A stretch of 64,000 nt of DNA from an uncultured Staphylococcaceae bacterium (GCA_964384805.1 CAYLLO010000001.1:5623-69622); one strand, 5' to 3'. Shown: positions 1 to 64,000, numbered from the stretch's first letter. Made by a program: numbers and translations. The notes: generated by a model not told the origin, from the sequence alone.

Positions 1-294
1 AAAATTGTAATAGGGGAGAAAAATGGTAAAACTATAAAATATGCCTATAATATAAAAGCGATACTTGCTGATGAAATGTGTGGTATTAAATCTATTAAAG
101 AAGATGTAGAAATTTATATTCCTTATGATAAGATATTGGATAATGGGATGATTGATAATACAAATATTTATTTTGAAGAAGTATTAATTACTTTAAATGT
201 TAAAAAAGTTTATTATCGATATTCGTTGAATGATTATTTAAAAGGGGTAATTAAGTTTTATCATATAGAGTTTTATACAAATTTTATTGTATAA
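1..294 (+). CDS. hypothetical protein, 5'-partial (ORF open to window start)
   Basis: Reading frame of ORF 76..294 stays open back to position 1; no recognisable motif. Confidence 0.3.
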   Translation, partial: KIVIGEKNGKTIKYAYNIKAILADEMCGIKSIKEDVEIYIPYDKILDNGMIDNTNIYFEEVLITLNVKKVYYRYSLNDYLKGVIKFYHIEFYTNFIV

Positions 295-318
295 TCCCCG
301 CCTCATCGTTATTGGAAA

Positions 319-352
319 AATGTGATTAACATTTTTTCTTTTTTTTTAAGAA
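319..352 (+). terminator. rho-independent terminator
   Basis: Hairpin aaaatgt-gatta-acatttt followed by T-run. Confidence 0.4.
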
Positions 353-439
353 AAAAGTTAAGATTTGTAGTATAATTAGATTAAGTTTAGAATAGATGAT
401 TTAATTGTACTATATTGAACAATTAGAAAGGAAAAAGAT

Positions 440-2269
440 ATGGGTATAGATAGAGAGTCATTATTAAGTCGCCAAAAGAAAATTCGCAATTTTTCCATTA
501 TTGCTCATATTGATCATGGTAAAAGTACGTTGGCAGATCGTATTTTAGAATATACTGGAACTTTAGAACAACGTGAAATGAAAGATCAAATTTTAGATAA
601 TATGGATCTAGAACGTGAACGCGGTATTACGATTAAACTTAATGCGGTTGAACTTAATTATCGTGCTAATGATGGAAATGACTATATTTTTCATTTAATT
701 GATACTCCGGGACATGTTGATTTTACGTATGAGGTTTCTCGTAGTCTTGCGGCATGTGAAGGAGCAGTGCTGGTAGTAGATGCCTCACAAGGAATTGAGG
801 CTCAAACATTGGCTAATGTTTATTTGGCACTCGATAATGATTTGGAAATTTTACCACTTATTAATAAAATTGATTTGCCGTCTGCTAATCCAGAAAAAGT
901 AAAAAAAGAAGTTGAAGATGTAATTGGACTAGATACTAGTGATGCGGTTTTAGCATCGGCTAAGGAAGGAATAGGAATTCCTGAGTTACTTGAACAAATT
1001 GTTATAAAAGTTCCTTGTCCAATAGGTGAACCTGATGCAAGTTTACAAGCTTTAATTTTTGATTCTTATTATGATTCATATCGTGGAGTTGTACCTCTTA
1101 TAAGAGTAAAAAACGGAACTGTTAAAAAAGGTGATAAAATTAAGATGATGGCAACTGGTGCTGTTTATGAAGTTACTGAATTAGGGGTTAATACTCCAAA
1201 AGAAAAAAAACGAGAGTTTTTGACGGTAGGTGATGTAGGATGGATTGCGGCATCAATTAAAGATGTTTCAACTGTTAGTGTTGGTGATACTATTACTTTA
1301 GTAGATGATGAGGCGGATAAACCGCTTGCAGGGTATCGCAAACTTAATTCTATGGTGTTTTGTGGGATTTATCCAATTGAGGCTAATAAATATGATGAAT
1401 TAAAGGAAGCTTTTGAAAAGTTAAAACTTAATGATGCTTCACTTACTTTTGAACCTGAAAACTCTCAAGCTTTAGGACATGGATTTCGTGTTGGTTTTTT
1501 AGGACTTTTACATATGGATGTTATTCAAGAACGTATAGAACGTGAGTTTAAAATTGATATTATCGCAACTTCACCAAGCGTTGATTATCATGTCTATCTA
1601 ACTAATGGAACGATGATTGAAATTGATAATCCTAGTTTGTTACCGGATCTTACAATGATTAAAAGAATCGAAGAACCTTATGTTAATGCTACTATTATGG
1701 TTCCGAGTGATTATGTTGGGGCTATTATGGAGTTATGTCAAGCAAAACGAGGGACATTTAAGGATATGCAATATATTGATGATAATCGGGTGACATTGCG
1801 ATATGAAATACCACTTGCAGAAATTGTATATGATTTTTTTGATCGCTTGAAGTCAACTACTAAAGGTTATGCTTCGTTTGATTATGAACTTAGTGCTTAT
1901 CATGAATCTAAATTAGTTAAACTTGATATTTTATTGAATGGTGAGAAAGTTGATGCTTTAAGTGTAATTATTCATAAAGATTTTGCTTATTCTAAAGGTC
2001 GTGCATTAGTTCAAAAACTGCGTAAAGTTATTCCGAGACAAATGTTTGAAGTACCTGTACAAGCAGCTATTTCTAATAAAATAATTGCTCGCGAAAATAT
2101 AGCAGCTCTCCGAAAAGATGTTCTTGCAAAATGTTATGGAGGAGATATTTCACGTAAAAAGAAATTGTTAGAAAAACAAAAAGAAGGTAAAAAACGAATG
2201 AAACAAGTGGGAAGTGTTGAAATTCCACAAAATGCATTCTTGGCGGTTTTAGAGTTAGATGAAGAATAA
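440..2269 (+). CDS. lepA: elongation factor 4 (LepA)
   Basis: GTP-binding motifs [19 protein letters not shown]; 609 aa; typical LepA C-terminal region. Confidence 0.95.
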
Positions 2270-3380
2270 AATAGGCCTTTATATTCATATTCCTTTTTGT
2301 CGTCATATTTGTAATTATTGTGATTTTTTTAAACGCGTTTCTTCAAAAATATACCAAGATCAATATATAGAATATTTAATAAAAGATATTGCCAAAAATG
2401 TACAAATAATGTTTGATACTATTTATATTGGTGGTGGGACACCTAGCTCGCTGGATTTAAATAATCTAAATAAATTATTAAAAGCAATTGAAGAAAAAAT
2501 ATGTTCAGATAAATTAAAAGAATATACAATTGAATTGAACCCTGAGGATATAAGTTTAGAGCTTATAAGTTGTTTAAAACAATATAGTATTAATCGTATT
2601 AGCATTGGCATTCAAACATTTAATATTCGCCTTCAAAAAATTATTGGTCGTGTATCGAAATATGAGGAACTTTATCAAAAAATTGCTTTGTTAAAGAAAT
2701 ATGGTTATCAAAATATTAATGTAGACTTAATGTATGGAATAGCCGATGAAACAATTGCTGAATTAAGAGAAGATGTTACCAAAATATTAGCATTGCAACC
2801 TACTCATATTTCGACTTATTCGCTTATTTTGGAAGAAAAAACAATTTTGTATCATCAATATTTAAAGGGTGAGTATTTAGTTTCTAATGATGATTTGGAA
2901 AGTGATATGTATTATGAAATTATTAAAATCTTAAAAGATAATGGTTATTATCACTATGAAATTAGTAATTTTGCATTACCTAATCATGAATCTATTCACA
3001 ATCTCATATATTGGAGTAATGGCGAGTACTTGGGAATAGGGGCAGGAAGCAGTGGCTATATTAATGGATTAAGATACAAAGTTACAACTAATTTAAAAGA
3101 TTACTTTTTAGGAATTGATAATAATACAATTATCTATGAAGAATGTGAAAAAATAGATCTAGATACTATGATGTGGGAAGAGATAATGTTGGGATTAAGA
3201 AAAATGGAAGGAATTTCAATTTCTTTGTTTTTAGAAAAGTATAATATTTCAGTTTTTGAGGTTTTTCCGAATATTAGAAATTTAATAATTGATGGTTTTT
3301 TAGAAATAGAAAATAATTATTTAAAAATAACCGATAATAATTATTATATTTCTAATGCTATACTTGCAAAAATAATGTAG
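2259..3380 (+). CDS. hemW: radical SAM heme chaperone HemW / coproporphyrinogen III oxidase-like
   Basis: CxxxCxxC ([10 protein letters not shown]) radical SAM motif; 373 aa; directly follows lepA as in Bacillus. Confidence 0.85.
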
Positions 3381-3390
3381 GTGATGATAT

Positions 3391-3882
3391 TTGCGATATT
3401 TTAAATTAACGATGAAATTTAAAATATTGTTAAGTTTGTTTTTAATCGGTTTGGTAATGGGGATTGTTACCACAGAACAAACAAAGATAGTGATGCCGAT
3501 TTTAGAATATAATGAACTATCTAAAATAAGAATGTTTATTAATACTTTCACGATAAATATTTGGAGTTTATTTATTATATGCTGTTTAGGTTTTAATATA
3601 ATAGGAATTATTTTGATATTAATCATTATTTTTTTGAAAGGATATATTGAAGGTGTTTCATTATTATGGATTTTTAAGTTAAGTAGTAGTTTGACAACTA
3701 TTAATATTATTTCGCTTTTAATTTATTGGATAACAATGATACCTTTGTTTTTTTGGTTAGTAAATAAAGTGACCAAAATTAAAGAGCAATGCATAAAAAA
3801 AGATGAAGAAAAAAATAAAATAATGATTGTTGTATTGATTGTTAACATAATTTATAGTTTAATTATATCGTTGATTAACTAG
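3391..3882 (+). CDS. polytopic membrane protein, possibly SpoIIM-like
   Basis: Several TM helices, 163 aa; position upstream of xerD matches spoIIM neighbourhood in Bacillus; no diagnostic motif. Confidence 0.3.
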   Translation: MRYFKLTMKFKILLSLFLIGLVMGIVTTEQTKIVMPILEYNELSKIRMFINTFTINIWSLFIICCLGFNIIGIILILIIIFLKGYIEGVSLLWIFKLSSSLTTINIISLLIYWITMIPLFFWLVNKVTKIKEQCIKKDEEKNKIMIVVLIVNIIYSLIISLIN

Positions 3883-3892
3883 AGGTGATAAA

Positions 3893-4804
3893 ATGAAAGA
3901 ACTTGTAACAGAATATCGTTATTATTTACGTAGTGAGCGTGCCATGCAACCCAATACAATTTCTTCGTATGTTAGAGATGTTGAAGCATATTTAATATAT
4001 TTAGAAGATGTTTTATATATTGATGATCCGGAATTAATCAAAGAAGATGATGTTACAAGATTTTTATTATCTCTTAAAAAGAAAAAGTATACTGCTACTT
4101 CCATTAGCAGATATTTAAGTAGTATTAAATCTTTTCATAAATTTTTATCTAAAGATGGTTTAACAAGGAAAAATGTTGCTTTGCAAATATCCTCACCTAA
4201 AATTGATAAGAAATTACCAACTGTATTGACAGTTGATGAAGTTTCAAAATTATTGGATAGTATTAAAGGAGACAAACCGCTAGATTTGCGAAACGAAGCA
4301 ATGTTTGAATTAATTTATGCCTGTGGTTTTCGAGTGTCGGAGTTGGTTGACTTAAAAATAAATAATTTACATTTAACTAGCAAAATGATTCAAGTAATTG
4401 GTAAAGGGGCTAAAGAAAGGTTAGTACCTGTTAATGATTATGCGATTAAAATTTTGAGAAGATATTTATTAGAAGCAAGACCATTATTATTAAAAAATTC
4501 TAAAGATAATGGTTATGTTTTTTTAAATAATTCTGGACAAGTCTTAAGTAGAGTAGGTTTTTTTAAATTATTAAAGGATATTGCTAAAAAAGCAGGTATT
4601 ACAAAAGATATTTCACCTCATACTTTAAGACATTCATATGCTACTCATTTGCTTGAAAATGGAGTGGATTTACGCTATATTCAAGAACTTTTAGGGCATG
4701 AAGATATTTCAACTACTCAAATATATACCCATTTAAGTTTGGGAAAAGTAAAAGAGGTTTATAAAACAGCTCATCCAAGAGAAAGGGAGAATAAAAATGA
4801 ATAA
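3893..4804 (+). CDS. xerD: site-specific tyrosine recombinase XerD
   Basis: C-terminal RHSYATHLLENG...LGHEDISTTQIYTH catalytic box; 303 aa. Confidence 0.85.
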   Translation: MKELVTEYRYYLRSERAMQPNTISSYVRDVEAYLIYLEDVLYIDDPELIKEDDVTRFLLSLKKKKYTATSISRYLSSIKSFHKFLSKDGLTRKNVALQISSPKIDKKLPTVLTVDEVSKLLDSIKGDKPLDLRNEAMFELIYACGFRVSELVDLKINNLHLTSKMIQVIGKGAKERLVPVNDYAIKILRRYLLEARPLLLKNSKDNGYVFLNNSGQVLSRVGFFKLLKDIAKKAGITKDISPHTLRHSYATHLLENGVDLRYIQELLGHEDISTTQIYTHLSLGKVKEVYKTAHPRERENKNE

Positions 4805-5984
4805 ATTTAGAAGAATATTTGTTATTGTTGCTGACTCATTAGGGGTTGGTGCGTTACCAGATGCCGAAAAGTATAATGATGTGGGAGCCAATACTTTGGG
4901 ACATATTGCTAATAAATATATTGGATTTAGAATACCTACACTAGAAAAATTAGGGATAGGTTATCTTACTCATTGTGAATCTGTTACTGCATGTTTGGCA
5001 CCTGCTGGGGTTGTTGGGAAAATGGAAGAATTAAGTGTTGGTAAAGATACTTTAACTGGTCACTTTGAAATGATGGGGCTGAAGGTTGAAACTCCGTTTC
5101 CGTCTTTTACAGATGTGGGTTTTCCTCAAGAATTGATTGAGAAATTGGAGAATTTTAGTGGGCGTAAAGTAATTGGTAATATTTCTGCTAGTGGGACAGA
5201 AATTATTAAAGAATTAGGGGAAGAACAATTAAAAACTGGAGCATTGATTGTTTATACATCAGCAGATTCGGTTTTGCAGATTGCTGCAAATGAAAAGGTT
5301 ATTCCGCTAGATGAACTTTATCGTATTTGTGAATATGCTAGAAAAATTACAATTGAAAATCCTACATGGATGGTTGGGCGTATTATTGCTCGTCCTTTTG
5401 TTGGCGAAAATAAAGATAATTTTACAAGAACTGCTAATCGTCATGATTATGCCTTGAAACCTTTTGGTAAAACTGTTTTAAATAGCTTGAAAAATAAAGG
5501 GTATGATGTTATTGCTGTAGGTAAAATCAATGATATTTTTAATGGCGAAGGAATTACCAAATCTTATAAAACAGTTAGTAATCGCAATGGTATGGATATT
5601 GCTATTAAATTATTAAAAGAAAATTTTAATGGTTTGTGTTTTATTAATTTAGTTGATTTTGATGCTTTATTTGGTCATCGACGTGATTTGCCAGGATATG
5701 CTAATGCAATAATGGAATTCGATTTGCAATTGCATGAGTTTATTAAACGAATGAGTAATGATGATTTATTAATGGTGGTGGCTGATCATGGTAATGATCC
5801 GATTCATCATGGAACTGATCATACTAGAGAATATACACCATTAATTGTTTATCATAATAATGTGAAAGGAGGAATTCTTCCGATTTCTAAAACTTTTGCG
5901 GTTGTGGGTGCAACTATTGCGGAAAATTTTGAAGTAGAAGCCCCAATTATTGGAGAAAGTATTTTGGATAGAATAATTAAATAA
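4797..5984 (+). CDS. deoB: phosphopentomutase
   Basis: 395 aa; alkaline-phosphatase-like metal-site motifs (DSLGVGA, VADHGND); xerD-deoB synteny as in B. subtilis. Confidence 0.9.
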   Translation: MNKFRRIFVIVADSLGVGALPDAEKYNDVGANTLGHIANKYIGFRIPTLEKLGIGYLTHCESVTACLAPAGVVGKMEELSVGKDTLTGHFEMMGLKVETPFPSFTDVGFPQELIEKLENFSGRKVIGNISASGTEIIKELGEEQLKTGALIVYTSADSVLQIAANEKVIPLDELYRICEYARKITIENPTWMVGRIIARPFVGENKDNFTRTANRHDYALKPFGKTVLNSLKNKGYDVIAVGKINDIFNGEGITKSYKTVSNRNGMDIAIKLLKENFNGLCFINLVDFDALFGHRRDLPGYANAIMEFDLQLHEFIKRMSNDDLLMVVADHGNDPIHHGTDHTREYTPLIVYHNNVKGGILPISKTFAVVGATIAENFEVEAPIIGESILDRIIK

Positions 5985-5986
5985 AG

Positions 5987-6907
5987 ATGTTTACGCATAA
6001 AATAAAATTTGATGATCAAACCAATTTAGAGGTTTATGTATGGGCTCCGTTAGAAGAAGAGGAAACTAAAGGAGTTATACAGATTATTCATGGTATGGCA
6101 GAATATATGCCGAGATATAATGAATTTGCTGAATTCTTATCGAATAATGGTTATGTTGTTATGGGTTGTGATTTATATGCCCATGGTAAAACTTGTGGCG
6201 ATTTTAATCGATTGGGTGTGGTAACACGTTATGATTTTATGATGGCAATGATTAAAAGTGTTAAAATTGTTTATGAGGAAATGGTGTCGCGTTTTCACGA
6301 ATTACCTCATTATTTATTTGCACATAGTATGGGGTCGTTAGTTGCTCAACGATATATTGAATTGTATCCAGATGATTTTGAAAAGGTTATCTTATCGGGA
6401 ACTGATTACCCTGGTTTTAAGTATCGCATGGCCAAGTCTTTAACAAAATTATTTATAAGAAAAAATTATGTTAAATATTCGAAGTTTGTCGATAATATGG
6501 GTGCTGGAGGATTTAATAAAAGATTTGAACATGAACACCCTAAATATGCATGGTTATCGAGAGATTTACGAACTGCTGAAGTTTATGATAAAGATCCATA
6601 TTGTGGGAAAATGTTTCCAGTAGATTATTATTATTCTTTATCAAAAATGTTAATTGAATCACATAAAAAAGCTAATGTTTTTAGAATTAATCCTGGGATT
6701 TTGATTCAAATAATGGCAGGTTCTAAAGATCCGGTGGGAGGAAATGGTCAAGGACCTAAAAAATTAAGTAATTGTTATAATAAATATGGGATTGCATCAA
6801 GATTAATTTTATATCCTGAGGCTCGGCATGAATGTATTAATGAGATTCCAGGAACAAAAGAAAAATTTTTTGTAGATGCATTGACTTTTTTTGATAATCA
6901 AATTTAG
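5987..6907 (+). CDS. alpha/beta hydrolase (lysophospholipase / monoacylglycerol lipase-like)
   Basis: GxSxG nucleophile elbow HSMGS; 306 aa. Confidence 0.7.
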   Translation: MFTHKIKFDDQTNLEVYVWAPLEEEETKGVIQIIHGMAEYMPRYNEFAEFLSNNGYVVMGCDLYAHGKTCGDFNRLGVVTRYDFMMAMIKSVKIVYEEMVSRFHELPHYLFAHSMGSLVAQRYIELYPDDFEKVILSGTDYPGFKYRMAKSLTKLFIRKNYVKYSKFVDNMGAGGFNKRFEHEHPKYAWLSRDLRTAEVYDKDPYCGKMFPVDYYYSLSKMLIESHKKANVFRINPGILIQIMAGSKDPVGGNGQGPKKLSNCYNKYGIASRLILYPEARHECINEIPGTKEKFFVDALTFFDNQI

Positions 6908-6938
6908 CTAAGGTTGAAAGACCTTAGTTTTTTTATTT
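6906..6938 (+). terminator. rho-independent terminator
   Basis: Hairpin ctaaggt-tgaaaga-accttag followed by T8. Confidence 0.55.
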
Positions 6939-7539
6939 GAAAATGAATAAAAAATAAGAAGTTAATAAAATGTAATTTTGTAATTTGAAAAAAACCTTAA
7001 AAACGCCCTTTTTTGGGTATTTTTTAAAATTAATGAGTAAATATTAGTTTTTAAAATAAAAACGCCAAAAAAACCTTTTTTGGGGTTTGAAATTAAAAAT
7101 TAAAACAAATATTTGGATTAAATAATGCGAGAAAATGATGTTTTACAAAGAAGAATTAATTGTATTTTAAAAATAATAACTAAAGTTTTGTTTATTATAG
7201 AAAGAATATTTGTTTATTTAGATGGATTAAGGAGCTTAAAAAGCTGTGTTAAAACAAAGTTATGAACACAATATTTTTTCACTTCATTTATAGGCTTATT
7301 GCCTTGATTTTTGATTAGTTAACATAATATATATTATAGGAAGTAAAAATAAAATATAAAACTATAAGTGTTTCGACAATAAAACTTCTTTTTTAGCACT
7401 AAATATGATATATTTTGCGACTTTTAAAAATGTTAAATTAATTCAAATGATATACGACGAATATATTTATTTTTATAATCTAATTTCTCTGGTTGACTTT
7501 TTCCACCTTTTTAGACTGTTAAAAACTTTATATTGAGTG

Positions 7540-7612
7540 TTGAAAAATAAAAAAATATCTCTAAAGGAGATAATGAATAAAAATTATTCAAAATTTACTT
7601 TAGAGATATTGT
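7540..7612 (-). terminator. rho-independent terminator after PHP gene
   Basis: Inverted repeats aatatctctaaag / ctttagagatatt followed by T-run on minus strand. Confidence 0.45.
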
Positions 7613-7625
7613 ATTTATCGGTAAT

Positions 7626-8438
7626 TTATTTTTTAATTCGATTTACAAATGATTCCTCGATTTTTAAATTTAAATCTTTGGCAATCTGATAGGCTTTTTT
7701 AGTAGCTTCATCATTTAAATGATGGACTTCATGAGCATCATCGGATATAATTATTTCTGCATTTTTATAACTTGCTACAAGACGCCAAAACTCAATTCGG
7801 GGATATCTATATGTTTTAATTCCTTCAATGGTTGTTATCAAGCCTTTGCGTATTCCGTTTGCATTTAATTCTAATAAGACTTTGTTTTTAATTGCTGCTT
7901 CAATGATTTTTTTAGAGGCTAAAATTGCTAAATTATCCCATTTTTGATAAAACATCATAAAGATATCAGGGTGTGCTAAAATGCTGAAAAATCCGCTATT
8001 TAAGCCATTGATTACTTTATTTGTATATAGTTCTAAATCTTCAGCTGATGAACATTGATAAACAGTTTTATATGTTCCATTTGGTAATTCGATGTTGTGT
8101 TGGCCCAAAATTAAATAATCCAATTCGGTCAAATTTTTTTTATAAACCTCAATCATATCATCATAGTATTCAATTTCAACAGCCCCTAAAATATTTATTT
8201 GATTAGAATAAACTTCTTTGGCTTTTTTTATTTCTTTTAAATAGATATTATCGTATTCACTAAAAGTCATTCTTCTGGAATCAAGTTTTTCTTTATAATG
8301 TTCCAGTATTGGTCCATGATCGGATATACCAATGCTTTCATAGCCCAAATTTATTGCTTTTTTTACGTATTCTTCGACGTTTCCATTTGCATGTTTACAC
8401 AAATAGATATGAGTATGAAAATTATCTTTTATGCGCAT
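7626..8438 (-). CDS. PHP-family phosphoesterase (histidinol-phosphatase HisK-like)
   Basis: N-terminal HTHxxxxxH metal motif (FHTHIYLCKHANG), DHG and later His/Asp ligands; 270 aa. Confidence 0.7.
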   Translation of the reverse strand: MRIKDNFHTHIYLCKHANGNVEEYVKKAINLGYESIGISDHGPILEHYKEKLDSRRMTFSEYDNIYLKEIKKAKEVYSNQINILGAVEIEYYDDMIEVYKKNLTELDYLILGQHNIELPNGTYKTVYQCSSAEDLELYTNKVINGLNSGFFSILAHPDIFMMFYQKWDNLAILASKKIIEAAIKNKVLLELNANGIRKGLITTIEGIKTYRYPRIEFWRLVASYKNAEIIISDDAHEVHHLNDEATKKAYQIAKDLNLKIEESFVNRIKK

Positions 8439-8446
8439 TTTGGCCT

Positions 8447-9514
8447 CTAAAAAGGTAAATCGTCATCATCTTCATTGTATTGAATGATTTGATTGTAATT
8501 GATTTCATTTTTTTGGGTTTTAATCCATTTGGCACTACGGCCTTTTCCTAAAGGTGTAATATATTCCTGATCACGTAATTTTACAAGAATACGATTAATT
8601 GTAGCCTCACTAATAAATGGATGTCGATTTCTAATATCATCTTTGGTAAAAATGTTAGGTAATTGGTAAATGGTATTTTCGACATTATCACTTTTATTCA
8701 CGCTTTCTTCAAAAGAATATTCTTTAATTATTGTTTCTAGTTTTTGGTATCCTTGAGCTATTAGCGAATAAATTAATCTAGATAAACCAAAAATTTGAAT
8801 ATATCCTTCGCGATAATTCATACTTGCGGCAATTTTTTCTTGATTAAATTTTTCTAAATTATTATATAAAATTTCAAAAAAACTGATATAACGGAAACAA
8901 TCTACCTCGCAACGCAAAATCATATAATAAAGAGCTAAAAATGAAGCAACTTCATTTCCTTTAGTAAAAGGATTGATATTTACTAATTCAATATAAGTCA
9001 TTAATGATAAAAAAATTCTTTCATATAACTCTTTTTCAAAAAATACGTGGTAATCATCAAGGACATTGTTGATTTTTAAGCGTAAACTTTGATCGGGAAT
9101 TTTTTTTCTGCGATCCCCTTTAACCATTGAAGAAGAAAATTTAGCATATTTGGGACCATATATGGTATTAATAAAGGATAATAAATCACTAGAATTAAAC
9201 CCATATACAGGTGCATTGCTTCTAATTTGGGACAAAACGACCTTCAAATTACTGATAATACGTTCTTCGGCATTTCTAGGAGTGGAATTTTTCATAATTA
9301 TCAACCTTAGACGATTATCATTTACTTCGGTACCTATTAATAGTGCCAAAAAAAATACATCGCGTTCTAGTGTTGCTTCTTCAATTGGTTTAATGTTTTT
9401 CTTTAATGATTCTTCATAAATGGCGTTTTTTCCAATTAATTTATATATATTTAACATATCTAATAATAAATCAGAAGGTAAAACGTATTGTTTTAAATTG
9501 TTAAAATTACTCAT
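8447..9514 (-). CDS. Fic-fold protein with degenerate Fic motif and C-terminal winged-helix domain
   Basis: NPFTKGNEV in place of HPFx(D/E)GNGR; C-terminal HTH-like segment (ITPLGKGRSAKW); start moved to ATG at 9514 with AAAGGAG RBS (the ORF-track start overlaps queH). Confidence 0.5.
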   Translation of the reverse strand: MSNFNNLKQYVLPSDLLLDMLNIYKLIGKNAIYEESLKKNIKPIEEATLERDVFFLALLIGTEVNDNRLRLIIMKNSTPRNAEERIISNLKVVLSQIRSNAPVYGFNSSDLLSFINTIYGPKYAKFSSSMVKGDRRKKIPDQSLRLKINNVLDDYHVFFEKELYERIFLSLMTYIELVNINPFTKGNEVASFLALYYMILRCEVDCFRYISFFEILYNNLEKFNQEKIAASMNYREGYIQIFGLSRLIYSLIAQGYQKLETIIKEYSFEESVNKSDNVENTIYQLPNIFTKDDIRNRHPFISEATINRILVKLRDQEYITPLGKGRSAKWIKTQKNEINYNQIIQYNEDDDDLPF

Positions 9515-9555
9515 AAAAAACTCCTTTTTGATATATTTATTATAACAAAAAAAAT

Positions 9556-9600
9556 AAAAATTGCAAAATAAAATACTCATTTTTCGACAATGAGTATTTA
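9556..9600 (-). terminator. rho-independent terminator after queH
   Basis: 9-bp stem aaatactca/tgagtattt followed by T-rich run on minus strand. Confidence 0.5.
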
Positions 9601-9605
9601 AAAGT

Positions 9606-10280
9606 TTATTTTTTTGATTCTCTTTTTTCAAAAGTTTCTTTTTTCGAAAATTTACAACCACAATAATTTTGACGATATAAATTATAAAATTTAGATAATT
9701 CAATTGATCTTTTATACCCATCTTCAAGTTTAAAATTAGAGTATAAAAAGTTAACTTCTACTTCTTTTTCTAATTCTATTCCAATTTCATTTATCCAATT
9801 ACTATTTTTATAAGGACTAATTGATAATGTTGTAGTAAAATAGTCAAAATTAAGCTTTTTTGCCTCCAAAGAGGTTACTTTAAGACGTTCATAATAGCAT
9901 TTATAACATCTAATGGATTTTTCGCCTAGGTTTTCATAACCTTTAATGGCCTCTAAAAAGTTATTTTCATCATAATTCCCTTTAATAATATCTATATTTA
10001 GTTGCATTTCTTTAATTAAACGCTTTAATTCTTCATATCTTTTTTCAAATTCTTCTAAAGAATCGATATTAGGATTGTAGAAAAAGATACTTATTTTAAA
10101 AATTTGAGATAATTTCTCTAAAACTGCTGTACTACAAGGGCCACAACAACTATGGATTAAAAGGGTTTTTTGGGGGTTCGAATTAGCAATTATCGGCAAA
10201 AAAATTTTTAAGTCTCTCTGAGAATGGATATCAGGGTTATTTTTCATTATTTTTACCTTCTTTTTTCTCATATTTGACAA
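9606..10280 (-). CDS. queH: epoxyqueuosine reductase QueH (DUF208)
   Basis: CCGPC motif plus additional conserved Cys (CYKCYYERL, CGC); 224 aa. Confidence 0.75.
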   Translation of the reverse strand: MSNMRKKKVKIMKNNPDIHSQRDLKIFLPIIANSNPQKTLLIHSCCGPCSTAVLEKLSQIFKISIFFYNPNIDSLEEFEKRYEELKRLIKEMQLNIDIIKGNYDENNFLEAIKGYENLGEKSIRCYKCYYERLKVTSLEAKKLNFDYFTTTLSISPYKNSNWINEIGIELEKEVEVNFLYSNFKLEDGYKRSIELSKFYNLYRQNYCGCKFSKKETFEKRESKK

Positions 10281-11160
10281 AAATTAACGGGAAAATACCT
10301 ATTGCGACAAGTGAAATAAGACCATATCTAACTAAATCTAAAAGATTATTAGGAATAAAATCAATCATTTTGAATAAAATTTTTACACCACTTTTAATTC
10401 CTAATAATAAAATTAATCCACCAACAATTCTAATTAATTTATAAGACCATTTTACATTATAATCAAATTTAACCTTTTTTTCTTCTATAAAACAACCTAA
10501 TACAAAACCTAAATATAAACCAAAAGCTTTAAATAAGTCTAAAACTTGAGGATTATTAATATTAAATATGATAAAAGGTAAAAAAATTAAAATAGAAATA
10601 GAATACAAAATATATAATGTATAACCTTTTTTCTTAAAAAAGTTAATTAAAAAGTATCCTAAACAGGAAGTACCAATTCCTAAAAATAACCCAGTAATAA
10701 CATCAACAGGAAAATGGACCCCTAAATATAGCCGAGAAACAGGTATTAAAATAATAAAAATTGTACAAATAATACGAATCCATTTCTTTTGGAATAATAT
10801 AATTAATGAAGTAAATAAAGATCCAGTATTTTGACTATGACCACTAGGAAAACTAGTACCTGTTGCACCATCTAAAGATTCATCTAATGCTCTTAAATAT
10901 TCTTTTCCTTCATATTGAAAAGGCCGTTTAGCTAGGAACAAAGATTTAGCAATACCATTTAACATCATCGAATTAATGCAAATATATCCTAATGTTTTAG
11001 CAATATCTTTATTATAGCAATAATAAATAAAGGCTAAAATAATAATTGTAATTTCACCTGAACCGAATTCTGTAATAAAATAGAAAAAAGCGGTTAAAAA
11101 ATCATTATTTAGTTTATTAAAAAAATCTAAAATTTTCCATTCAAATTCAAAATGATGCAT
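10237..11160 (-). CDS. PAP2-family membrane phosphatase (undecaprenyl-diphosphatase-like)
   Basis: PAP2 motifs KRPF, PSGH, SRxxxGVHFPVD; multiple TM helices. Confidence 0.75.
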   Translation of the reverse strand: MHHFEFEWKILDFFNKLNNDFLTAFFYFITEFGSGEITIIILAFIYYCYNKDIAKTLGYICINSMMLNGIAKSLFLAKRPFQYEGKEYLRALDESLDGATGTSFPSGHSQNTGSLFTSLIILFQKKWIRIICTIFIILIPVSRLYLGVHFPVDVITGLFLGIGTSCLGYFLINFFKKKGYTLYILYSISILIFLPFIIFNINNPQVLDLFKAFGLYLGFVLGCFIEEKKVKFDYNVKWSYKLIRIVGGLILLLGIKSGVKILFKMIDFIPNNLLDLVRYGLISLVAIGIFPLIFVKYEKKEGKNNEK

Positions 11161-11174
11161 TATTAAAACACCTT

Positions 11175-11942
11175 CTATCTATGAATTTTAACTTTTTTAT
11201 GAGGAATTAGAACCTTATTTTTTTTGGCAAGTTCTAAAAGCATTTTTACTTCATGAATTGTTAAAGGTCTAATTTCTCCTTCTTTTAAGTTTTCAATTGA
11301 AATACAACCAAAACGTACACGTGTTAATCTTTTAACAGGATGATTTAAGGCTTCAAACATTAATTTAATTTGATGATAATGACCTTCAGTAATAATAATA
11401 CGTACTAAAGATGATTTATTTAAGCGATCAATTGATTCGATATTGATTATAGCAGGTAAATATTTCATATTACCGACTATTAGCCCTTCAGATAACAATA
11501 AAACTTCTTCTTTTGTTAAAAAACCTTTAATACGTACCAAATATTCTTTTTCAATTCCACTTTTTGGACCTACCATTTTATTCATAAATTCACCATCATT
11601 AGTGATTAAAATGACTCCTTTAGTATCATAATCTAATCTTCCAACTGGAAACAAACGTTCGGTTTTTAGTGAATCAGGTAAAATATCAATAACAGTTTGT
11701 CGATTATGCTCATCACTCACACTAGAAATGATGTTTCTAGGTTTATATAGACAATAATATTTTTTTTCTTCTTTAGTAATAATTACATTATCTACTTTGA
11801 TGACATCGTGTTTATTGGGAATATAACCCATTTCTGTAATCACTTGTTCATTTACTTTGACATGCCCAGATTTAATTAATTCTTCGGCTTTTCTTCGGGA
11901 GGTAATTCCTGAAGCAGCAATTATTTTTTGTAATCTATCCAT
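11175..11942 (-). CDS. rluB: 23S rRNA pseudouridine synthase (RluB/RsuA family)
   Basis: N-terminal S4 domain (ASGITSRRKAEELI), catalytic VGRLDYDTKGVIL; start at ATG 11942; adjacent to spmB as in B. subtilis. Confidence 0.8.
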   Translation of the reverse strand: MDRLQKIIAASGITSRRKAEELIKSGHVKVNEQVITEMGYIPNKHDVIKVDNVIITKEEKKYYCLYKPRNIISSVSDEHNRQTVIDILPDSLKTERLFPVGRLDYDTKGVILITNDGEFMNKMVGPKSGIEKEYLVRIKGFLTKEEVLLLSEGLIVGNMKYLPAIINIESIDRLNKSSLVRIIITEGHYHQIKLMFEALNHPVKRLTRVRFGCISIENLKEGEIRPLTIHEVKMLLELAKKNKVLIPHKKVKIHR

Positions 11943-12152
11943 AATTAAATACTCTCTTTCCTTAAAAATGTAAGAATATAATATAAAAGTCAATTATTTT
12001 TTTAGCATTCTTTGTAATTATAGCATTTTATCTTAAATTAAGCAAGTAAAATAAGGTTATAGATAAGTTTTTTAATAATTAAACCTCTCAAATAATTTCA
12101 ATTTTTTGGTAATATACTTAATAGGTAAAATAACATTTAATTTATAGCAAAA

Positions 12153-12644
12153 TTATAAAAATAATAGTCCTAATATAATTGCCAAAATAAAAGTAATTAA
12201 ATCCGTTAATAATCCAACGTAAAGAGTATAATACCCTTTTTTAACAGAAATTGAACCAAAATAGATAGTTATAACGTAAATTGTTGTATCACTACATCCT
12301 TGAATTAGAGATGATATTTCACTAGTTAAAGATTCGGCTCCATATAAATTATAAATTTCATTCATAATAATTAATGAAGAATTTGCAGATAGAGGTCGTA
12401 AAAAAGCCTGAATAAAGAGTTCAGGAACAATGATTGGATGTTTAATAATCAAGGCTAAAATATCAATTATTCCTGAACCTGTAAAGATGTTCACCGCAAA
12501 AACAATGCCAATGATAGTTGGAAATAATGATATTGCATTTCTCATACCAGTTTTAGCACCTATTATGAAAGTATCAAAACAATTCACTTTTTTATATACG
12601 CCAAATACAAAAATAATAATAATATAAATAGGAACAATTATCAT
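12153..12644 (-). CDS. spmB: spore maturation protein B (nucleoside-recognition/Gate domain membrane protein)
   Basis: Polytopic membrane protein downstream of spmA and dacB; ATGA overlap with spmA stop at 12641-12644. Confidence 0.6.
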   Translation of the reverse strand: MIIVPIYIIIIFVFGVYKKVNCFDTFIIGAKTGMRNAISLFPTIIGIVFAVNIFTGSGIIDILALIIKHPIIVPELFIQAFLRPLSANSSLIIMNEIYNLYGAESLTSEISSLIQGCSDTTIYVITIYFGSISVKKGYYTLYVGLLTDLITFILAIILGLLFL

Positions 12645-13231
12645 AATGGTTTGATCCTTGAAAAATGATAAAATATTTTTTCTAATACAATACCGATAAT
12701 ACAAGATAAAAACGATAAAACAATCATCAATATAAAGAGATTATTGGAAGTTGTTGCACCATTAAGGATTCGTAAACTATAAATTGTAGTTGGAAAAAGA
12801 GTTGGAGCACTAGCATTTAATAAAATAAAAATAATCATAGCACGAGATGCAAGCTCTTTTGTGGTATTTATTCTTTCTAGTTCTTTCATAGTTTTGATGC
12901 CTAAAGGAGTTGCTGCTGAGCCAAGTCCTAAAAAATTGGCTATTAAATTTCCAGCAATCAATGATAAAGCTAAGTCATTGTTTTTTAAAGTTGGAAAAAT
13001 TAAACATAAAGGTTTTTTAATAATAATTGTGACATAATAAATTAGTTCGCTTTTTACTGCAATTTCAAAAATTCCGTTCCAAAAAGTCATTGTTAACATT
13101 AAATTTAAAAAAACTGAAAATGCTTTTTCACTACTATTAATAATTAGTGTTCCTATATTGGTAAAATTTCCTGTAAACATACTAATTATAAAACCAGAAA
13201 AAATTAAAAAAATCCAAATTTTATTCATCAT
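12641..13231 (-). CDS. spmA: spore maturation protein A
   Basis: Gate-domain membrane protein; dacB-spmA-spmB operon order; start uncertain (13231 to 13276). Confidence 0.6.
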   Translation of the reverse strand: MMNKIWIFLIFSGFIISMFTGNFTNIGTLIINSSEKAFSVFLNLMLTMTFWNGIFEIAVKSELIYYVTIIIKKPLCLIFPTLKNNDLALSLIAGNLIANFLGLGSAATPLGIKTMKELERINTTKELASRAMIIFILLNASAPTLFPTTIYSLRILNGATTSNNLFILMIVLSFLSCIIGIVLEKIFYHFSRIKPL

Positions 13232-14066
13232 AGTTTTGTACCAACATTCGATGTAAATTCCAATCATTATAAGCATCCATAGTTATCACAATTAATTCTC
13301 GACCATTTTGATTAAAAATAGTAATTAAAGTACGACCTGCTTTTTTAGTATAACCTGTCTTTCCACCTATAACATTATCATCAGTATGAATCATTCGATG
13401 TTTATTGTGAAAATAAAGTTTTTTTCCATTAGGTAAGGTTTCTGAATATGATTTTGCGCTAATTATTTTTCTAAAAACTTCATTTTTTAAAGCCTCACTA
13501 GTAATATATGCTAAGTCATAACAAGTAGAGTAATTATTAGTAGTACCATCTAAACCAGTAGGATTTTCAAAACTACTGTTTTTTAAATTAAATGAAGATA
13601 CTATTTCATTCATTCGATATACAAAGTCGTTTATATTCGCACTATATGCCATTGCGAGTCCTATAGCTGCATCATTTCCACTTCGAAGTATCAAACCATA
13701 CAATAATGTTTCAATAGAAACGATGTCTCCTATTTCTAAATAAATTCTAGAACCTTCAATGTTTACCATTTTTTCATTTACAATAATATAATTATCTAAA
13801 TTTAAATATTTAATAGCTGTATATGCAGTTAAAATTTTGCAAATTGAGGCTGTTAATTTAGGAGAATTGGCATTTTTAGCAAATAATATTTTTTTAGTTT
13901 TAGCATCCATAACAATGGCTGCTTCACTTGAAATATTACTGTAAATAATTTTTTCTTTAGTAAAAGAAAGTTTATAATTAAGAATTAAAATAATTGAACT
14001 AAATACTATTAAAATATTAATAAATAATAAGAAATCTTTTATTTGTTTTTTAATAATTATCACCAT
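13221..14066 (-). CDS. dacB: D-alanyl-D-alanine carboxypeptidase (DacB-like, sporulation-type)
   Basis: SxxK (SICK), SGN (RSGNDAA), KTG (GKTGYT) penicillin-binding motifs; N-terminal TM anchor. Confidence 0.8.
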   Translation of the reverse strand: MVIIIKKQIKDFLLFINILIVFSSIILILNYKLSFTKEKIIYSNISSEAAIVMDAKTKKILFAKNANSPKLTASICKILTAYTAIKYLNLDNYIIVNEKMVNIEGSRIYLEIGDIVSIETLLYGLILRSGNDAAIGLAMAYSANINDFVYRMNEIVSSFNLKNSSFENPTGLDGTTNNYSTCYDLAYITSEALKNEVFRKIISAKSYSETLPNGKKLYFHNKHRMIHTDDNVIGGKTGYTKKAGRTLITIFNQNGRELIVITMDAYNDWNLHRMLVQNYDE

Positions 14067-14109
14067 TTAATTTTATTAAATAAATAAAAAAATAAGCACT
14101 TGTGGATGC

Positions 14110-15015
14110 TTATTTTTTAAAAAATTCATTTATTAATTCTATTATTTCATTTTTAGTATTATCAAGATTATTAATATCAATTGTAATAAATTTAACATTT
14201 TCTCTATTACGATACCAAGTCATTTGTTTTTTAGCATAATTTCTACTATGCTGTTTAATCAAATTAATAGTTTCTTCTAAAGAGTGTTTCCCATCTAAAA
14301 AATCAAAAATTTCTTGATAACCAATTGCTTTTTGGGCTTGACTAGAAAGTTTATCGGGATATAAAGATTTAACTTCTTCTAGTAAGCCTAAATCAATCAT
14401 TTCATCTACTCGTTTATTAATTCTTTCATATAATTTTTCTCGTTTATCGTTTAAAAAAATTAATAAAAAATCATAAATTTTATTGTGTTTTTGATTTCGA
14501 TCATCATTAGAAACACCACTTTCAGATAGTTCTATAGCACGTAAAACGCGCTTGCGATTATTGGGATGGATTTTTTCAGCCATAATAGGATTTATAGTTA
14601 CTAATATGCTATGAAGTTTTTCATTTGAATATTCAGCGTATTTTTTTTCACTTTCAATATTACGTGCTTCTTCGGTGAAACGATAGTCATACAAAACACT
14701 ATCTATGTATAAACCACTTCCGCCGACAATAATAGGAATTTTATCTTTATCAGAAAATTCTTTAATTTTTTCCCTAACTAATTTTTGATAATCACAAATT
14801 GAAAAACTTGATAAAGGATTTAAAAAATCCATTAAATGATGAGGAATTCCCATGCGTTCTTCAAGTGTTGGTTTAGCGGTTCCAATATTCATATTTTTAT
14901 AGATTTGATAAGCATCACCATTAATAATTTCAGTATTAAGAGTTTTTGCGAGTTCAATTGATAATGTGGTTTTTCCAACTCCAGTTGGACCAGTAATAAC
15001 AATAACTTTCTGCAT
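14110..15015 (-). CDS. miaA: tRNA dimethylallyltransferase
   Basis: P-loop GPTGVGKT; 301 aa; mutS-mutL-miaA order. Confidence 0.9.
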   Translation of the reverse strand: MQKVIVITGPTGVGKTTLSIELAKTLNTEIINGDAYQIYKNMNIGTAKPTLEERMGIPHHLMDFLNPLSSFSICDYQKLVREKIKEFSDKDKIPIIVGGSGLYIDSVLYDYRFTEEARNIESEKKYAEYSNEKLHSILVTINPIMAEKIHPNNRKRVLRAIELSESGVSNDDRNQKHNKIYDFLLIFLNDKREKLYERINKRVDEMIDLGLLEEVKSLYPDKLSSQAQKAIGYQEIFDFLDGKHSLEETINLIKQHSRNYAKKQMTWYRNRENVKFITIDINNLDNTKNEIIELINEFFKK

Positions 15016-15016
15016 T

Positions 15017-16888
15017 TTAAACTACTCGCTTAAACATTTTTTCTATCTCGTAATTAGTAAACTTAATTAGGGTCGGACGACCATGAGGACAAGTATAAGG
15101 CATCTCACATTTATCTAAATCATTAAGTAAGGATTTTACTTCATCAAGACGAATATGCATTTTAGCTTTAATACTTTGTTTACAACTAAGTTTTTTTGCT
15201 AAAGAATCATACATAATACTTTTATTAATTGGAGCATTAATGATTAAATGTTGAATAATATCTTGAATAAACTCGATTTCTAAACCATTGGGAATCCAGC
15301 TAGGAATTGAACGAACAATAATGGTGTTATTGCCAAATTCTTCTAAAGTAATTCCTAAATTCTTAAGTTTGACAAGATTTTCTAAAATTAATAGTTTTTC
15401 TTTAATAGTAAATTCTAATGTAATAGGTACTAATAGCTCGTAGCAGCTATGTATTGAACTTGCAAAGTCATTACTAATTTTTTCATACATTATTCTTTCC
15501 ATTGCTGCGTGTTGGTCAAGTAAGTATAAAATGTTTTCATCTTCTAGTAAAAGATAAGTTTCATGGAAACGACCGATAAAATTTAAGTTTTTAAAGAAAT
15601 TGCGGTTTTGTGGTTTAAATCTAATTTGTTCAATTATTGGTTGTTCAGTTTTATAAGAATCAATATTGTTAGAAGAAACTATTACTTCATCATTTGACTC
15701 ATTTCTGAGCGTTTCAGACGAATAATTGTTAGACTTATTTTTTTCATCTTCTTCAAAAAGGCTCCATAAATCATTAGATTCGTTGTTTTCAGAAATTTTA
15801 TAAGTTAAGTCTTCAGTATTTTTTAAAATATTATCAGTTTTGTTATTATTCAAGCTGTTACTTTCTTCTTTTTTATATTTTAATAGTTCTTGTTCTTTTA
15901 AGGCTAAACTTATTGAATTAGTAATTAAGCTTTTTAAAGTTAATTCATCAGTTAATCTTATTTCTAATTTAGAAGGGTGAACATTAACATCAATTAAGGT
16001 AGGATCAGTTTCAATAAATAATGTCGTAATTGGATGTTTACCTGTTGTAAGGATTGTTGCATATGCATCATCAATCGCATAAATTAAGGAAAGATTTCTT
16101 ATAACTCGACCATTAACAATAATAGTAATTGCTCCTCTATTACTGCGAAAAATTTCATTAGTAGTTGAGTAGCCAAATATTTTATATAGTGGATTTCGTC
16201 CTTCAAAGATTATTAAATTTTTAGCAATTGATGAACCATAGGCTTCTATCATAATATCTTTAATATCTCCATTGCCGCTACTTTTAAATAATTGTTTATT
16301 GTTATTAGTTAAAGTAAAAGAAATATTGGGATGAGATAATGCAGATTTATATAAATAATCAGTAATACTACTTAATTCTTGATAAGTAGACCCTAAGTGT
16401 TTTAAACGAGCAGGTGTATTATGAAAAAGGTTTGATACTTCGACCATTGTTCCCTTAGGAAGACTAGTCATACCTGTTTCTGTTTCTTTGCCATAAGTGT
16501 AAAGATAATAGTAACCGCCAGTACCGGTTGTTGAAGATGTAATTCTAAGTTCAGAAACACTCGCTATTGAAGGTAGGGCTTCTCCTCTAAAACCTAAGGT
16601 AGTAATTTTAAATAAATCAATTTCATTGAATATTTTACTTGTCGCATGTGGTAATAAGGCTAAGGGAATATCCTCTTTTTCCATACCACTACCATTATCT
16701 AAAACGGTAATTTTTTTCAAACCACAATCAATTAGTTCAACTTTAATTTTAGAACTACCGGCGTCAATACTATTTTCAACTAATTCTTTTACAACGCTAG
16801 TAGGACGCTCTACTACTTCTCCTGCTGCGATCAAATTAGTTAATTCAGGACTCATTACGTGAATTTTAGAGTTTTGATTGTTATTCAT
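15017..16888 (-). CDS. mutL: DNA mismatch repair protein MutL
   Basis: GHKL ATPase N-terminal motifs (LIAAGEVVERP, DNGSGM), C-terminal dimerisation domain; 623 aa. Confidence 0.9.
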   Translation of the reverse strand: MNNNQNSKIHVMSPELTNLIAAGEVVERPTSVVKELVENSIDAGSSKIKVELIDCGLKKITVLDNGSGMEKEDIPLALLPHATSKIFNEIDLFKITTLGFRGEALPSIASVSELRITSSTTGTGGYYYLYTYGKETETGMTSLPKGTMVEVSNLFHNTPARLKHLGSTYQELSSITDYLYKSALSHPNISFTLTNNNKQLFKSSGNGDIKDIMIEAYGSSIAKNLIIFEGRNPLYKIFGYSTTNEIFRSNRGAITIIVNGRVIRNLSLIYAIDDAYATILTTGKHPITTLFIETDPTLIDVNVHPSKLEIRLTDELTLKSLITNSISLALKEQELLKYKKEESNSLNNNKTDNILKNTEDLTYKISENNESNDLWSLFEEDEKNKSNNYSSETLRNESNDEVIVSSNNIDSYKTEQPIIEQIRFKPQNRNFFKNLNFIGRFHETYLLLEDENILYLLDQHAAMERIMYEKISNDFASSIHSCYELLVPITLEFTIKEKLLILENLVKLKNLGITLEEFGNNTIIVRSIPSWIPNGLEIEFIQDIIQHLIINAPINKSIMYDSLAKKLSCKQSIKAKMHIRLDEVKSLLNDLDKCEMPYTCPHGRPTLIKFTNYEIEKMFKRVV

Positions 16889-16894
16889 ACTTTA

Positions 16895-19471
16895 TTATTC
16901 ACCTAACTTTCCTTTTAGTTCTGCTAATTTAAGTAATGCATCTATTGGTTTCAAATCATCTATTAAAAGATTTTTTAGATTGCTTAAAACTTCTAATTCA
17001 TTAGAATTAACATTATTAATAATTATTGGTTTAGTATAATTATTTTTGGACAATAATTCAGTTTCATATGAATTATGCTTTTCAAGTTTACTTAAAATAT
17101 CTTTCGCCCGCAAAGTTACCTCAAGTGGTAATTTGGCAAGACTTGCGACATTAATACCATAACTTTGATCAGTTGGACCAGGTAAAACTTTGTGGAAGAA
17201 AATAATATTTCCTTTTTCCTCTTTAGCTTCGACGTGAACATTAAATAAAGCTGGTAAACTATGCTCAAGAGTTGTTAATTCATGATAGTGAGTTGAGAAT
17301 ATTGTTTTTGCCTTGACATTATCGTGAATATATTCAATAATAGCTTGTGCTAAAGCCATACCATCATAAGTTGCAGTTCCGCGGCCAACTTCATCTAAAA
17401 TAATTAAACTATTACTAGTGGCATTTTGTAAAGCGTAATTAACTTCAAGCATTTCCATCATAAAGGTTGATTGTCCAGCCGAAATATCATCACTTGAGCC
17501 AATACGGGTAAAGATTTGATCAAAAATTGGGAGAAGGGCTTTAGTAGCAGGAACAAAACATCCCATTTGGGCCATAATCGCAATAATAGCAGTTTGACGC
17601 ATAAACGTACTTTTACCACTCATATTTGGGCCAGTAATTAACATAATTAAGCTATCATTATACATTGTTAAGTCGTTTGGAACAAAAGGGGTATCAGTTT
17701 CATTTTCAATAACAGGATGGCGCCCTTCAACAATTTTAATTTCACCATATAAGGAAAATTGGGGACGAACATAACCTTCACATTTTGATACTTTAGAAAA
17801 AGCATGAAGCATATCTAGTTCAGAGATTAAAGAAGCAGTAAACTGAAGTTTTGCGGAATAGGTTTTACAGATGTCACGAATCTCATTAAATAATTCAATT
17901 TCTAATTCATGAATACGTTCATCAGCTCGTAAAATAAGGGCTTCACGTTCTTTTAATTCTTCGGTTATAAATCTTTCAGAGTTGCTAGTTGTTTGTTTTC
18001 TGATATATCCTAGATCATCTGTAACTAAAGCAAGATTAGCTTTGGTCACTTCAATATAATAACCGAATACTTTATTATAACCAACTTTTAATGATTTAAT
18101 ACCAGTTCGTTCTTTTTCTCGAATTTCAAGATTTGTTAAAAAAGTTTTATTATTTTGGCTAACTTCTTTAATTCTATCAAGCTCTTCATTATAACCAGGT
18201 TTAATAATGTTACCTTCTCTTAATAAATAAGGTGCATCTTCTTTAATGGCTTTGTCTAATAATTTATAAAATTCATCATATGTTTCGATATTTTTTTCTA
18301 GTTTTAAGAAATTATTAGTATTACCTTCAATTAACAACTTTTTAATATTTGGTAAACTTCCTAGTGATTTTTTTAGTTGGAGTAAATCACGTGGAGATAA
18401 ATTGCCATAGCTAATACGACCAACAATTCGTTCTAAGTCATAAATGTTATTTAATTCTTTCGATAAATCATTAAGTAAAGAAATGTGATTAGTAAAGTCA
18501 TCAACAATTTGTAAACGAGACTGAATTTTATTATAATCAGTCAATGGATAAATGATACTGCGTTTGAGAAAACGAGATCCCATTGCTGTAGAACATTTAT
18601 CGAGTAAACTAAATAAGTTTTTATTATTACGATTGCCTTTTAATGATTCTATTAATTCTAAATTTTTTAAAGAATTGGAATCAAGTTTTAAAAATTCATC
18701 ATTAGAATATTTTTTAAATGGTTTTAAATGAACTAATACGCGTTTTTGAGTATTAATGACATAACTTAATAATCTTTTACAAGTATTAACAGATTTATTA
18801 TCTAAATCAGTAATTAAATTGACTAAATAATCGTCAATCTTAGTATTATTTTCAATAGAGACTAAGATATTGAGACGATTTTTCAAATAGTCTCGATAAA
18901 TTTTAGGAAACTTGTCATTTGTGATAATTTCTTTAATATTAAGTTTTTGTAATTCATTATAGAAATAATTAATGTGATTAGGTAAGATAGTAACATTAGT
19001 TTCGCCAGTAGATAAATCAATATAGCAAAAAACATAGCCATCATCAATTTTATCAACAGCACCTAAGTAACTATTGTCTTTTTCAGATAAATATAATTCA
19101 TCAACATTAGTACCAGGAGTGATTATTTTAGTTACTTCACGTGTAACAATTTTTTTATTGTTTGCTTCTTCCATTTGTTCAACAATGGCTACTTTATAAC
19201 CTTTAGAAGATAATTTTTCAATATAATTTTCAACTGCATGATAAGGAACTCCGCACATAGGTACTGGTTCATTGTTAGTTCCAGCATCACGGCTTGTTAA
19301 AACAATTTCTAATTCCTTGCTTGCAACTAATGCATCATTAAAAAACATCTCATAGAAATCTCCAAGTCTAAAGAATACGAGAGTGTCGGGATAATTTTCC
19401 TTAATAGTTAAGTATTGACGCATCATTGGTGTATAAGAGTTTTTATCTATTTTTTCGTACATATTTATCAC
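16895..19471 (-). CDS. mutS: DNA mismatch repair protein MutS
   Basis: Walker A GPNMSGKST, MutS domain organisation; 858 aa. Confidence 0.95.
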   Translation of the reverse strand: MINMYEKIDKNSYTPMMRQYLTIKENYPDTLVFFRLGDFYEMFFNDALVASKELEIVLTSRDAGTNNEPVPMCGVPYHAVENYIEKLSSKGYKVAIVEQMEEANNKKIVTREVTKIITPGTNVDELYLSEKDNSYLGAVDKIDDGYVFCYIDLSTGETNVTILPNHINYFYNELQKLNIKEIITNDKFPKIYRDYLKNRLNILVSIENNTKIDDYLVNLITDLDNKSVNTCKRLLSYVINTQKRVLVHLKPFKKYSNDEFLKLDSNSLKNLELIESLKGNRNNKNLFSLLDKCSTAMGSRFLKRSIIYPLTDYNKIQSRLQIVDDFTNHISLLNDLSKELNNIYDLERIVGRISYGNLSPRDLLQLKKSLGSLPNIKKLLIEGNTNNFLKLEKNIETYDEFYKLLDKAIKEDAPYLLREGNIIKPGYNEELDRIKEVSQNNKTFLTNLEIREKERTGIKSLKVGYNKVFGYYIEVTKANLALVTDDLGYIRKQTTSNSERFITEELKEREALILRADERIHELEIELFNEIRDICKTYSAKLQFTASLISELDMLHAFSKVSKCEGYVRPQFSLYGEIKIVEGRHPVIENETDTPFVPNDLTMYNDSLIMLITGPNMSGKSTFMRQTAIIAIMAQMGCFVPATKALLPIFDQIFTRIGSSDDISAGQSTFMMEMLEVNYALQNATSNSLIILDEVGRGTATYDGMALAQAIIEYIHDNVKAKTIFSTHYHELTTLEHSLPALFNVHVEAKEEKGNIIFFHKVLPGPTDQSYGINVASLAKLPLEVTLRAKDILSKLEKHNSYETELLSKNNYTKPIIINNVNSNELEVLSNLKNLLIDDLKPIDALLKLAELKGKLGE

Positions 19472-19631
19472 CTTGTTTCTAATTATATCATTTTTTTCGA
19501 AAATTTTAAAGAATATTGATTAAAAATATAATTATGTCTGATTGTTTTGTGATATATTCAAAATTAATAATTTGATGAAATTTATAAATTTTAAGAAATA
19601 TTTGTTAATAAAATATAATAAAATAAAAACT

Positions 19632-19668
19632 TCACCCATCTTTTTAAAAGGTTGGTGAAGTATGATTT
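19632..19668 (-). terminator. rho-independent terminator
   Basis: Stem cttcacc/ggtgaag with T-run on minus strand, just downstream of the 19673 gene. Confidence 0.45.
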
Positions 19669-19672
19669 TGAA

Positions 19673-20248
19673 TTATCTTTCCTTTATTTTTTCAATATTT
19701 GTTAATCTTATAACAACTGTTGATAAGATGCTATTTACAAATAATTCAATAAGGAAATTAATTCCAATAAAAGACAAAAACAAATATGCCATAACATTTT
19801 GTCCTGCCGCCAAGCCTTCTAATAAATCATAGTAAAATAGATACGCAGAAATTATAAAAAGGCCAGTATTAATAATTGGAACAATTATAGATGCGATAAT
19901 TGCAGCAAAAATATTGTTTTTGTTAGATAATAATTTGTATACAAAACCTGCAGCGGCTCCGGCTATTGCCATTTTTAATGTACAAATTAAAAATGTTATG
20001 AAAACTCCATATTCCCAAAATAGTGCTATAGTGCTTGGGGAAATAAAAACTAAGATTCCGCTAACAGCTCCTAATATAAATCCTGTAGATGGGCCATAAA
20101 TTACGGCTCCAACCACGATTGGTATTAAAGATAAAGTGATACTAACAGATCCTAATTGAACATAGTTACTAAATAGTTGTAAAACAACAACTAATGCACC
20201 TATAATAGCAATACCAGTAATTTTATTTATTTGTAAATTTCTTCTCAT
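19673..20248 (-). CDS. small polytopic membrane protein (ECF-transporter S-component-like)
   Basis: 191 aa, about 5-6 TM helices, GGAGG RBS; 50 nt downstream of obg with no intervening terminator. Confidence 0.4.
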   Translation of the reverse strand: MRRNLQINKITGIAIIGALVVVLQLFSNYVQLGSVSITLSLIPIVVGAVIYGPSTGFILGAVSGILVFISPSTIALFWEYGVFITFLICTLKMAIAGAAAGFVYKLLSNKNNIFAAIIASIIVPIINTGLFIISAYLFYYDLLEGLAAGQNVMAYLFLSFIGINFLIELFVNSILSTVVIRLTNIEKIKER

Positions 20249-20298
20249 TCTTCCTCCTCTTTAGGCTCACGTTTATAAGTCCCATAAGTAATTAAAAA

Positions 20299-21576
20299 TT
20301 AATCTATGAATTCAAATTCATAGTTTAGAATACGAACGGTATCACCGTTTTTGACACCTTTTTGGCGTAGTGCTTCATCTACTCCCATTGTGCGAAGTTT
20401 TTTAGCAAATAGTCTAGCGTTTGCTTCAGTTGAAATATCAAACTTATCCAATAAGCGTTTAATGGCTGGACCTGTAACATTATATACATCATCTTCTTCA
20501 AGGGTAATAGTGAAAGGAGCCTCAGGCTCTGTAAAGTTATATTCAACTACGACATCTTGAGGGGTAACAATTTCTTCCATATTTTTTACTTCTTCAAGTT
20601 TATCAGCAATTGTATATAGTAATTCGTTTAAATTATTTTTAGTTAAAGCAGAAATAGCGATAATATTATCAATACCTAATTCTTTTTTAAAACGCTTTAA
20701 ATTAGCTTCTGCTTTAGGCATATCCATTTTATTAGCAACAATAATTTGGGGACGTTTTAATAAATCTGAATTATAGTTTTCAAGTTCTTTATTGATTTTT
20801 AGATAGTCATTTACTGGATCGCGATCTTCGTTGGCGCTCATGTCAATTATGTGAACAATTACTCTTGTCCGTTCAATATGTTTTAAAAATTGAATACCAA
20901 GTCCAAGTCCTGTATGAGCTCCTTCAATCAATCCTGGTAAATCAGCCATTATGAAACTTCTCCCATCTGGTACGGCAACAACTCCTAAATAAGGAATTAA
21001 AGTTGTAAAATGATAGTCAGCTATTTTAGGCTTGGCTTCGCTTACAACAGAAATTATCGTGCTTTTACCAACACTTGGGAAACCTACCAACCCGACATCG
21101 GCTAAAACTTTTAAATTAAGCTCTATATTTCGTTCTTCTCCGGGTTCACCTTTTTCACAAATATCAGGAGCAGGGTGGCGAGAACTTGCAAAAAAGGCAT
21201 TACCTCTTCCGCCTTTTCCACCTTTACAAACAACAACTTCTTGGAATGGTTTTATAATATCTCCAACAATTAAATTTTTATCTATATCGATAATAGTAGT
21301 TCCAACTGGAACTTTTACATAAATATCTTTACCATCGGCACCAAATTTATCTTTGTTCATTCCATTTTGGCCATCTTCTGCTTTGATTTTGTGATTATAG
21401 CGAAAGTCTAAAAGAGTAGTTAAGCCACTATCTCCAACGAAAATAACACTTCCACCTTTTCCGCCTTTTCCGCCTGATGGGCCACCTTTGGCGACATATT
21501 TTTCGCGTCTAAAAGCAACAATCCCATCTCCGCCTTTTCCGGCCTTTACGACAATTTTAGCTGTATCTACAAACAT
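20299..21576 (-). CDS. obgE: GTPase Obg
   Basis: Gly-rich Obg fold N-terminus (KGGDGIVAF...GGKGGKGGS), G-domain GFPSVGKST, C-terminal Obg_CT; start at ATG 21576 (MFVDTAKI) with AAAGGAGG RBS. Confidence 0.9.
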   Translation of the reverse strand: MFVDTAKIVVKAGKGGDGIVAFRREKYVAKGGPSGGKGGKGGSVIFVGDSGLTTLLDFRYNHKIKAEDGQNGMNKDKFGADGKDIYVKVPVGTTIIDIDKNLIVGDIIKPFQEVVVCKGGKGGRGNAFFASSRHPAPDICEKGEPGEERNIELNLKVLADVGLVGFPSVGKSTIISVVSEAKPKIADYHFTTLIPYLGVVAVPDGRSFIMADLPGLIEGAHTGLGLGIQFLKHIERTRVIVHIIDMSANEDRDPVNDYLKINKELENYNSDLLKRPQIIVANKMDMPKAEANLKRFKKELGIDNIIAISALTKNNLNELLYTIADKLEEVKNMEEIVTPQDVVVEYNFTEPEAPFTITLEEDDVYNVTGPAIKRLLDKFDISTEANARLFAKKLRTMGVDEALRQKGVKNGDTVRILNYEFEFID

Positions 21577-21638
21577 AAAAACCTCCTTTTGTGAAGATAA
21601 AAAGCACTTCAAATATTATGAAGTGCTAAAATAATTTT

Positions 21639-21923
21639 CTATTCTTGTACAGGGTACACTGATGCTTGTTTTTTACCTTTACCAATAATTTCGAATTTTA
21701 CAATACCATCGATTTTACTAAATAAAGTATCATCACTACCGATACCAACATTTTTACCAGGATGTACTTTAGTACCTCTTTGACGATAAATAATTGATCC
21801 TGTAGTAGCAAATTGACCATCAGATAGTTTAGCACCTAAGCGTCTACCAATAGAGTCACGTCCGTTTTTAGTAGACCCAACCCCTTTTTTAGAAGCAAAA
21901 AATTGCAAATTAAATCTTAACAT
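21639..21923 (-). CDS. rpmA: 50S ribosomal protein L27 with N-terminal propeptide
   Basis: [24 protein letters not shown] matches the Firmicute L27 precursor with the Prp cleavage site after LQFF. Confidence 0.9.
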
Positions 21924-21946
21924 TGCGTGCCACCTCCTATTTGGGC

Positions 21947-22264
21947 TTATTTTATAATTATTTTAAGATTTTGAGGATACTGTTCCTCAATATTAATTAG
22001 AATATCTAATAAATTTTGAATAATTAATAAAGACAAGTTATCAATTTTATTTAATTTAAAATCAATTAATCCCTGTTCTTCATTTTCAATTAATGAGTAA
22101 TCTTCTTTTTTTAATATTTTATTAAGAAGATTTAAAGTAGTAAAGACAGCAGTTGTAATACTGCTACACACAATATCTTCACCATAATTACCATATTCAG
22201 CATGCCCTTTAACTAAAAAGGCGTATGGTTTTTCATTTTTTAGAATGAAACTTGCTTTAGTCAT
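21947..22264 (-). CDS. prp: ribosomal-processing cysteine protease Prp
   Basis: 105-aa DUF464-like protein located between rplU and rpmA; GHAEYG...DIVCSS His/Cys pair. Confidence 0.75.
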
Positions 22265-22266
22265 AA

Positions 22267-22566
22267 TTAAGCTACGATTTCTTTAATTAATACTTTTGTG
22301 TAAGCTTGACGATGACCTTGTTTTTTACGATAATTCTTTTTAGGTTTCATCTTAAATACAATGATTTTGGGACTGCGACCTTGTTTTTCAACAGTAGCTA
22401 CTACTTTAGCTCCTTCTAAAACAGGAGTACCAACTTTACCATCAGCTAATAATACTTGATCAAAAGTAACTTCTTCTCCAACTTCAGCTTCTAGTTTTTC
22501 AATGTAAATTGAATCACCTTCTTGAACGCGGTATTGTTTACCACCAGTAACAAAAATTGCGTACAT
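22267..22566 (-). CDS. rplU: 50S ribosomal protein L21
   Basis: [19 protein letters not shown]-terminus; 99 aa. Confidence 0.9.
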
Positions 22567-22569
22567 CTA

Positions 22570-22750
22570 ATTTTACCTCCTTTTTAAATTAAATTTAAAC
22601 TAAGACACGCCATTGAGGTGCGGAAAACAGCTTAAAACCTCTTTTGTGCGGTTGCTAGAAATCGCAACATATGTATTATACCATTAAAGTCTTTTTTTTG
22701 CAAATTATATATAAATATTTTTTTAGAGTCCGTAAATCTATTTAATTGAG
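22570..22750 (-). promoter_or_regulatory. probable L21 leader (ribosomal-protein leader RNA) upstream of rplU
   Basis: GC-enriched structured approx. 180-nt 5' UTR between the ppdK terminator and the rplU start; position typical of the Firmicute L21 leader. Confidence 0.35.
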
Positions 22751-22754
22751 ATAA

Positions 22755-22790
22755 ACTAAAAAGGATAAGATTTTAATCTTACCCTTAATG
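22755..22790 (-). terminator. rho-independent terminator after ppdK
   Basis: Stem aagggtaaga/tcttatcctt followed by T-run on minus strand. Confidence 0.55.
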
Positions 22791-22798
22791 TATGAAAA

Positions 22799-25426
22799 TT
22801 AGTTTCTAGGATTCTTAATATTAGCTTGTGCAGCAGCTAAACGTGCAATTGGAACACGGAATGGTGAACAAGAAACGTAAGTTAATCCTAATTTATGACA
22901 GAATTCCACAGATGATGGATCTCCTCCATGTTCTCCACAAATACCAAGTTTGATATTAGGTCTTGTTTCTTTACCTAATTCAACAGCCATTTTCATTAAT
23001 TTACCAACACCTATTTGGTCAACTTTTGCGAATGGATCGTTTTCATATATTTTAGTATCATAGTAAGAATTTAAGAATTTACCTGCATCATCTCTTGAAA
23101 ATCCAAAAGTCATTTGTGTTAAATCATTAGTACCAAATGAGAAGAATTCAGCTTCTTTGGCGATTTCATCAGCTGTTAGAGCAGCTCTTGGAATTTCAAT
23201 CATAGTACCAACATGATATTCCAATTCTACTCCAGCATCAGCAATAACTTTATCAGCAGTAGCTGTTACAATATTTTTAACATATTTTAATTCTTTAATT
23301 TCTCCAACAAGGGGGATCATAATTTCAGGAACAATTTTAATATTTTTTCTCTTTGATACTGCAATAGCGGCTTTAATAACTGCTCTTGTTTGCATAGCAG
23401 CAATTTCTGGATAAGTTACTGCTAAACGACATCCACGATGTCCCATCATTGGATTAAATTCATGTAAACTATCTATAATAGATTTTATTTGTTCTACCGT
23501 TTTACCTTTTGTTTTAGCTAATAATTCAATATCCTTTTCTTCAGTAGGAACGAATTCATGTAGAGGTGGATCTAAATAGCGAATTGTTACTCCGTATCCT
23601 TCCATTGCTTCATAAAGTTTTTCAAAGTCTCCTTGTTGCATTGGTTCAATTTTGGCTAAAGCAGCTTCTCTTTCTTCAACAGTATCAGAGCAAATCATTT
23701 CTCTAATTGCGGCAATTCTATCTGCTTCAAAGAACATATGTTCAGTACGGCATAGACCAATACCTTCAGCACCTAATTCTCTTGCTTTTAAGGCATCTTT
23801 TGGTGTATCAGCGTTTGTTCTAACTTGTAATACGCGATATTTGTCAGCCCATCCCATAATACGTCCGAAATCTCCAGCGACTGTAGCCTCTACAGTTGGC
23901 ATAATACCATCATAAATTTTACCGGTTGAACCATCTAAAGAAATTGAATCTCCTTCATGATAAGTTTTACCACCTAAAGTAAATTGTTTATTTTCTTCGT
24001 CCATAGCAATTTCTGAACATCCAGATACACAGCAAGTACCCATACCACGAGCAACTACGGCAGCGTGAGATGTCATACCACCACGAACAGTTAAGATACC
24101 TTGAGCAGCTTTCATTCCCTCAATGTCTTCAGGAGAAGTTTCTAAACGCACAAGAACAACTTTTTCTCCTTTTTCAGCCCATACTTTGGCATCTTCCGCA
24201 GAGAACACAATTTTACCACAAGCGGCTCCAGGTGATGCAGGTAATGCTTTACCAATAGGTGTTGCTTCTTTTAATGCTTTTGCATCAAAAGTTGGATGTA
24301 ATAAAGCATCTAAATTACGAGGATCAATCATTAATACTGCTTCTTTTTCACTTCTCAAACCTTCATCTACTAAAGCACAAGCAATTTTTAATGCAGCAGC
24401 AGCAGTTCTTTTACCATTTCTAGTTTGTAACATGTATAATTTTTTGTTTTCAATTGTAAATTCCATATCTTGCATATCACGATAGTGATTTTCAAGAGTA
24501 TTACAAATTTCAACGAATTGTGCATACACTTCTGGCATTACTTCTTTTAATTGGTCAATAGGTTGAGGAGTTCTAACACCAGCAACTACATCTTCTCCTT
24601 GAGCATTCATTAAGAATTCGCCCATTAATTTTTTTTCACCTGTAGCAGGATCTCTTGTGAAGGCTACTCCAGTACCAGAAGTTTCTCCCATATTACCAAA
24701 GGCCATCATTTGTACATTGACAGCAGTTCCCCAAGAATAAGGGATGTCATTGTCACGGCGATAAACATTAGCACGAGGATTGTCCCATGATCTAAATACA
24801 GCTTTAACAGCCCCCATTAATTGTTCAATTGGATCATTTGGAAAATCAACGCCAATTTTTTCTTTATATTCAGCTTTGAATTGGTTAGCTAATTCTTTTA
24901 AATCATCAGCAGTTAAATCAACATCTTTTTCTACGCCTTTTTTTTCTTTCATTTGGTCAATTAATTGTTCAAAGTATTTTTTACCTACTTCCATTACTAC
25001 GTCTGAATACATTTGAATGAATCTTCTGTAACAGTCCCAAGCCCATCTAGGATTTCCAGATTTTGCAGCTAAAGCTTCAACAACTTCTTCATTTAAACCT
25101 AAGTTTAAGATTGTATCCATCATACCAGGCATTGAAGCACGAGCTCCTGAACGAACTGATACTAATAATGGATTTTCTTTGTCGCCGAATTTCTTTCCAG
25201 CGATTTTTTCTAATTTAGCGATATTTTCTAAAATTTCATTTTTAATGCTATCGTTAATTTTTCTTCCGTCCTCATAATATTGAGTACAAGCTTCAGTAGT
25301 AACGGTAAAACCTTGTGGAACTGGTAAACCAAGTCTAGTCATTTCTGCCAAGTTTGCACCTTTACCGCCTAAAAGTTCACGCATTTCAGCATTACCTTCG
25401 CTAAATAAATAAACAAATTTGCTCAT
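22799..25426 (-). CDS. ppdK: pyruvate, phosphate dikinase
   Basis: 875 aa; PEP-utilising-enzyme phosphohistidine domain (GGMTSHAAVVARGMG) and C-terminal PEP-binding TIM barrel. Confidence 0.95.
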   Translation of the reverse strand: MSKFVYLFSEGNAEMRELLGGKGANLAEMTRLGLPVPQGFTVTTEACTQYYEDGRKINDSIKNEILENIAKLEKIAGKKFGDKENPLLVSVRSGARASMPGMMDTILNLGLNEEVVEALAAKSGNPRWAWDCYRRFIQMYSDVVMEVGKKYFEQLIDQMKEKKGVEKDVDLTADDLKELANQFKAEYKEKIGVDFPNDPIEQLMGAVKAVFRSWDNPRANVYRRDNDIPYSWGTAVNVQMMAFGNMGETSGTGVAFTRDPATGEKKLMGEFLMNAQGEDVVAGVRTPQPIDQLKEVMPEVYAQFVEICNTLENHYRDMQDMEFTIENKKLYMLQTRNGKRTAAAALKIACALVDEGLRSEKEAVLMIDPRNLDALLHPTFDAKALKEATPIGKALPASPGAACGKIVFSAEDAKVWAEKGEKVVLVRLETSPEDIEGMKAAQGILTVRGGMTSHAAVVARGMGTCCVSGCSEIAMDEENKQFTLGGKTYHEGDSISLDGSTGKIYDGIMPTVEATVAGDFGRIMGWADKYRVLQVRTNADTPKDALKARELGAEGIGLCRTEHMFFEADRIAAIREMICSDTVEEREAALAKIEPMQQGDFEKLYEAMEGYGVTIRYLDPPLHEFVPTEEKDIELLAKTKGKTVEQIKSIIDSLHEFNPMMGHRGCRLAVTYPEIAAMQTRAVIKAAIAVSKRKNIKIVPEIMIPLVGEIKELKYVKNIVTATADKVIADAGVELEYHVGTMIEIPRAALTADEIAKEAEFFSFGTNDLTQMTFGFSRDDAGKFLNSYYDTKIYENDPFAKVDQIGVGKLMKMAVELGKETRPNIKLGICGEHGGDPSSVEFCHKLGLTYVSCSPFRVPIARLAAAQANIKNPRN

Positions 25427-25467
25427 TTAGTATTCTCCTTTTCTAATTATATTAATCGTTATAGGCA

Positions 25468-25500
25468 TAATAAAAAGCCCTAACTACCGGGCTAATTATA
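25468..25500 (-). terminator. rho-independent terminator after trxA
   Basis: Stem agccc/gggct with T-run on minus strand. Confidence 0.5.
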
Positions 25501-25556
25501 CCATTTTTTAACAACAAAAGCAAATAAAACAAAAATATTTTAAAAAGTTCAAAAAT

Positions 25557-25871
25557 TTATTTTTTTTGTCTATTAACCATTTCAGATAAAAATCGAACAT
25601 CTCGATAACCTATTGCACTATCAACGGGTTTACCATCCTTTAATAAAACTAAAGTCGGAATACTATTAATATGATATTCACCTGCTAATTCACTTTCTTC
25701 ATCTACATCAATTTTGGCTATTGTTAATTCTCCTTTTAGTTGTTCATCCAATTCTTGTAAGACAGGAGTCATCATTTTGCATGGACCACACCATGTCGCA
25801 TAAAAGTCTACTAAAACTAGACCATTTTGTGCTAATAATTCTTTAAAATCTTTTGTATTGTAATTACGCAT
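25557..25871 (-). CDS. trxA: thioredoxin
   Basis: WCGPC active site; 104 aa. Confidence 0.9.
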   Translation of the reverse strand: MRNYNTKDFKELLAQNGLVLVDFYATWCGPCKMMTPVLQELDEQLKGELTIAKIDVDEESELAGEYHINSIPTLVLLKDGKPVDSAIGYRDVRFLSEMVNRQKK

Positions 25872-25934
25872 ATAATCACCTCTTTCGGATTTATTATATC
25901 ATCAAAATAATATATGGCCAAATATTTTGCTTTA

Positions 25935-26546
25935 TCAAATTCTTTTTAAAAAAGAGTATTGTTTTAGTTTATAATGCTTATTACTCCTTTTGTTAGCAAT
26001 TGTTTTATAATACAAAAAAAATAAGATTAGGTAATAACCATATAATTTTAGAATAAATAGTATTATACTTAATATTGATAAAATAATTAATGAAAAATAA
26101 AATAAACAATCTTCTGCATATTCGTCATCAAAAATAATTGTAAGAAGATTAAATAAGATTTTATAACCATCTAATGGAGTAATTGGCAATAAATTTACAA
26201 AGATCATTAAGTAGTTATAATTTATAAATATATTATTATCAATAAAGTTAGTTTTTATAATTTTAAAAATCATAATTAATATTAAATTAACGATAATTCC
26301 ACTAGTATTTATTAACAATTTAATTAAAACATTTTTTTCATTATAATCATCTAATTCTATTAATCCACCAAACATTGTAAGATATAATTTATGACATTTA
26401 ATATTAAAAAATAGTGCTGTTAATATGTGTCCAAGTTCATGAAAAATAATTATACAGAAAAAAACAATAAGCTCACGAAAAAAACCTCCAAAAAGTCCTA
26501 AAAAAACTAATAAAACCATTGAAGGATGAAGGGTAATATTACGCAT
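25935..26546 (-). CDS. M50-family (site-2 protease) membrane metalloprotease, SpoIVFB-like
   Basis: HELGH in a TM helix plus downstream LDG motif (PITPLDGYK); shorter than SpoIVFB (no CBS domain); sits in the spoIVFA/spoIVFB position upstream of rplU. Confidence 0.5.
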   Translation of the reverse strand: MRNITLHPSMVLLVFLGLFGGFFRELIVFFCIIIFHELGHILTALFFNIKCHKLYLTMFGGLIELDDYNEKNVLIKLLINTSGIIVNLILIMIFKIIKTNFIDNNIFINYNYLMIFVNLLPITPLDGYKILFNLLTIIFDDEYAEDCLFYFSLIILSILSIILFILKLYGYYLILFFLYYKTIANKRSNKHYKLKQYSFLKRI

Positions 26547-27168
26547 TATGTAAAGTTAAAAGACTATAAACATTATTTTGATTTTTTATTTCAATTGTAA
26601 AAGTGTATTGATTATCAATAGTTTGGGCAGTACCTATGATATTATTTACTATAACATATGAATACAAAGATACATCAATATTAGTTAATCCACCATATGT
26701 ATATTCCAAATTATCTTCGCTTTTAATGGTTATGTAATATAAATTATTTGTTTTATTAATTTTTACGACTATTCCAGTAGCGGCAGCAGAGACCCCATTA
26801 AAACTTTTATTAGTGATATAATTAACTCCTTCATAATAATTAATATTTTCATAGTTAGTTGTTAAATTTACTTCGATATCATTATGATTAAATTCATACA
26901 TATTGGTGAAGATATTCAAAAGAGGAAAAATATTTAGATTATTATCCAAATGTTTAACAATATCTAATTTAAAAATGTTTTTGGTTCCAATTAATAAAAA
27001 CAAGAGAATTGAACTTAAAAAAATACGAATGTATAGTTTATCAAAATAAGTTTTTTTATTTTCAGTTTTTAAATTTTTTCTTTTTTTAATTCTATGTATT
27101 CTATTTTGTTTTTTCTTAAATGAATGATATTTTTTTAATTGTTTATAATAATTTTTCATAGCATTCAC
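26539..27168 (-). CDS. SpoIVFA-like membrane protein with degenerate M23/LytM domain
   Basis: Basic N-terminus, one TM, C-terminal M23-like beta-rich segment lacking catalytic His; overlaps downstream M50 protease gene. Confidence 0.4.
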   Translation of the reverse strand: MNAMKNYYKQLKKYHSFKKKQNRIHRIKKRKNLKTENKKTYFDKLYIRIFLSSILLFLLIGTKNIFKLDIVKHLDNNLNIFPLLNIFTNMYEFNHNDIEVNLTTNYENINYYEGVNYITNKSFNGVSAAATGIVVKINKTNNLYYITIKSEDNLEYTYGGLTNIDVSLYSYVIVNNIIGTAQTIDNQYTFTIEIKNQNNVYSLLTLHNA

Positions 27169-27209
27169 CAGTTAATTATATGTAAAAATTTTTAAAAATA
27201 TACTTAAAG

Positions 27210-27881
27210 TTAAATAATATTTGTTTCTTTAGCCATACTAAAATAACTATACCCAATAATAATATGATCAAGAAGTATTAACCCTAAAGTTTTAGCTTGT
27301 TTACACAATATTTCTGTTGCTTTTATATCAGATTTTGAGGGAGTTGGATCACCGCTTGGATGATTATGAACTAAAATAAAAGCTGATGAAGAAAGTTTAT
27401 ATGCCCATTTGAAAATATTTTTACTGTCAATAAGTGTTTGATTAATTGTACCTATAGATAATAGTTTTTTTTCAATTAATTTGCCCTTAGTATTTAAATA
27501 CAAAACATAAAGATGCTCTTCTTTGAGATGTTGAAGTTCATTTTTGAAATAATTAAAAACTTCAATAGCTTCTGAAAAAGATATTTCTTCTTTTTCTACT
27601 TGATTAATTCTTTTACCAAGTTCAATGGCTGATAAAATAGTAATAGCTTTGGTTAAACCTATTCCATCCAGTTCTTTTAATTCCGATAAAGATAAATTAT
27701 TTAATTCTTGTGGTTTAGAAACTTTAGACAAAATATTATTGGCCGTATCTAAAACTGAATATTTTTTTGATCCTGTTCTAAGGATAATTGCTAGTAATTC
27801 TGCTGTAGATAAAGTGTTAACACCTTTTTCAATTGCCCGTTCTCTAGGGCGTTCAGTTTCTGGTAATTCTTTTAATAACAT
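27210..27881 (-). CDS. radC: RadC-like JAB-domain protein (UPF0758)
   Basis: JAMM motif HNHPSGDPTPSKSD; N-terminal HhH segment; 223 aa. Confidence 0.8.
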   Translation of the reverse strand: MLLKELPETERPRERAIEKGVNTLSTAELLAIILRTGSKKYSVLDTANNILSKVSKPQELNNLSLSELKELDGIGLTKAITILSAIELGKRINQVEKEEISFSEAIEVFNYFKNELQHLKEEHLYVLYLNTKGKLIEKKLLSIGTINQTLIDSKNIFKWAYKLSSSAFILVHNHPSGDPTPSKSDIKATEILCKQAKTLGLILLDHIIIGYSYFSMAKETNII

Positions 27882-27962
27882 TTAAAATCATCCTTTCATG
27901 TTTTATAATACTAGCAAGTTATAAAAAATACTTTTTCGAAAAAATAGGAACCATGAAGGTTC

Positions 27963-29246
27963 CTATTGAATTTTGTCTAATATTTTAGGTCTTATTTCAC
28001 TAACAAAGTATAAACTTCCTATAAAAATATTTAGATCATAAGGATTTTTAAATACATCATCAATTATTTCATCAATATTATATTTTAATACTTTATTTTT
28101 ATGATGAGAAAGATTAAACAATTCTAAAGCATCACTATGTCTTTTATAAGTATAGGAAGTAATAATAATTTCATTAAAATAAGGTTCTAAATAATTAATC
28201 ATCTTTTCTTTTTCTTTATCATTACTACATGCGAAAATACAACGTTTAGTTTGGTATTTTAAGGATTTAATAAAATCAGTAGTTCTCGTAATACCATCTA
28301 TATTATGAGCACCATCAATAATGATTAAAGGAGTATGGGATAGAACTTCTAAACGTCCTAACCATTTGGTTTTAAATAACCCTTTTTTAATATTTTCTAA
28401 GGTGATTAAATATTTATCTTTAATTGTTTCAATAATCTCTATAGCAACAACCGCATTTTCAACTTGATAATCACCCATCAAGGATATTTGTAAATTTTGA
28501 TATTTTTTATATGAGAAGGTAGAACCAAAAATATCAGCTTTATGAATTTCTATGTTATTTAAAAAAGGTAGTGATAATTTAGAATTTATGCTTTGAGTAT
28601 ATTTTTGGGCTTTACTAACTAATGATTGTTCTTTGATCCCGATAACGGATGGAGTATTAGCTTTAATAATTCCCATTTTATTAGTTAAAATTTCTTCTAA
28701 TGTTTCGCCTAAAATATTCATATGATCAAAAGCAATATTAGTGATAGCAGAAGCGATAGGGTTAATAACATTAGTTGAATCCAATAATCCTCCAATTCCA
28801 ACCTCAATAATAGCGATATCTAAGTCTTTTTTTTCACTAAAATATATGAAACTCATAAGTGTTGTAAATTCAAAAAATGTAGGTTTATGATGTGTTTCAT
28901 CTATTAGTTCATAGATGTTATAAATTTTTTTAGAAAGAGATAGCACTTCTTCATTTGTTATCATATTACCATCAAAAGAAATTCGTTCATTAAACTTAAT
29001 AATATACGGAGAAGTAAAGGTTCCTATATGTAATCCTGCTTCCATTAAAATATTTTTAAGGTAACTTACAACAGAACCTTTTCCATTAGTCCCAGTAATA
29101 TGAATTGAAGTAAATTTTTTCTCAGGGTTACCTAACAATTGGCAGAAGTATTTCATATTATCAAGAGATACTTTGGGACTAAATCTTTTTTGTGATTCAA
29201 TCCAAGTAACACATGATGCATAATCATTAAATGGATAATTAGGCAT
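27963..29246 (-). CDS. folC: folylpolyglutamate synthase / dihydrofolate synthase
   Basis: Mur-ligase-family P-loop TGTNGKGS; 427 aa; valS-folC order. Confidence 0.85.
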   Translation of the reverse strand: MPNYPFNDYASCVTWIESQKRFSPKVSLDNMKYFCQLLGNPEKKFTSIHITGTNGKGSVVSYLKNILMEAGLHIGTFTSPYIIKFNERISFDGNMITNEEVLSLSKKIYNIYELIDETHHKPTFFEFTTLMSFIYFSEKKDLDIAIIEVGIGGLLDSTNVINPIASAITNIAFDHMNILGETLEEILTNKMGIIKANTPSVIGIKEQSLVSKAQKYTQSINSKLSLPFLNNIEIHKADIFGSTFSYKKYQNLQISLMGDYQVENAVVAIEIIETIKDKYLITLENIKKGLFKTKWLGRLEVLSHTPLIIIDGAHNIDGITRTTDFIKSLKYQTKRCIFACSNDKEKEKMINYLEPYFNEIIITSYTYKRHSDALELFNLSHHKNKVLKYNIDEIIDDVFKNPYDLNIFIGSLYFVSEIRPKILDKIQ

Positions 29247-31869
29247 TTTCTGTCATCTCTAAATCTTTTAATAGTTTTTCAACTTCTTTTAATTGATTTT
29301 GATATTCAGTAAGTTTAGCTTTTTCAACTTCTACTTTTTGTGTAGGAGCTTTTGTGATAAATGATTGATTATTTAACATATTAACTGAACGTTTAACTTC
29401 GTTATTTAATCTTTCTAATTCTTTAGTTAATCTTGCTTTTTCTTCTTCAAAATTAATTAATTCTTTTAATGGAACTACTATATTCACATCATTAACAACC
29501 ATAACTGTTGCATGAGCATGGTTAATTTGAGTATTAATTGATAAATTTTCATAATTTAAGAAACGTTTTAAAAAGTCTTGATGGTTATTTAAAAATGATT
29601 TATATGCTTCTGATGATGTTTCTATACCAATAGAAATTTTTTTACTTGGTGCGACATTTTTTTCTGCTCTGATGTTACGAACTGCTGTAATAATGTTTAA
29701 TAATTTTTCAACATCTTTGATTAAAGATGACTCAATAGTAATATTTAAAGGATTTGGCCAATCTGATACCATAATAGAACCATCATTGAAGTTTTGATAG
29801 ATTTCTTCAGTAACAAAAGGCATAAATGGATGTAATAGTTTTAAAATATCAATTAATACATGTTTTAAAACCGCACAAGTGTTGATATTATATTGAGGAT
29901 TATTTAAAGAAACTTTAGTTAATTCAATATACCAAGAAGCAAAATCATTCCATGTAAAATTATAGATTAATCTCGCAACTTCTCCTAATTCATAATCTTC
30001 ATATAATTTATCAACAGTTTGAATTAAAATACTTTCTTTATTTAAAATCCATTTATCAATTGAAGTTAAATTATCATAATTAATTTCTTCATTTTGATAG
30101 TTATTATTTTTTAAGTTGATAGAAATGAATCTTGAAATATTCCATATTTTATTAATATAGTTCCAAGATGAAGCCATTTTTTCTTTTGAATAAGTTAAAT
30201 CTTGACCTGGAGTAGCGTTAGTTGTTAAAAAATAACGCATTGAATCGCACCCATATTCTTCAATTAAGTCAAATGGATCAACGCCATTACCTAGTGATTT
30301 ACTCATTTTTCGTCCTTGCTCATCACGAATTAATCCATGAATAAAGCATTTTTTAAATGGACGCATTTTTGTAAAGTGGCGTCCTTGTAAAGCCATCCTT
30401 GATACCCAAAATGTAATGATATCATATCCAGTAACTAAACAATCAGTTGGATAATAACGATTTAATAATTCTGTAGACTCAGGCCATCCAAGAGTTGAAA
30501 ATGGCCATAAAGCACTTGAAAACCAAGTATCAAGAACATCTTCATCTTGAACCCATCCTTCACCTACAGGCGCCGATTCTCCGACATAGATTTCATCACC
30601 TTTATACCAAGCAGGAATACGATGACCCCACCATAATTGACGGCTAATACACCAATCTTGAACTTCATCTACGTCAAACCATTGAATTAAAGTTTTATTA
30701 AAACGATTTGGAACAAATTCTATTGCTTCTTCGCTTTTTTGCATTGCCACAACATCATCTGCTAAAGGCTTCATTTTAACGAACCATTGTTTTGATAAAC
30801 GAGGTTCAACTACAACACCTGTTCTTTCAGAGTGTCCTACAGAGTGAACAATTTTTTCTATTTGAGGACAAAGGCCGCTATCTGTTAAATCTTTAACAAC
30901 TGCTTTACGACATTCAAAACGATCCATACCCTTGTATTTTCCTGCTAATTCATTCATTGTACCATCTTCATTCATACAAATTAAACGTGGTAAATTGTGA
31001 CGATTTCCTACTTCAAAGTCATTAGGATCATGAGCAGGTGTTACTTTAACAACTCCTGTACCAAATTCAATTTCTACATATTCATCAGAAATAATAGGGA
31101 TTTTACGATTAGTTCCTGGAATAAATACTTCTTTACCAATATAATTTTGGTATCTTTCATCATTAGGGTGTACCATTAAGGCACTATCCCCAAACATTGT
31201 TTCAGGTCTAGTAGTCGCAATCTCTAATCCTCCATCACCATCAACAAAAGGATAAATAAAATGATAGAAAGCTCCTTCAATGTCTTTGTATTCTACTTCG
31301 ACATTGGATAATGCTGTTTTAGCTTGAATATCCCAATTAATAATTTTTTCCCCACGATATAATAACCCTTCATTATATAAACTAACAAAAACGGTTTGAA
31401 CGGCTTTTTGTAATCCTTCATCTAAAGTAAATCGTTCTTTAGTATAATCAAGAGATAAACCTAGAGCAGCCCATTGATCACGAATATAATGAGCATATTC
31501 ATGTTTCCACTCCCATGCTACATTTAAAAACTTTTCTCGACCTAAATCATATCTGCTAACTCCTTGTTCACGTAGTTTAGCATCAACTTTTGCTTGGGTA
31601 GCAATACCTGCATGATCCATACCAGGAAGCCATAAAGCATCATATCCTTGCATACGTTTACGACGAATTAAAATATCTTGTAAAGTTGTATCCCAGGCAT
31701 GTCCTAAATGTAATTTTCCTGTTACATTAGGAGGAGGAATAACAATAGTATAAGGAATTTTATTCTTATCTCCTGCTGTAAAAAAACCATTTTTTAACCA
31801 ATATTCATATTTACCTTTTTCCACTTCATGGTGATTATATTTAGCTTCTAATTCTTTTTTATTATTCAT
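29239..31869 (-). CDS. valS: valine--tRNA ligase
   Basis: HIGH (PNVTGKLHLGHAW) and KMSKS motifs; C-terminal coiled coil; 876 aa. Confidence 0.95.
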   Translation of the reverse strand: MNNKKELEAKYNHHEVEKGKYEYWLKNGFFTAGDKNKIPYTIVIPPPNVTGKLHLGHAWDTTLQDILIRRKRMQGYDALWLPGMDHAGIATQAKVDAKLREQGVSRYDLGREKFLNVAWEWKHEYAHYIRDQWAALGLSLDYTKERFTLDEGLQKAVQTVFVSLYNEGLLYRGEKIINWDIQAKTALSNVEVEYKDIEGAFYHFIYPFVDGDGGLEIATTRPETMFGDSALMVHPNDERYQNYIGKEVFIPGTNRKIPIISDEYVEIEFGTGVVKVTPAHDPNDFEVGNRHNLPRLICMNEDGTMNELAGKYKGMDRFECRKAVVKDLTDSGLCPQIEKIVHSVGHSERTGVVVEPRLSKQWFVKMKPLADDVVAMQKSEEAIEFVPNRFNKTLIQWFDVDEVQDWCISRQLWWGHRIPAWYKGDEIYVGESAPVGEGWVQDEDVLDTWFSSALWPFSTLGWPESTELLNRYYPTDCLVTGYDIITFWVSRMALQGRHFTKMRPFKKCFIHGLIRDEQGRKMSKSLGNGVDPFDLIEEYGCDSMRYFLTTNATPGQDLTYSKEKMASSWNYINKIWNISRFISINLKNNNYQNEEINYDNLTSIDKWILNKESILIQTVDKLYEDYELGEVARLIYNFTWNDFASWYIELTKVSLNNPQYNINTCAVLKHVLIDILKLLHPFMPFVTEEIYQNFNDGSIMVSDWPNPLNITIESSLIKDVEKLLNIITAVRNIRAEKNVAPSKKISIGIETSSEAYKSFLNNHQDFLKRFLNYENLSINTQINHAHATVMVVNDVNIVVPLKELINFEEEKARLTKELERLNNEVKRSVNMLNNQSFITKAPTQKVEVEKAKLTEYQNQLKEVEKLLKDLEMTENA

Positions 31870-31879
31870 AATTAATCTC

Positions 31880-32185
31880 CTTCTTAATTTAAAAAGTCCT
31901 TAAAATATAACTTTCAGTTATACTCTAAGGACGAAAATTTCGCGGTACCACCTTAGTTCAAAATCAATAGCATTAAGATACTACTAATTTTGCACTTAAT
32001 AATCATTAACGCTGATACACGGCACTTAAGTACTGCTAGTTCCCTAAGGCATCTCCAAGGCTACCTTCAATTTTCTAATTATAAGACTTTTCACCAAATT
32101 GTCTCTCTCTTTCAAAATTAGATAAACTTACTCTTCCTCTTCTTTGATTTTAATATCGTTCTCATTATATCAAAATCTTTAAAAT
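31880..32185 (-). promoter_or_regulatory. T-box riboswitch leader of valS
   Basis: Conserved T-box sequence GGTGGTACCGCG on minus strand (plus 31941-31952) overlapping a terminator hairpin GTCCTTAGAG...TTTTAAGGAC (plus 31896-31932) plus U-run. Confidence 0.7.
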
Positions 32186-32204
32186 TTAACAAGTTTTTTG
32201 TTAA

Positions 32205-34037
32205 TTAATATAAATCACCAGGCATTTTTAGTTCTCCACGAGGAGATAAAGAAATATCAAATACTTTGATTCCTTCTGGACCAGTTAAGCGTTTATATTG
32301 TTGGGCTTTGAAACGACGTAAGAAACGATCATAATATGTTTCAGCTTCATTTTCATTTAAACAGAATAGTTCACACATTAAGAAGACTAAGCGTTCTTTA
32401 CTAGAGCCATTAGCTAATAATTCATATAAAATGAAATCATTAATTTCATATTTACCCAAAAATTCTTCAGTAGATTGTGAACTACTAATAAGTTCAGGAC
32501 TTATCATCGCTTGACAAACTTCTTCAAGTTCATCTGCAACTTCAGGATAATATTTAATGAAATGTTTTGTTAAATGACGAATAGCAGTTTTAGGTAGTCC
32601 TGAATTTACATTATACATTGCCATATGATCTCCATTAAAAGTAGAAAATCCTAAAGCTATTTCACTCATATCTCCAGTTCCAACTACTAAACTATTATTT
32701 GCATTAGCAAAATCCATTAATACTAATGTTCGATATCTAGCTTGTGAGTTTTCATATGATATGTTTTTTGTTTCGCCATCGTGGCCAATAAGATTTAAAT
32801 GATGACGTACTTCTTCGTTGACATCTATTAAATGATAATCGATTTCTAATTTTTTCATTAAGTTTATAGAGCGTTCTTTGCTAACATCGCTAGTCCCCAT
32901 AGCGGGCATCGTAATTCCATGAATAATTTTACGACTTAAATTAAAACGATCACACATATAAACCGCCATAAGTAAAGCTAAAGTTGAATCTAACCCTCCG
33001 CTAATTCCGATAACTACACCTTTTGCCCTACTATAGTTAAGACGATTATATAATGCATTGCTGATAACTTTTAAAATTTCATCTGATTGTTCAATTGTAG
33101 TTATGAAAGGAGTATTATTATATTTAGTATCAAGACAATAATTATCATATTTTATATCATTAATAGTTACAACTCCAATGTTATTGCCAACTTTATTTTT
33201 TGAAATTAGACGATGAAATTTAATAGTTTCTAAGTCAATATCAACATAAGAAATTTTACTATTGTAATCATTTAAACTATTTTGATTTAAGAGTAAATTA
33301 CCATTACAACAAACAATTTGTTCACCAGGAAATAAAATATCACTACTAGTTTCAGTAACTCCAGTTGAGGTATAAATATAGGCAGCATTACCAATTAAAC
33401 TAGCACTTTTACATAATGATAAATGTTCAGCATTTTTATTAATGCTATAGGAACTATTTCCAAGATTAAAAACAGCTTCGGCTCCATTATAATATAATAA
33501 ACCATTAACTGAAGGTAAATGCAAATAATCTTCGCCGATTTCAACTCCAAATGTAAAACTTCTATTAGGAGTACTGAATAACATAGTTCCAATTGGGACT
33601 GTTTGTTCAAATATTTTTATTTCTCCTATTTCATTAAAAAAATCACTACCATCAGTAAAATATTTTGCTTCACATGCTTCTTTGGTATTATTAAGATTAA
33701 ATTTAGGAACGATGCCTAAAATACGGTTACCTTGAATAACATAAGCAACGTTATAAAGACAACTATTATATTCTAAAATTGATCCTACAATGATTAAATG
33801 TTCATCATTATGTTCTAAAATATATTTTAAAGCTAAGTTTGCATCTTCAATAGTTTGTCGATTGGTAAACCAATCCCCTAAATTAGTTCCAGTAATTGCA
33901 AGTTCGGGAAAAACTAAAATAGCATTTTTTTTATCTTTTCCGATAATTTTAACAATTTCCATGGCATTTGAAAAAGTATCCCCTAATTTAGTTTTCGGTA
34001 CTACTAGACCGACTTTAATGAAACTATTTTTCTTCAT
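32205..34037 (-). CDS. nadE: glutamine-dependent NAD+ synthetase
   Basis: N-terminal CN-hydrolase domain plus C-terminal NAD synthase PP-loop GISGGLDS; 610 aa. Confidence 0.9.
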   Translation of the reverse strand: MKKNSFIKVGLVVPKTKLGDTFSNAMEIVKIIGKDKKNAILVFPELAITGTNLGDWFTNRQTIEDANLALKYILEHNDEHLIIVGSILEYNSCLYNVAYVIQGNRILGIVPKFNLNNTKEACEAKYFTDGSDFFNEIGEIKIFEQTVPIGTMLFSTPNRSFTFGVEIGEDYLHLPSVNGLLYYNGAEAVFNLGNSSYSINKNAEHLSLCKSASLIGNAAYIYTSTGVTETSSDILFPGEQIVCCNGNLLLNQNSLNDYNSKISYVDIDLETIKFHRLISKNKVGNNIGVVTINDIKYDNYCLDTKYNNTPFITTIEQSDEILKVISNALYNRLNYSRAKGVVIGISGGLDSTLALLMAVYMCDRFNLSRKIIHGITMPAMGTSDVSKERSINLMKKLEIDYHLIDVNEEVRHHLNLIGHDGETKNISYENSQARYRTLVLMDFANANNSLVVGTGDMSEIALGFSTFNGDHMAMYNVNSGLPKTAIRHLTKHFIKYYPEVADELEEVCQAMISPELISSSQSTEEFLGKYEINDFILYELLANGSSKERLVFLMCELFCLNENEAETYYDRFLRRFKAQQYKRLTGPEGIKVFDISLSPRGELKMPGDLY

Positions 34038-35847
34038 TTTGGTTCTCCTTGTATAAATTATTTTTTATAATATAATCGTATATTTCATTAGGTAATAAAC
34101 TTTGATCAAAAGTATTACGAAAATCAGAAGATGAAATATCCCCTATTTCATAATCAACTACCAAAAAATGATTTCGGTAATTATTTAAAAGCTTATTAGA
34201 TTTAAAAATTTCTTCAATATTAAAGCCTGAACGATTTAAAACAATAAAATTGTTTTGTTTAATTAGCTTTTTGGCATCTATCCAAGTAGTAATAAATGCT
34301 AAAGAATCAGCACCTATCACAAACCAAGGGTGGTTATATTCTTTTAGAGTTTCGACACTTCCTTTAAATTCGCGATTTTTTTCACTGGTTATTAATTCAA
34401 CATTTGATATATTCTTAATTAATAATTTTAACATTGCTATGCGTTCATTAAAAGATAAAAGTTGTTTGTTATGGTAGTGATAATCATCGCTGTTAGGAAC
34501 CAATAAAACTTCTGCATCTAATTGTTCAGTTAAAAGTTTTAAAATATTTTGATGAGCAAGAGTTGGAGGGTTGAAAGAACCACCAAAAAAAACCTTTTTT
34601 TTGCTATCTTTTATTATTTTTTTTGTTTCTTGAAAATTATTAATTCTATCGATGACTGCATTGGCAATTTTTTTCCCTGAAGCAATTGCTTCGACAATAG
34701 TTTTAGGACCAGTAAAAAAGTCTCCTCCAAAATAGTAATTTAAGTAATTATCGTTTTTGATAGAAATATGAGCATTAACAAAAAAATCTTTATTTGATTG
34801 GGCCCCTGTTGCCATAACAATTGTATCACATGGAAAACAACTAATAGCTCCTTCTATAGGAATAGCATTTTGACGTTTATCTTCTTCTTTCTCTGTTAAA
34901 CGCATTTTTTGAACTTGTAAACCAATTAAAACTTCATTTTTAACAATTGGTTGGATGGGAGTCCATAATTCAGCAAGATTAACTCCTTCATTAAGAGTGG
35001 CTTGAATTTCTTTCTTTGAAGCAGGTGAATTTTCAATATTACGGCGATAGACAATTGTTACATTATTTTTTAGACGTTTTAAAGCTCGTGCTGTATCCAT
35101 TGCGACATTACCTGCTCCAATGACAATAATATTTCGTTCTTTTATTTCACACTTATTTTGGTTATAAGCTTCCAAAATATCAAGTCCATAAAAACATGAT
35201 GGAAAATTTTCATTCCAAATATTAATAGGTATTTGAGCTCCTGTACAAATAATTTTAAAGTCATATTTTTCTAAATCTTTAATGCTTAGATTTCTACCTA
35301 ATTCATATTCTAAACATATTTTAACATTTAAATTTCTTAAAACACTGTCAAAATCTAAAAAAGTGTTAGAAAGATGTCTAAAATTAGGAACAAATTTATC
35401 TATAGTTCCACCTATCTTTTTTTCTTTATCAAAAAGAATTACTTTTACTCCTGCTCTAGCAAGTATTAAACTAATAGTTATTCCGGTAATCCCAGCTCCT
35501 ACAATTGCTGCAGTCTTAGAGTCTTTAACATTTTTAGAAACCGGTAAATCTTGTAAATAACTACCTTTATACATATTAGACAATAAATATTCTACTTTAC
35601 CTATTTCTACTGGTTTACCTTTTATGCCTCTAACGCATTGACCCTCACATTGATGATCATGAGCACATAAACTACCACAAAGCTCAGGCATAATTTGCGT
35701 TTTTAAAAGTTCACGATAAGCTTCATGGTATTGTTCTGATGAAACGTAATTCATAATACTAGGAATATCATTATGAATAGGACATCCTTTAACACATGAT
35801 GGATTTTGACATTTTAAGCAATAATCAGCAAGTTCTTTTATTATCAT
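34024..35847 (-). CDS. fusion protein: GltD-family FeS/FAD NAD(P)H oxidoreductase (N-term, approx. 410 aa) plus nicotinate-nucleotide adenylyltransferase NadD (C-term, approx. 190 aa)
   Basis: N-term Cys cluster CLKCQNPSCVKGCP, two dinucleotide-binding motifs (IVGAGITG, VIGAGNVAMD); C-term FFGGSFNPPTLAH (H/T-x-G-H nucleotidyltransferase motif); continuous 607-aa ORF. Confidence 0.7.
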   Translation of the reverse strand: MIIKELADYCLKCQNPSCVKGCPIHNDIPSIMNYVSSEQYHEAYRELLKTQIMPELCGSLCAHDHQCEGQCVRGIKGKPVEIGKVEYLLSNMYKGSYLQDLPVSKNVKDSKTAAIVGAGITGITISLILARAGVKVILFDKEKKIGGTIDKFVPNFRHLSNTFLDFDSVLRNLNVKICLEYELGRNLSIKDLEKYDFKIICTGAQIPINIWNENFPSCFYGLDILEAYNQNKCEIKERNIIVIGAGNVAMDTARALKRLKNNVTIVYRRNIENSPASKKEIQATLNEGVNLAELWTPIQPIVKNEVLIGLQVQKMRLTEKEEDKRQNAIPIEGAISCFPCDTIVMATGAQSNKDFFVNAHISIKNDNYLNYYFGGDFFTGPKTIVEAIASGKKIANAVIDRINNFQETKKIIKDSKKKVFFGGSFNPPTLAHQNILKLLTEQLDAEVLLVPNSDDYHYHNKQLLSFNERIAMLKLLIKNISNVELITSEKNREFKGSVETLKEYNHPWFVIGADSLAFITTWIDAKKLIKQNNFIVLNRSGFNIEEIFKSNKLLNNYRNHFLVVDYEIGDISSSDFRNTFDQSLLPNEIYDYIIKNNLYKENQNEEK

Positions 35848-35907
35848 AACTTATTCCTCCTGCTTATTTATTTTAACATATAAACAAAAAAATAGGTAAA
35901 AAATTGA

Positions 35908-37218
35908 TTATATTTTACCTATTCTTAAATGATTTAAAATCGTTTTTTCAAATACTTCTCCACGTTCTAAATAATTCTTAAATTGATCTGTACTAGGGGA
36001 AGCAGGAGAAAAAAGAATACAAGTTTTTTCTTTAAAATTAGTTGGCATTATTCCAATGACATCTATTAAAGTATCTTTGACGATATAATTAACACTAATA
36101 CTATCTAAAACTTCAGCTATTTTATAACGATTTTCTCCATATAAATAAGCACCAGAAAAACATTTTAATTCTTTATTTAATTGATACCAATCTTCGCGTC
36201 GATCTAATCCACCTGCTATCCAATATAGTTGGAATTCTTCATTTTTTAAAAATTCAACAGCTTTTATTAAAGATAAAAAATTAGTTGATTTAGAGTCATT
36301 ATAAATTATTAAATTATCATTGTGATAAATTTTTTCTAACCGATAATCAGGAATTTTAAAGCTTTGTAATACTTCTAAAACTTGTTCATTATTTATTTTA
36401 AATAAAGAGCTAGTAGCGAGAGCCATTTTAAAATTGATTTGGTTGTGAAGTTCAGGGAATTTTATTTTAATTAATTCATCATCTATTATATTTGTTTGAT
36501 TAATAGCGATTTTTCTTCCTTTAAAATTTTTTATTTCATCATAATCATCTAATTCCGAAGAATATATTAAATAATCGTTAGAATTCATATTTTTGATAAT
36601 TTTAAATTTAGATTCGACATAATGTAAAAAAGATGGGTGATGATCTAAATGATTAGGATAAATATTAGTAATAATACTAATTTGAGGATGAAACTTATAA
36701 GTGCTTGCTAACATATAACTAGAACATTCTATTAAAACAATTTCATTCATAAAGTTTTTAATACTTTCTAAATCAAATAGAGGGATACCAATATTTCCTC
36801 CTAAATAGACATTATATTTTTTTTCTAATAGAGCCTTTAACATTAAAATAGTTGTTGTTTTACCATTTGTACCTGTAACCGCGATTATTATAGCTGAAGG
36901 GTATAAAATACTAAATAATTCTATATCACTAATTACCTTTTTATTTTTTTCTTTTGCTTTAGATAATAAAGGAGTGTTAAAAGGAATTCCAGGGCTTTTA
37001 ATAATAATGTCAATATTTTTTAAATCTGTTAAATCATTAGCATTTTTTAAAATTTGATATGATACTTTATTTTTGATAAAAAAACGTTCTAAACTTTGAT
37101 TAGTAATTCCGTATCCATATAATAAATATTTTTTATTTAAAATAATTTCACCCCCAAAATGACACCTATTAATGACATTACTAGACTGAAACTCCAAAAT
37201 ATTAAATCTATTTGCCAT
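35908..37218 (-). CDS. murD: UDP-N-acetylmuramoylalanine--D-glutamate ligase
   Basis: Mur ligase P-loop GTNGKTTT; start uncertain (ATG at 37218 overlaps mraY by about 80 nt; no canonical start near mraY stop). Confidence 0.8.
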   Translation of the reverse strand: MANRFNILEFQSSNVINRCHFGGEIILNKKYLLYGYGITNQSLERFFIKNKVSYQILKNANDLTDLKNIDIIIKSPGIPFNTPLLSKAKEKNKKVISDIELFSILYPSAIIIAVTGTNGKTTTILMLKALLEKKYNVYLGGNIGIPLFDLESIKNFMNEIVLIECSSYMLASTYKFHPQISIITNIYPNHLDHHPSFLHYVESKFKIIKNMNSNDYLIYSSELDDYDEIKNFKGRKIAINQTNIIDDELIKIKFPELHNQINFKMALATSSLFKINNEQVLEVLQSFKIPDYRLEKIYHNDNLIIYNDSKSTNFLSLIKAVEFLKNEEFQLYWIAGGLDRREDWYQLNKELKCFSGAYLYGENRYKIAEVLDSISVNYIVKDTLIDVIGIMPTNFKEKTCILFSPASPSTDQFKNYLERGEVFEKTILNHLRIGKI

Positions 37219-38123
37219 TCTGAATAATTTAATAATTCTAAATGATGATGAAATGGAGCCATTTTGAAAATACGTTTACCATTAGTTATTTTAAAATAAG
37301 TAACTTGTATAATATCACTTAATGTCTCAATAACTAAAGCACTCCCCATAATTAGTAGTAAAAATTCAACTTTTAAAATCATAAATATGCAGGCAATAAG
37401 TCCTCCTAAAATCATCGAACCAGTATTTCCCATAAATATTTTGGCTGGATTGATATTAAAAAACATAAAACCTAAAATAGTTACAATCGATACGATGCTT
37501 AATAATAATATTTCAGCGTTAGAAATTAAATATGAATAAATAGCTATACCTAATAAAATTGTAATAATGATTCCACTGGCTAATCCATCAATGCCATCAG
37601 TTAGATTAACAGCATTAGCTGTAGCAGAATAAAAAAACATTAAAAATACACCATAAAAAAATGATAAATTAATTGTTTTACCAAAAAAACTAATTGTAGA
37701 ATCATGATTATTAATAATAAGAAGGCCATAAATTATCAAAGCGACGATTAATTGAAGAATAAATTTTAAGTTAGGCTTAATCCCTGTATTATTATGCCTA
37801 ACAACAATTAAGTAATCATCAATAAAACCGATTAAACCATAACCTATTATTGAAATAATTATTAATAAATTTTGATAAGTAAAAACTGGCAGTTTAGTTA
37901 TTAAAAGGACCAGTAAATAGCAAGAAATGATAAAAATTCCAAAAATAACTCCTCCCATAGTTGGAGTACCATGTTTTGCTAGATGTTTTTGAGGGCCATC
38001 TTCTCTTATTGATTGAGATATTTTTTCTTTTTTTAAAAAAGGAATATAGAGTAGATAAACAATTAATTCAAATATAAAAATTATAAATAAGCAAATTTTT
38101 AAAATATCAAAATTTTTAAACAT
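37137..38123 (-). CDS. mraY: phospho-N-acetylmuramoyl-pentapeptide transferase
   Basis: Polytopic membrane protein, 328 aa; position between murE and murD; conserved Asp-rich loops. Confidence 0.9.
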   Translation of the reverse strand: MFKNFDILKICLFIIFIFELIVYLLYIPFLKKEKISQSIREDGPQKHLAKHGTPTMGGVIFGIFIISCYLLVLLITKLPVFTYQNLLIIISIIGYGLIGFIDDYLIVVRHNNTGIKPNLKFILQLIVALIIYGLLIINNHDSTISFFGKTINLSFFYGVFLMFFYSATANAVNLTDGIDGLASGIIITILLGIAIYSYLISNAEILLLSIVSIVTILGFMFFNINPAKIFMGNTGSMILGGLIACIFMILKVEFLLLIMGSALVIETLSDIIQVTYFKITNGKRIFKMAPFHHHLELLNYSEWQIDLIFWSFSLVMSLIGVILGVKLF

Positions 38124-39546
38124 ACTTTTCTTCCTTTAAAATTTTTAAAATCATTTCTAAATCAGTATATTCTTGATCTAATACTTTAGTTTTCTCATAA
38201 CCTTTCCCCATTAGAACAATTGTATCATTGACTTTGCTGTCTTTTATGGCTTTTCTAATTGCTTCCATACGAGATTCAATAATTGTATAGTTGTTAGTTG
38301 TAAGATCACAAGTTATTTCTTTAATTATTTTTTCAGTACTTTCATTACGTGAATTATCTTCTGTAAAGTAAACAAAATTGGAGAATTGACAAGCTAATTT
38401 ACCAATAATTGGCCTTTTTAAACGATCTCTATTACCGCCACAACCAATAATAAGTTTTATGTTATGATGATTAAAAGAATTAATAGCTTTAAGAGAAGCC
38501 TCAACAGCGTTGGCGGTATGAGCATAATCAATAATAAAAGTTCTATTATAAATTTGGTAAACATTCATTCGACCATTTATACGTTGAATATTTTTTAAAA
38601 AATCGCTAAAATTGTCTAATGGAATTTGAAGAATAGTTAATATACCATAAATAATGGTAATATTTTGAACATTAAATTCACCTATTAAAGTTGTTTCAAA
38701 GGCATTAAGATTGTTTTTAGTATTTACAAAAAATAAAGTTTTATCGATTGTTGATTCAACTATTTCATAACAAAAATTACATTCTTTATTTTGTCCAAAA
38801 TTATAAATTTTAACAGGGGATAAACGCACTAGTTTATCATAATTATTAATATCTTTGTTGATTAAAACTGCTCCTTTATTTTTTAATTGATACATTAAAA
38901 GTGCTTTAGAATAAAAATAATCAGTTATATTTTCATGATAATCTAAATGATCTTGAGTGATATTAGTATAGGCGAGTACATCAAATGATATTTCTGCAAT
39001 TCTCATTTCACAAATAGCTTGACTACTTACTTCAATAATGATATATCCTTTACTATAATGACTATTTAATATAGTGTTATATATGGTTAAGATATGAGGA
39101 GTTGTATTTATGGTATGGAAAAATTTATTACCAACATAATTCCCATTACTTGAAAAACAAATAACATTATAATTTAAAGAAAGTAAATATTTATATAGAA
39201 GATTGCAGCAAGTTGTCTTACCATTGGTCCCAGTAATTGCAATTATTTTAAAATTATTTAATTTTTTATGATATCGTTTTTTTAAAATTATTGCCAATTC
39301 TTTTTTGGGATTTTCAACTTTGATAACATTAATATTGTCATTAATACTTTGATAATTACTACTAGTAATAATTGTTAAAGCTCCTTTACGAATTGCTTCA
39401 TCGATATAATTAATCCCATCATGTGTTGTACCTTTTATAGCAACAAATATTGAACCTTGGATAACATCTTGAGAATTATCCGTAATTTTGGTTATAATAT
39501 GGTTATTTTTTATTAATACATTTTGATATAAATTGCTTATTTTCAT
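38116..39546 (-). CDS. murE: UDP-N-acetylmuramoyl-tripeptide--2,6-diaminopimelate (or lysine) ligase
   Basis: P-loop GTNGKTT; start set to ATG 39546 (MKISNLYQ) preceded by GGAGGA RBS. Confidence 0.85.
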   Translation of the reverse strand: MKISNLYQNVLIKNNHIITKITDNSQDVIQGSIFVAIKGTTHDGINYIDEAIRKGALTIITSSNYQSINDNINVIKVENPKKELAIILKKRYHKKLNNFKIIAITGTNGKTTCCNLLYKYLLSLNYNVICFSSNGNYVGNKFFHTINTTPHILTIYNTILNSHYSKGYIIIEVSSQAICEMRIAEISFDVLAYTNITQDHLDYHENITDYFYSKALLMYQLKNKGAVLINKDINNYDKLVRLSPVKIYNFGQNKECNFCYEIVESTIDKTLFFVNTKNNLNAFETTLIGEFNVQNITIIYGILTILQIPLDNFSDFLKNIQRINGRMNVYQIYNRTFIIDYAHTANAVEASLKAINSFNHHNIKLIIGCGGNRDRLKRPIIGKLACQFSNFVYFTEDNSRNESTEKIIKEITCDLTTNNYTIIESRMEAIRKAIKDSKVNDTIVLMGKGYEKTKVLDQEYTDLEMILKILKEEKYV

Positions 39547-39558
39547 AATTTCCTCCAT

Positions 39559-41230
39559 GACTGGGGCGCTTCGCTTCCAGTCTCAAACACCTTATTAAAG
39601 GAAGCCTCCCAAAAATTTATTTTTTGTGATATAATATTATTGATAGTAACACACTACAAAGCACGATGAGGTGAGTGGTGAATAAAAGTTTTATGACTTT
39701 CCACTTTTATATCCCGTATAATTATATGTGTAGTTATTCTGTTAAGCACAAACAATTAGGTAACCAAGCCTGTACACTTATCTTTGTGGAATCAAAAGAT
39801 ACCTCGCTAGGAATAACAGTCACTGTTACTATCACCTTGTTTTACTAGGTAAGTAAAAAGATGGAGGTATTATTATGATGAAGATTGTGTATCCAATTTG
39901 CTGTGGTTTGGATGTGCACAAAAAGATTTTAGTTGCTACTATTGCTAAAACTGATTCTTTAAATGTAACAACTTATGAAACTAAAGCTTTTTCTACTATC
40001 AATTCTGATATTTTAAAATTAAAACAATGGTTATTAGATAATAATTGTCTTAATCTTTGTATGGAATCCACTGGTAAATATTGGATTCCTGTTTTTAATT
40101 TACTTGAGGATTCAATTAAAGTCTGTCTTACCCATCCTAAATACGTTAAAGCGATTAAAGGTAAAAAGACAGATAAGTAAGACTCTAAATGGATCGCTGA
40201 TTTATTTAAACACGATCTTGTTCCTTGCTCTTTTATCCCTCCTAAAGATATTAGAGAATTACGTGATATTTGTAGATACCGCTATAAGCTTGTTTGTAAT
40301 CGTACTTCTGAAAAAAACCGTGTTCAAAACTCTATGACTGTTTCTAACATTGGGATTGCTAATATTGTTACCGATCCTTTTGGTAAAACAGCTACTAATG
40401 TTATGAAATATCTTCTTGAACATGATAATAAAACTATTGATCATGATCATGTTAAATCTCTTCTAAATAAAGGTTTGAAAAAGAAAGCAGATGAAATTAT
40501 TGATTCCATTACTGGAAGTAATATTTCTTCTGACCAATCTTTTAAATTAAATATTTGTTATCAACACATTGAAGAACTTGATAATTATATTTCTATCCTC
40601 GAAGATGAATTAATTAAACGTTCCGCTAAATATAATTCTTTTATTGAACTTGCCATGCAAATACCTGGAATTCAACGTATTTCTGCTATTTGGATTGTTA
40701 GTGAAATCGGTGTAGATATGGATGTTTTTAAAGATGCCAAACATCTTGTTTCTTGGGCCGGTCTTTCTCCTACCAACAATGAATCAGCCAATAAAAAATA
40801 TTCAACTAAAATATCTAAAGCAGGTGTTTACATCAAGCCGCTGCTCATTCAATGTGCTCTTTGTGCGATCGCTAATAAAAAGAATCTTTATTATAAAAAT
40901 AAATATGATAACATTAAATGAAGACGTGGACACAAGAAAGCTATAATTGCGATTGCTAGAATGATGCTAACTGCTATTTATTATATGTTTTCAACTGGTG
41001 AAACTTTTGCACCTTATGATATCAATGATTTTGATAAACCAAAGAATAAAAAACAAGTTCTTAACACAACTAATACTTTAGAATATCTAAAAAATTTAGG
41101 ATTAGATATATCTTCAATAGAGAATCAACTAAATAATTTTAACGAAAATTCACAGCAATTATAACTAAATATAATGGACTTTAAAAATGACGTTGCTCAC
41201 CATTTTTAAAAATAGTCAATATTGGGCTTT
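39559..41230 (+). mobile_element. IS110-family insertion sequence (decayed), inserted between pbp and murE
   Basis: About 315-nt GC-richer leader with terminal hairpin gactgg...ccagtc and extended -10 TGATATAAT (39628-39636), then IS110-type transposase reading frame; ends approximate (IS110 elements lack clear IRs). Confidence 0.6.
39875..41164 (+). pseudogene. IS110-family transposase with two in-frame nonsense codons
   Basis: Three ORF fragments (39875-40180, 40334-40921, 40961-41164) are all in the same frame; they are separated only by TAA at 40178-40180 and TGA at 40919-40921; N-terminal DEDD-type region (CGLDVHKK) and C-terminal IS110 core (IPGIQRISAIWIVSEIG...AGLSPTNNESANK). Confidence 0.7.
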
Positions 41231-41284
41231 TTTTGTGTTCAATTGATTAAATAAATTTTTGGTTGTTATCTTTCACACTTTCTC

Positions 41285-43192
41285 CTAATCAGTATATAAA
41301 ATTACCGTTCCACCTTCTACTAAAGGATAACCTGCTTCAGGCAATTGAGCAATAACCTTTGTTCCGTTTCCTATAATAGAAAAAGAATATTTTTTAGTTT
41401 GAACTATTTTTTTTACATAAGAACCTACATAATCATCTACTACATAAGTTCTTTTGTCAATCCAATATCTAGCATCAAGAGGTATACCACCTGTTTGGGG
41501 TTCAACATTTAAAATGGAAAATGAAGAAATAAGAGCTTCTTTTACCATTGGAGCTACAACTACACCACCATATTGAATAGTATTTTTAGGATTTACTACC
41601 GCAATATAACATGCAACTTGTGGATTATTCATTGGAGCAATACCTAAAAAAGAAAGAATATATTTTCCTTCAACGTAACTACCATTTTCAGCAACTTGAG
41701 CGGTACCTGTTTTTCCTCCAACTCGATATCCTTCAATATATGCGCTTCTTGCAGTACCTAAAGAGGCTACATATTCTAAACTACTAGCAACCATCTTAGA
41801 AGTTTTTTCACTTATTACTTGCCTTTTAAAAATCGGAAAATCTTGATAAATGATATCATTTGTTTTAGGATTACCAATACCTTTTAAAATAGTAGGAGTA
41901 TTTAGTTTTCCTCCATTTACTGCTGCACTTGCTGCATTAATTAATTGGATTGCTGTGGTAGAATTTCCTTGCCCAAATGAACTAGTGGCAAGTTCTACAT
42001 TACCTATTTTTTGCTCATTAAAAATGATTCCGGTACTTTCCCCTAGTAAGTCAATTCCGGTTTTTTGTCCAAATCCAAAATTTTTAATATAATGAAAAAG
42101 TTTTTCTTTTCCTATTCTTAATCCTATTGTCATAAAACCTGGATTACATGAGTTTTGAAGAACTTCTAAAAATGTTTCTTCGCCATGTCCACCAGCTTTC
42201 CAATCTTTAATACGGGTGCCATCAATAATCATATAACCTGGATCAATAAACTTTTCATTTAATGAAAAAACCCCTTCTTCAAGACCAGCAGCATAAGTTA
42301 CGATTTTAAAAGTTGATCCTGGTTCAAAACTTTTCCAAATGGGGAGATTTTGATTATAAAGTGCTTGATCATACTCTTGATAATTAGCGGGATTATAAGT
42401 AGGGCGAGATGCCATGGCTAGTATTTCACTAGTTTTTGGATCCATTATTATGGCTATTATTTCATCTGCATTGTATCTAGCAACAGCATTATCTAATATT
42501 CGTTCTAAAGTTATTTGTAAATCTAAATCAATTGTTAAATAAATATCATTTCCACTGGTTGCTTCTTCATAATAGCCAGTTAAATCATTAATTAAATTGC
42601 CGTGAGCATCTGTAAAAATTTTAACAGCTCCTGATGAACCTTTTAAATAGTCTTCATAAATATATTCTATTCCTGTAATGCCTTGATTATCAATTCCACA
42701 TATTCCAATAACTTGTGATAGATAATGACCATATGGATAAATTCTTTTGGTATCGGAAACTATATAAATTCCATCAATACTTTCTTTAGCAATTTTAATT
42801 GCTTTTTCTATGCTAATTTTTCGTCCTTCTGGTTTGATTATTTCGACGCTAACATTTTTACATAAATGCTTTTCTATATCAGAATATTGACATTCTAAAA
42901 TATCAGCTAAAATTTTTGAGGTTTTTTCAATATTTTTAATTTGTTTAGGTATGGCAACGATAGTCGGAGCTAATTCACTACCCACAATAAGTTTTCCGTT
43001 ACGATCATAAATGTTTCCACGTCTTGCTTCAACTGGTGCACTTCTTGTCCATAACTCTAAAGCTCTTTCATAATAATCTTCTTTAGTATAAACTTTTAAA
43101 TAAGTTAATCGAACAACTAATAAAATAACTAATAAAAACATAATAGTATAGAGCATTATCACTCTTTTTCGCAGTTGATACATTTTTTTCAC
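41285..43192 (-). CDS. class B penicillin-binding protein (SpoVD/PBP2B/FtsI-like) with C-terminal PASTA domain
   Basis: Transpeptidase motifs STFK, SCN, KTGTA; N-terminal TM anchor; single C-terminal PASTA-like segment; 635 aa. Confidence 0.85.
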   Translation of the reverse strand: MKKMYQLRKRVIMLYTIMFLLVILLVVRLTYLKVYTKEDYYERALELWTRSAPVEARRGNIYDRNGKLIVGSELAPTIVAIPKQIKNIEKTSKILADILECQYSDIEKHLCKNVSVEIIKPEGRKISIEKAIKIAKESIDGIYIVSDTKRIYPYGHYLSQVIGICGIDNQGITGIEYIYEDYLKGSSGAVKIFTDAHGNLINDLTGYYEEATSGNDIYLTIDLDLQITLERILDNAVARYNADEIIAIIMDPKTSEILAMASRPTYNPANYQEYDQALYNQNLPIWKSFEPGSTFKIVTYAAGLEEGVFSLNEKFIDPGYMIIDGTRIKDWKAGGHGEETFLEVLQNSCNPGFMTIGLRIGKEKLFHYIKNFGFGQKTGIDLLGESTGIIFNEQKIGNVELATSSFGQGNSTTAIQLINAASAAVNGGKLNTPTILKGIGNPKTNDIIYQDFPIFKRQVISEKTSKMVASSLEYVASLGTARSAYIEGYRVGGKTGTAQVAENGSYVEGKYILSFLGIAPMNNPQVACYIAVVNPKNTIQYGGVVVAPMVKEALISSFSILNVEPQTGGIPLDARYWIDKRTYVVDDYVGSYVKKIVQTKKYSFSIIGNGTKVIAQLPEAGYPLVEGGTVILYTD

Positions 43193-43303
43193 CTATAACA
43201 AGATATGAATTAATTAGTAAATTTATGTATAAAAGCCTATAATAGTTGATTTAAAAATTCATTTATGCTATAATTTAAAAGTCAAAATTAATGGAGGAAA
43301 TTT

Positions 43304-44185
43304 ATGTTATATACTATATCAAATAATTTAATATCTTTAACAATAAATTCTATTGGTGCTGAAATCAAATCGATTAAAAAAGATGGGATTGAATACATTC
43401 ATCAAAATAATCCTGAAACTTGGAATCGCTCGGCACCATTCTTATTTCCTGCTATAGGATGCTTTAAAAATAAAATTACTTATTTTAATAATCAGCCATT
43501 TAATCTTCCAAAACATGGATTTGTACGGGATATGGAAATGGAATTAATTGAAAAAACTTCTACCTCTTTAATTTTAGAAGTTAAGGAAAATGGCGAAAGT
43601 TTAAGATATTATCCATATAACTTTATATTTAGAGTAACCTATACTTTGAATAAAGCTACAGTTAATGTTAAAATTGATATTACTAATTCAAATAATGATG
43701 TAATGCCATTTAATTTAGGATTACATCCAGCATTTAGAGTTCCATTATTTGAAGGTGAAAAGTTCGAAGATTATCAAATTATTTTTAATCAAAAAGGAAC
43801 ATATGAAGTTCCTACTGTTAACTTAAGTAATGGTTTGATTGATTGGTCGAATATTTGTCGCGTTTTTACAAATTTAGAAGTATTGCCATTAAATTATAAT
43901 GATTATGCAAATGATGCTTTGATATTTGATAACGTTACCTTTAATGAAATGATTTTATGTAATTCTAAAAATGATTATGGAATTAAACTTACTTTTAAAG
44001 ATTTTAAAACTGTAGGCATCTGGACCCCTAATCATGTTAATGCTAATTTTATCTGTTTAGAACCTTGGATAGGTTGTGCAGATAGTCCTGATAGTAATGG
44101 TAAGTTTGCAGAGAAAAAAGATATTATTAATTTAGAAAGTAATCAAACATTTTCTACTAGTTACCAAATATCAATTTTAAAATAA
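43304..44185 (+). CDS. aldose 1-epimerase family protein (LacX-like)
   Basis: 293 aa with galactose-mutarotase-like motif NLGLHPAFRVP; only plus-strand gene in this minus-strand cluster. Confidence 0.65.
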   Translation: MLYTISNNLISLTINSIGAEIKSIKKDGIEYIHQNNPETWNRSAPFLFPAIGCFKNKITYFNNQPFNLPKHGFVRDMEMELIEKTSTSLILEVKENGESLRYYPYNFIFRVTYTLNKATVNVKIDITNSNNDVMPFNLGLHPAFRVPLFEGEKFEDYQIIFNQKGTYEVPTVNLSNGLIDWSNICRVFTNLEVLPLNYNDYANDALIFDNVTFNEMILCNSKNDYGIKLTFKDFKTVGIWTPNHVNANFICLEPWIGCADSPDSNGKFAEKKDIINLESNQTFSTSYQISILK

Positions 44186-44224
44186 AAAACATAAGCCATT
44201 TTCTAGCTTATGTTTTTTATTCTT
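44186..44224. terminator. bidirectional rho-independent terminator between epimerase and rsmH
   Basis: aaaaaacataagc-cattttctag-cttatgtttttt: stem flanked by A-run and T-run. Confidence 0.55.
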
Positions 44225-45147
44225 TTTATAACTCTAAGTTTGGCACTATGAGCGCGATTGTTATTCTTTAACTCATCTTCTTTTGGTGTAACAGCTTTTT
44301 TATAAACCAGTTCAAAATCGGGTAAGTATTCTTTAGGAATAATAGGCATATCTGAAGGTAAATTAATACTTGATTTTTCTTTAAACATTCGTTTGCATAA
44401 ACGGTCTTCTAAAGAATGAAAGGTAATTACCACAATTCTTCCTTCAATATTTAAAATTTGAAATGCCTCTTCAAGAGATTTTTGGAAAACGGATAGTTCT
44501 TTATTAACTTCAATTCTAATTGCTTGAAAAATTTTTTTAGCAGGATGACCTGATTTCCGCAAAACAGCAGCAGGAAGTGCACTTTTAATAATATTAACCA
44601 ATTCTAAAGTTGTGTCAATAGTTTTATTTTGACGATATTTTTCAATTTTTTTAGCTATATTTACAGAAAATTTTTCTTCTCCATAATCATAAAAAATTTT
44701 GATAAGGTCTTTTACCGAATATTCATTGATAACATTCCATGCAGATAATGTAGACTTTTGATCCATTCGCATATCAAGTGGAGCATCAATATTATAACTA
44801 AAACCACGCTCTCCAATATCTAACTGAAAACTTGAAACCCCCAAATCGTATAATATACCATCAACTTTTTGAACCCCTAGTTCCTCTAAACAACTTTTTA
44901 AATTGACAAAATTACTATTAACAACAGTATAATTATTATTTATTTTAGAAAGTTTTTTGGAGGCTTCAGAAATTGCATATTCATCTTGATCAAAACAAAT
45001 TAAGTGACCAGTTTCAAGTTTTTTTAAAATTTCCGATGAATGTCCGCCCCCTCCTAAGGTGCAATCAACGTATATACCATCAGGCTTAATATTTAAAGAA
45101 TCAATCGCTTCATTTAACAAAACTGGAATGTGTTTATATTCAAACAT
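44203..45147 (-). CDS. rsmH: 16S rRNA (cytosine1402-N4)-methyltransferase
   Basis: SAM-binding DCTLGGGGHS; 314 aa. Confidence 0.9.
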   Translation of the reverse strand: MFEYKHIPVLLNEAIDSLNIKPDGIYVDCTLGGGGHSSEILKKLETGHLICFDQDEYAISEASKKLSKINNNYTVVNSNFVNLKSCLEELGVQKVDGILYDLGVSSFQLDIGERGFSYNIDAPLDMRMDQKSTLSAWNVINEYSVKDLIKIFYDYGEEKFSVNIAKKIEKYRQNKTIDTTLELVNIIKSALPAAVLRKSGHPAKKIFQAIRIEVNKELSVFQKSLEEAFQILNIEGRIVVITFHSLEDRLCKRMFKEKSSINLPSDMPIIPKEYLPDFELVYKKAVTPKEDELKNNNRAHSAKLRVIKRIKNIS

Positions 45148-45288
45148 ATTTATATGATGAGTAGACCACTTTGCATCTACCTTTTTCTCCTTTCATTTAA
45201 TAATAAATATCTAAAATAATTATGGTTTGATATATTTTATTTTAAACCTTTTTTCACGATTATTATACCATAAAAAACAAAAAAGCGC

Positions 45289-45322
45289 TCAAAACGAGCG
45301 TTTATTTGTTAAATATACTGAA
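45289..45322 (-). terminator. rho-independent terminator after rpmF
   Basis: Stem agcgctc/gagcgtt with T-run on minus strand. Confidence 0.5.
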
Positions 45323-45324
45323 AA

Positions 45325-45534
45325 TTAATTTTTTGTATCAGTATTTTCTTTAACCTTTACTTCTTTAACTAGACGTCCATTATAGAAGCCACAAGTTGGA
45401 CAAACTCGGTGAGATAATTTGTATTCACCACAGTTAGGACAAAGAGTCATTCCCGGAACTTCGATTTTATAATGAGTACGACGTTTTAATTTACGAGTTT
45501 TAGAAGTACGGCGTTGTTGAGCAATAGCACCCAT
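45325..45534 (-). CDS. rpmF: 50S ribosomal protein L32
   Basis: [22 protein letters not shown]-terminus, CPNCG...CPTCG zinc ribbon. Confidence 0.85.
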
Positions 45535-45562
45535 CTAAACTACACCTCATTTTCCTATTTTA

Positions 45563-46009
45563 TTATTCATCAAGAATTTTTTCATCGAGAATAATATGAC
45601 GTTTAGATAAAATTTCATATGCATCATCTCTAATAATCCGAATGGGAATATTTACCAAAATATTATCCCAAATTATGCTACGCATATCGATAGCATTATT
45701 AGTTATTTCTATAACATCGTCATTTTTTTCATTAGGATAACCAATTAAATCTTCTTGGGTAATATCCATTAAATAATCAACTGGCTCTAAAGTTAATGAA
45801 CACGCAAGAACTAACTTTACTTGAAGATGATAATTGCATTTGAAAATATCGTCATCTACACGAGTTATCGTGCCTTCTACTAGGGCGATTCCGATATCTA
45901 AAATATCTTCAACTTTTTTTGCTTCTTCAACAAAATCTAATTCTCCAGAAAAAGAAAATTGATATGAATTAACAGTTAATTTTTTTAGCTGAGCAACTGA
46001 CCATTTCAT
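45563..46009 (-). CDS. yceD: DUF177 protein YceD (large-subunit rRNA accumulation protein)
   Basis: Acidic approx. 148-aa protein directly upstream of rpmF; start set to ATG 46009 (MKWSVAQL) with AGGAG RBS. Confidence 0.6.
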   Translation of the reverse strand: MKWSVAQLKKLTVNSYQFSFSGELDFVEEAKKVEDILDIGIALVEGTITRVDDDIFKCNYHLQVKLVLACSLTLEPVDYLMDITQEDLIGYPNEKNDDVIEITNNAIDMRSIIWDNILVNIPIRIIRDDAYEILSKRHIILDEKILDE

Positions 46010-46100
46010 ATCTAACACTCCTGACTGATGTATTATACTATATTTTACCAAAAAAGTCAAAGAAAAAGATATTATTTTAGGGTGAATTGCAACAAAGGTG

Positions 46101-46465
46101 AATTGTAACATCAAATGCAACAAAATAAAATAGGTTCTGTAAAATCCATCGATGTTTTGGGGTTTTAAAGACAAATCTTACAATGGTGAAAAAATTACTA
46201 TTACTTATATCGCTAAAATAATTGGTGTTAATAAAAGCACTATATCGAGAGAAATTAATCGTGGCACAATTAAAGAATTAAAAAATTCAAATGATCATCC
46301 TATTTCTCATTATCTTGCTTCTTTTGGCGAAGGTACTTATCAAAAAATCAAAAAAGATTCCATTACAAATACAAATTAAATCCTAATTCTATTGAATTAA
46401 TTGAATTAACTCAATTGCTTATTATCTAATTAAATAATATTCTTGTTGCATTTCTAATTACAATT
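46101..46465 (+). mobile_element. IS30-family remnant (MITE-like) bounded by imperfect inverted repeats
   Basis: Left IR aattgtaacatcaaatgcaacaa (46101-46123) vs reverse complement of right IR cttgttgcatttctaattacaatt (46442-46465), about 18 of 23 identical; interior encodes only an IS30-type HTH fragment. Confidence 0.4.
46152..46379 (+). pseudogene. IS30-family transposase N-terminal HTH fragment
   Basis: KSTISREINRGTIKELKNSNDHP resembles the IS30 N-terminal HTH (..STISREL.RN..); no catalytic domain follows. Confidence 0.4.
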
Positions 46466-46659
46466 TAAGAGATTAGGGGTATTCAGAATTCTCTGATTTT
46501 TACAGTTGTGTGTTCAAAAAATATAGTAATTTTTAAAACTAAATTTTAAATCTTTAAAATACCTAGTTTTTGGATTTATATCATATTTTTTATTTACTTA
46601 AATAAATAAATAAACACTTCTTTATTTTTTACGCATATTATTATTATGAGGTGTTTGAA

Positions 46660-46845
46660 ATGAATGATAAATTTAATAATTCATTGTTAAAAATGAAAAA
46701 ATATTTTATGGGATTAAAATCAATAATAATAACTATTCTAATATGGCAATTCTTTTTAACTCTTTTTACATTTACACTTGCTAATTTTATTATTTTAATT
46801 ATAGTTGGAATTATTTATTTACTTAACTTATTCATTTTTATCTGA
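46660..46845 (+). CDS. small two-TM membrane peptide (hypothetical)
   Basis: ATG with GAGGTG RBS 7 nt upstream; 61 aa, two hydrophobic helices; overlaps 3' end of convergent gene. Confidence 0.25.
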   Translation: MNDKFNNSLLKMKKYFMGLKSIIITILIWQFFLTLFTFTLANFIILIIVGIIYLLNLFIFI

Positions 46846-47757
46846 AAAAGTTTTGATAAATTGTTCAATATTATTACAATTTTTTACAAAACTCTCCAAA
46901 TTAATATAGCTCAAATTTGAAACATTAATACGTTTAATGTATATAAAAATCACTAAAAATCTAAAATAATTATAATAAAAATCATCCCTATGACTATAAT
47001 AATCATCAAAAATTATTTTTTTAAAATCAATATTAAAATCTTTATTTTCAACATAGAATTTAGCAAAATCTAGACTATCAATTCCTATTTTACCATTTTC
47101 TACACTCGTCAAATAAGCACTTCCTCTACTCATTATTATATGGTCAATTTTAGGATTGTTATGGACAAATACGTATTCAACACTTTCTTTATCTTTAATA
47201 GCCATAATAATTTTTTTTTGTAACTTAAGGAGCTCTTTTTTGGCTTCTAAAATAATATAATAGTTCTCTAATACCACTAAATTAGATGGTGTAATTTCCT
47301 TTGTTTCGATACTTCTAATAAAATTTTCCAACAATTTAAATTTATAATCTAATTGTTTAGTAATTTCCTCAAACTTTGGACGTGAATTATTTACCGATAA
47401 TTGTCTTTTAATAATTGTACTATCATGTAATCTATCTAAAGCATTAAACATATTATATGCAAGCGAATCTTCAATTGTTACAAAATTATCAATATAATCA
47501 TTTAAATAATAATTTTGATAATTAAAACTTGATATAAATTTACGATTATGATTAATAGTCGGGTACAATACATTAGATACTCCTTGATTAGATAAATAGC
47601 TGTATTTATTCTCGATTTCATTAGATACTTGTTTTATAAAAAAACAATTTTCTTTATCACAAATAATTTTATAAGTTTTATCTGTAATAGGCCAAACATC
47701 TTGAACTTTAATTCCATAATTATTATATAAATTATCCTTTATATTCATATTTTTCAC
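46828..47757 (-). CDS. CotS-family (kinase-fold) spore coat protein, YsxE-like
   Basis: 309 aa; weak kinase-like HxNxxxxN...IDSLDF segment; immediately downstream of SpoVID-like gene as in the B. subtilis spoVID-ysxE operon. Confidence 0.4.
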   Translation of the reverse strand: MKNMNIKDNLYNNYGIKVQDVWPITDKTYKIICDKENCFFIKQVSNEIENKYSYLSNQGVSNVLYPTINHNRKFISSFNYQNYYLNDYIDNFVTIEDSLAYNMFNALDRLHDSTIIKRQLSVNNSRPKFEEITKQLDYKFKLLENFIRSIETKEITPSNLVVLENYYIILEAKKELLKLQKKIIMAIKDKESVEYVFVHNNPKIDHIIMSRGSAYLTSVENGKIGIDSLDFAKFYVENKDFNIDFKKIIFDDYYSHRDDFYYNYFRFLVIFIYIKRINVSNLSYINLESFVKNCNNIEQFIKTFSDKNE

Positions 47758-48451
47758 TAATTATAATACGATGGTTATCTAAAAAATTATATTTTTGATT
47801 TTCTTTTAGAACATCTTCATATAAAAAATTATGATTTTGGCATAATTCTTTAACCTGTTCATTTTTATTATAATAAATAACTTTTATGACACTCTTTTTC
47901 TCTACTCTTTTTTTAGGAGCTTCTTCTAAAAAATTATCATTTTTAACTTTTAGTTTACTAGTTAAGATATCATCAATTTGATCTGTAATGCTTTCCTTTA
48001 TCACTTCTTCTTCTGTTACACTGTTACAATCAATACTATTAACTATTTCATCAGAAATAGTTAAATCTTTTTTTTCTTCCAATAATTGTTCAGCAAATTC
48101 TTCTGTTCTAGTTTTTTCATCCATTAAATCATAATAAACATCTATATCAAATGTTGCTTCTATTCCTCTTCCTGCTATTTCATAATATTCAAAATTATTA
48201 ATATTAACATTTCTAATTAAAGGAATTCCATTTGTGAAAACAATTTCAAAAGGGATTTGATTTTCAAAATTATTTAAACCATTATTTTCCTCAAAGTCCT
48301 TACTATTAGAATAATACTCACCACTTATTTTAACTTGACCTGTTAAAACTTTATCGGTTAAATTATATTCTAAAATCTCTATATTTACAGTCGAAATCCC
48401 TACCATTTGTTCTAATTTAGTAAAAGCATTACTATTAATTTGAATATTCAT
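47732..48451 (-). CDS. SpoVID N-domain-like morphogenetic protein (SPOCS/DUF3794 type, no LysM)
   Basis: Repeat pattern VLTGQVKISGEYY ... EIAGRGIEATFDIDV resembles SpoVID/SipL N-terminal domain; acidic C-terminal half. Confidence 0.4.
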   Translation of the reverse strand: MNIQINSNAFTKLEQMVGISTVNIEILEYNLTDKVLTGQVKISGEYYSNSKDFEENNGLNNFENQIPFEIVFTNGIPLIRNVNINNFEYYEIAGRGIEATFDIDVYYDLMDEKTRTEEFAEQLLEEKKDLTISDEIVNSIDCNSVTEEEVIKESITDQIDDILTSKLKVKNDNFLEEAPKKRVEKKSVIKVIYYNKNEQVKELCQNHNFLYEDVLKENQKYNFLDNHRIIISEKYEYKG

Positions 48452-48499
48452 ATTATCGACACCTTTCTGTATTATTATATGAATATTTATTATTTTTAA

Positions 48500-48546
48500 T
48501 AACTAAAAAGCTAGTTAACTTTTTTATTTAGTTAACCAGCCATAAA
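48500..48546 (-). terminator. rho-independent terminator after anti-sigma gene
   Basis: Stem gctggttaac/gttaactagc plus T-run on minus strand. Confidence 0.4.
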
Positions 48547-48553
48547 TAGATAT

Positions 48554-50038
48554 TTATCTTCTAAACACTTTTAATTGGTCTAATTTATTAATTCCTATAA
48601 ATTGACCTTTATCATCATAAATATAATTATATATTCGAGTAACTCCTCCAAATGTAAATGAACTTGTTGCTGGAGAATACATCATACTTTCAAAATATTC
48701 TACATTCCAAATAAGATTATTATTTTCAATTATAAAACTTGAACCTATTGCAGAATCAACCGAATAAAATGTTTTTAAATCACCATTATTGTTGTCACAT
48801 ATAAATAATACTGCTTTATAATGATTTTTAAATAAACTCAATATATACTCATCAGTAATTAATTCATGTTTTTTTACTAGTTCAAATATTGTGTCAAGTA
48901 TACCTATAGTTTCTCCCCTTCCATAATACATGTTATCAAAATCAAAATAAGGGAGTGAATAAGCTGATAAATATACTTGTCCTCCAAATTCAATTACATC
49001 ATTAAAGAAATATCTATATTTTTCGTCATAATAACTAATTTCAAATTCTAGCGTACCATCAAAATTAATCTTAACAAACTTAGTATTTAAATCTCTATCT
49101 TCTAAATATACTAAATAGTATTCTTTCAATTTTATGATATTTTCAATTCTATAATTGTTAAAATTATTTTCAAAATTATCAGTAATAATTCCATTTGAAT
49201 TCAAATTGTAGATTTTTAAATAATCAGTTTGAAAAGTTTTATTAGCAAAAGCAGTTAAACTATTATCATTATTAATAATAATTTTATAAAATCTATTCGA
49301 ATCTTCAAACTCTTGTTGCCAAACAATTTTACCATCAGTGCTAATTTTCGTGATATATGTTTTACTTGGATATCTCGTTGAATAATAAAACAATTGTTTT
49401 CCATAAACGATTAAATAATTTTCTTTTTCAATATATCCATCAATTGAATAATAAATATCTAGATTCCAACATTTTTTTCCATCTTCGTATTTTGTAAATA
49501 TATATTTAGTACAATCTAATTCCTGTTCATTATTTACTACCATATACTCATCATACTTATAATATACTCCAGTAATAGGATTTTGTTCTTGTTTGCGTAA
49601 CTCTTCCCAAAGTTCCCAAACACTAGTTAGTTCACTTGAAGAAATATTATCTATTTCGATACTATAACCTGACACTTTACTTTTAATACTTTCAACAATA
49701 ACTTCACCTGTTTTTTTATACTCAAATTTGTTGGTTGTGATGTCTTTATATATTTCTTTTATTTCATATCTTGTAAGACCATCAAGTGATAATTCATTTG
49801 ATTTAAAAAATTCCACTGCATTTTGATATTCTTTAGCTTCCACTTTAACTGTATTCACACTCAAACCTATAATAAAAGCTAACATAATAAAAATTATTGA
49901 AATAAATGCAACCTTGGAAAAATAAAATCTTCTAGTATTTTTGGGCTTCTTATATTTTTGATATATACCATTTTTATAGTCATCAATATTATAATCCGGC
50001 AAATCATTTTTCAAATTGGATAAATCTTTATCAATCAT
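48554..50038 (-). CDS. anti-sigma factor-like membrane protein with large Tyr/Trp-rich extracytoplasmic domain
   Basis: Short N-terminal cytoplasmic segment, single TM, approx. 430-aa extracellular domain; 8-nt overlap with upstream ECF sigma gene. Confidence 0.5.
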   Translation of the reverse strand: MIDKDLSNLKNDLPDYNIDDYKNGIYQKYKKPKNTRRFYFSKVAFISIIFIMLAFIIGLSVNTVKVEAKEYQNAVEFFKSNELSLDGLTRYEIKEIYKDITTNKFEYKKTGEVIVESIKSKVSGYSIEIDNISSSELTSVWELWEELRKQEQNPITGVYYKYDEYMVVNNEQELDCTKYIFTKYEDGKKCWNLDIYYSIDGYIEKENYLIVYGKQLFYYSTRYPSKTYITKISTDGKIVWQQEFEDSNRFYKIIINNDNSLTAFANKTFQTDYLKIYNLNSNGIITDNFENNFNNYRIENIIKLKEYYLVYLEDRDLNTKFVKINFDGTLEFEISYYDEKYRYFFNDVIEFGGQVYLSAYSLPYFDFDNMYYGRGETIGILDTIFELVKKHELITDEYILSLFKNHYKAVLFICDNNNGDLKTFYSVDSAIGSSFIIENNNLIWNVEYFESMMYSPATSSFTFGGVTRIYNYIYDDKGQFIGINKLDQLKVFRR

Positions 50039-50531
50039 TTTTATAATTCCTTTCTATAAATTCTTTAATAAGATTTCTTGCCCGTTCTAATCGTTTCTTT
50101 ACTGCAGATTCAGAAATTTTTAGGATATTAGAAATATCTTTTATTTTCATATCATCATAATAATGAAGAATTATAATTGTTTTATACTTTTCTGGTAAAG
50201 TATCCACGATTTTAGATAAATCATAGGGCAATTCTTCTTTATTTTTTGTTGGAATATTAATTATATAATCGTTATTTTTAATCACTTTTTTATATGAATA
50301 TGACTTAACAAAATTAATAGATTCATTTATTGTAACTCTAATTAAGAAATATTTAATATGTTCGTTTGACTCAAACTTTTTATTAGATTCTAAAAGAGCA
50401 ACATAAGCATTTTGCATTATGTCAATTGAATCTTCTTTATTTTTTGTGTAACCATATGCTATATATAATAGTTCTTTCGCAAACTCATTATATATCAACT
50501 CAAATTGCTTTTCCGATATTTTCATAATCAT
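50031..50531 (-). CDS. ECF-type RNA polymerase sigma factor (sigma-70 regions 2 and 4)
   Basis: 166 aa; region 2 (YGYTKNKEDSIDIMQNAYVAL) and region 4 HTH (IKDISNILKISESAVKKRLERAR). Confidence 0.8.
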   Translation of the reverse strand: MIMKISEKQFELIYNEFAKELLYIAYGYTKNKEDSIDIMQNAYVALLESNKKFESNEHIKYFLIRVTINESINFVKSYSYKKVIKNNDYIINIPTKNKEELPYDLSKIVDTLPEKYKTIIILHYYDDMKIKDISNILKISESAVKKRLERARNLIKEFIERNYKND

Positions 50532-51144
50532 AATCCTTTCACTTATAATACAATTGAACTATAAAAAGGTGACATTCTTTTTTATAAAATTTTATCATTA
50601 ATATTTTATTATCCATTAAAAGTTTAAATCATTAATAATTTAGTTAAACACCTGTGTCTTAACAAAGTTTTAAAGTAAAAAGTATTTTGTTAATAAAAAA
50701 AACTATTATTCTAAAAAATAAAATTTGTAAATAATTGAATAATAGTTTTTTTAGTTATTTAAAATACTTTATAAAGTTTTAAAAATCAATGTATTAAAGT
50801 CATATAATAAAGAAATTAAAAAATTTAAAACATAATTAATAAATAATGCAAATTTAGTTTTATTTTTATATCCACTTATTATTGATTTAATACCACTGAC
50901 ATATTCAAAAAAATTCTTTAAAAATATGAAATCAATACTATATTTTTTCAAGTCTAGAAAAATAATAATAAAATATTATAATAATCATGTCGTTTAATAT
51001 TTTATCTATTTATATTTGTTATTTTGTCATTTTTTATATTATTAATAGACTTTAATTTTAATATTGAAAATATCATTACTATATATAAAATTAGCTCTAT
51101 TTCTATAATCTATCTTGAGTAGTTCATAAAAAATTTTACTTAAC

Positions 51145-60731: not shown

Positions 60732-62917
60732 TATATTTTAAATTTGCCTATGTCTATGCTTTTCACATAGAAACGTGTCATACGCATTTGAGCATTAGCT
60801 ACAATATTATTTTTATTAGCAAAAAGAGATTGAAAATTAAAGTTAATAATACTTGAATTTACTTCTAAAGTAGAAGGTTGATTCCAAATATCGGAATAAC
60901 GTCCATTAACAAATTTCTGCAAATAAAGTCGAGTTAGTAAAAGTTCATCTTTTTTGAGATAATTTTGTTCTTCTTGTTGTTCCAAAACTTCTAACATATC
61001 TGTAAACGTTGGAAAATCTTTAGCTTTTAGTTTATTAAAATTACTTTTGGCAGTAATTCCTTTATATTCATAAGTTTTGATAACCAAATTATTTATAAAT
61101 TCAATAATGGTATTACTAGCATTTTCTAAGACAATTTTAAAAAAAGATTCTAACATTTTTAAATGTGTATTGAAAGTTATCATCGGTTCGGCAGGTTTTC
61201 CATCTTCTGTTAAAATTTTATAAATATGAAAAGGATTAATACGTCCCTCTTTAGCATTACCCACATCTATAATATTACCACCTAAATTTTTAGTTAGATT
61301 AAGATACTCTGCCTCAGGATCACAAATAATAATACGAGTGTTATTAGACCACTCATTAACAATTAAGTTCTTTAAAAAGAAAGACTTGCCACTTCCACTT
61401 TTTCCAATTACCATCGCATTAGAATTATGATATAAATTATCTCTTTTCCAAATATTAAAAATAAATGGATAGTCATTATTTTTATTTTTTCCTAATAAGA
61501 TACCTTTATCTTCCATAACACATGTTCTAACAAACGGGAAAACAGCCGCTAAAGTCATACTATTTAAACCTCGTTCATAGTTTTGACAATATGATTGAGG
61601 ATTAACAGATGCATTAATAAATCCCTCTTTTTGTTTACAATACATATTTGAACTTCTAAAATTATCATTTAATAAAATTTGTTTAACATTTTTTTTATAA
61701 TTTATATTATTCATATAGTTATAAGCTGTAATAGTAATATTAACATCATATAAACTTTCATTTTCTGACTGTAAACTGTCTAATAACTCTAACATAGTTT
61801 CTTTATGAATATTTGCAGCCTTATAATCGCTTGCTTTTTCACTTAAAAATTCTTTGGTTTCCAATTCGGAAAGACAATTATCTATTCTTTTTATTGCTTT
61901 ACTTTTTTCAACTGGTTTAATTCTCATAACCACTTTAGTATCAGGAATATTAAATATATTATGCCCCCAAGCATTTTTTACTTTCAAAGGATAATCAGTA
62001 ATTGAAAAAACTGAAGCCTCTATATGATCTATTAGATACTTATTACTGGCATAAACAATCTTTTTAGGCATAATCCAAGTTAATAACTCATCACTTTTTA
62101 AATTATCAACTTCACGCTCATCAAAATTACGTGAGTTATTATATTTTAAAAAAACAGCAACTTCTTTTTGATTTAAAACTTTAGTATCTAAACCACATTT
62201 ATTTATTTCTGAACTAATATTAATAGTCGACATTTCAATCTCTGATTTTTTATTACTATAAAGAATCAAATAATAATCAGAAACATATTGTTTAAAAATA
62301 TTATTCAAATTATCAATATAATCTATTCGTTCTTTTAAAATATTACCTCGTATTTTATTAATCTTATTTACTGGTTCTTTTTTATTCTCTTGTATTTTAT
62401 TAAATAAATCATTGGAAAAACTATCAAAATTTACTGGTCTATCTATTTTTACAATATCAATAACTTGATTTATTTCCAATTGTTTCAAAGCATTAGAAAA
62501 ATAATTTATATCTAAATCTTGTTCTTCAATATCTTCTATTCCAAAATTTTTTTGTCCTATTTTTAATACTTTGGCGTATTTATTATCCGTAAATTTTATC
62601 ACTCCCTGTTCATCTATTTCTTCTAGTAAAAATAACTTATTCATTTCTTCTAAATTTGTATTATCAAATTTCTTTTTTCCTAAAATAAATTTTAAAGTAT
62701 TAATAATAAAATTATAGAAAAAGCCATCAGGAGTAGGGATAAACATAACTATATAACTTAGTAAAATAATTAATGATATTACTAAAAAACCTTTTATTAA
62801 AAGAATAAAAACAATGAAAAATATAACTAAACTAATTAAAATATCACTAATTGTAAAGGATTTCCAAATAGTATTTTTTATTTTTGTTTTTTTAGGTACT
62901 ATGCGCATTTTTTTCAC
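60731..62917 (-). CDS. VirB3/VirB4-fusion conjugal transfer ATPase, N-terminal part
   Basis: N-terminal two-TM VirB3-like segment; Walker A VIGKSGSGKS and VirB4-type Walker B IIICDPEAEY; ORF runs on into intron sequence until stop at 60731. Confidence 0.7.
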   Translation of the reverse strand: MKKMRIVPKKTKIKNTIWKSFTISDILISLVIFFIVFILLIKGFLVISLIILLSYIVMFIPTPDGFFYNFIINTLKFILGKKKFDNTNLEEMNKLFLLEEIDEQGVIKFTDNKYAKVLKIGQKNFGIEDIEEQDLDINYFSNALKQLEINQVIDIVKIDRPVNFDSFSNDLFNKIQENKKEPVNKINKIRGNILKERIDYIDNLNNIFKQYVSDYYLILYSNKKSEIEMSTINISSEINKCGLDTKVLNQKEVAVFLKYNNSRNFDEREVDNLKSDELLTWIMPKKIVYASNKYLIDHIEASVFSITDYPLKVKNAWGHNIFNIPDTKVVMRIKPVEKSKAIKRIDNCLSELETKEFLSEKASDYKAANIHKETMLELLDSLQSENESLYDVNITITAYNYMNNINYKKNVKQILLNDNFRSSNMYCKQKEGFINASVNPQSYCQNYERGLNSMTLAAVFPFVRTCVMEDKGILLGKNKNNDYPFIFNIWKRDNLYHNSNAMVIGKSGSGKSFFLKNLIVNEWSNNTRIIICDPEAEYLNLTKNLGGNIIDVGNAKEGRINPFHIYKILTEDGKPAEPMITFNTHLKMLESFFKIVLENASNTIIEFINNLVIKTYEYKGITAKSNFNKLKAKDFPTFTDMLEVLEQQEEQNYLKKDELLLTRLYLQKFVNGRYSDIWNQPSTLEVNSSIINFNFQSLFANKNNIVANAQMRMTRFYVKSIDIGKFKI

Positions 62918-63980
62918 CTTTTTGATATAATTCGCTAAATCGATGATTAGAATTTTCCCTATAATAATGAATAGGTAAATATTGGTGTTTGGTAAATAAA
63001 TTAAAAATATTATTTGTTGGGTTATTAACTTTTTTTAAGATATGGCCAATTAGCTTTTGACCTAGTGGAACACTTAAGGTAAAAGCCGACAAAACCATTA
63101 ATTTAAAAATATTATCAGCTGATTTGGTTATATTAGGAATTGTAAATTCTAAGACTATTGGTAACATAAAATGATATAAATTTATCGTTAGAATATTTAC
63201 ATGTGTAATCATTAATTTATTTATAAAGCATTCAGTCCATTTTTTTAATCTTTCTCCGTTATCTAATGGAATTGTTGAAACAGATAATGGCATTATTAAA
63301 TATAATAATATTACTTCATATATACGTTTAATTAACTTGATAATTATGAAAAGAAAGGAAAATAAAATTATTATCGTTGTAATTATTCCTGGTAAAAATA
63401 AAAACTTTTCAGGATTAATCATTCCATTATTTTGCCATGCAATCGGAAAAACATTATTATTTGTAACATAATCACCAAACAATTTATCGATCGTTATAGT
63501 GTTGAAATCAATTTCATTTATTGAATAATCATTCAGCCACTCATCAACACAAAGTTCAAAAACTAAATTTGATATTTTTAAAGTGGCATCAATATTAAAC
63601 GTATTATTAATCATTCTAAATAAAACATTACTTAATATGATTGCCATTGTTGCTACTAATAATACAATCATAATTGAAAAAATAGCTAACAAAAACTTTC
63701 CAATCACATTAAACAAAGTATTTCTATTAGTAATCATTGTTTTTATAATCGTAATAATAGAAAATACTCCTATAAAAATAATAGTTAATATTAAAATATG
63801 TGAAAAAAGATTATTTATTATTGAATGTTTTAAGAAATATTCAATACTATTTACTGTATCAAATTGAAACCCAAAAGTATCCAAACTTATAGTATGTGAA
63901 AAAATTTCAAGAATTTTATCAATCAAATTTAATGACCAAATTATAATTTGTAATAACCATTCTTTAAAAAATATTAACAT
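62892..63980 (-). CDS. polytopic membrane protein, VirB6/TrbL-like conjugal transfer protein
   Basis: 362 aa, 6 or more TM helices; immediately upstream of and overlapping the VirB4 gene; GAGGG RBS. Confidence 0.4.
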   Translation of the reverse strand: MLIFFKEWLLQIIIWSLNLIDKILEIFSHTISLDTFGFQFDTVNSIEYFLKHSIINNLFSHILILTIIFIGVFSIITIIKTMITNRNTLFNVIGKFLLAIFSIMIVLLVATMAIILSNVLFRMINNTFNIDATLKISNLVFELCVDEWLNDYSINEIDFNTITIDKLFGDYVTNNNVFPIAWQNNGMINPEKFLFLPGIITTIIILFSFLFIIIKLIKRIYEVILLYLIMPLSVSTIPLDNGERLKKWTECFINKLMITHVNILTINLYHFMLPIVLEFTIPNITKSADNIFKLMVLSAFTLSVPLGQKLIGHILKKVNNPTNNIFNLFTKHQYLPIHYYRENSNHRFSELYQKGEKNAHST

Positions 63981-64000
63981 TTTTACCCTCTATAACAATG

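Follow-up and report, generated by a model that had tools for sequence, protein, structure and literature searches.

A predicted ferredoxin:NADP+ oxidoreductase-like flavoprotein joined to a NadD-like nucleotidyltransferase in gut-type Bacilli

The 64-kb stretch of DNA from an uncultured Staphylococcaceae bacterium that was analyzed here (hereafter, the window) encodes on its minus strand a protein of 607 amino acids (34024..35847) in which an FeS flavoprotein resembling ferredoxin:NADP+ oxidoreductases (Fnor) is joined, within a single ATG-to-stop frame, to a NadD-like nucleotidyltransferase. The explanation that we favor, with a probability of roughly 0.6, is that this is a bifunctional Fnor-NadD protein derived from a coupled gene pair. 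The architecture is new and uncharacterized, combining two kinds of enzymes that are already known; the original prediction knew of no characterized precedent, and our literature search found no description of NadD fused to an NfnB- or GltD-type protein. The ORF list and the Pfam matches likewise agree with that prediction in that one continuous ORF contains an FeS-flavoprotein module and a complete NadD-like module and lies beside nadE, and all the motifs quoted in it (the Cys cluster, GAGITG, GAGNVAMD and GGSFNPPTLAH) are present.

The fusion ORF is genuine, and the fusion is an old one. An independent Logan assembly contig encodes a residue-for-residue identical 607-aa protein, and homologs on many independent contigs have the same architecture. 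The possibilities of a recent gene fusion, a lost stop codon or an assembly artefact, all raised initially, are refuted by the persistence of the architecture down to 30-36 % identity, across 15 cluster representatives. The original prediction gave no strand; with the gene on the minus strand, the junction falls at about 34594-34650 (residues ~400-418), and not at 35230-35260 where it had been placed. This linker (residues 400-418; 34594..34650, minus strand), delineated from AlphaFold models, the alignment of homologs and the sequence itself, is rich in Lys, forms the predicted end of a long helix (residues 384-415) and, among the fused homologs, spans 2-19 aligned residues of low identity. 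The junction DNA holds runs of A8 and T8, the kind of homopolymer at which a false fusion could originate, but many independent assemblies, as well as 15 divergent clusters, have the same frame with KKKVFFGGSF-like junctions. An artefact at these runs, or else a C-terminal domain that is actually an FMN adenylyltransferase, PPAT or cytidylyltransferase (see below), is exceedingly improbable. AlphaFold models of the fusion reached pTM values of 0.79 and 0.85; given that the larger domain accounts for only about 68 % of the chain, these values point to a defined predicted geometry between the domains.

The N-terminal portion of the protein consists of a Fer4_20 domain predicted to hold two [4Fe-4S] clusters (residues 1-100; 35548..35847, minus strand) and a FAD- and NADP(H)-binding Pyr_redox_2 module (residues 101-399; 34651..35547, minus strand). 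The respective Pfam matches cover residues 6-90 (87 bits, cut-off 25.8) and residues 113-369 (78 bits); conservation supports both assignments, together with residue mapping onto NfnI-B for the former and sequence alignment to PDB entries and Foldseek comparison for the latter. The Cys cluster of the N-terminal domain comprises C10/C13/C18/C22 and C57/C61/C67/C71. By mapping onto NfnI-B of Pyrococcus furiosus (Pf; C42/C45 onward and E126) through the alignment with 5jca_L, we propose C10, C13, C18, C22, C61, C67, C71 and E86 as the FeS ligands; C57 is conserved too. The GAGITG motif corresponds to residues 117-122 (35482-35499) and GAGNVAMD to residues 244-251 (35095-35118). In the same mapping, R157 matches Pf R201, Y267-R268-R269 matches Pf R324/R325, R325 matches Pf R382, and S277 occupies the position of Pf R333, with Pf Arg253 lacking a counterpart in the fusion protein. 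The seven proposed Cys ligands and the equivalents of Pf E126, R201, R325 and R382 (E86, R157, R269 and R325) vary little or not at all among the homologs.

Among proteins of solved structure, this module is closest in both sequence and fold to NfnB. The NfnB chains 4ylf_B (Thermotoga maritima) and 5jca_L (P. furiosus NfnI) were retrieved with E-values of ~1e-45 to 1e-47, compared with only 1e-31 for GltD, and the top Foldseek match was again 5jca_L (NfnI-B; E 1.3e-30, TM 0.74 on the target). The NCBIfam models of GltD scored far below their cut-offs (TIGR01318, 197 vs 483; TIGR01317, 116 vs 448), and no gltB-like gene was found among the annotated ORFs of the window. The description of the domain as 'GltD-like' holds only loosely; by E-value the domain is closer to NfnB. 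GltD itself was rejected as an identification, with its family cut-offs missed, an adjacent gltB absent and GltD chains scoring under NfnB chains.

The enzyme Cac_0764 (CA_C0764) of Clostridium acetobutylicum has been experimentally shown to be a Fnor that is strictly NADP(H)-dependent and non-bifurcating (PMC9365771). Stand-alone Fnors of this type ('cluster 2') are discriminated by a short N-terminus, relative to which NfnB carries an extension of 25-31 residues, by a residue other than Arg, mostly Ser or Thr, at the position of Pf Arg333, and by the lack of an nfnA gene (PMC12221290). As far as can be read from its sequence, the N-terminal module combines all three features of a Cac_0764-type Fnor, an assignment made from these published criteria and from homologs rather than by direct alignment to the Cac_0764 sequence. 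First, its first Cys is residue 10, compared with Cys42 in Pf NfnI-B (9 vs 41 residues ahead), so that the ~30-residue extension of NfnB is missing; in all fused and split relatives, 9-16 residues precede this Cys. Second, the position of Pf Arg333, an Arg thought necessary for bifurcation, is taken by Ser277 here, and every NadD-linked relative has Ser, Ala or Leu there. Third, a phmmer search with an NfnA query detected no NfnA-like ORF in the window or at any fnor-nadD locus, whereas the identical query, as a positive control, detected nfnA at 73 of the 80 GTDB NfnB-like loci. The module also has the Cac_0764-type architecture (Fer4_20 and Pyr_redox_2 in ~400-420 aa, ~410 aa in Cac_0764) and conserves the FeS, FAD and NADP(H) contact residues; this predicted Fnor differs from Cac_0764 in being covalently joined to NadD or, in close relatives, translationally coupled to it. 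NfnB has the same cofactor-binding residues, the Glu ligand included, but the NfnB subunit of a bifurcating NfnAB was discarded as an identification, the extended N-terminus, Arg333 and an upstream nfnA all being absent.

The same observations bear on the idea that the N-terminal domain is the small (beta) subunit of NfnAB, GltBD or a DPD-, YgfK- or AegA-like enzyme whose partner is encoded elsewhere. The fold is common to all these proteins, and the NCBIfam matches include YgfK, GltA, GltD and AegA models; the scores, however, are far below the cut-offs (215 vs 472 in another example), and the short N-terminus, the Ser at the Arg333 position and the lack of nfnA- and gltB-like ORFs in the searches described above make a partner subunit very improbable.

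The C-terminal module (residues 419-607; 34024..34593, minus strand) contains a CTP_transf_like domain (PF01467) at residues 420-578 (77 bits, cut-off 21). Its top PDB match is NadD of Bacillus subtilis (1kam, E 5e-12), and all its PDB matches are to NadD or NMNAT. The catalytic motifs are intact: GGSFNPPTLAH at residues 422-432 (34552-34584), with TLAH at 429-432, and SSSDFR at 572-577 (34117-34134). GGSF(N/D)PxTxxH, W522, which corresponds to the pyridine-stacking Trp of NadD structures, and S572...R577 show little or no variation across a set of 16 fused and 5 split proteins. The module resembles bacterial NadD in its fold, its length of ~185 aa, the (H/T)xxH and SxxxxR motifs, the conserved Trp and the neighboring nadE. 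It differs in the attached redox module and in the first motif, GGSFNPxTxAH, in which Thr replaces the usual first His, as in the GSFNPITxxH motif of eukaryotic NMNAT. The NadD equivalog scores are slightly under the cut-off for TIGR00482 (103.7 vs 112.45) and further under that for NF000842 (105.8 vs 167), which would favor a nucleotidyltransferase of another kind; the best matches are nevertheless all NadD models, and we read the scores as those of a putative divergent, motif-complete NadD subfamily. Furthermore, nadE is the directly adjacent gene, and because a canonical RibF is encoded in the window, the domain need not supply FMN adenylyltransferase activity. Synteny with the murD-nadD-nadE genes of an Anaeroplasmataceae metagenome-assembled genome (MAG) suggests that the NadD of the fusion is the housekeeping copy.

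Adenylyltransferases joined to a second nucleotide-acting or nucleotide-sensing domain have been encountered before, in NadD-HD (NCBIfam NF005519/PRK07152, a 361-aa profile to positions 2-187 of which the NadD part aligns), NadR and NadM-Nudix. The partner domains in these proteins are a hydrolase, kinase or repressor; to our knowledge, none of them has an FeS flavoprotein as the partner.

The gene directly downstream, nadE (32205..34037, minus strand), encodes a glutamine-dependent NAD+ synthetase of 610 aa that passes the NAD(+) synthase equivalog cut-off (NF002730, 481.6 bits vs 473), and the position of the fusion gene immediately upstream of it, as noted in the original prediction, is confirmed. 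The nadE gene begins with its ATG inside the fusion ORF and shares the final 14 nt of it, an overlap that suggests translational coupling of the two, and this gene order is repeated in relatives.

There are 19 near-full-length homologs with both sets of domains, at 36-96 % identity to the protein, and a search of 1.84 billion clusters at 50 % identity gave 15 fused representatives; in the fused homologs, the two domains diverge at similar rates. In a neighbor-joining (NJ) tree, the Fnor domains of fused and split proteins group in a single clade (bootstrap support, 100 %), separate from the monocistronic, stand-alone clostridial Fnors and from NfnB. In this tree, which includes neither Cac_0764 nor other assayed enzymes, short monocistronic proteins of clostridial type are the sister group of the NadD-linked clade, which lies apart from the proteins with a long N-terminus. 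Every unfused member of the clade that was examined (7/7) is directly followed by nadD, at distances from a 10-nt overlap to a 63-nt gap, and nadE usually comes after nadD. Overlapping fnor and nadD genes, still visible in these relatives, are the ancestral state. The fnor-nadD pair occurs in two surroundings, either after murD or after the genes for a pullulanase and CdAMP_rec, and this conserved adjacency in different contexts implies that the genes of the cassette move together.

Within the clade, fused and split forms are intermixed, and the 10-nt overlap of some split forms places the ribosome-binding site of nadD within the upstream gene. These features, together with the poorly conserved linker and the existence of orthologous nadD-nadE pairs without fnor, would be expected if fnor and nadD were unrelated operon neighbors that small indels at the overlapping stop and start codons repeatedly fuse and split without functional effect. 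We consider such neutral fusion quite unlikely, given that all Fnor-clade members examined (the 7 split and all fused ones) are attached to nadD, that chance adjacency of the trio, found in two neighborhoods, should have decayed over 30-40 % sequence identity, and that 15 divergent fused clusters persist. The variable linker and the interleaving fit nearly neutral fusion of overlapping genes, and to that extent count against the bifunctional reading that we favor. Under that favored reading, a subclade of low-GC gut-type Bacilli would have gained the fnor-nadD pair ahead of an older nadD-nadE pair, and the fusion probably arose more than once from genes with overlapping stop and start codons. 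In the Anaeroplasmataceae MAG, the order is murD-DUF2188-nadD-nadE and fnor is absent. Among the 64 metagenome loci with an upstream region long enough to be classified, 49 have no fnor upstream and 54 keep the nadD-nadE pair. Because such related NadD-NadE pairs work without a Fnor gene, NadD does not need the flavoprotein, another point against the bifunctional reading.

A bifunctional Fnor-NadD would operate as follows. The N-terminal module (residues 1-400) would work as a Cac_0764-type ferredoxin:NADP+ oxidoreductase, NfnB-like but stand-alone, and use two [4Fe-4S] clusters and one FAD to pass electrons between NADP(H) and an external ferredoxin; because the NfnA partner is absent, no electron bifurcation is expected. 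The C-terminal module (residues 419-607), the putative housekeeping NadD, would convert NaMN and ATP to NaAD and PPi, and the coupled downstream NadE would amidate NaAD to NAD+. Both halves are presumed to be active. The pairing may serve production of the two proteins at a 1:1 ratio and their physical contact, which might let NAD synthesis respond to the redox state of NADP(H) and ferredoxin or to the integrity of the oxygen-labile clusters. Control of NAD synthesis by redox state or by NADP(H) is a conceivable reason for the linkage, and coupling of redox or NAD(P)H sensing to NadD, the enzyme of the penultimate step in NAD synthesis, was a hypothesis of the original prediction as well. Substrate channeling is improbable, since two further enzymes, NadE and NAD kinase, stand between the reaction of NadD and that of the Fnor. 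No biochemical reason directly links these reactions, a point against the favored account.

One fused homolog (P0133) retains the FAD motif and the Cys ligands but has lost GAGN and YRR; without the NADPH-binding motifs, its N-terminal domain cannot be an ordinary Fnor, which suggests retention for a role other than NADPH turnover. A mainly regulatory module that reads NADP(H) occupancy, the flavin/FeS redox state or oxygen damage to the clusters would account for this, and also for the strict tie of the Fnor clade to nadD in two genomic contexts, the recurrent fusion and the confidently predicted arrangement of the two domains, which includes a continuous helix (pTM 0.85); NadD itself has no Cys residues and no redox cofactor. 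This regulatory reading, in which the attached NadD is switched or destabilized and the module has little role as a metabolic ferredoxin:NADP+ oxidoreductase, nevertheless seems unlikely, since the full Fnor catalytic set is strongly conserved in nearly all members, as for an active enzyme, and the linker is variable; moreover, we know of no precedent for an FeS-flavoprotein regulator of NadD. That the flavoprotein works as an internal sensor of redox state, NADP(H) or oxygen and gates NadD in small-genome anaerobic Bacilli, so that the ferredoxin/NADPH state or cluster integrity directly controls NAD synthesis at the post-translational level, is a tentative and rather doubtful proposition. 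If true, it would represent an undescribed mode of regulation of NAD biosynthesis and provide a physiological role for an entire NadD-bound clade of NfnB-like proteins.

NadD, an essential enzyme, is a recognized antibacterial target for which we know of no redox-linked regulator. Only in 2022-2025 were NfnB-like ferredoxin:NADP+ oxidoreductases of the stand-alone kind recognized, and no role is known for them outside solvent-producing clostridia. The attachment of the whole Fnor clade to NadD, by fusion or as overlapping genes, is a lead toward a wiring of pyridine-nucleotide synthesis to the NADP(H)/ferredoxin balance in gut-type Bacilli; should the linkage be neutral, it would be a clean case of overlapping genes that repeatedly fuse and separate. 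The analysis also corrects a database label: the NCBI name of the relative MBQ8293173.1 is simply 'FAD-dependent oxidoreductase', a label that conceals the sole recognizable NadD at this locus.

The gene upstream of the fusion is murD, and the 60-nt gap between the two (35848..35907, minus strand), read directly from the sequence, contains a strong Shine-Dalgarno sequence, AGGAGG, 8 nt before the ATG. A possible extended -10 element, TGTTAAAAT, is also located in this gap as a candidate promoter element only; in a consensus promoter scan of the region, sites were no more numerous than in shuffles. Downstream of nadE, the T-box leader of valS (31924..32153, minus strand; Rfam RF00230, 125 bits vs a gathering score of 93), with a terminator-like hairpin at 31932-31896, marks the start of the next transcription unit.

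The fusion ORF (34024..35847, minus strand) runs uninterrupted from an ATG start, with a strong AGGAGG 8 nt upstream, and encodes a 607-aa protein in which Pfam recognizes Fer4_20 (residues 6-90), Pyr_redox_2 (residues 113-369) and CTP_transf_like (residues 420-578) domains. The original prediction of one continuous ORF joining an FeS flavoprotein to a NadD-like module was thus borne out, and every motif quoted there was found in the protein. The junction itself had been misplaced: the segment 35230-35260 lies within the FAD/NADP module and, with the gene running on the minus strand, the boundary between the modules (residues ~400-418) maps to ~34594-34650. The junction DNA (34594-34612, minus strand; AGC AAA AAA AAG GTT TTT TTT GGT) contains A8 and T8 runs placed back to back, a slippage-prone arrangement located exactly where relatives have overlapping stop and start codons. 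Indel errors at these runs are conceivable in principle, yet the same frame is kept across many assemblies and an independent Logan contig codes for an identical fusion protein; the fusion is not an assembly artefact.

Nor is the fusion recent, as had also been considered. A search of 5.8 billion proteins recovered 19 homologues of ~600 aa (36-96% identity) that combine the Fer4_20/Pyr_redox set with PF01467, and a profile search against 1.84 billion representatives at the 50% identity level yielded 15 clusters aligned end to end (571-617 aa). The alignment of the fused cluster representatives shows no or almost no variation in the eight Cys, the GxGxxG motifs and the NadD motifs; the Fnor and NadD halves diverge at similar rates; and conservation is lowest in the 19-residue linker, with 2 to 19 aligned residues among the homologues. 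Judging by sequence, each half is a member of a known family. Our literature search found no paper on this combination, in agreement with the earlier remark that no characterized NadD fused to a pyridine-nucleotide-dependent FeS flavoprotein was known, and the databases hold it under generic names only (e.g., MBQ8293173.1, 'FAD-dependent oxidoreductase').

The N-terminal module had been described as GltD-like, which holds only loosely. Among solved structures its best sequence matches are chains of the NfnB type, the large subunit of bifurcating NfnAB (Thermotoga maritima 4ylf_B, 6e-47; Pyrococcus furiosus 5jca_L, 3e-45), whereas GltD chains (1e-31) and DPD (5e-22) match more weakly. Fold comparison of the AlphaFold model gave the same ranking (5jca_L, E 1.3e-30), and the module scores far under each cut-off of the NCBIfam models for YgfK, GltA, GltD and AegA; membership in GltD proper is therefore rejected. 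The GAGN[VT]AMD pattern is common to all GltD/NfnB-like proteins. CA_C0764 of Clostridium acetobutylicum, whose earlier annotation was glutamate synthase beta subunit, was shown to be a ferredoxin:NADP+ oxidoreductase (Fnor) that is monocistronic, strictly NADP(H)-dependent and non-bifurcating (PMC9365771). A 2025 study set the 'cluster 2' Fnor family apart from true NfnB by three features, namely the lack of the 25-31-residue N-terminal extension, a residue other than Arg at position 333 of the P. furiosus chain PfNfnI-B, and the absence of nfnA upstream (PMC12221290). In the fusion protein, the first Cys comes after just 9 residues. Alignment with 5jca_L equates Pf C42/C45, E126, R201, R325 and R382 with C10/C13, E86, R157, R269 and R325 of the window protein, respectively, and places S277 at Pf R333 and a gap at Pf R253. 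No match to the NfnA query was detected in the 64-kb window or at any fnor-nadD locus; as a positive control, the same query found nfnA at 73 of the 80 GTDB NfnB-like loci among the matches listed. The short N-terminus, S277 and the lack of nfnA place the module outside NfnB and together make up all three published Fnor features, by which the N-terminal module qualifies as a predicted Fnor, the comparison with Cac_0764 being drawn from its published description.

The nucleotidyltransferase matches of the C-terminal module in NCBIfam are to NadD models only (NF000842, 2e-30; TIGR00482, 1e-29), with scores slightly short of the equivalog cut-offs, and its PDB matches are NadD or NMNAT only, the best being Bacillus subtilis 1kam (5e-12). 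The GGSF(N/D)PxTxxH motif, W522 and S572...R577 are kept across fused and split relatives, so the NadD-like assignment stood, and the analysis of the fusion sets right the annotation of a hidden NadD. Having no Cys, this domain carries no cluster of its own. We also considered that it might supply the flavoprotein as an FMN adenylyltransferase; this role was discarded given the NadD-only matches, the coupling to nadE and a canonical RibF encoded separately in the window (55062-56003), which makes such a function unnecessary. The nadE gene (NAD(+) synthase, 32205..34037, minus strand, 610 aa; NCBIfam equivalog score 481.6 against a cut-off of 473) begins with an ATG 14 nt within the 3' end of the fusion ORF, confirming the direct adjacency noted previously. 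Given that the enzyme coupled downstream is a glutamine-dependent NadE, the route from NaMN through NaAD to NAD is the natural reading.

Downstream of nadE lies valS, with a T-box leader of its own (Rfam; 31896-32153, minus strand, including a terminator-like hairpin), and murD, mraY and murE are located upstream of the fusion ORF. Operon boundaries are only inferred because a scan for promoters and terminators across 31.8-39.9 kb performed no better than on shuffled sequences; no Rex-type box was seen by eye in the 60-nt gap upstream of the fusion ORF. Between murE and PBP/ftsI of the cell-wall cluster, an IS110-family transposase is inserted as two plus-strand ORFs (DEDD_Tnp_IS110, 39875-40180; Transposase_20, 40334-40921), and this copy (39875-40921) is probably disrupted.

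The [fusion]-nadE-valS-folC order is kept in fused relatives at 42-44% identity, one of which also has murE-mraY-murD upstream. The closest unfused homologues (~403-423 aa) are followed directly by a separate nadD gene (183-189 aa) at all seven loci, with nadE next at five; the remaining two contigs stop before that point. The two genes overlap by 10 nt at L003, where the ribosome-binding site lies within the upstream gene, are separated by 3 nt at L093 and by 63 nt at L092, and are likewise consecutive at L090, L091, L089 and L008, the last being the one relevant locus among the matches listed when GTDB genomes were scanned with the full-length alignment. At L008 and L089, the trio follows genes for a pullulanase and CdAMP_rec rather than murD, indicating that the cassette moves as a unit. 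A gut habitat is suggested by the names of the contigs, which refer to giraffe and human gut metagenomes.

In a neighbor-joining tree of Fnor domains (100 bootstraps), the NadD-linked sequences form a single clade with 100% support, a value taken for the whole clade only, separate both from the monocistronic Fnor-like proteins of clostridia and from NfnB-like proteins whose N-termini are long; within this clade, fused and split forms are interleaved. No nadD was found near P0048, one of the clostridial monocistronic proteins. Both in L092 (1376-3326; split, NadD-linked P0134) and in L005 (7250-9239; the distant P0048), the gene immediately upstream of the Fnor-like one encodes a uracil-DNA glycosylase, perhaps left over from an earlier gene order. 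When metagenomes were scanned with the NadD motif as seed, there were 9 fused loci, 6 split loci and 49 without fnor upstream (16 loci were too short for judging linkage); nadE is directly downstream in 45 of these 49, and the NadDs nearest to the window protein are the fnor-linked ones. An Anaeroplasmataceae MAG likewise has murD-DUF2188-nadD-nadE without fnor, the 67-aa DUF2188 gene (L094, 5718-5921) occupying the slot of the Fnor module of the window. The dependence is thus one-way: NadD-linked Fnors adjoin nadD, yet nadD-nadE pairs occur without fnor. The likely origin is an old nadD-nadE pair in front of which one sublineage gained fnor, followed by repeated fusion or fission, which would proceed via small indels where the stop and start codons overlap.

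AlphaFold models built from 14 sequences (mean pLDDT 82.9, pTM 0.79) and from a more diverse set of 16 (mean pLDDT 88.1, pTM 0.85) contain a single long helix (384-415, pLDDT ~90) leading from the end of the flavoprotein to the first NadD strand. The pTM of 0.85, together with a larger domain that accounts for only ~68% of the chain, suggests that the relative placement of the domains is confidently predicted. Foldseek found no solved chain spanning both. The N-terminal module would exchange electrons between ferredoxin and NADP(H), and the C-terminal module would adenylate NaMN, with NadE finishing NAD. Substrate channelling between the Fnor and NadD active sites is implausible, since two further enzymes, NadE and NAD kinase, intervene. 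A likelier benefit of the lasting pairing is therefore that both activities are made in a 1:1 ratio and held in contact, an arrangement by which the occupancy by NADP(H), the redox state or the integrity of the clusters would be able to affect NadD. A nearly neutral joining of the two genes is in play as well, in keeping with the variable linker and with the nadD-nadE pairs that exist without Fnor. The fusion offers a concrete, testable lead toward redox-linked control of NAD synthesis. The fused cluster representative P0133 (alignment A2) is intact in its Cys ligands, in the FAD GxGxxG and in every NadD motif and has lost the NADPH-site motifs (GAGN to GSSK, YRR to FNK), so its flavoprotein half cannot bind NADPH normally; this degenerate site hints at a role of the flavoprotein domain beyond catalysis.

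Elsewhere in the window, group II intron domains were detected by Rfam on the minus strand (D1-D4, 60499-60702; D5/6, 59888-59972), and the DNA separating these domains holds no reverse-transcriptase ORF. On either side are ORFs for a VirB4/TraG-like P-loop ATPase (60731-62917) and a 188-aa protein (59412-59978). The element (59888-60702) is possibly an intron that lacks an ORF and interrupts a conjugation gene. An ECF-type sigma factor gene (50031-50531, minus strand) is followed by ORFs of 494, 239 and 309 aa (46828-50531 region) that gave no Pfam match and may represent an anti-sigma or envelope module. The host is an uncultured 'Bacilli bacterium': its LepA has a 100% match on one NCBI contig only, and among named relatives 'Bacilli bacterium' MAGs come nearest. 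It has a full cell-wall gene cluster and class B RNase P (RNA at 51945-52368, minus strand), which, together with the T-box and an L21 leader (22593-22663, minus strand), is ordinary in Bacillota and helps to place the organism.
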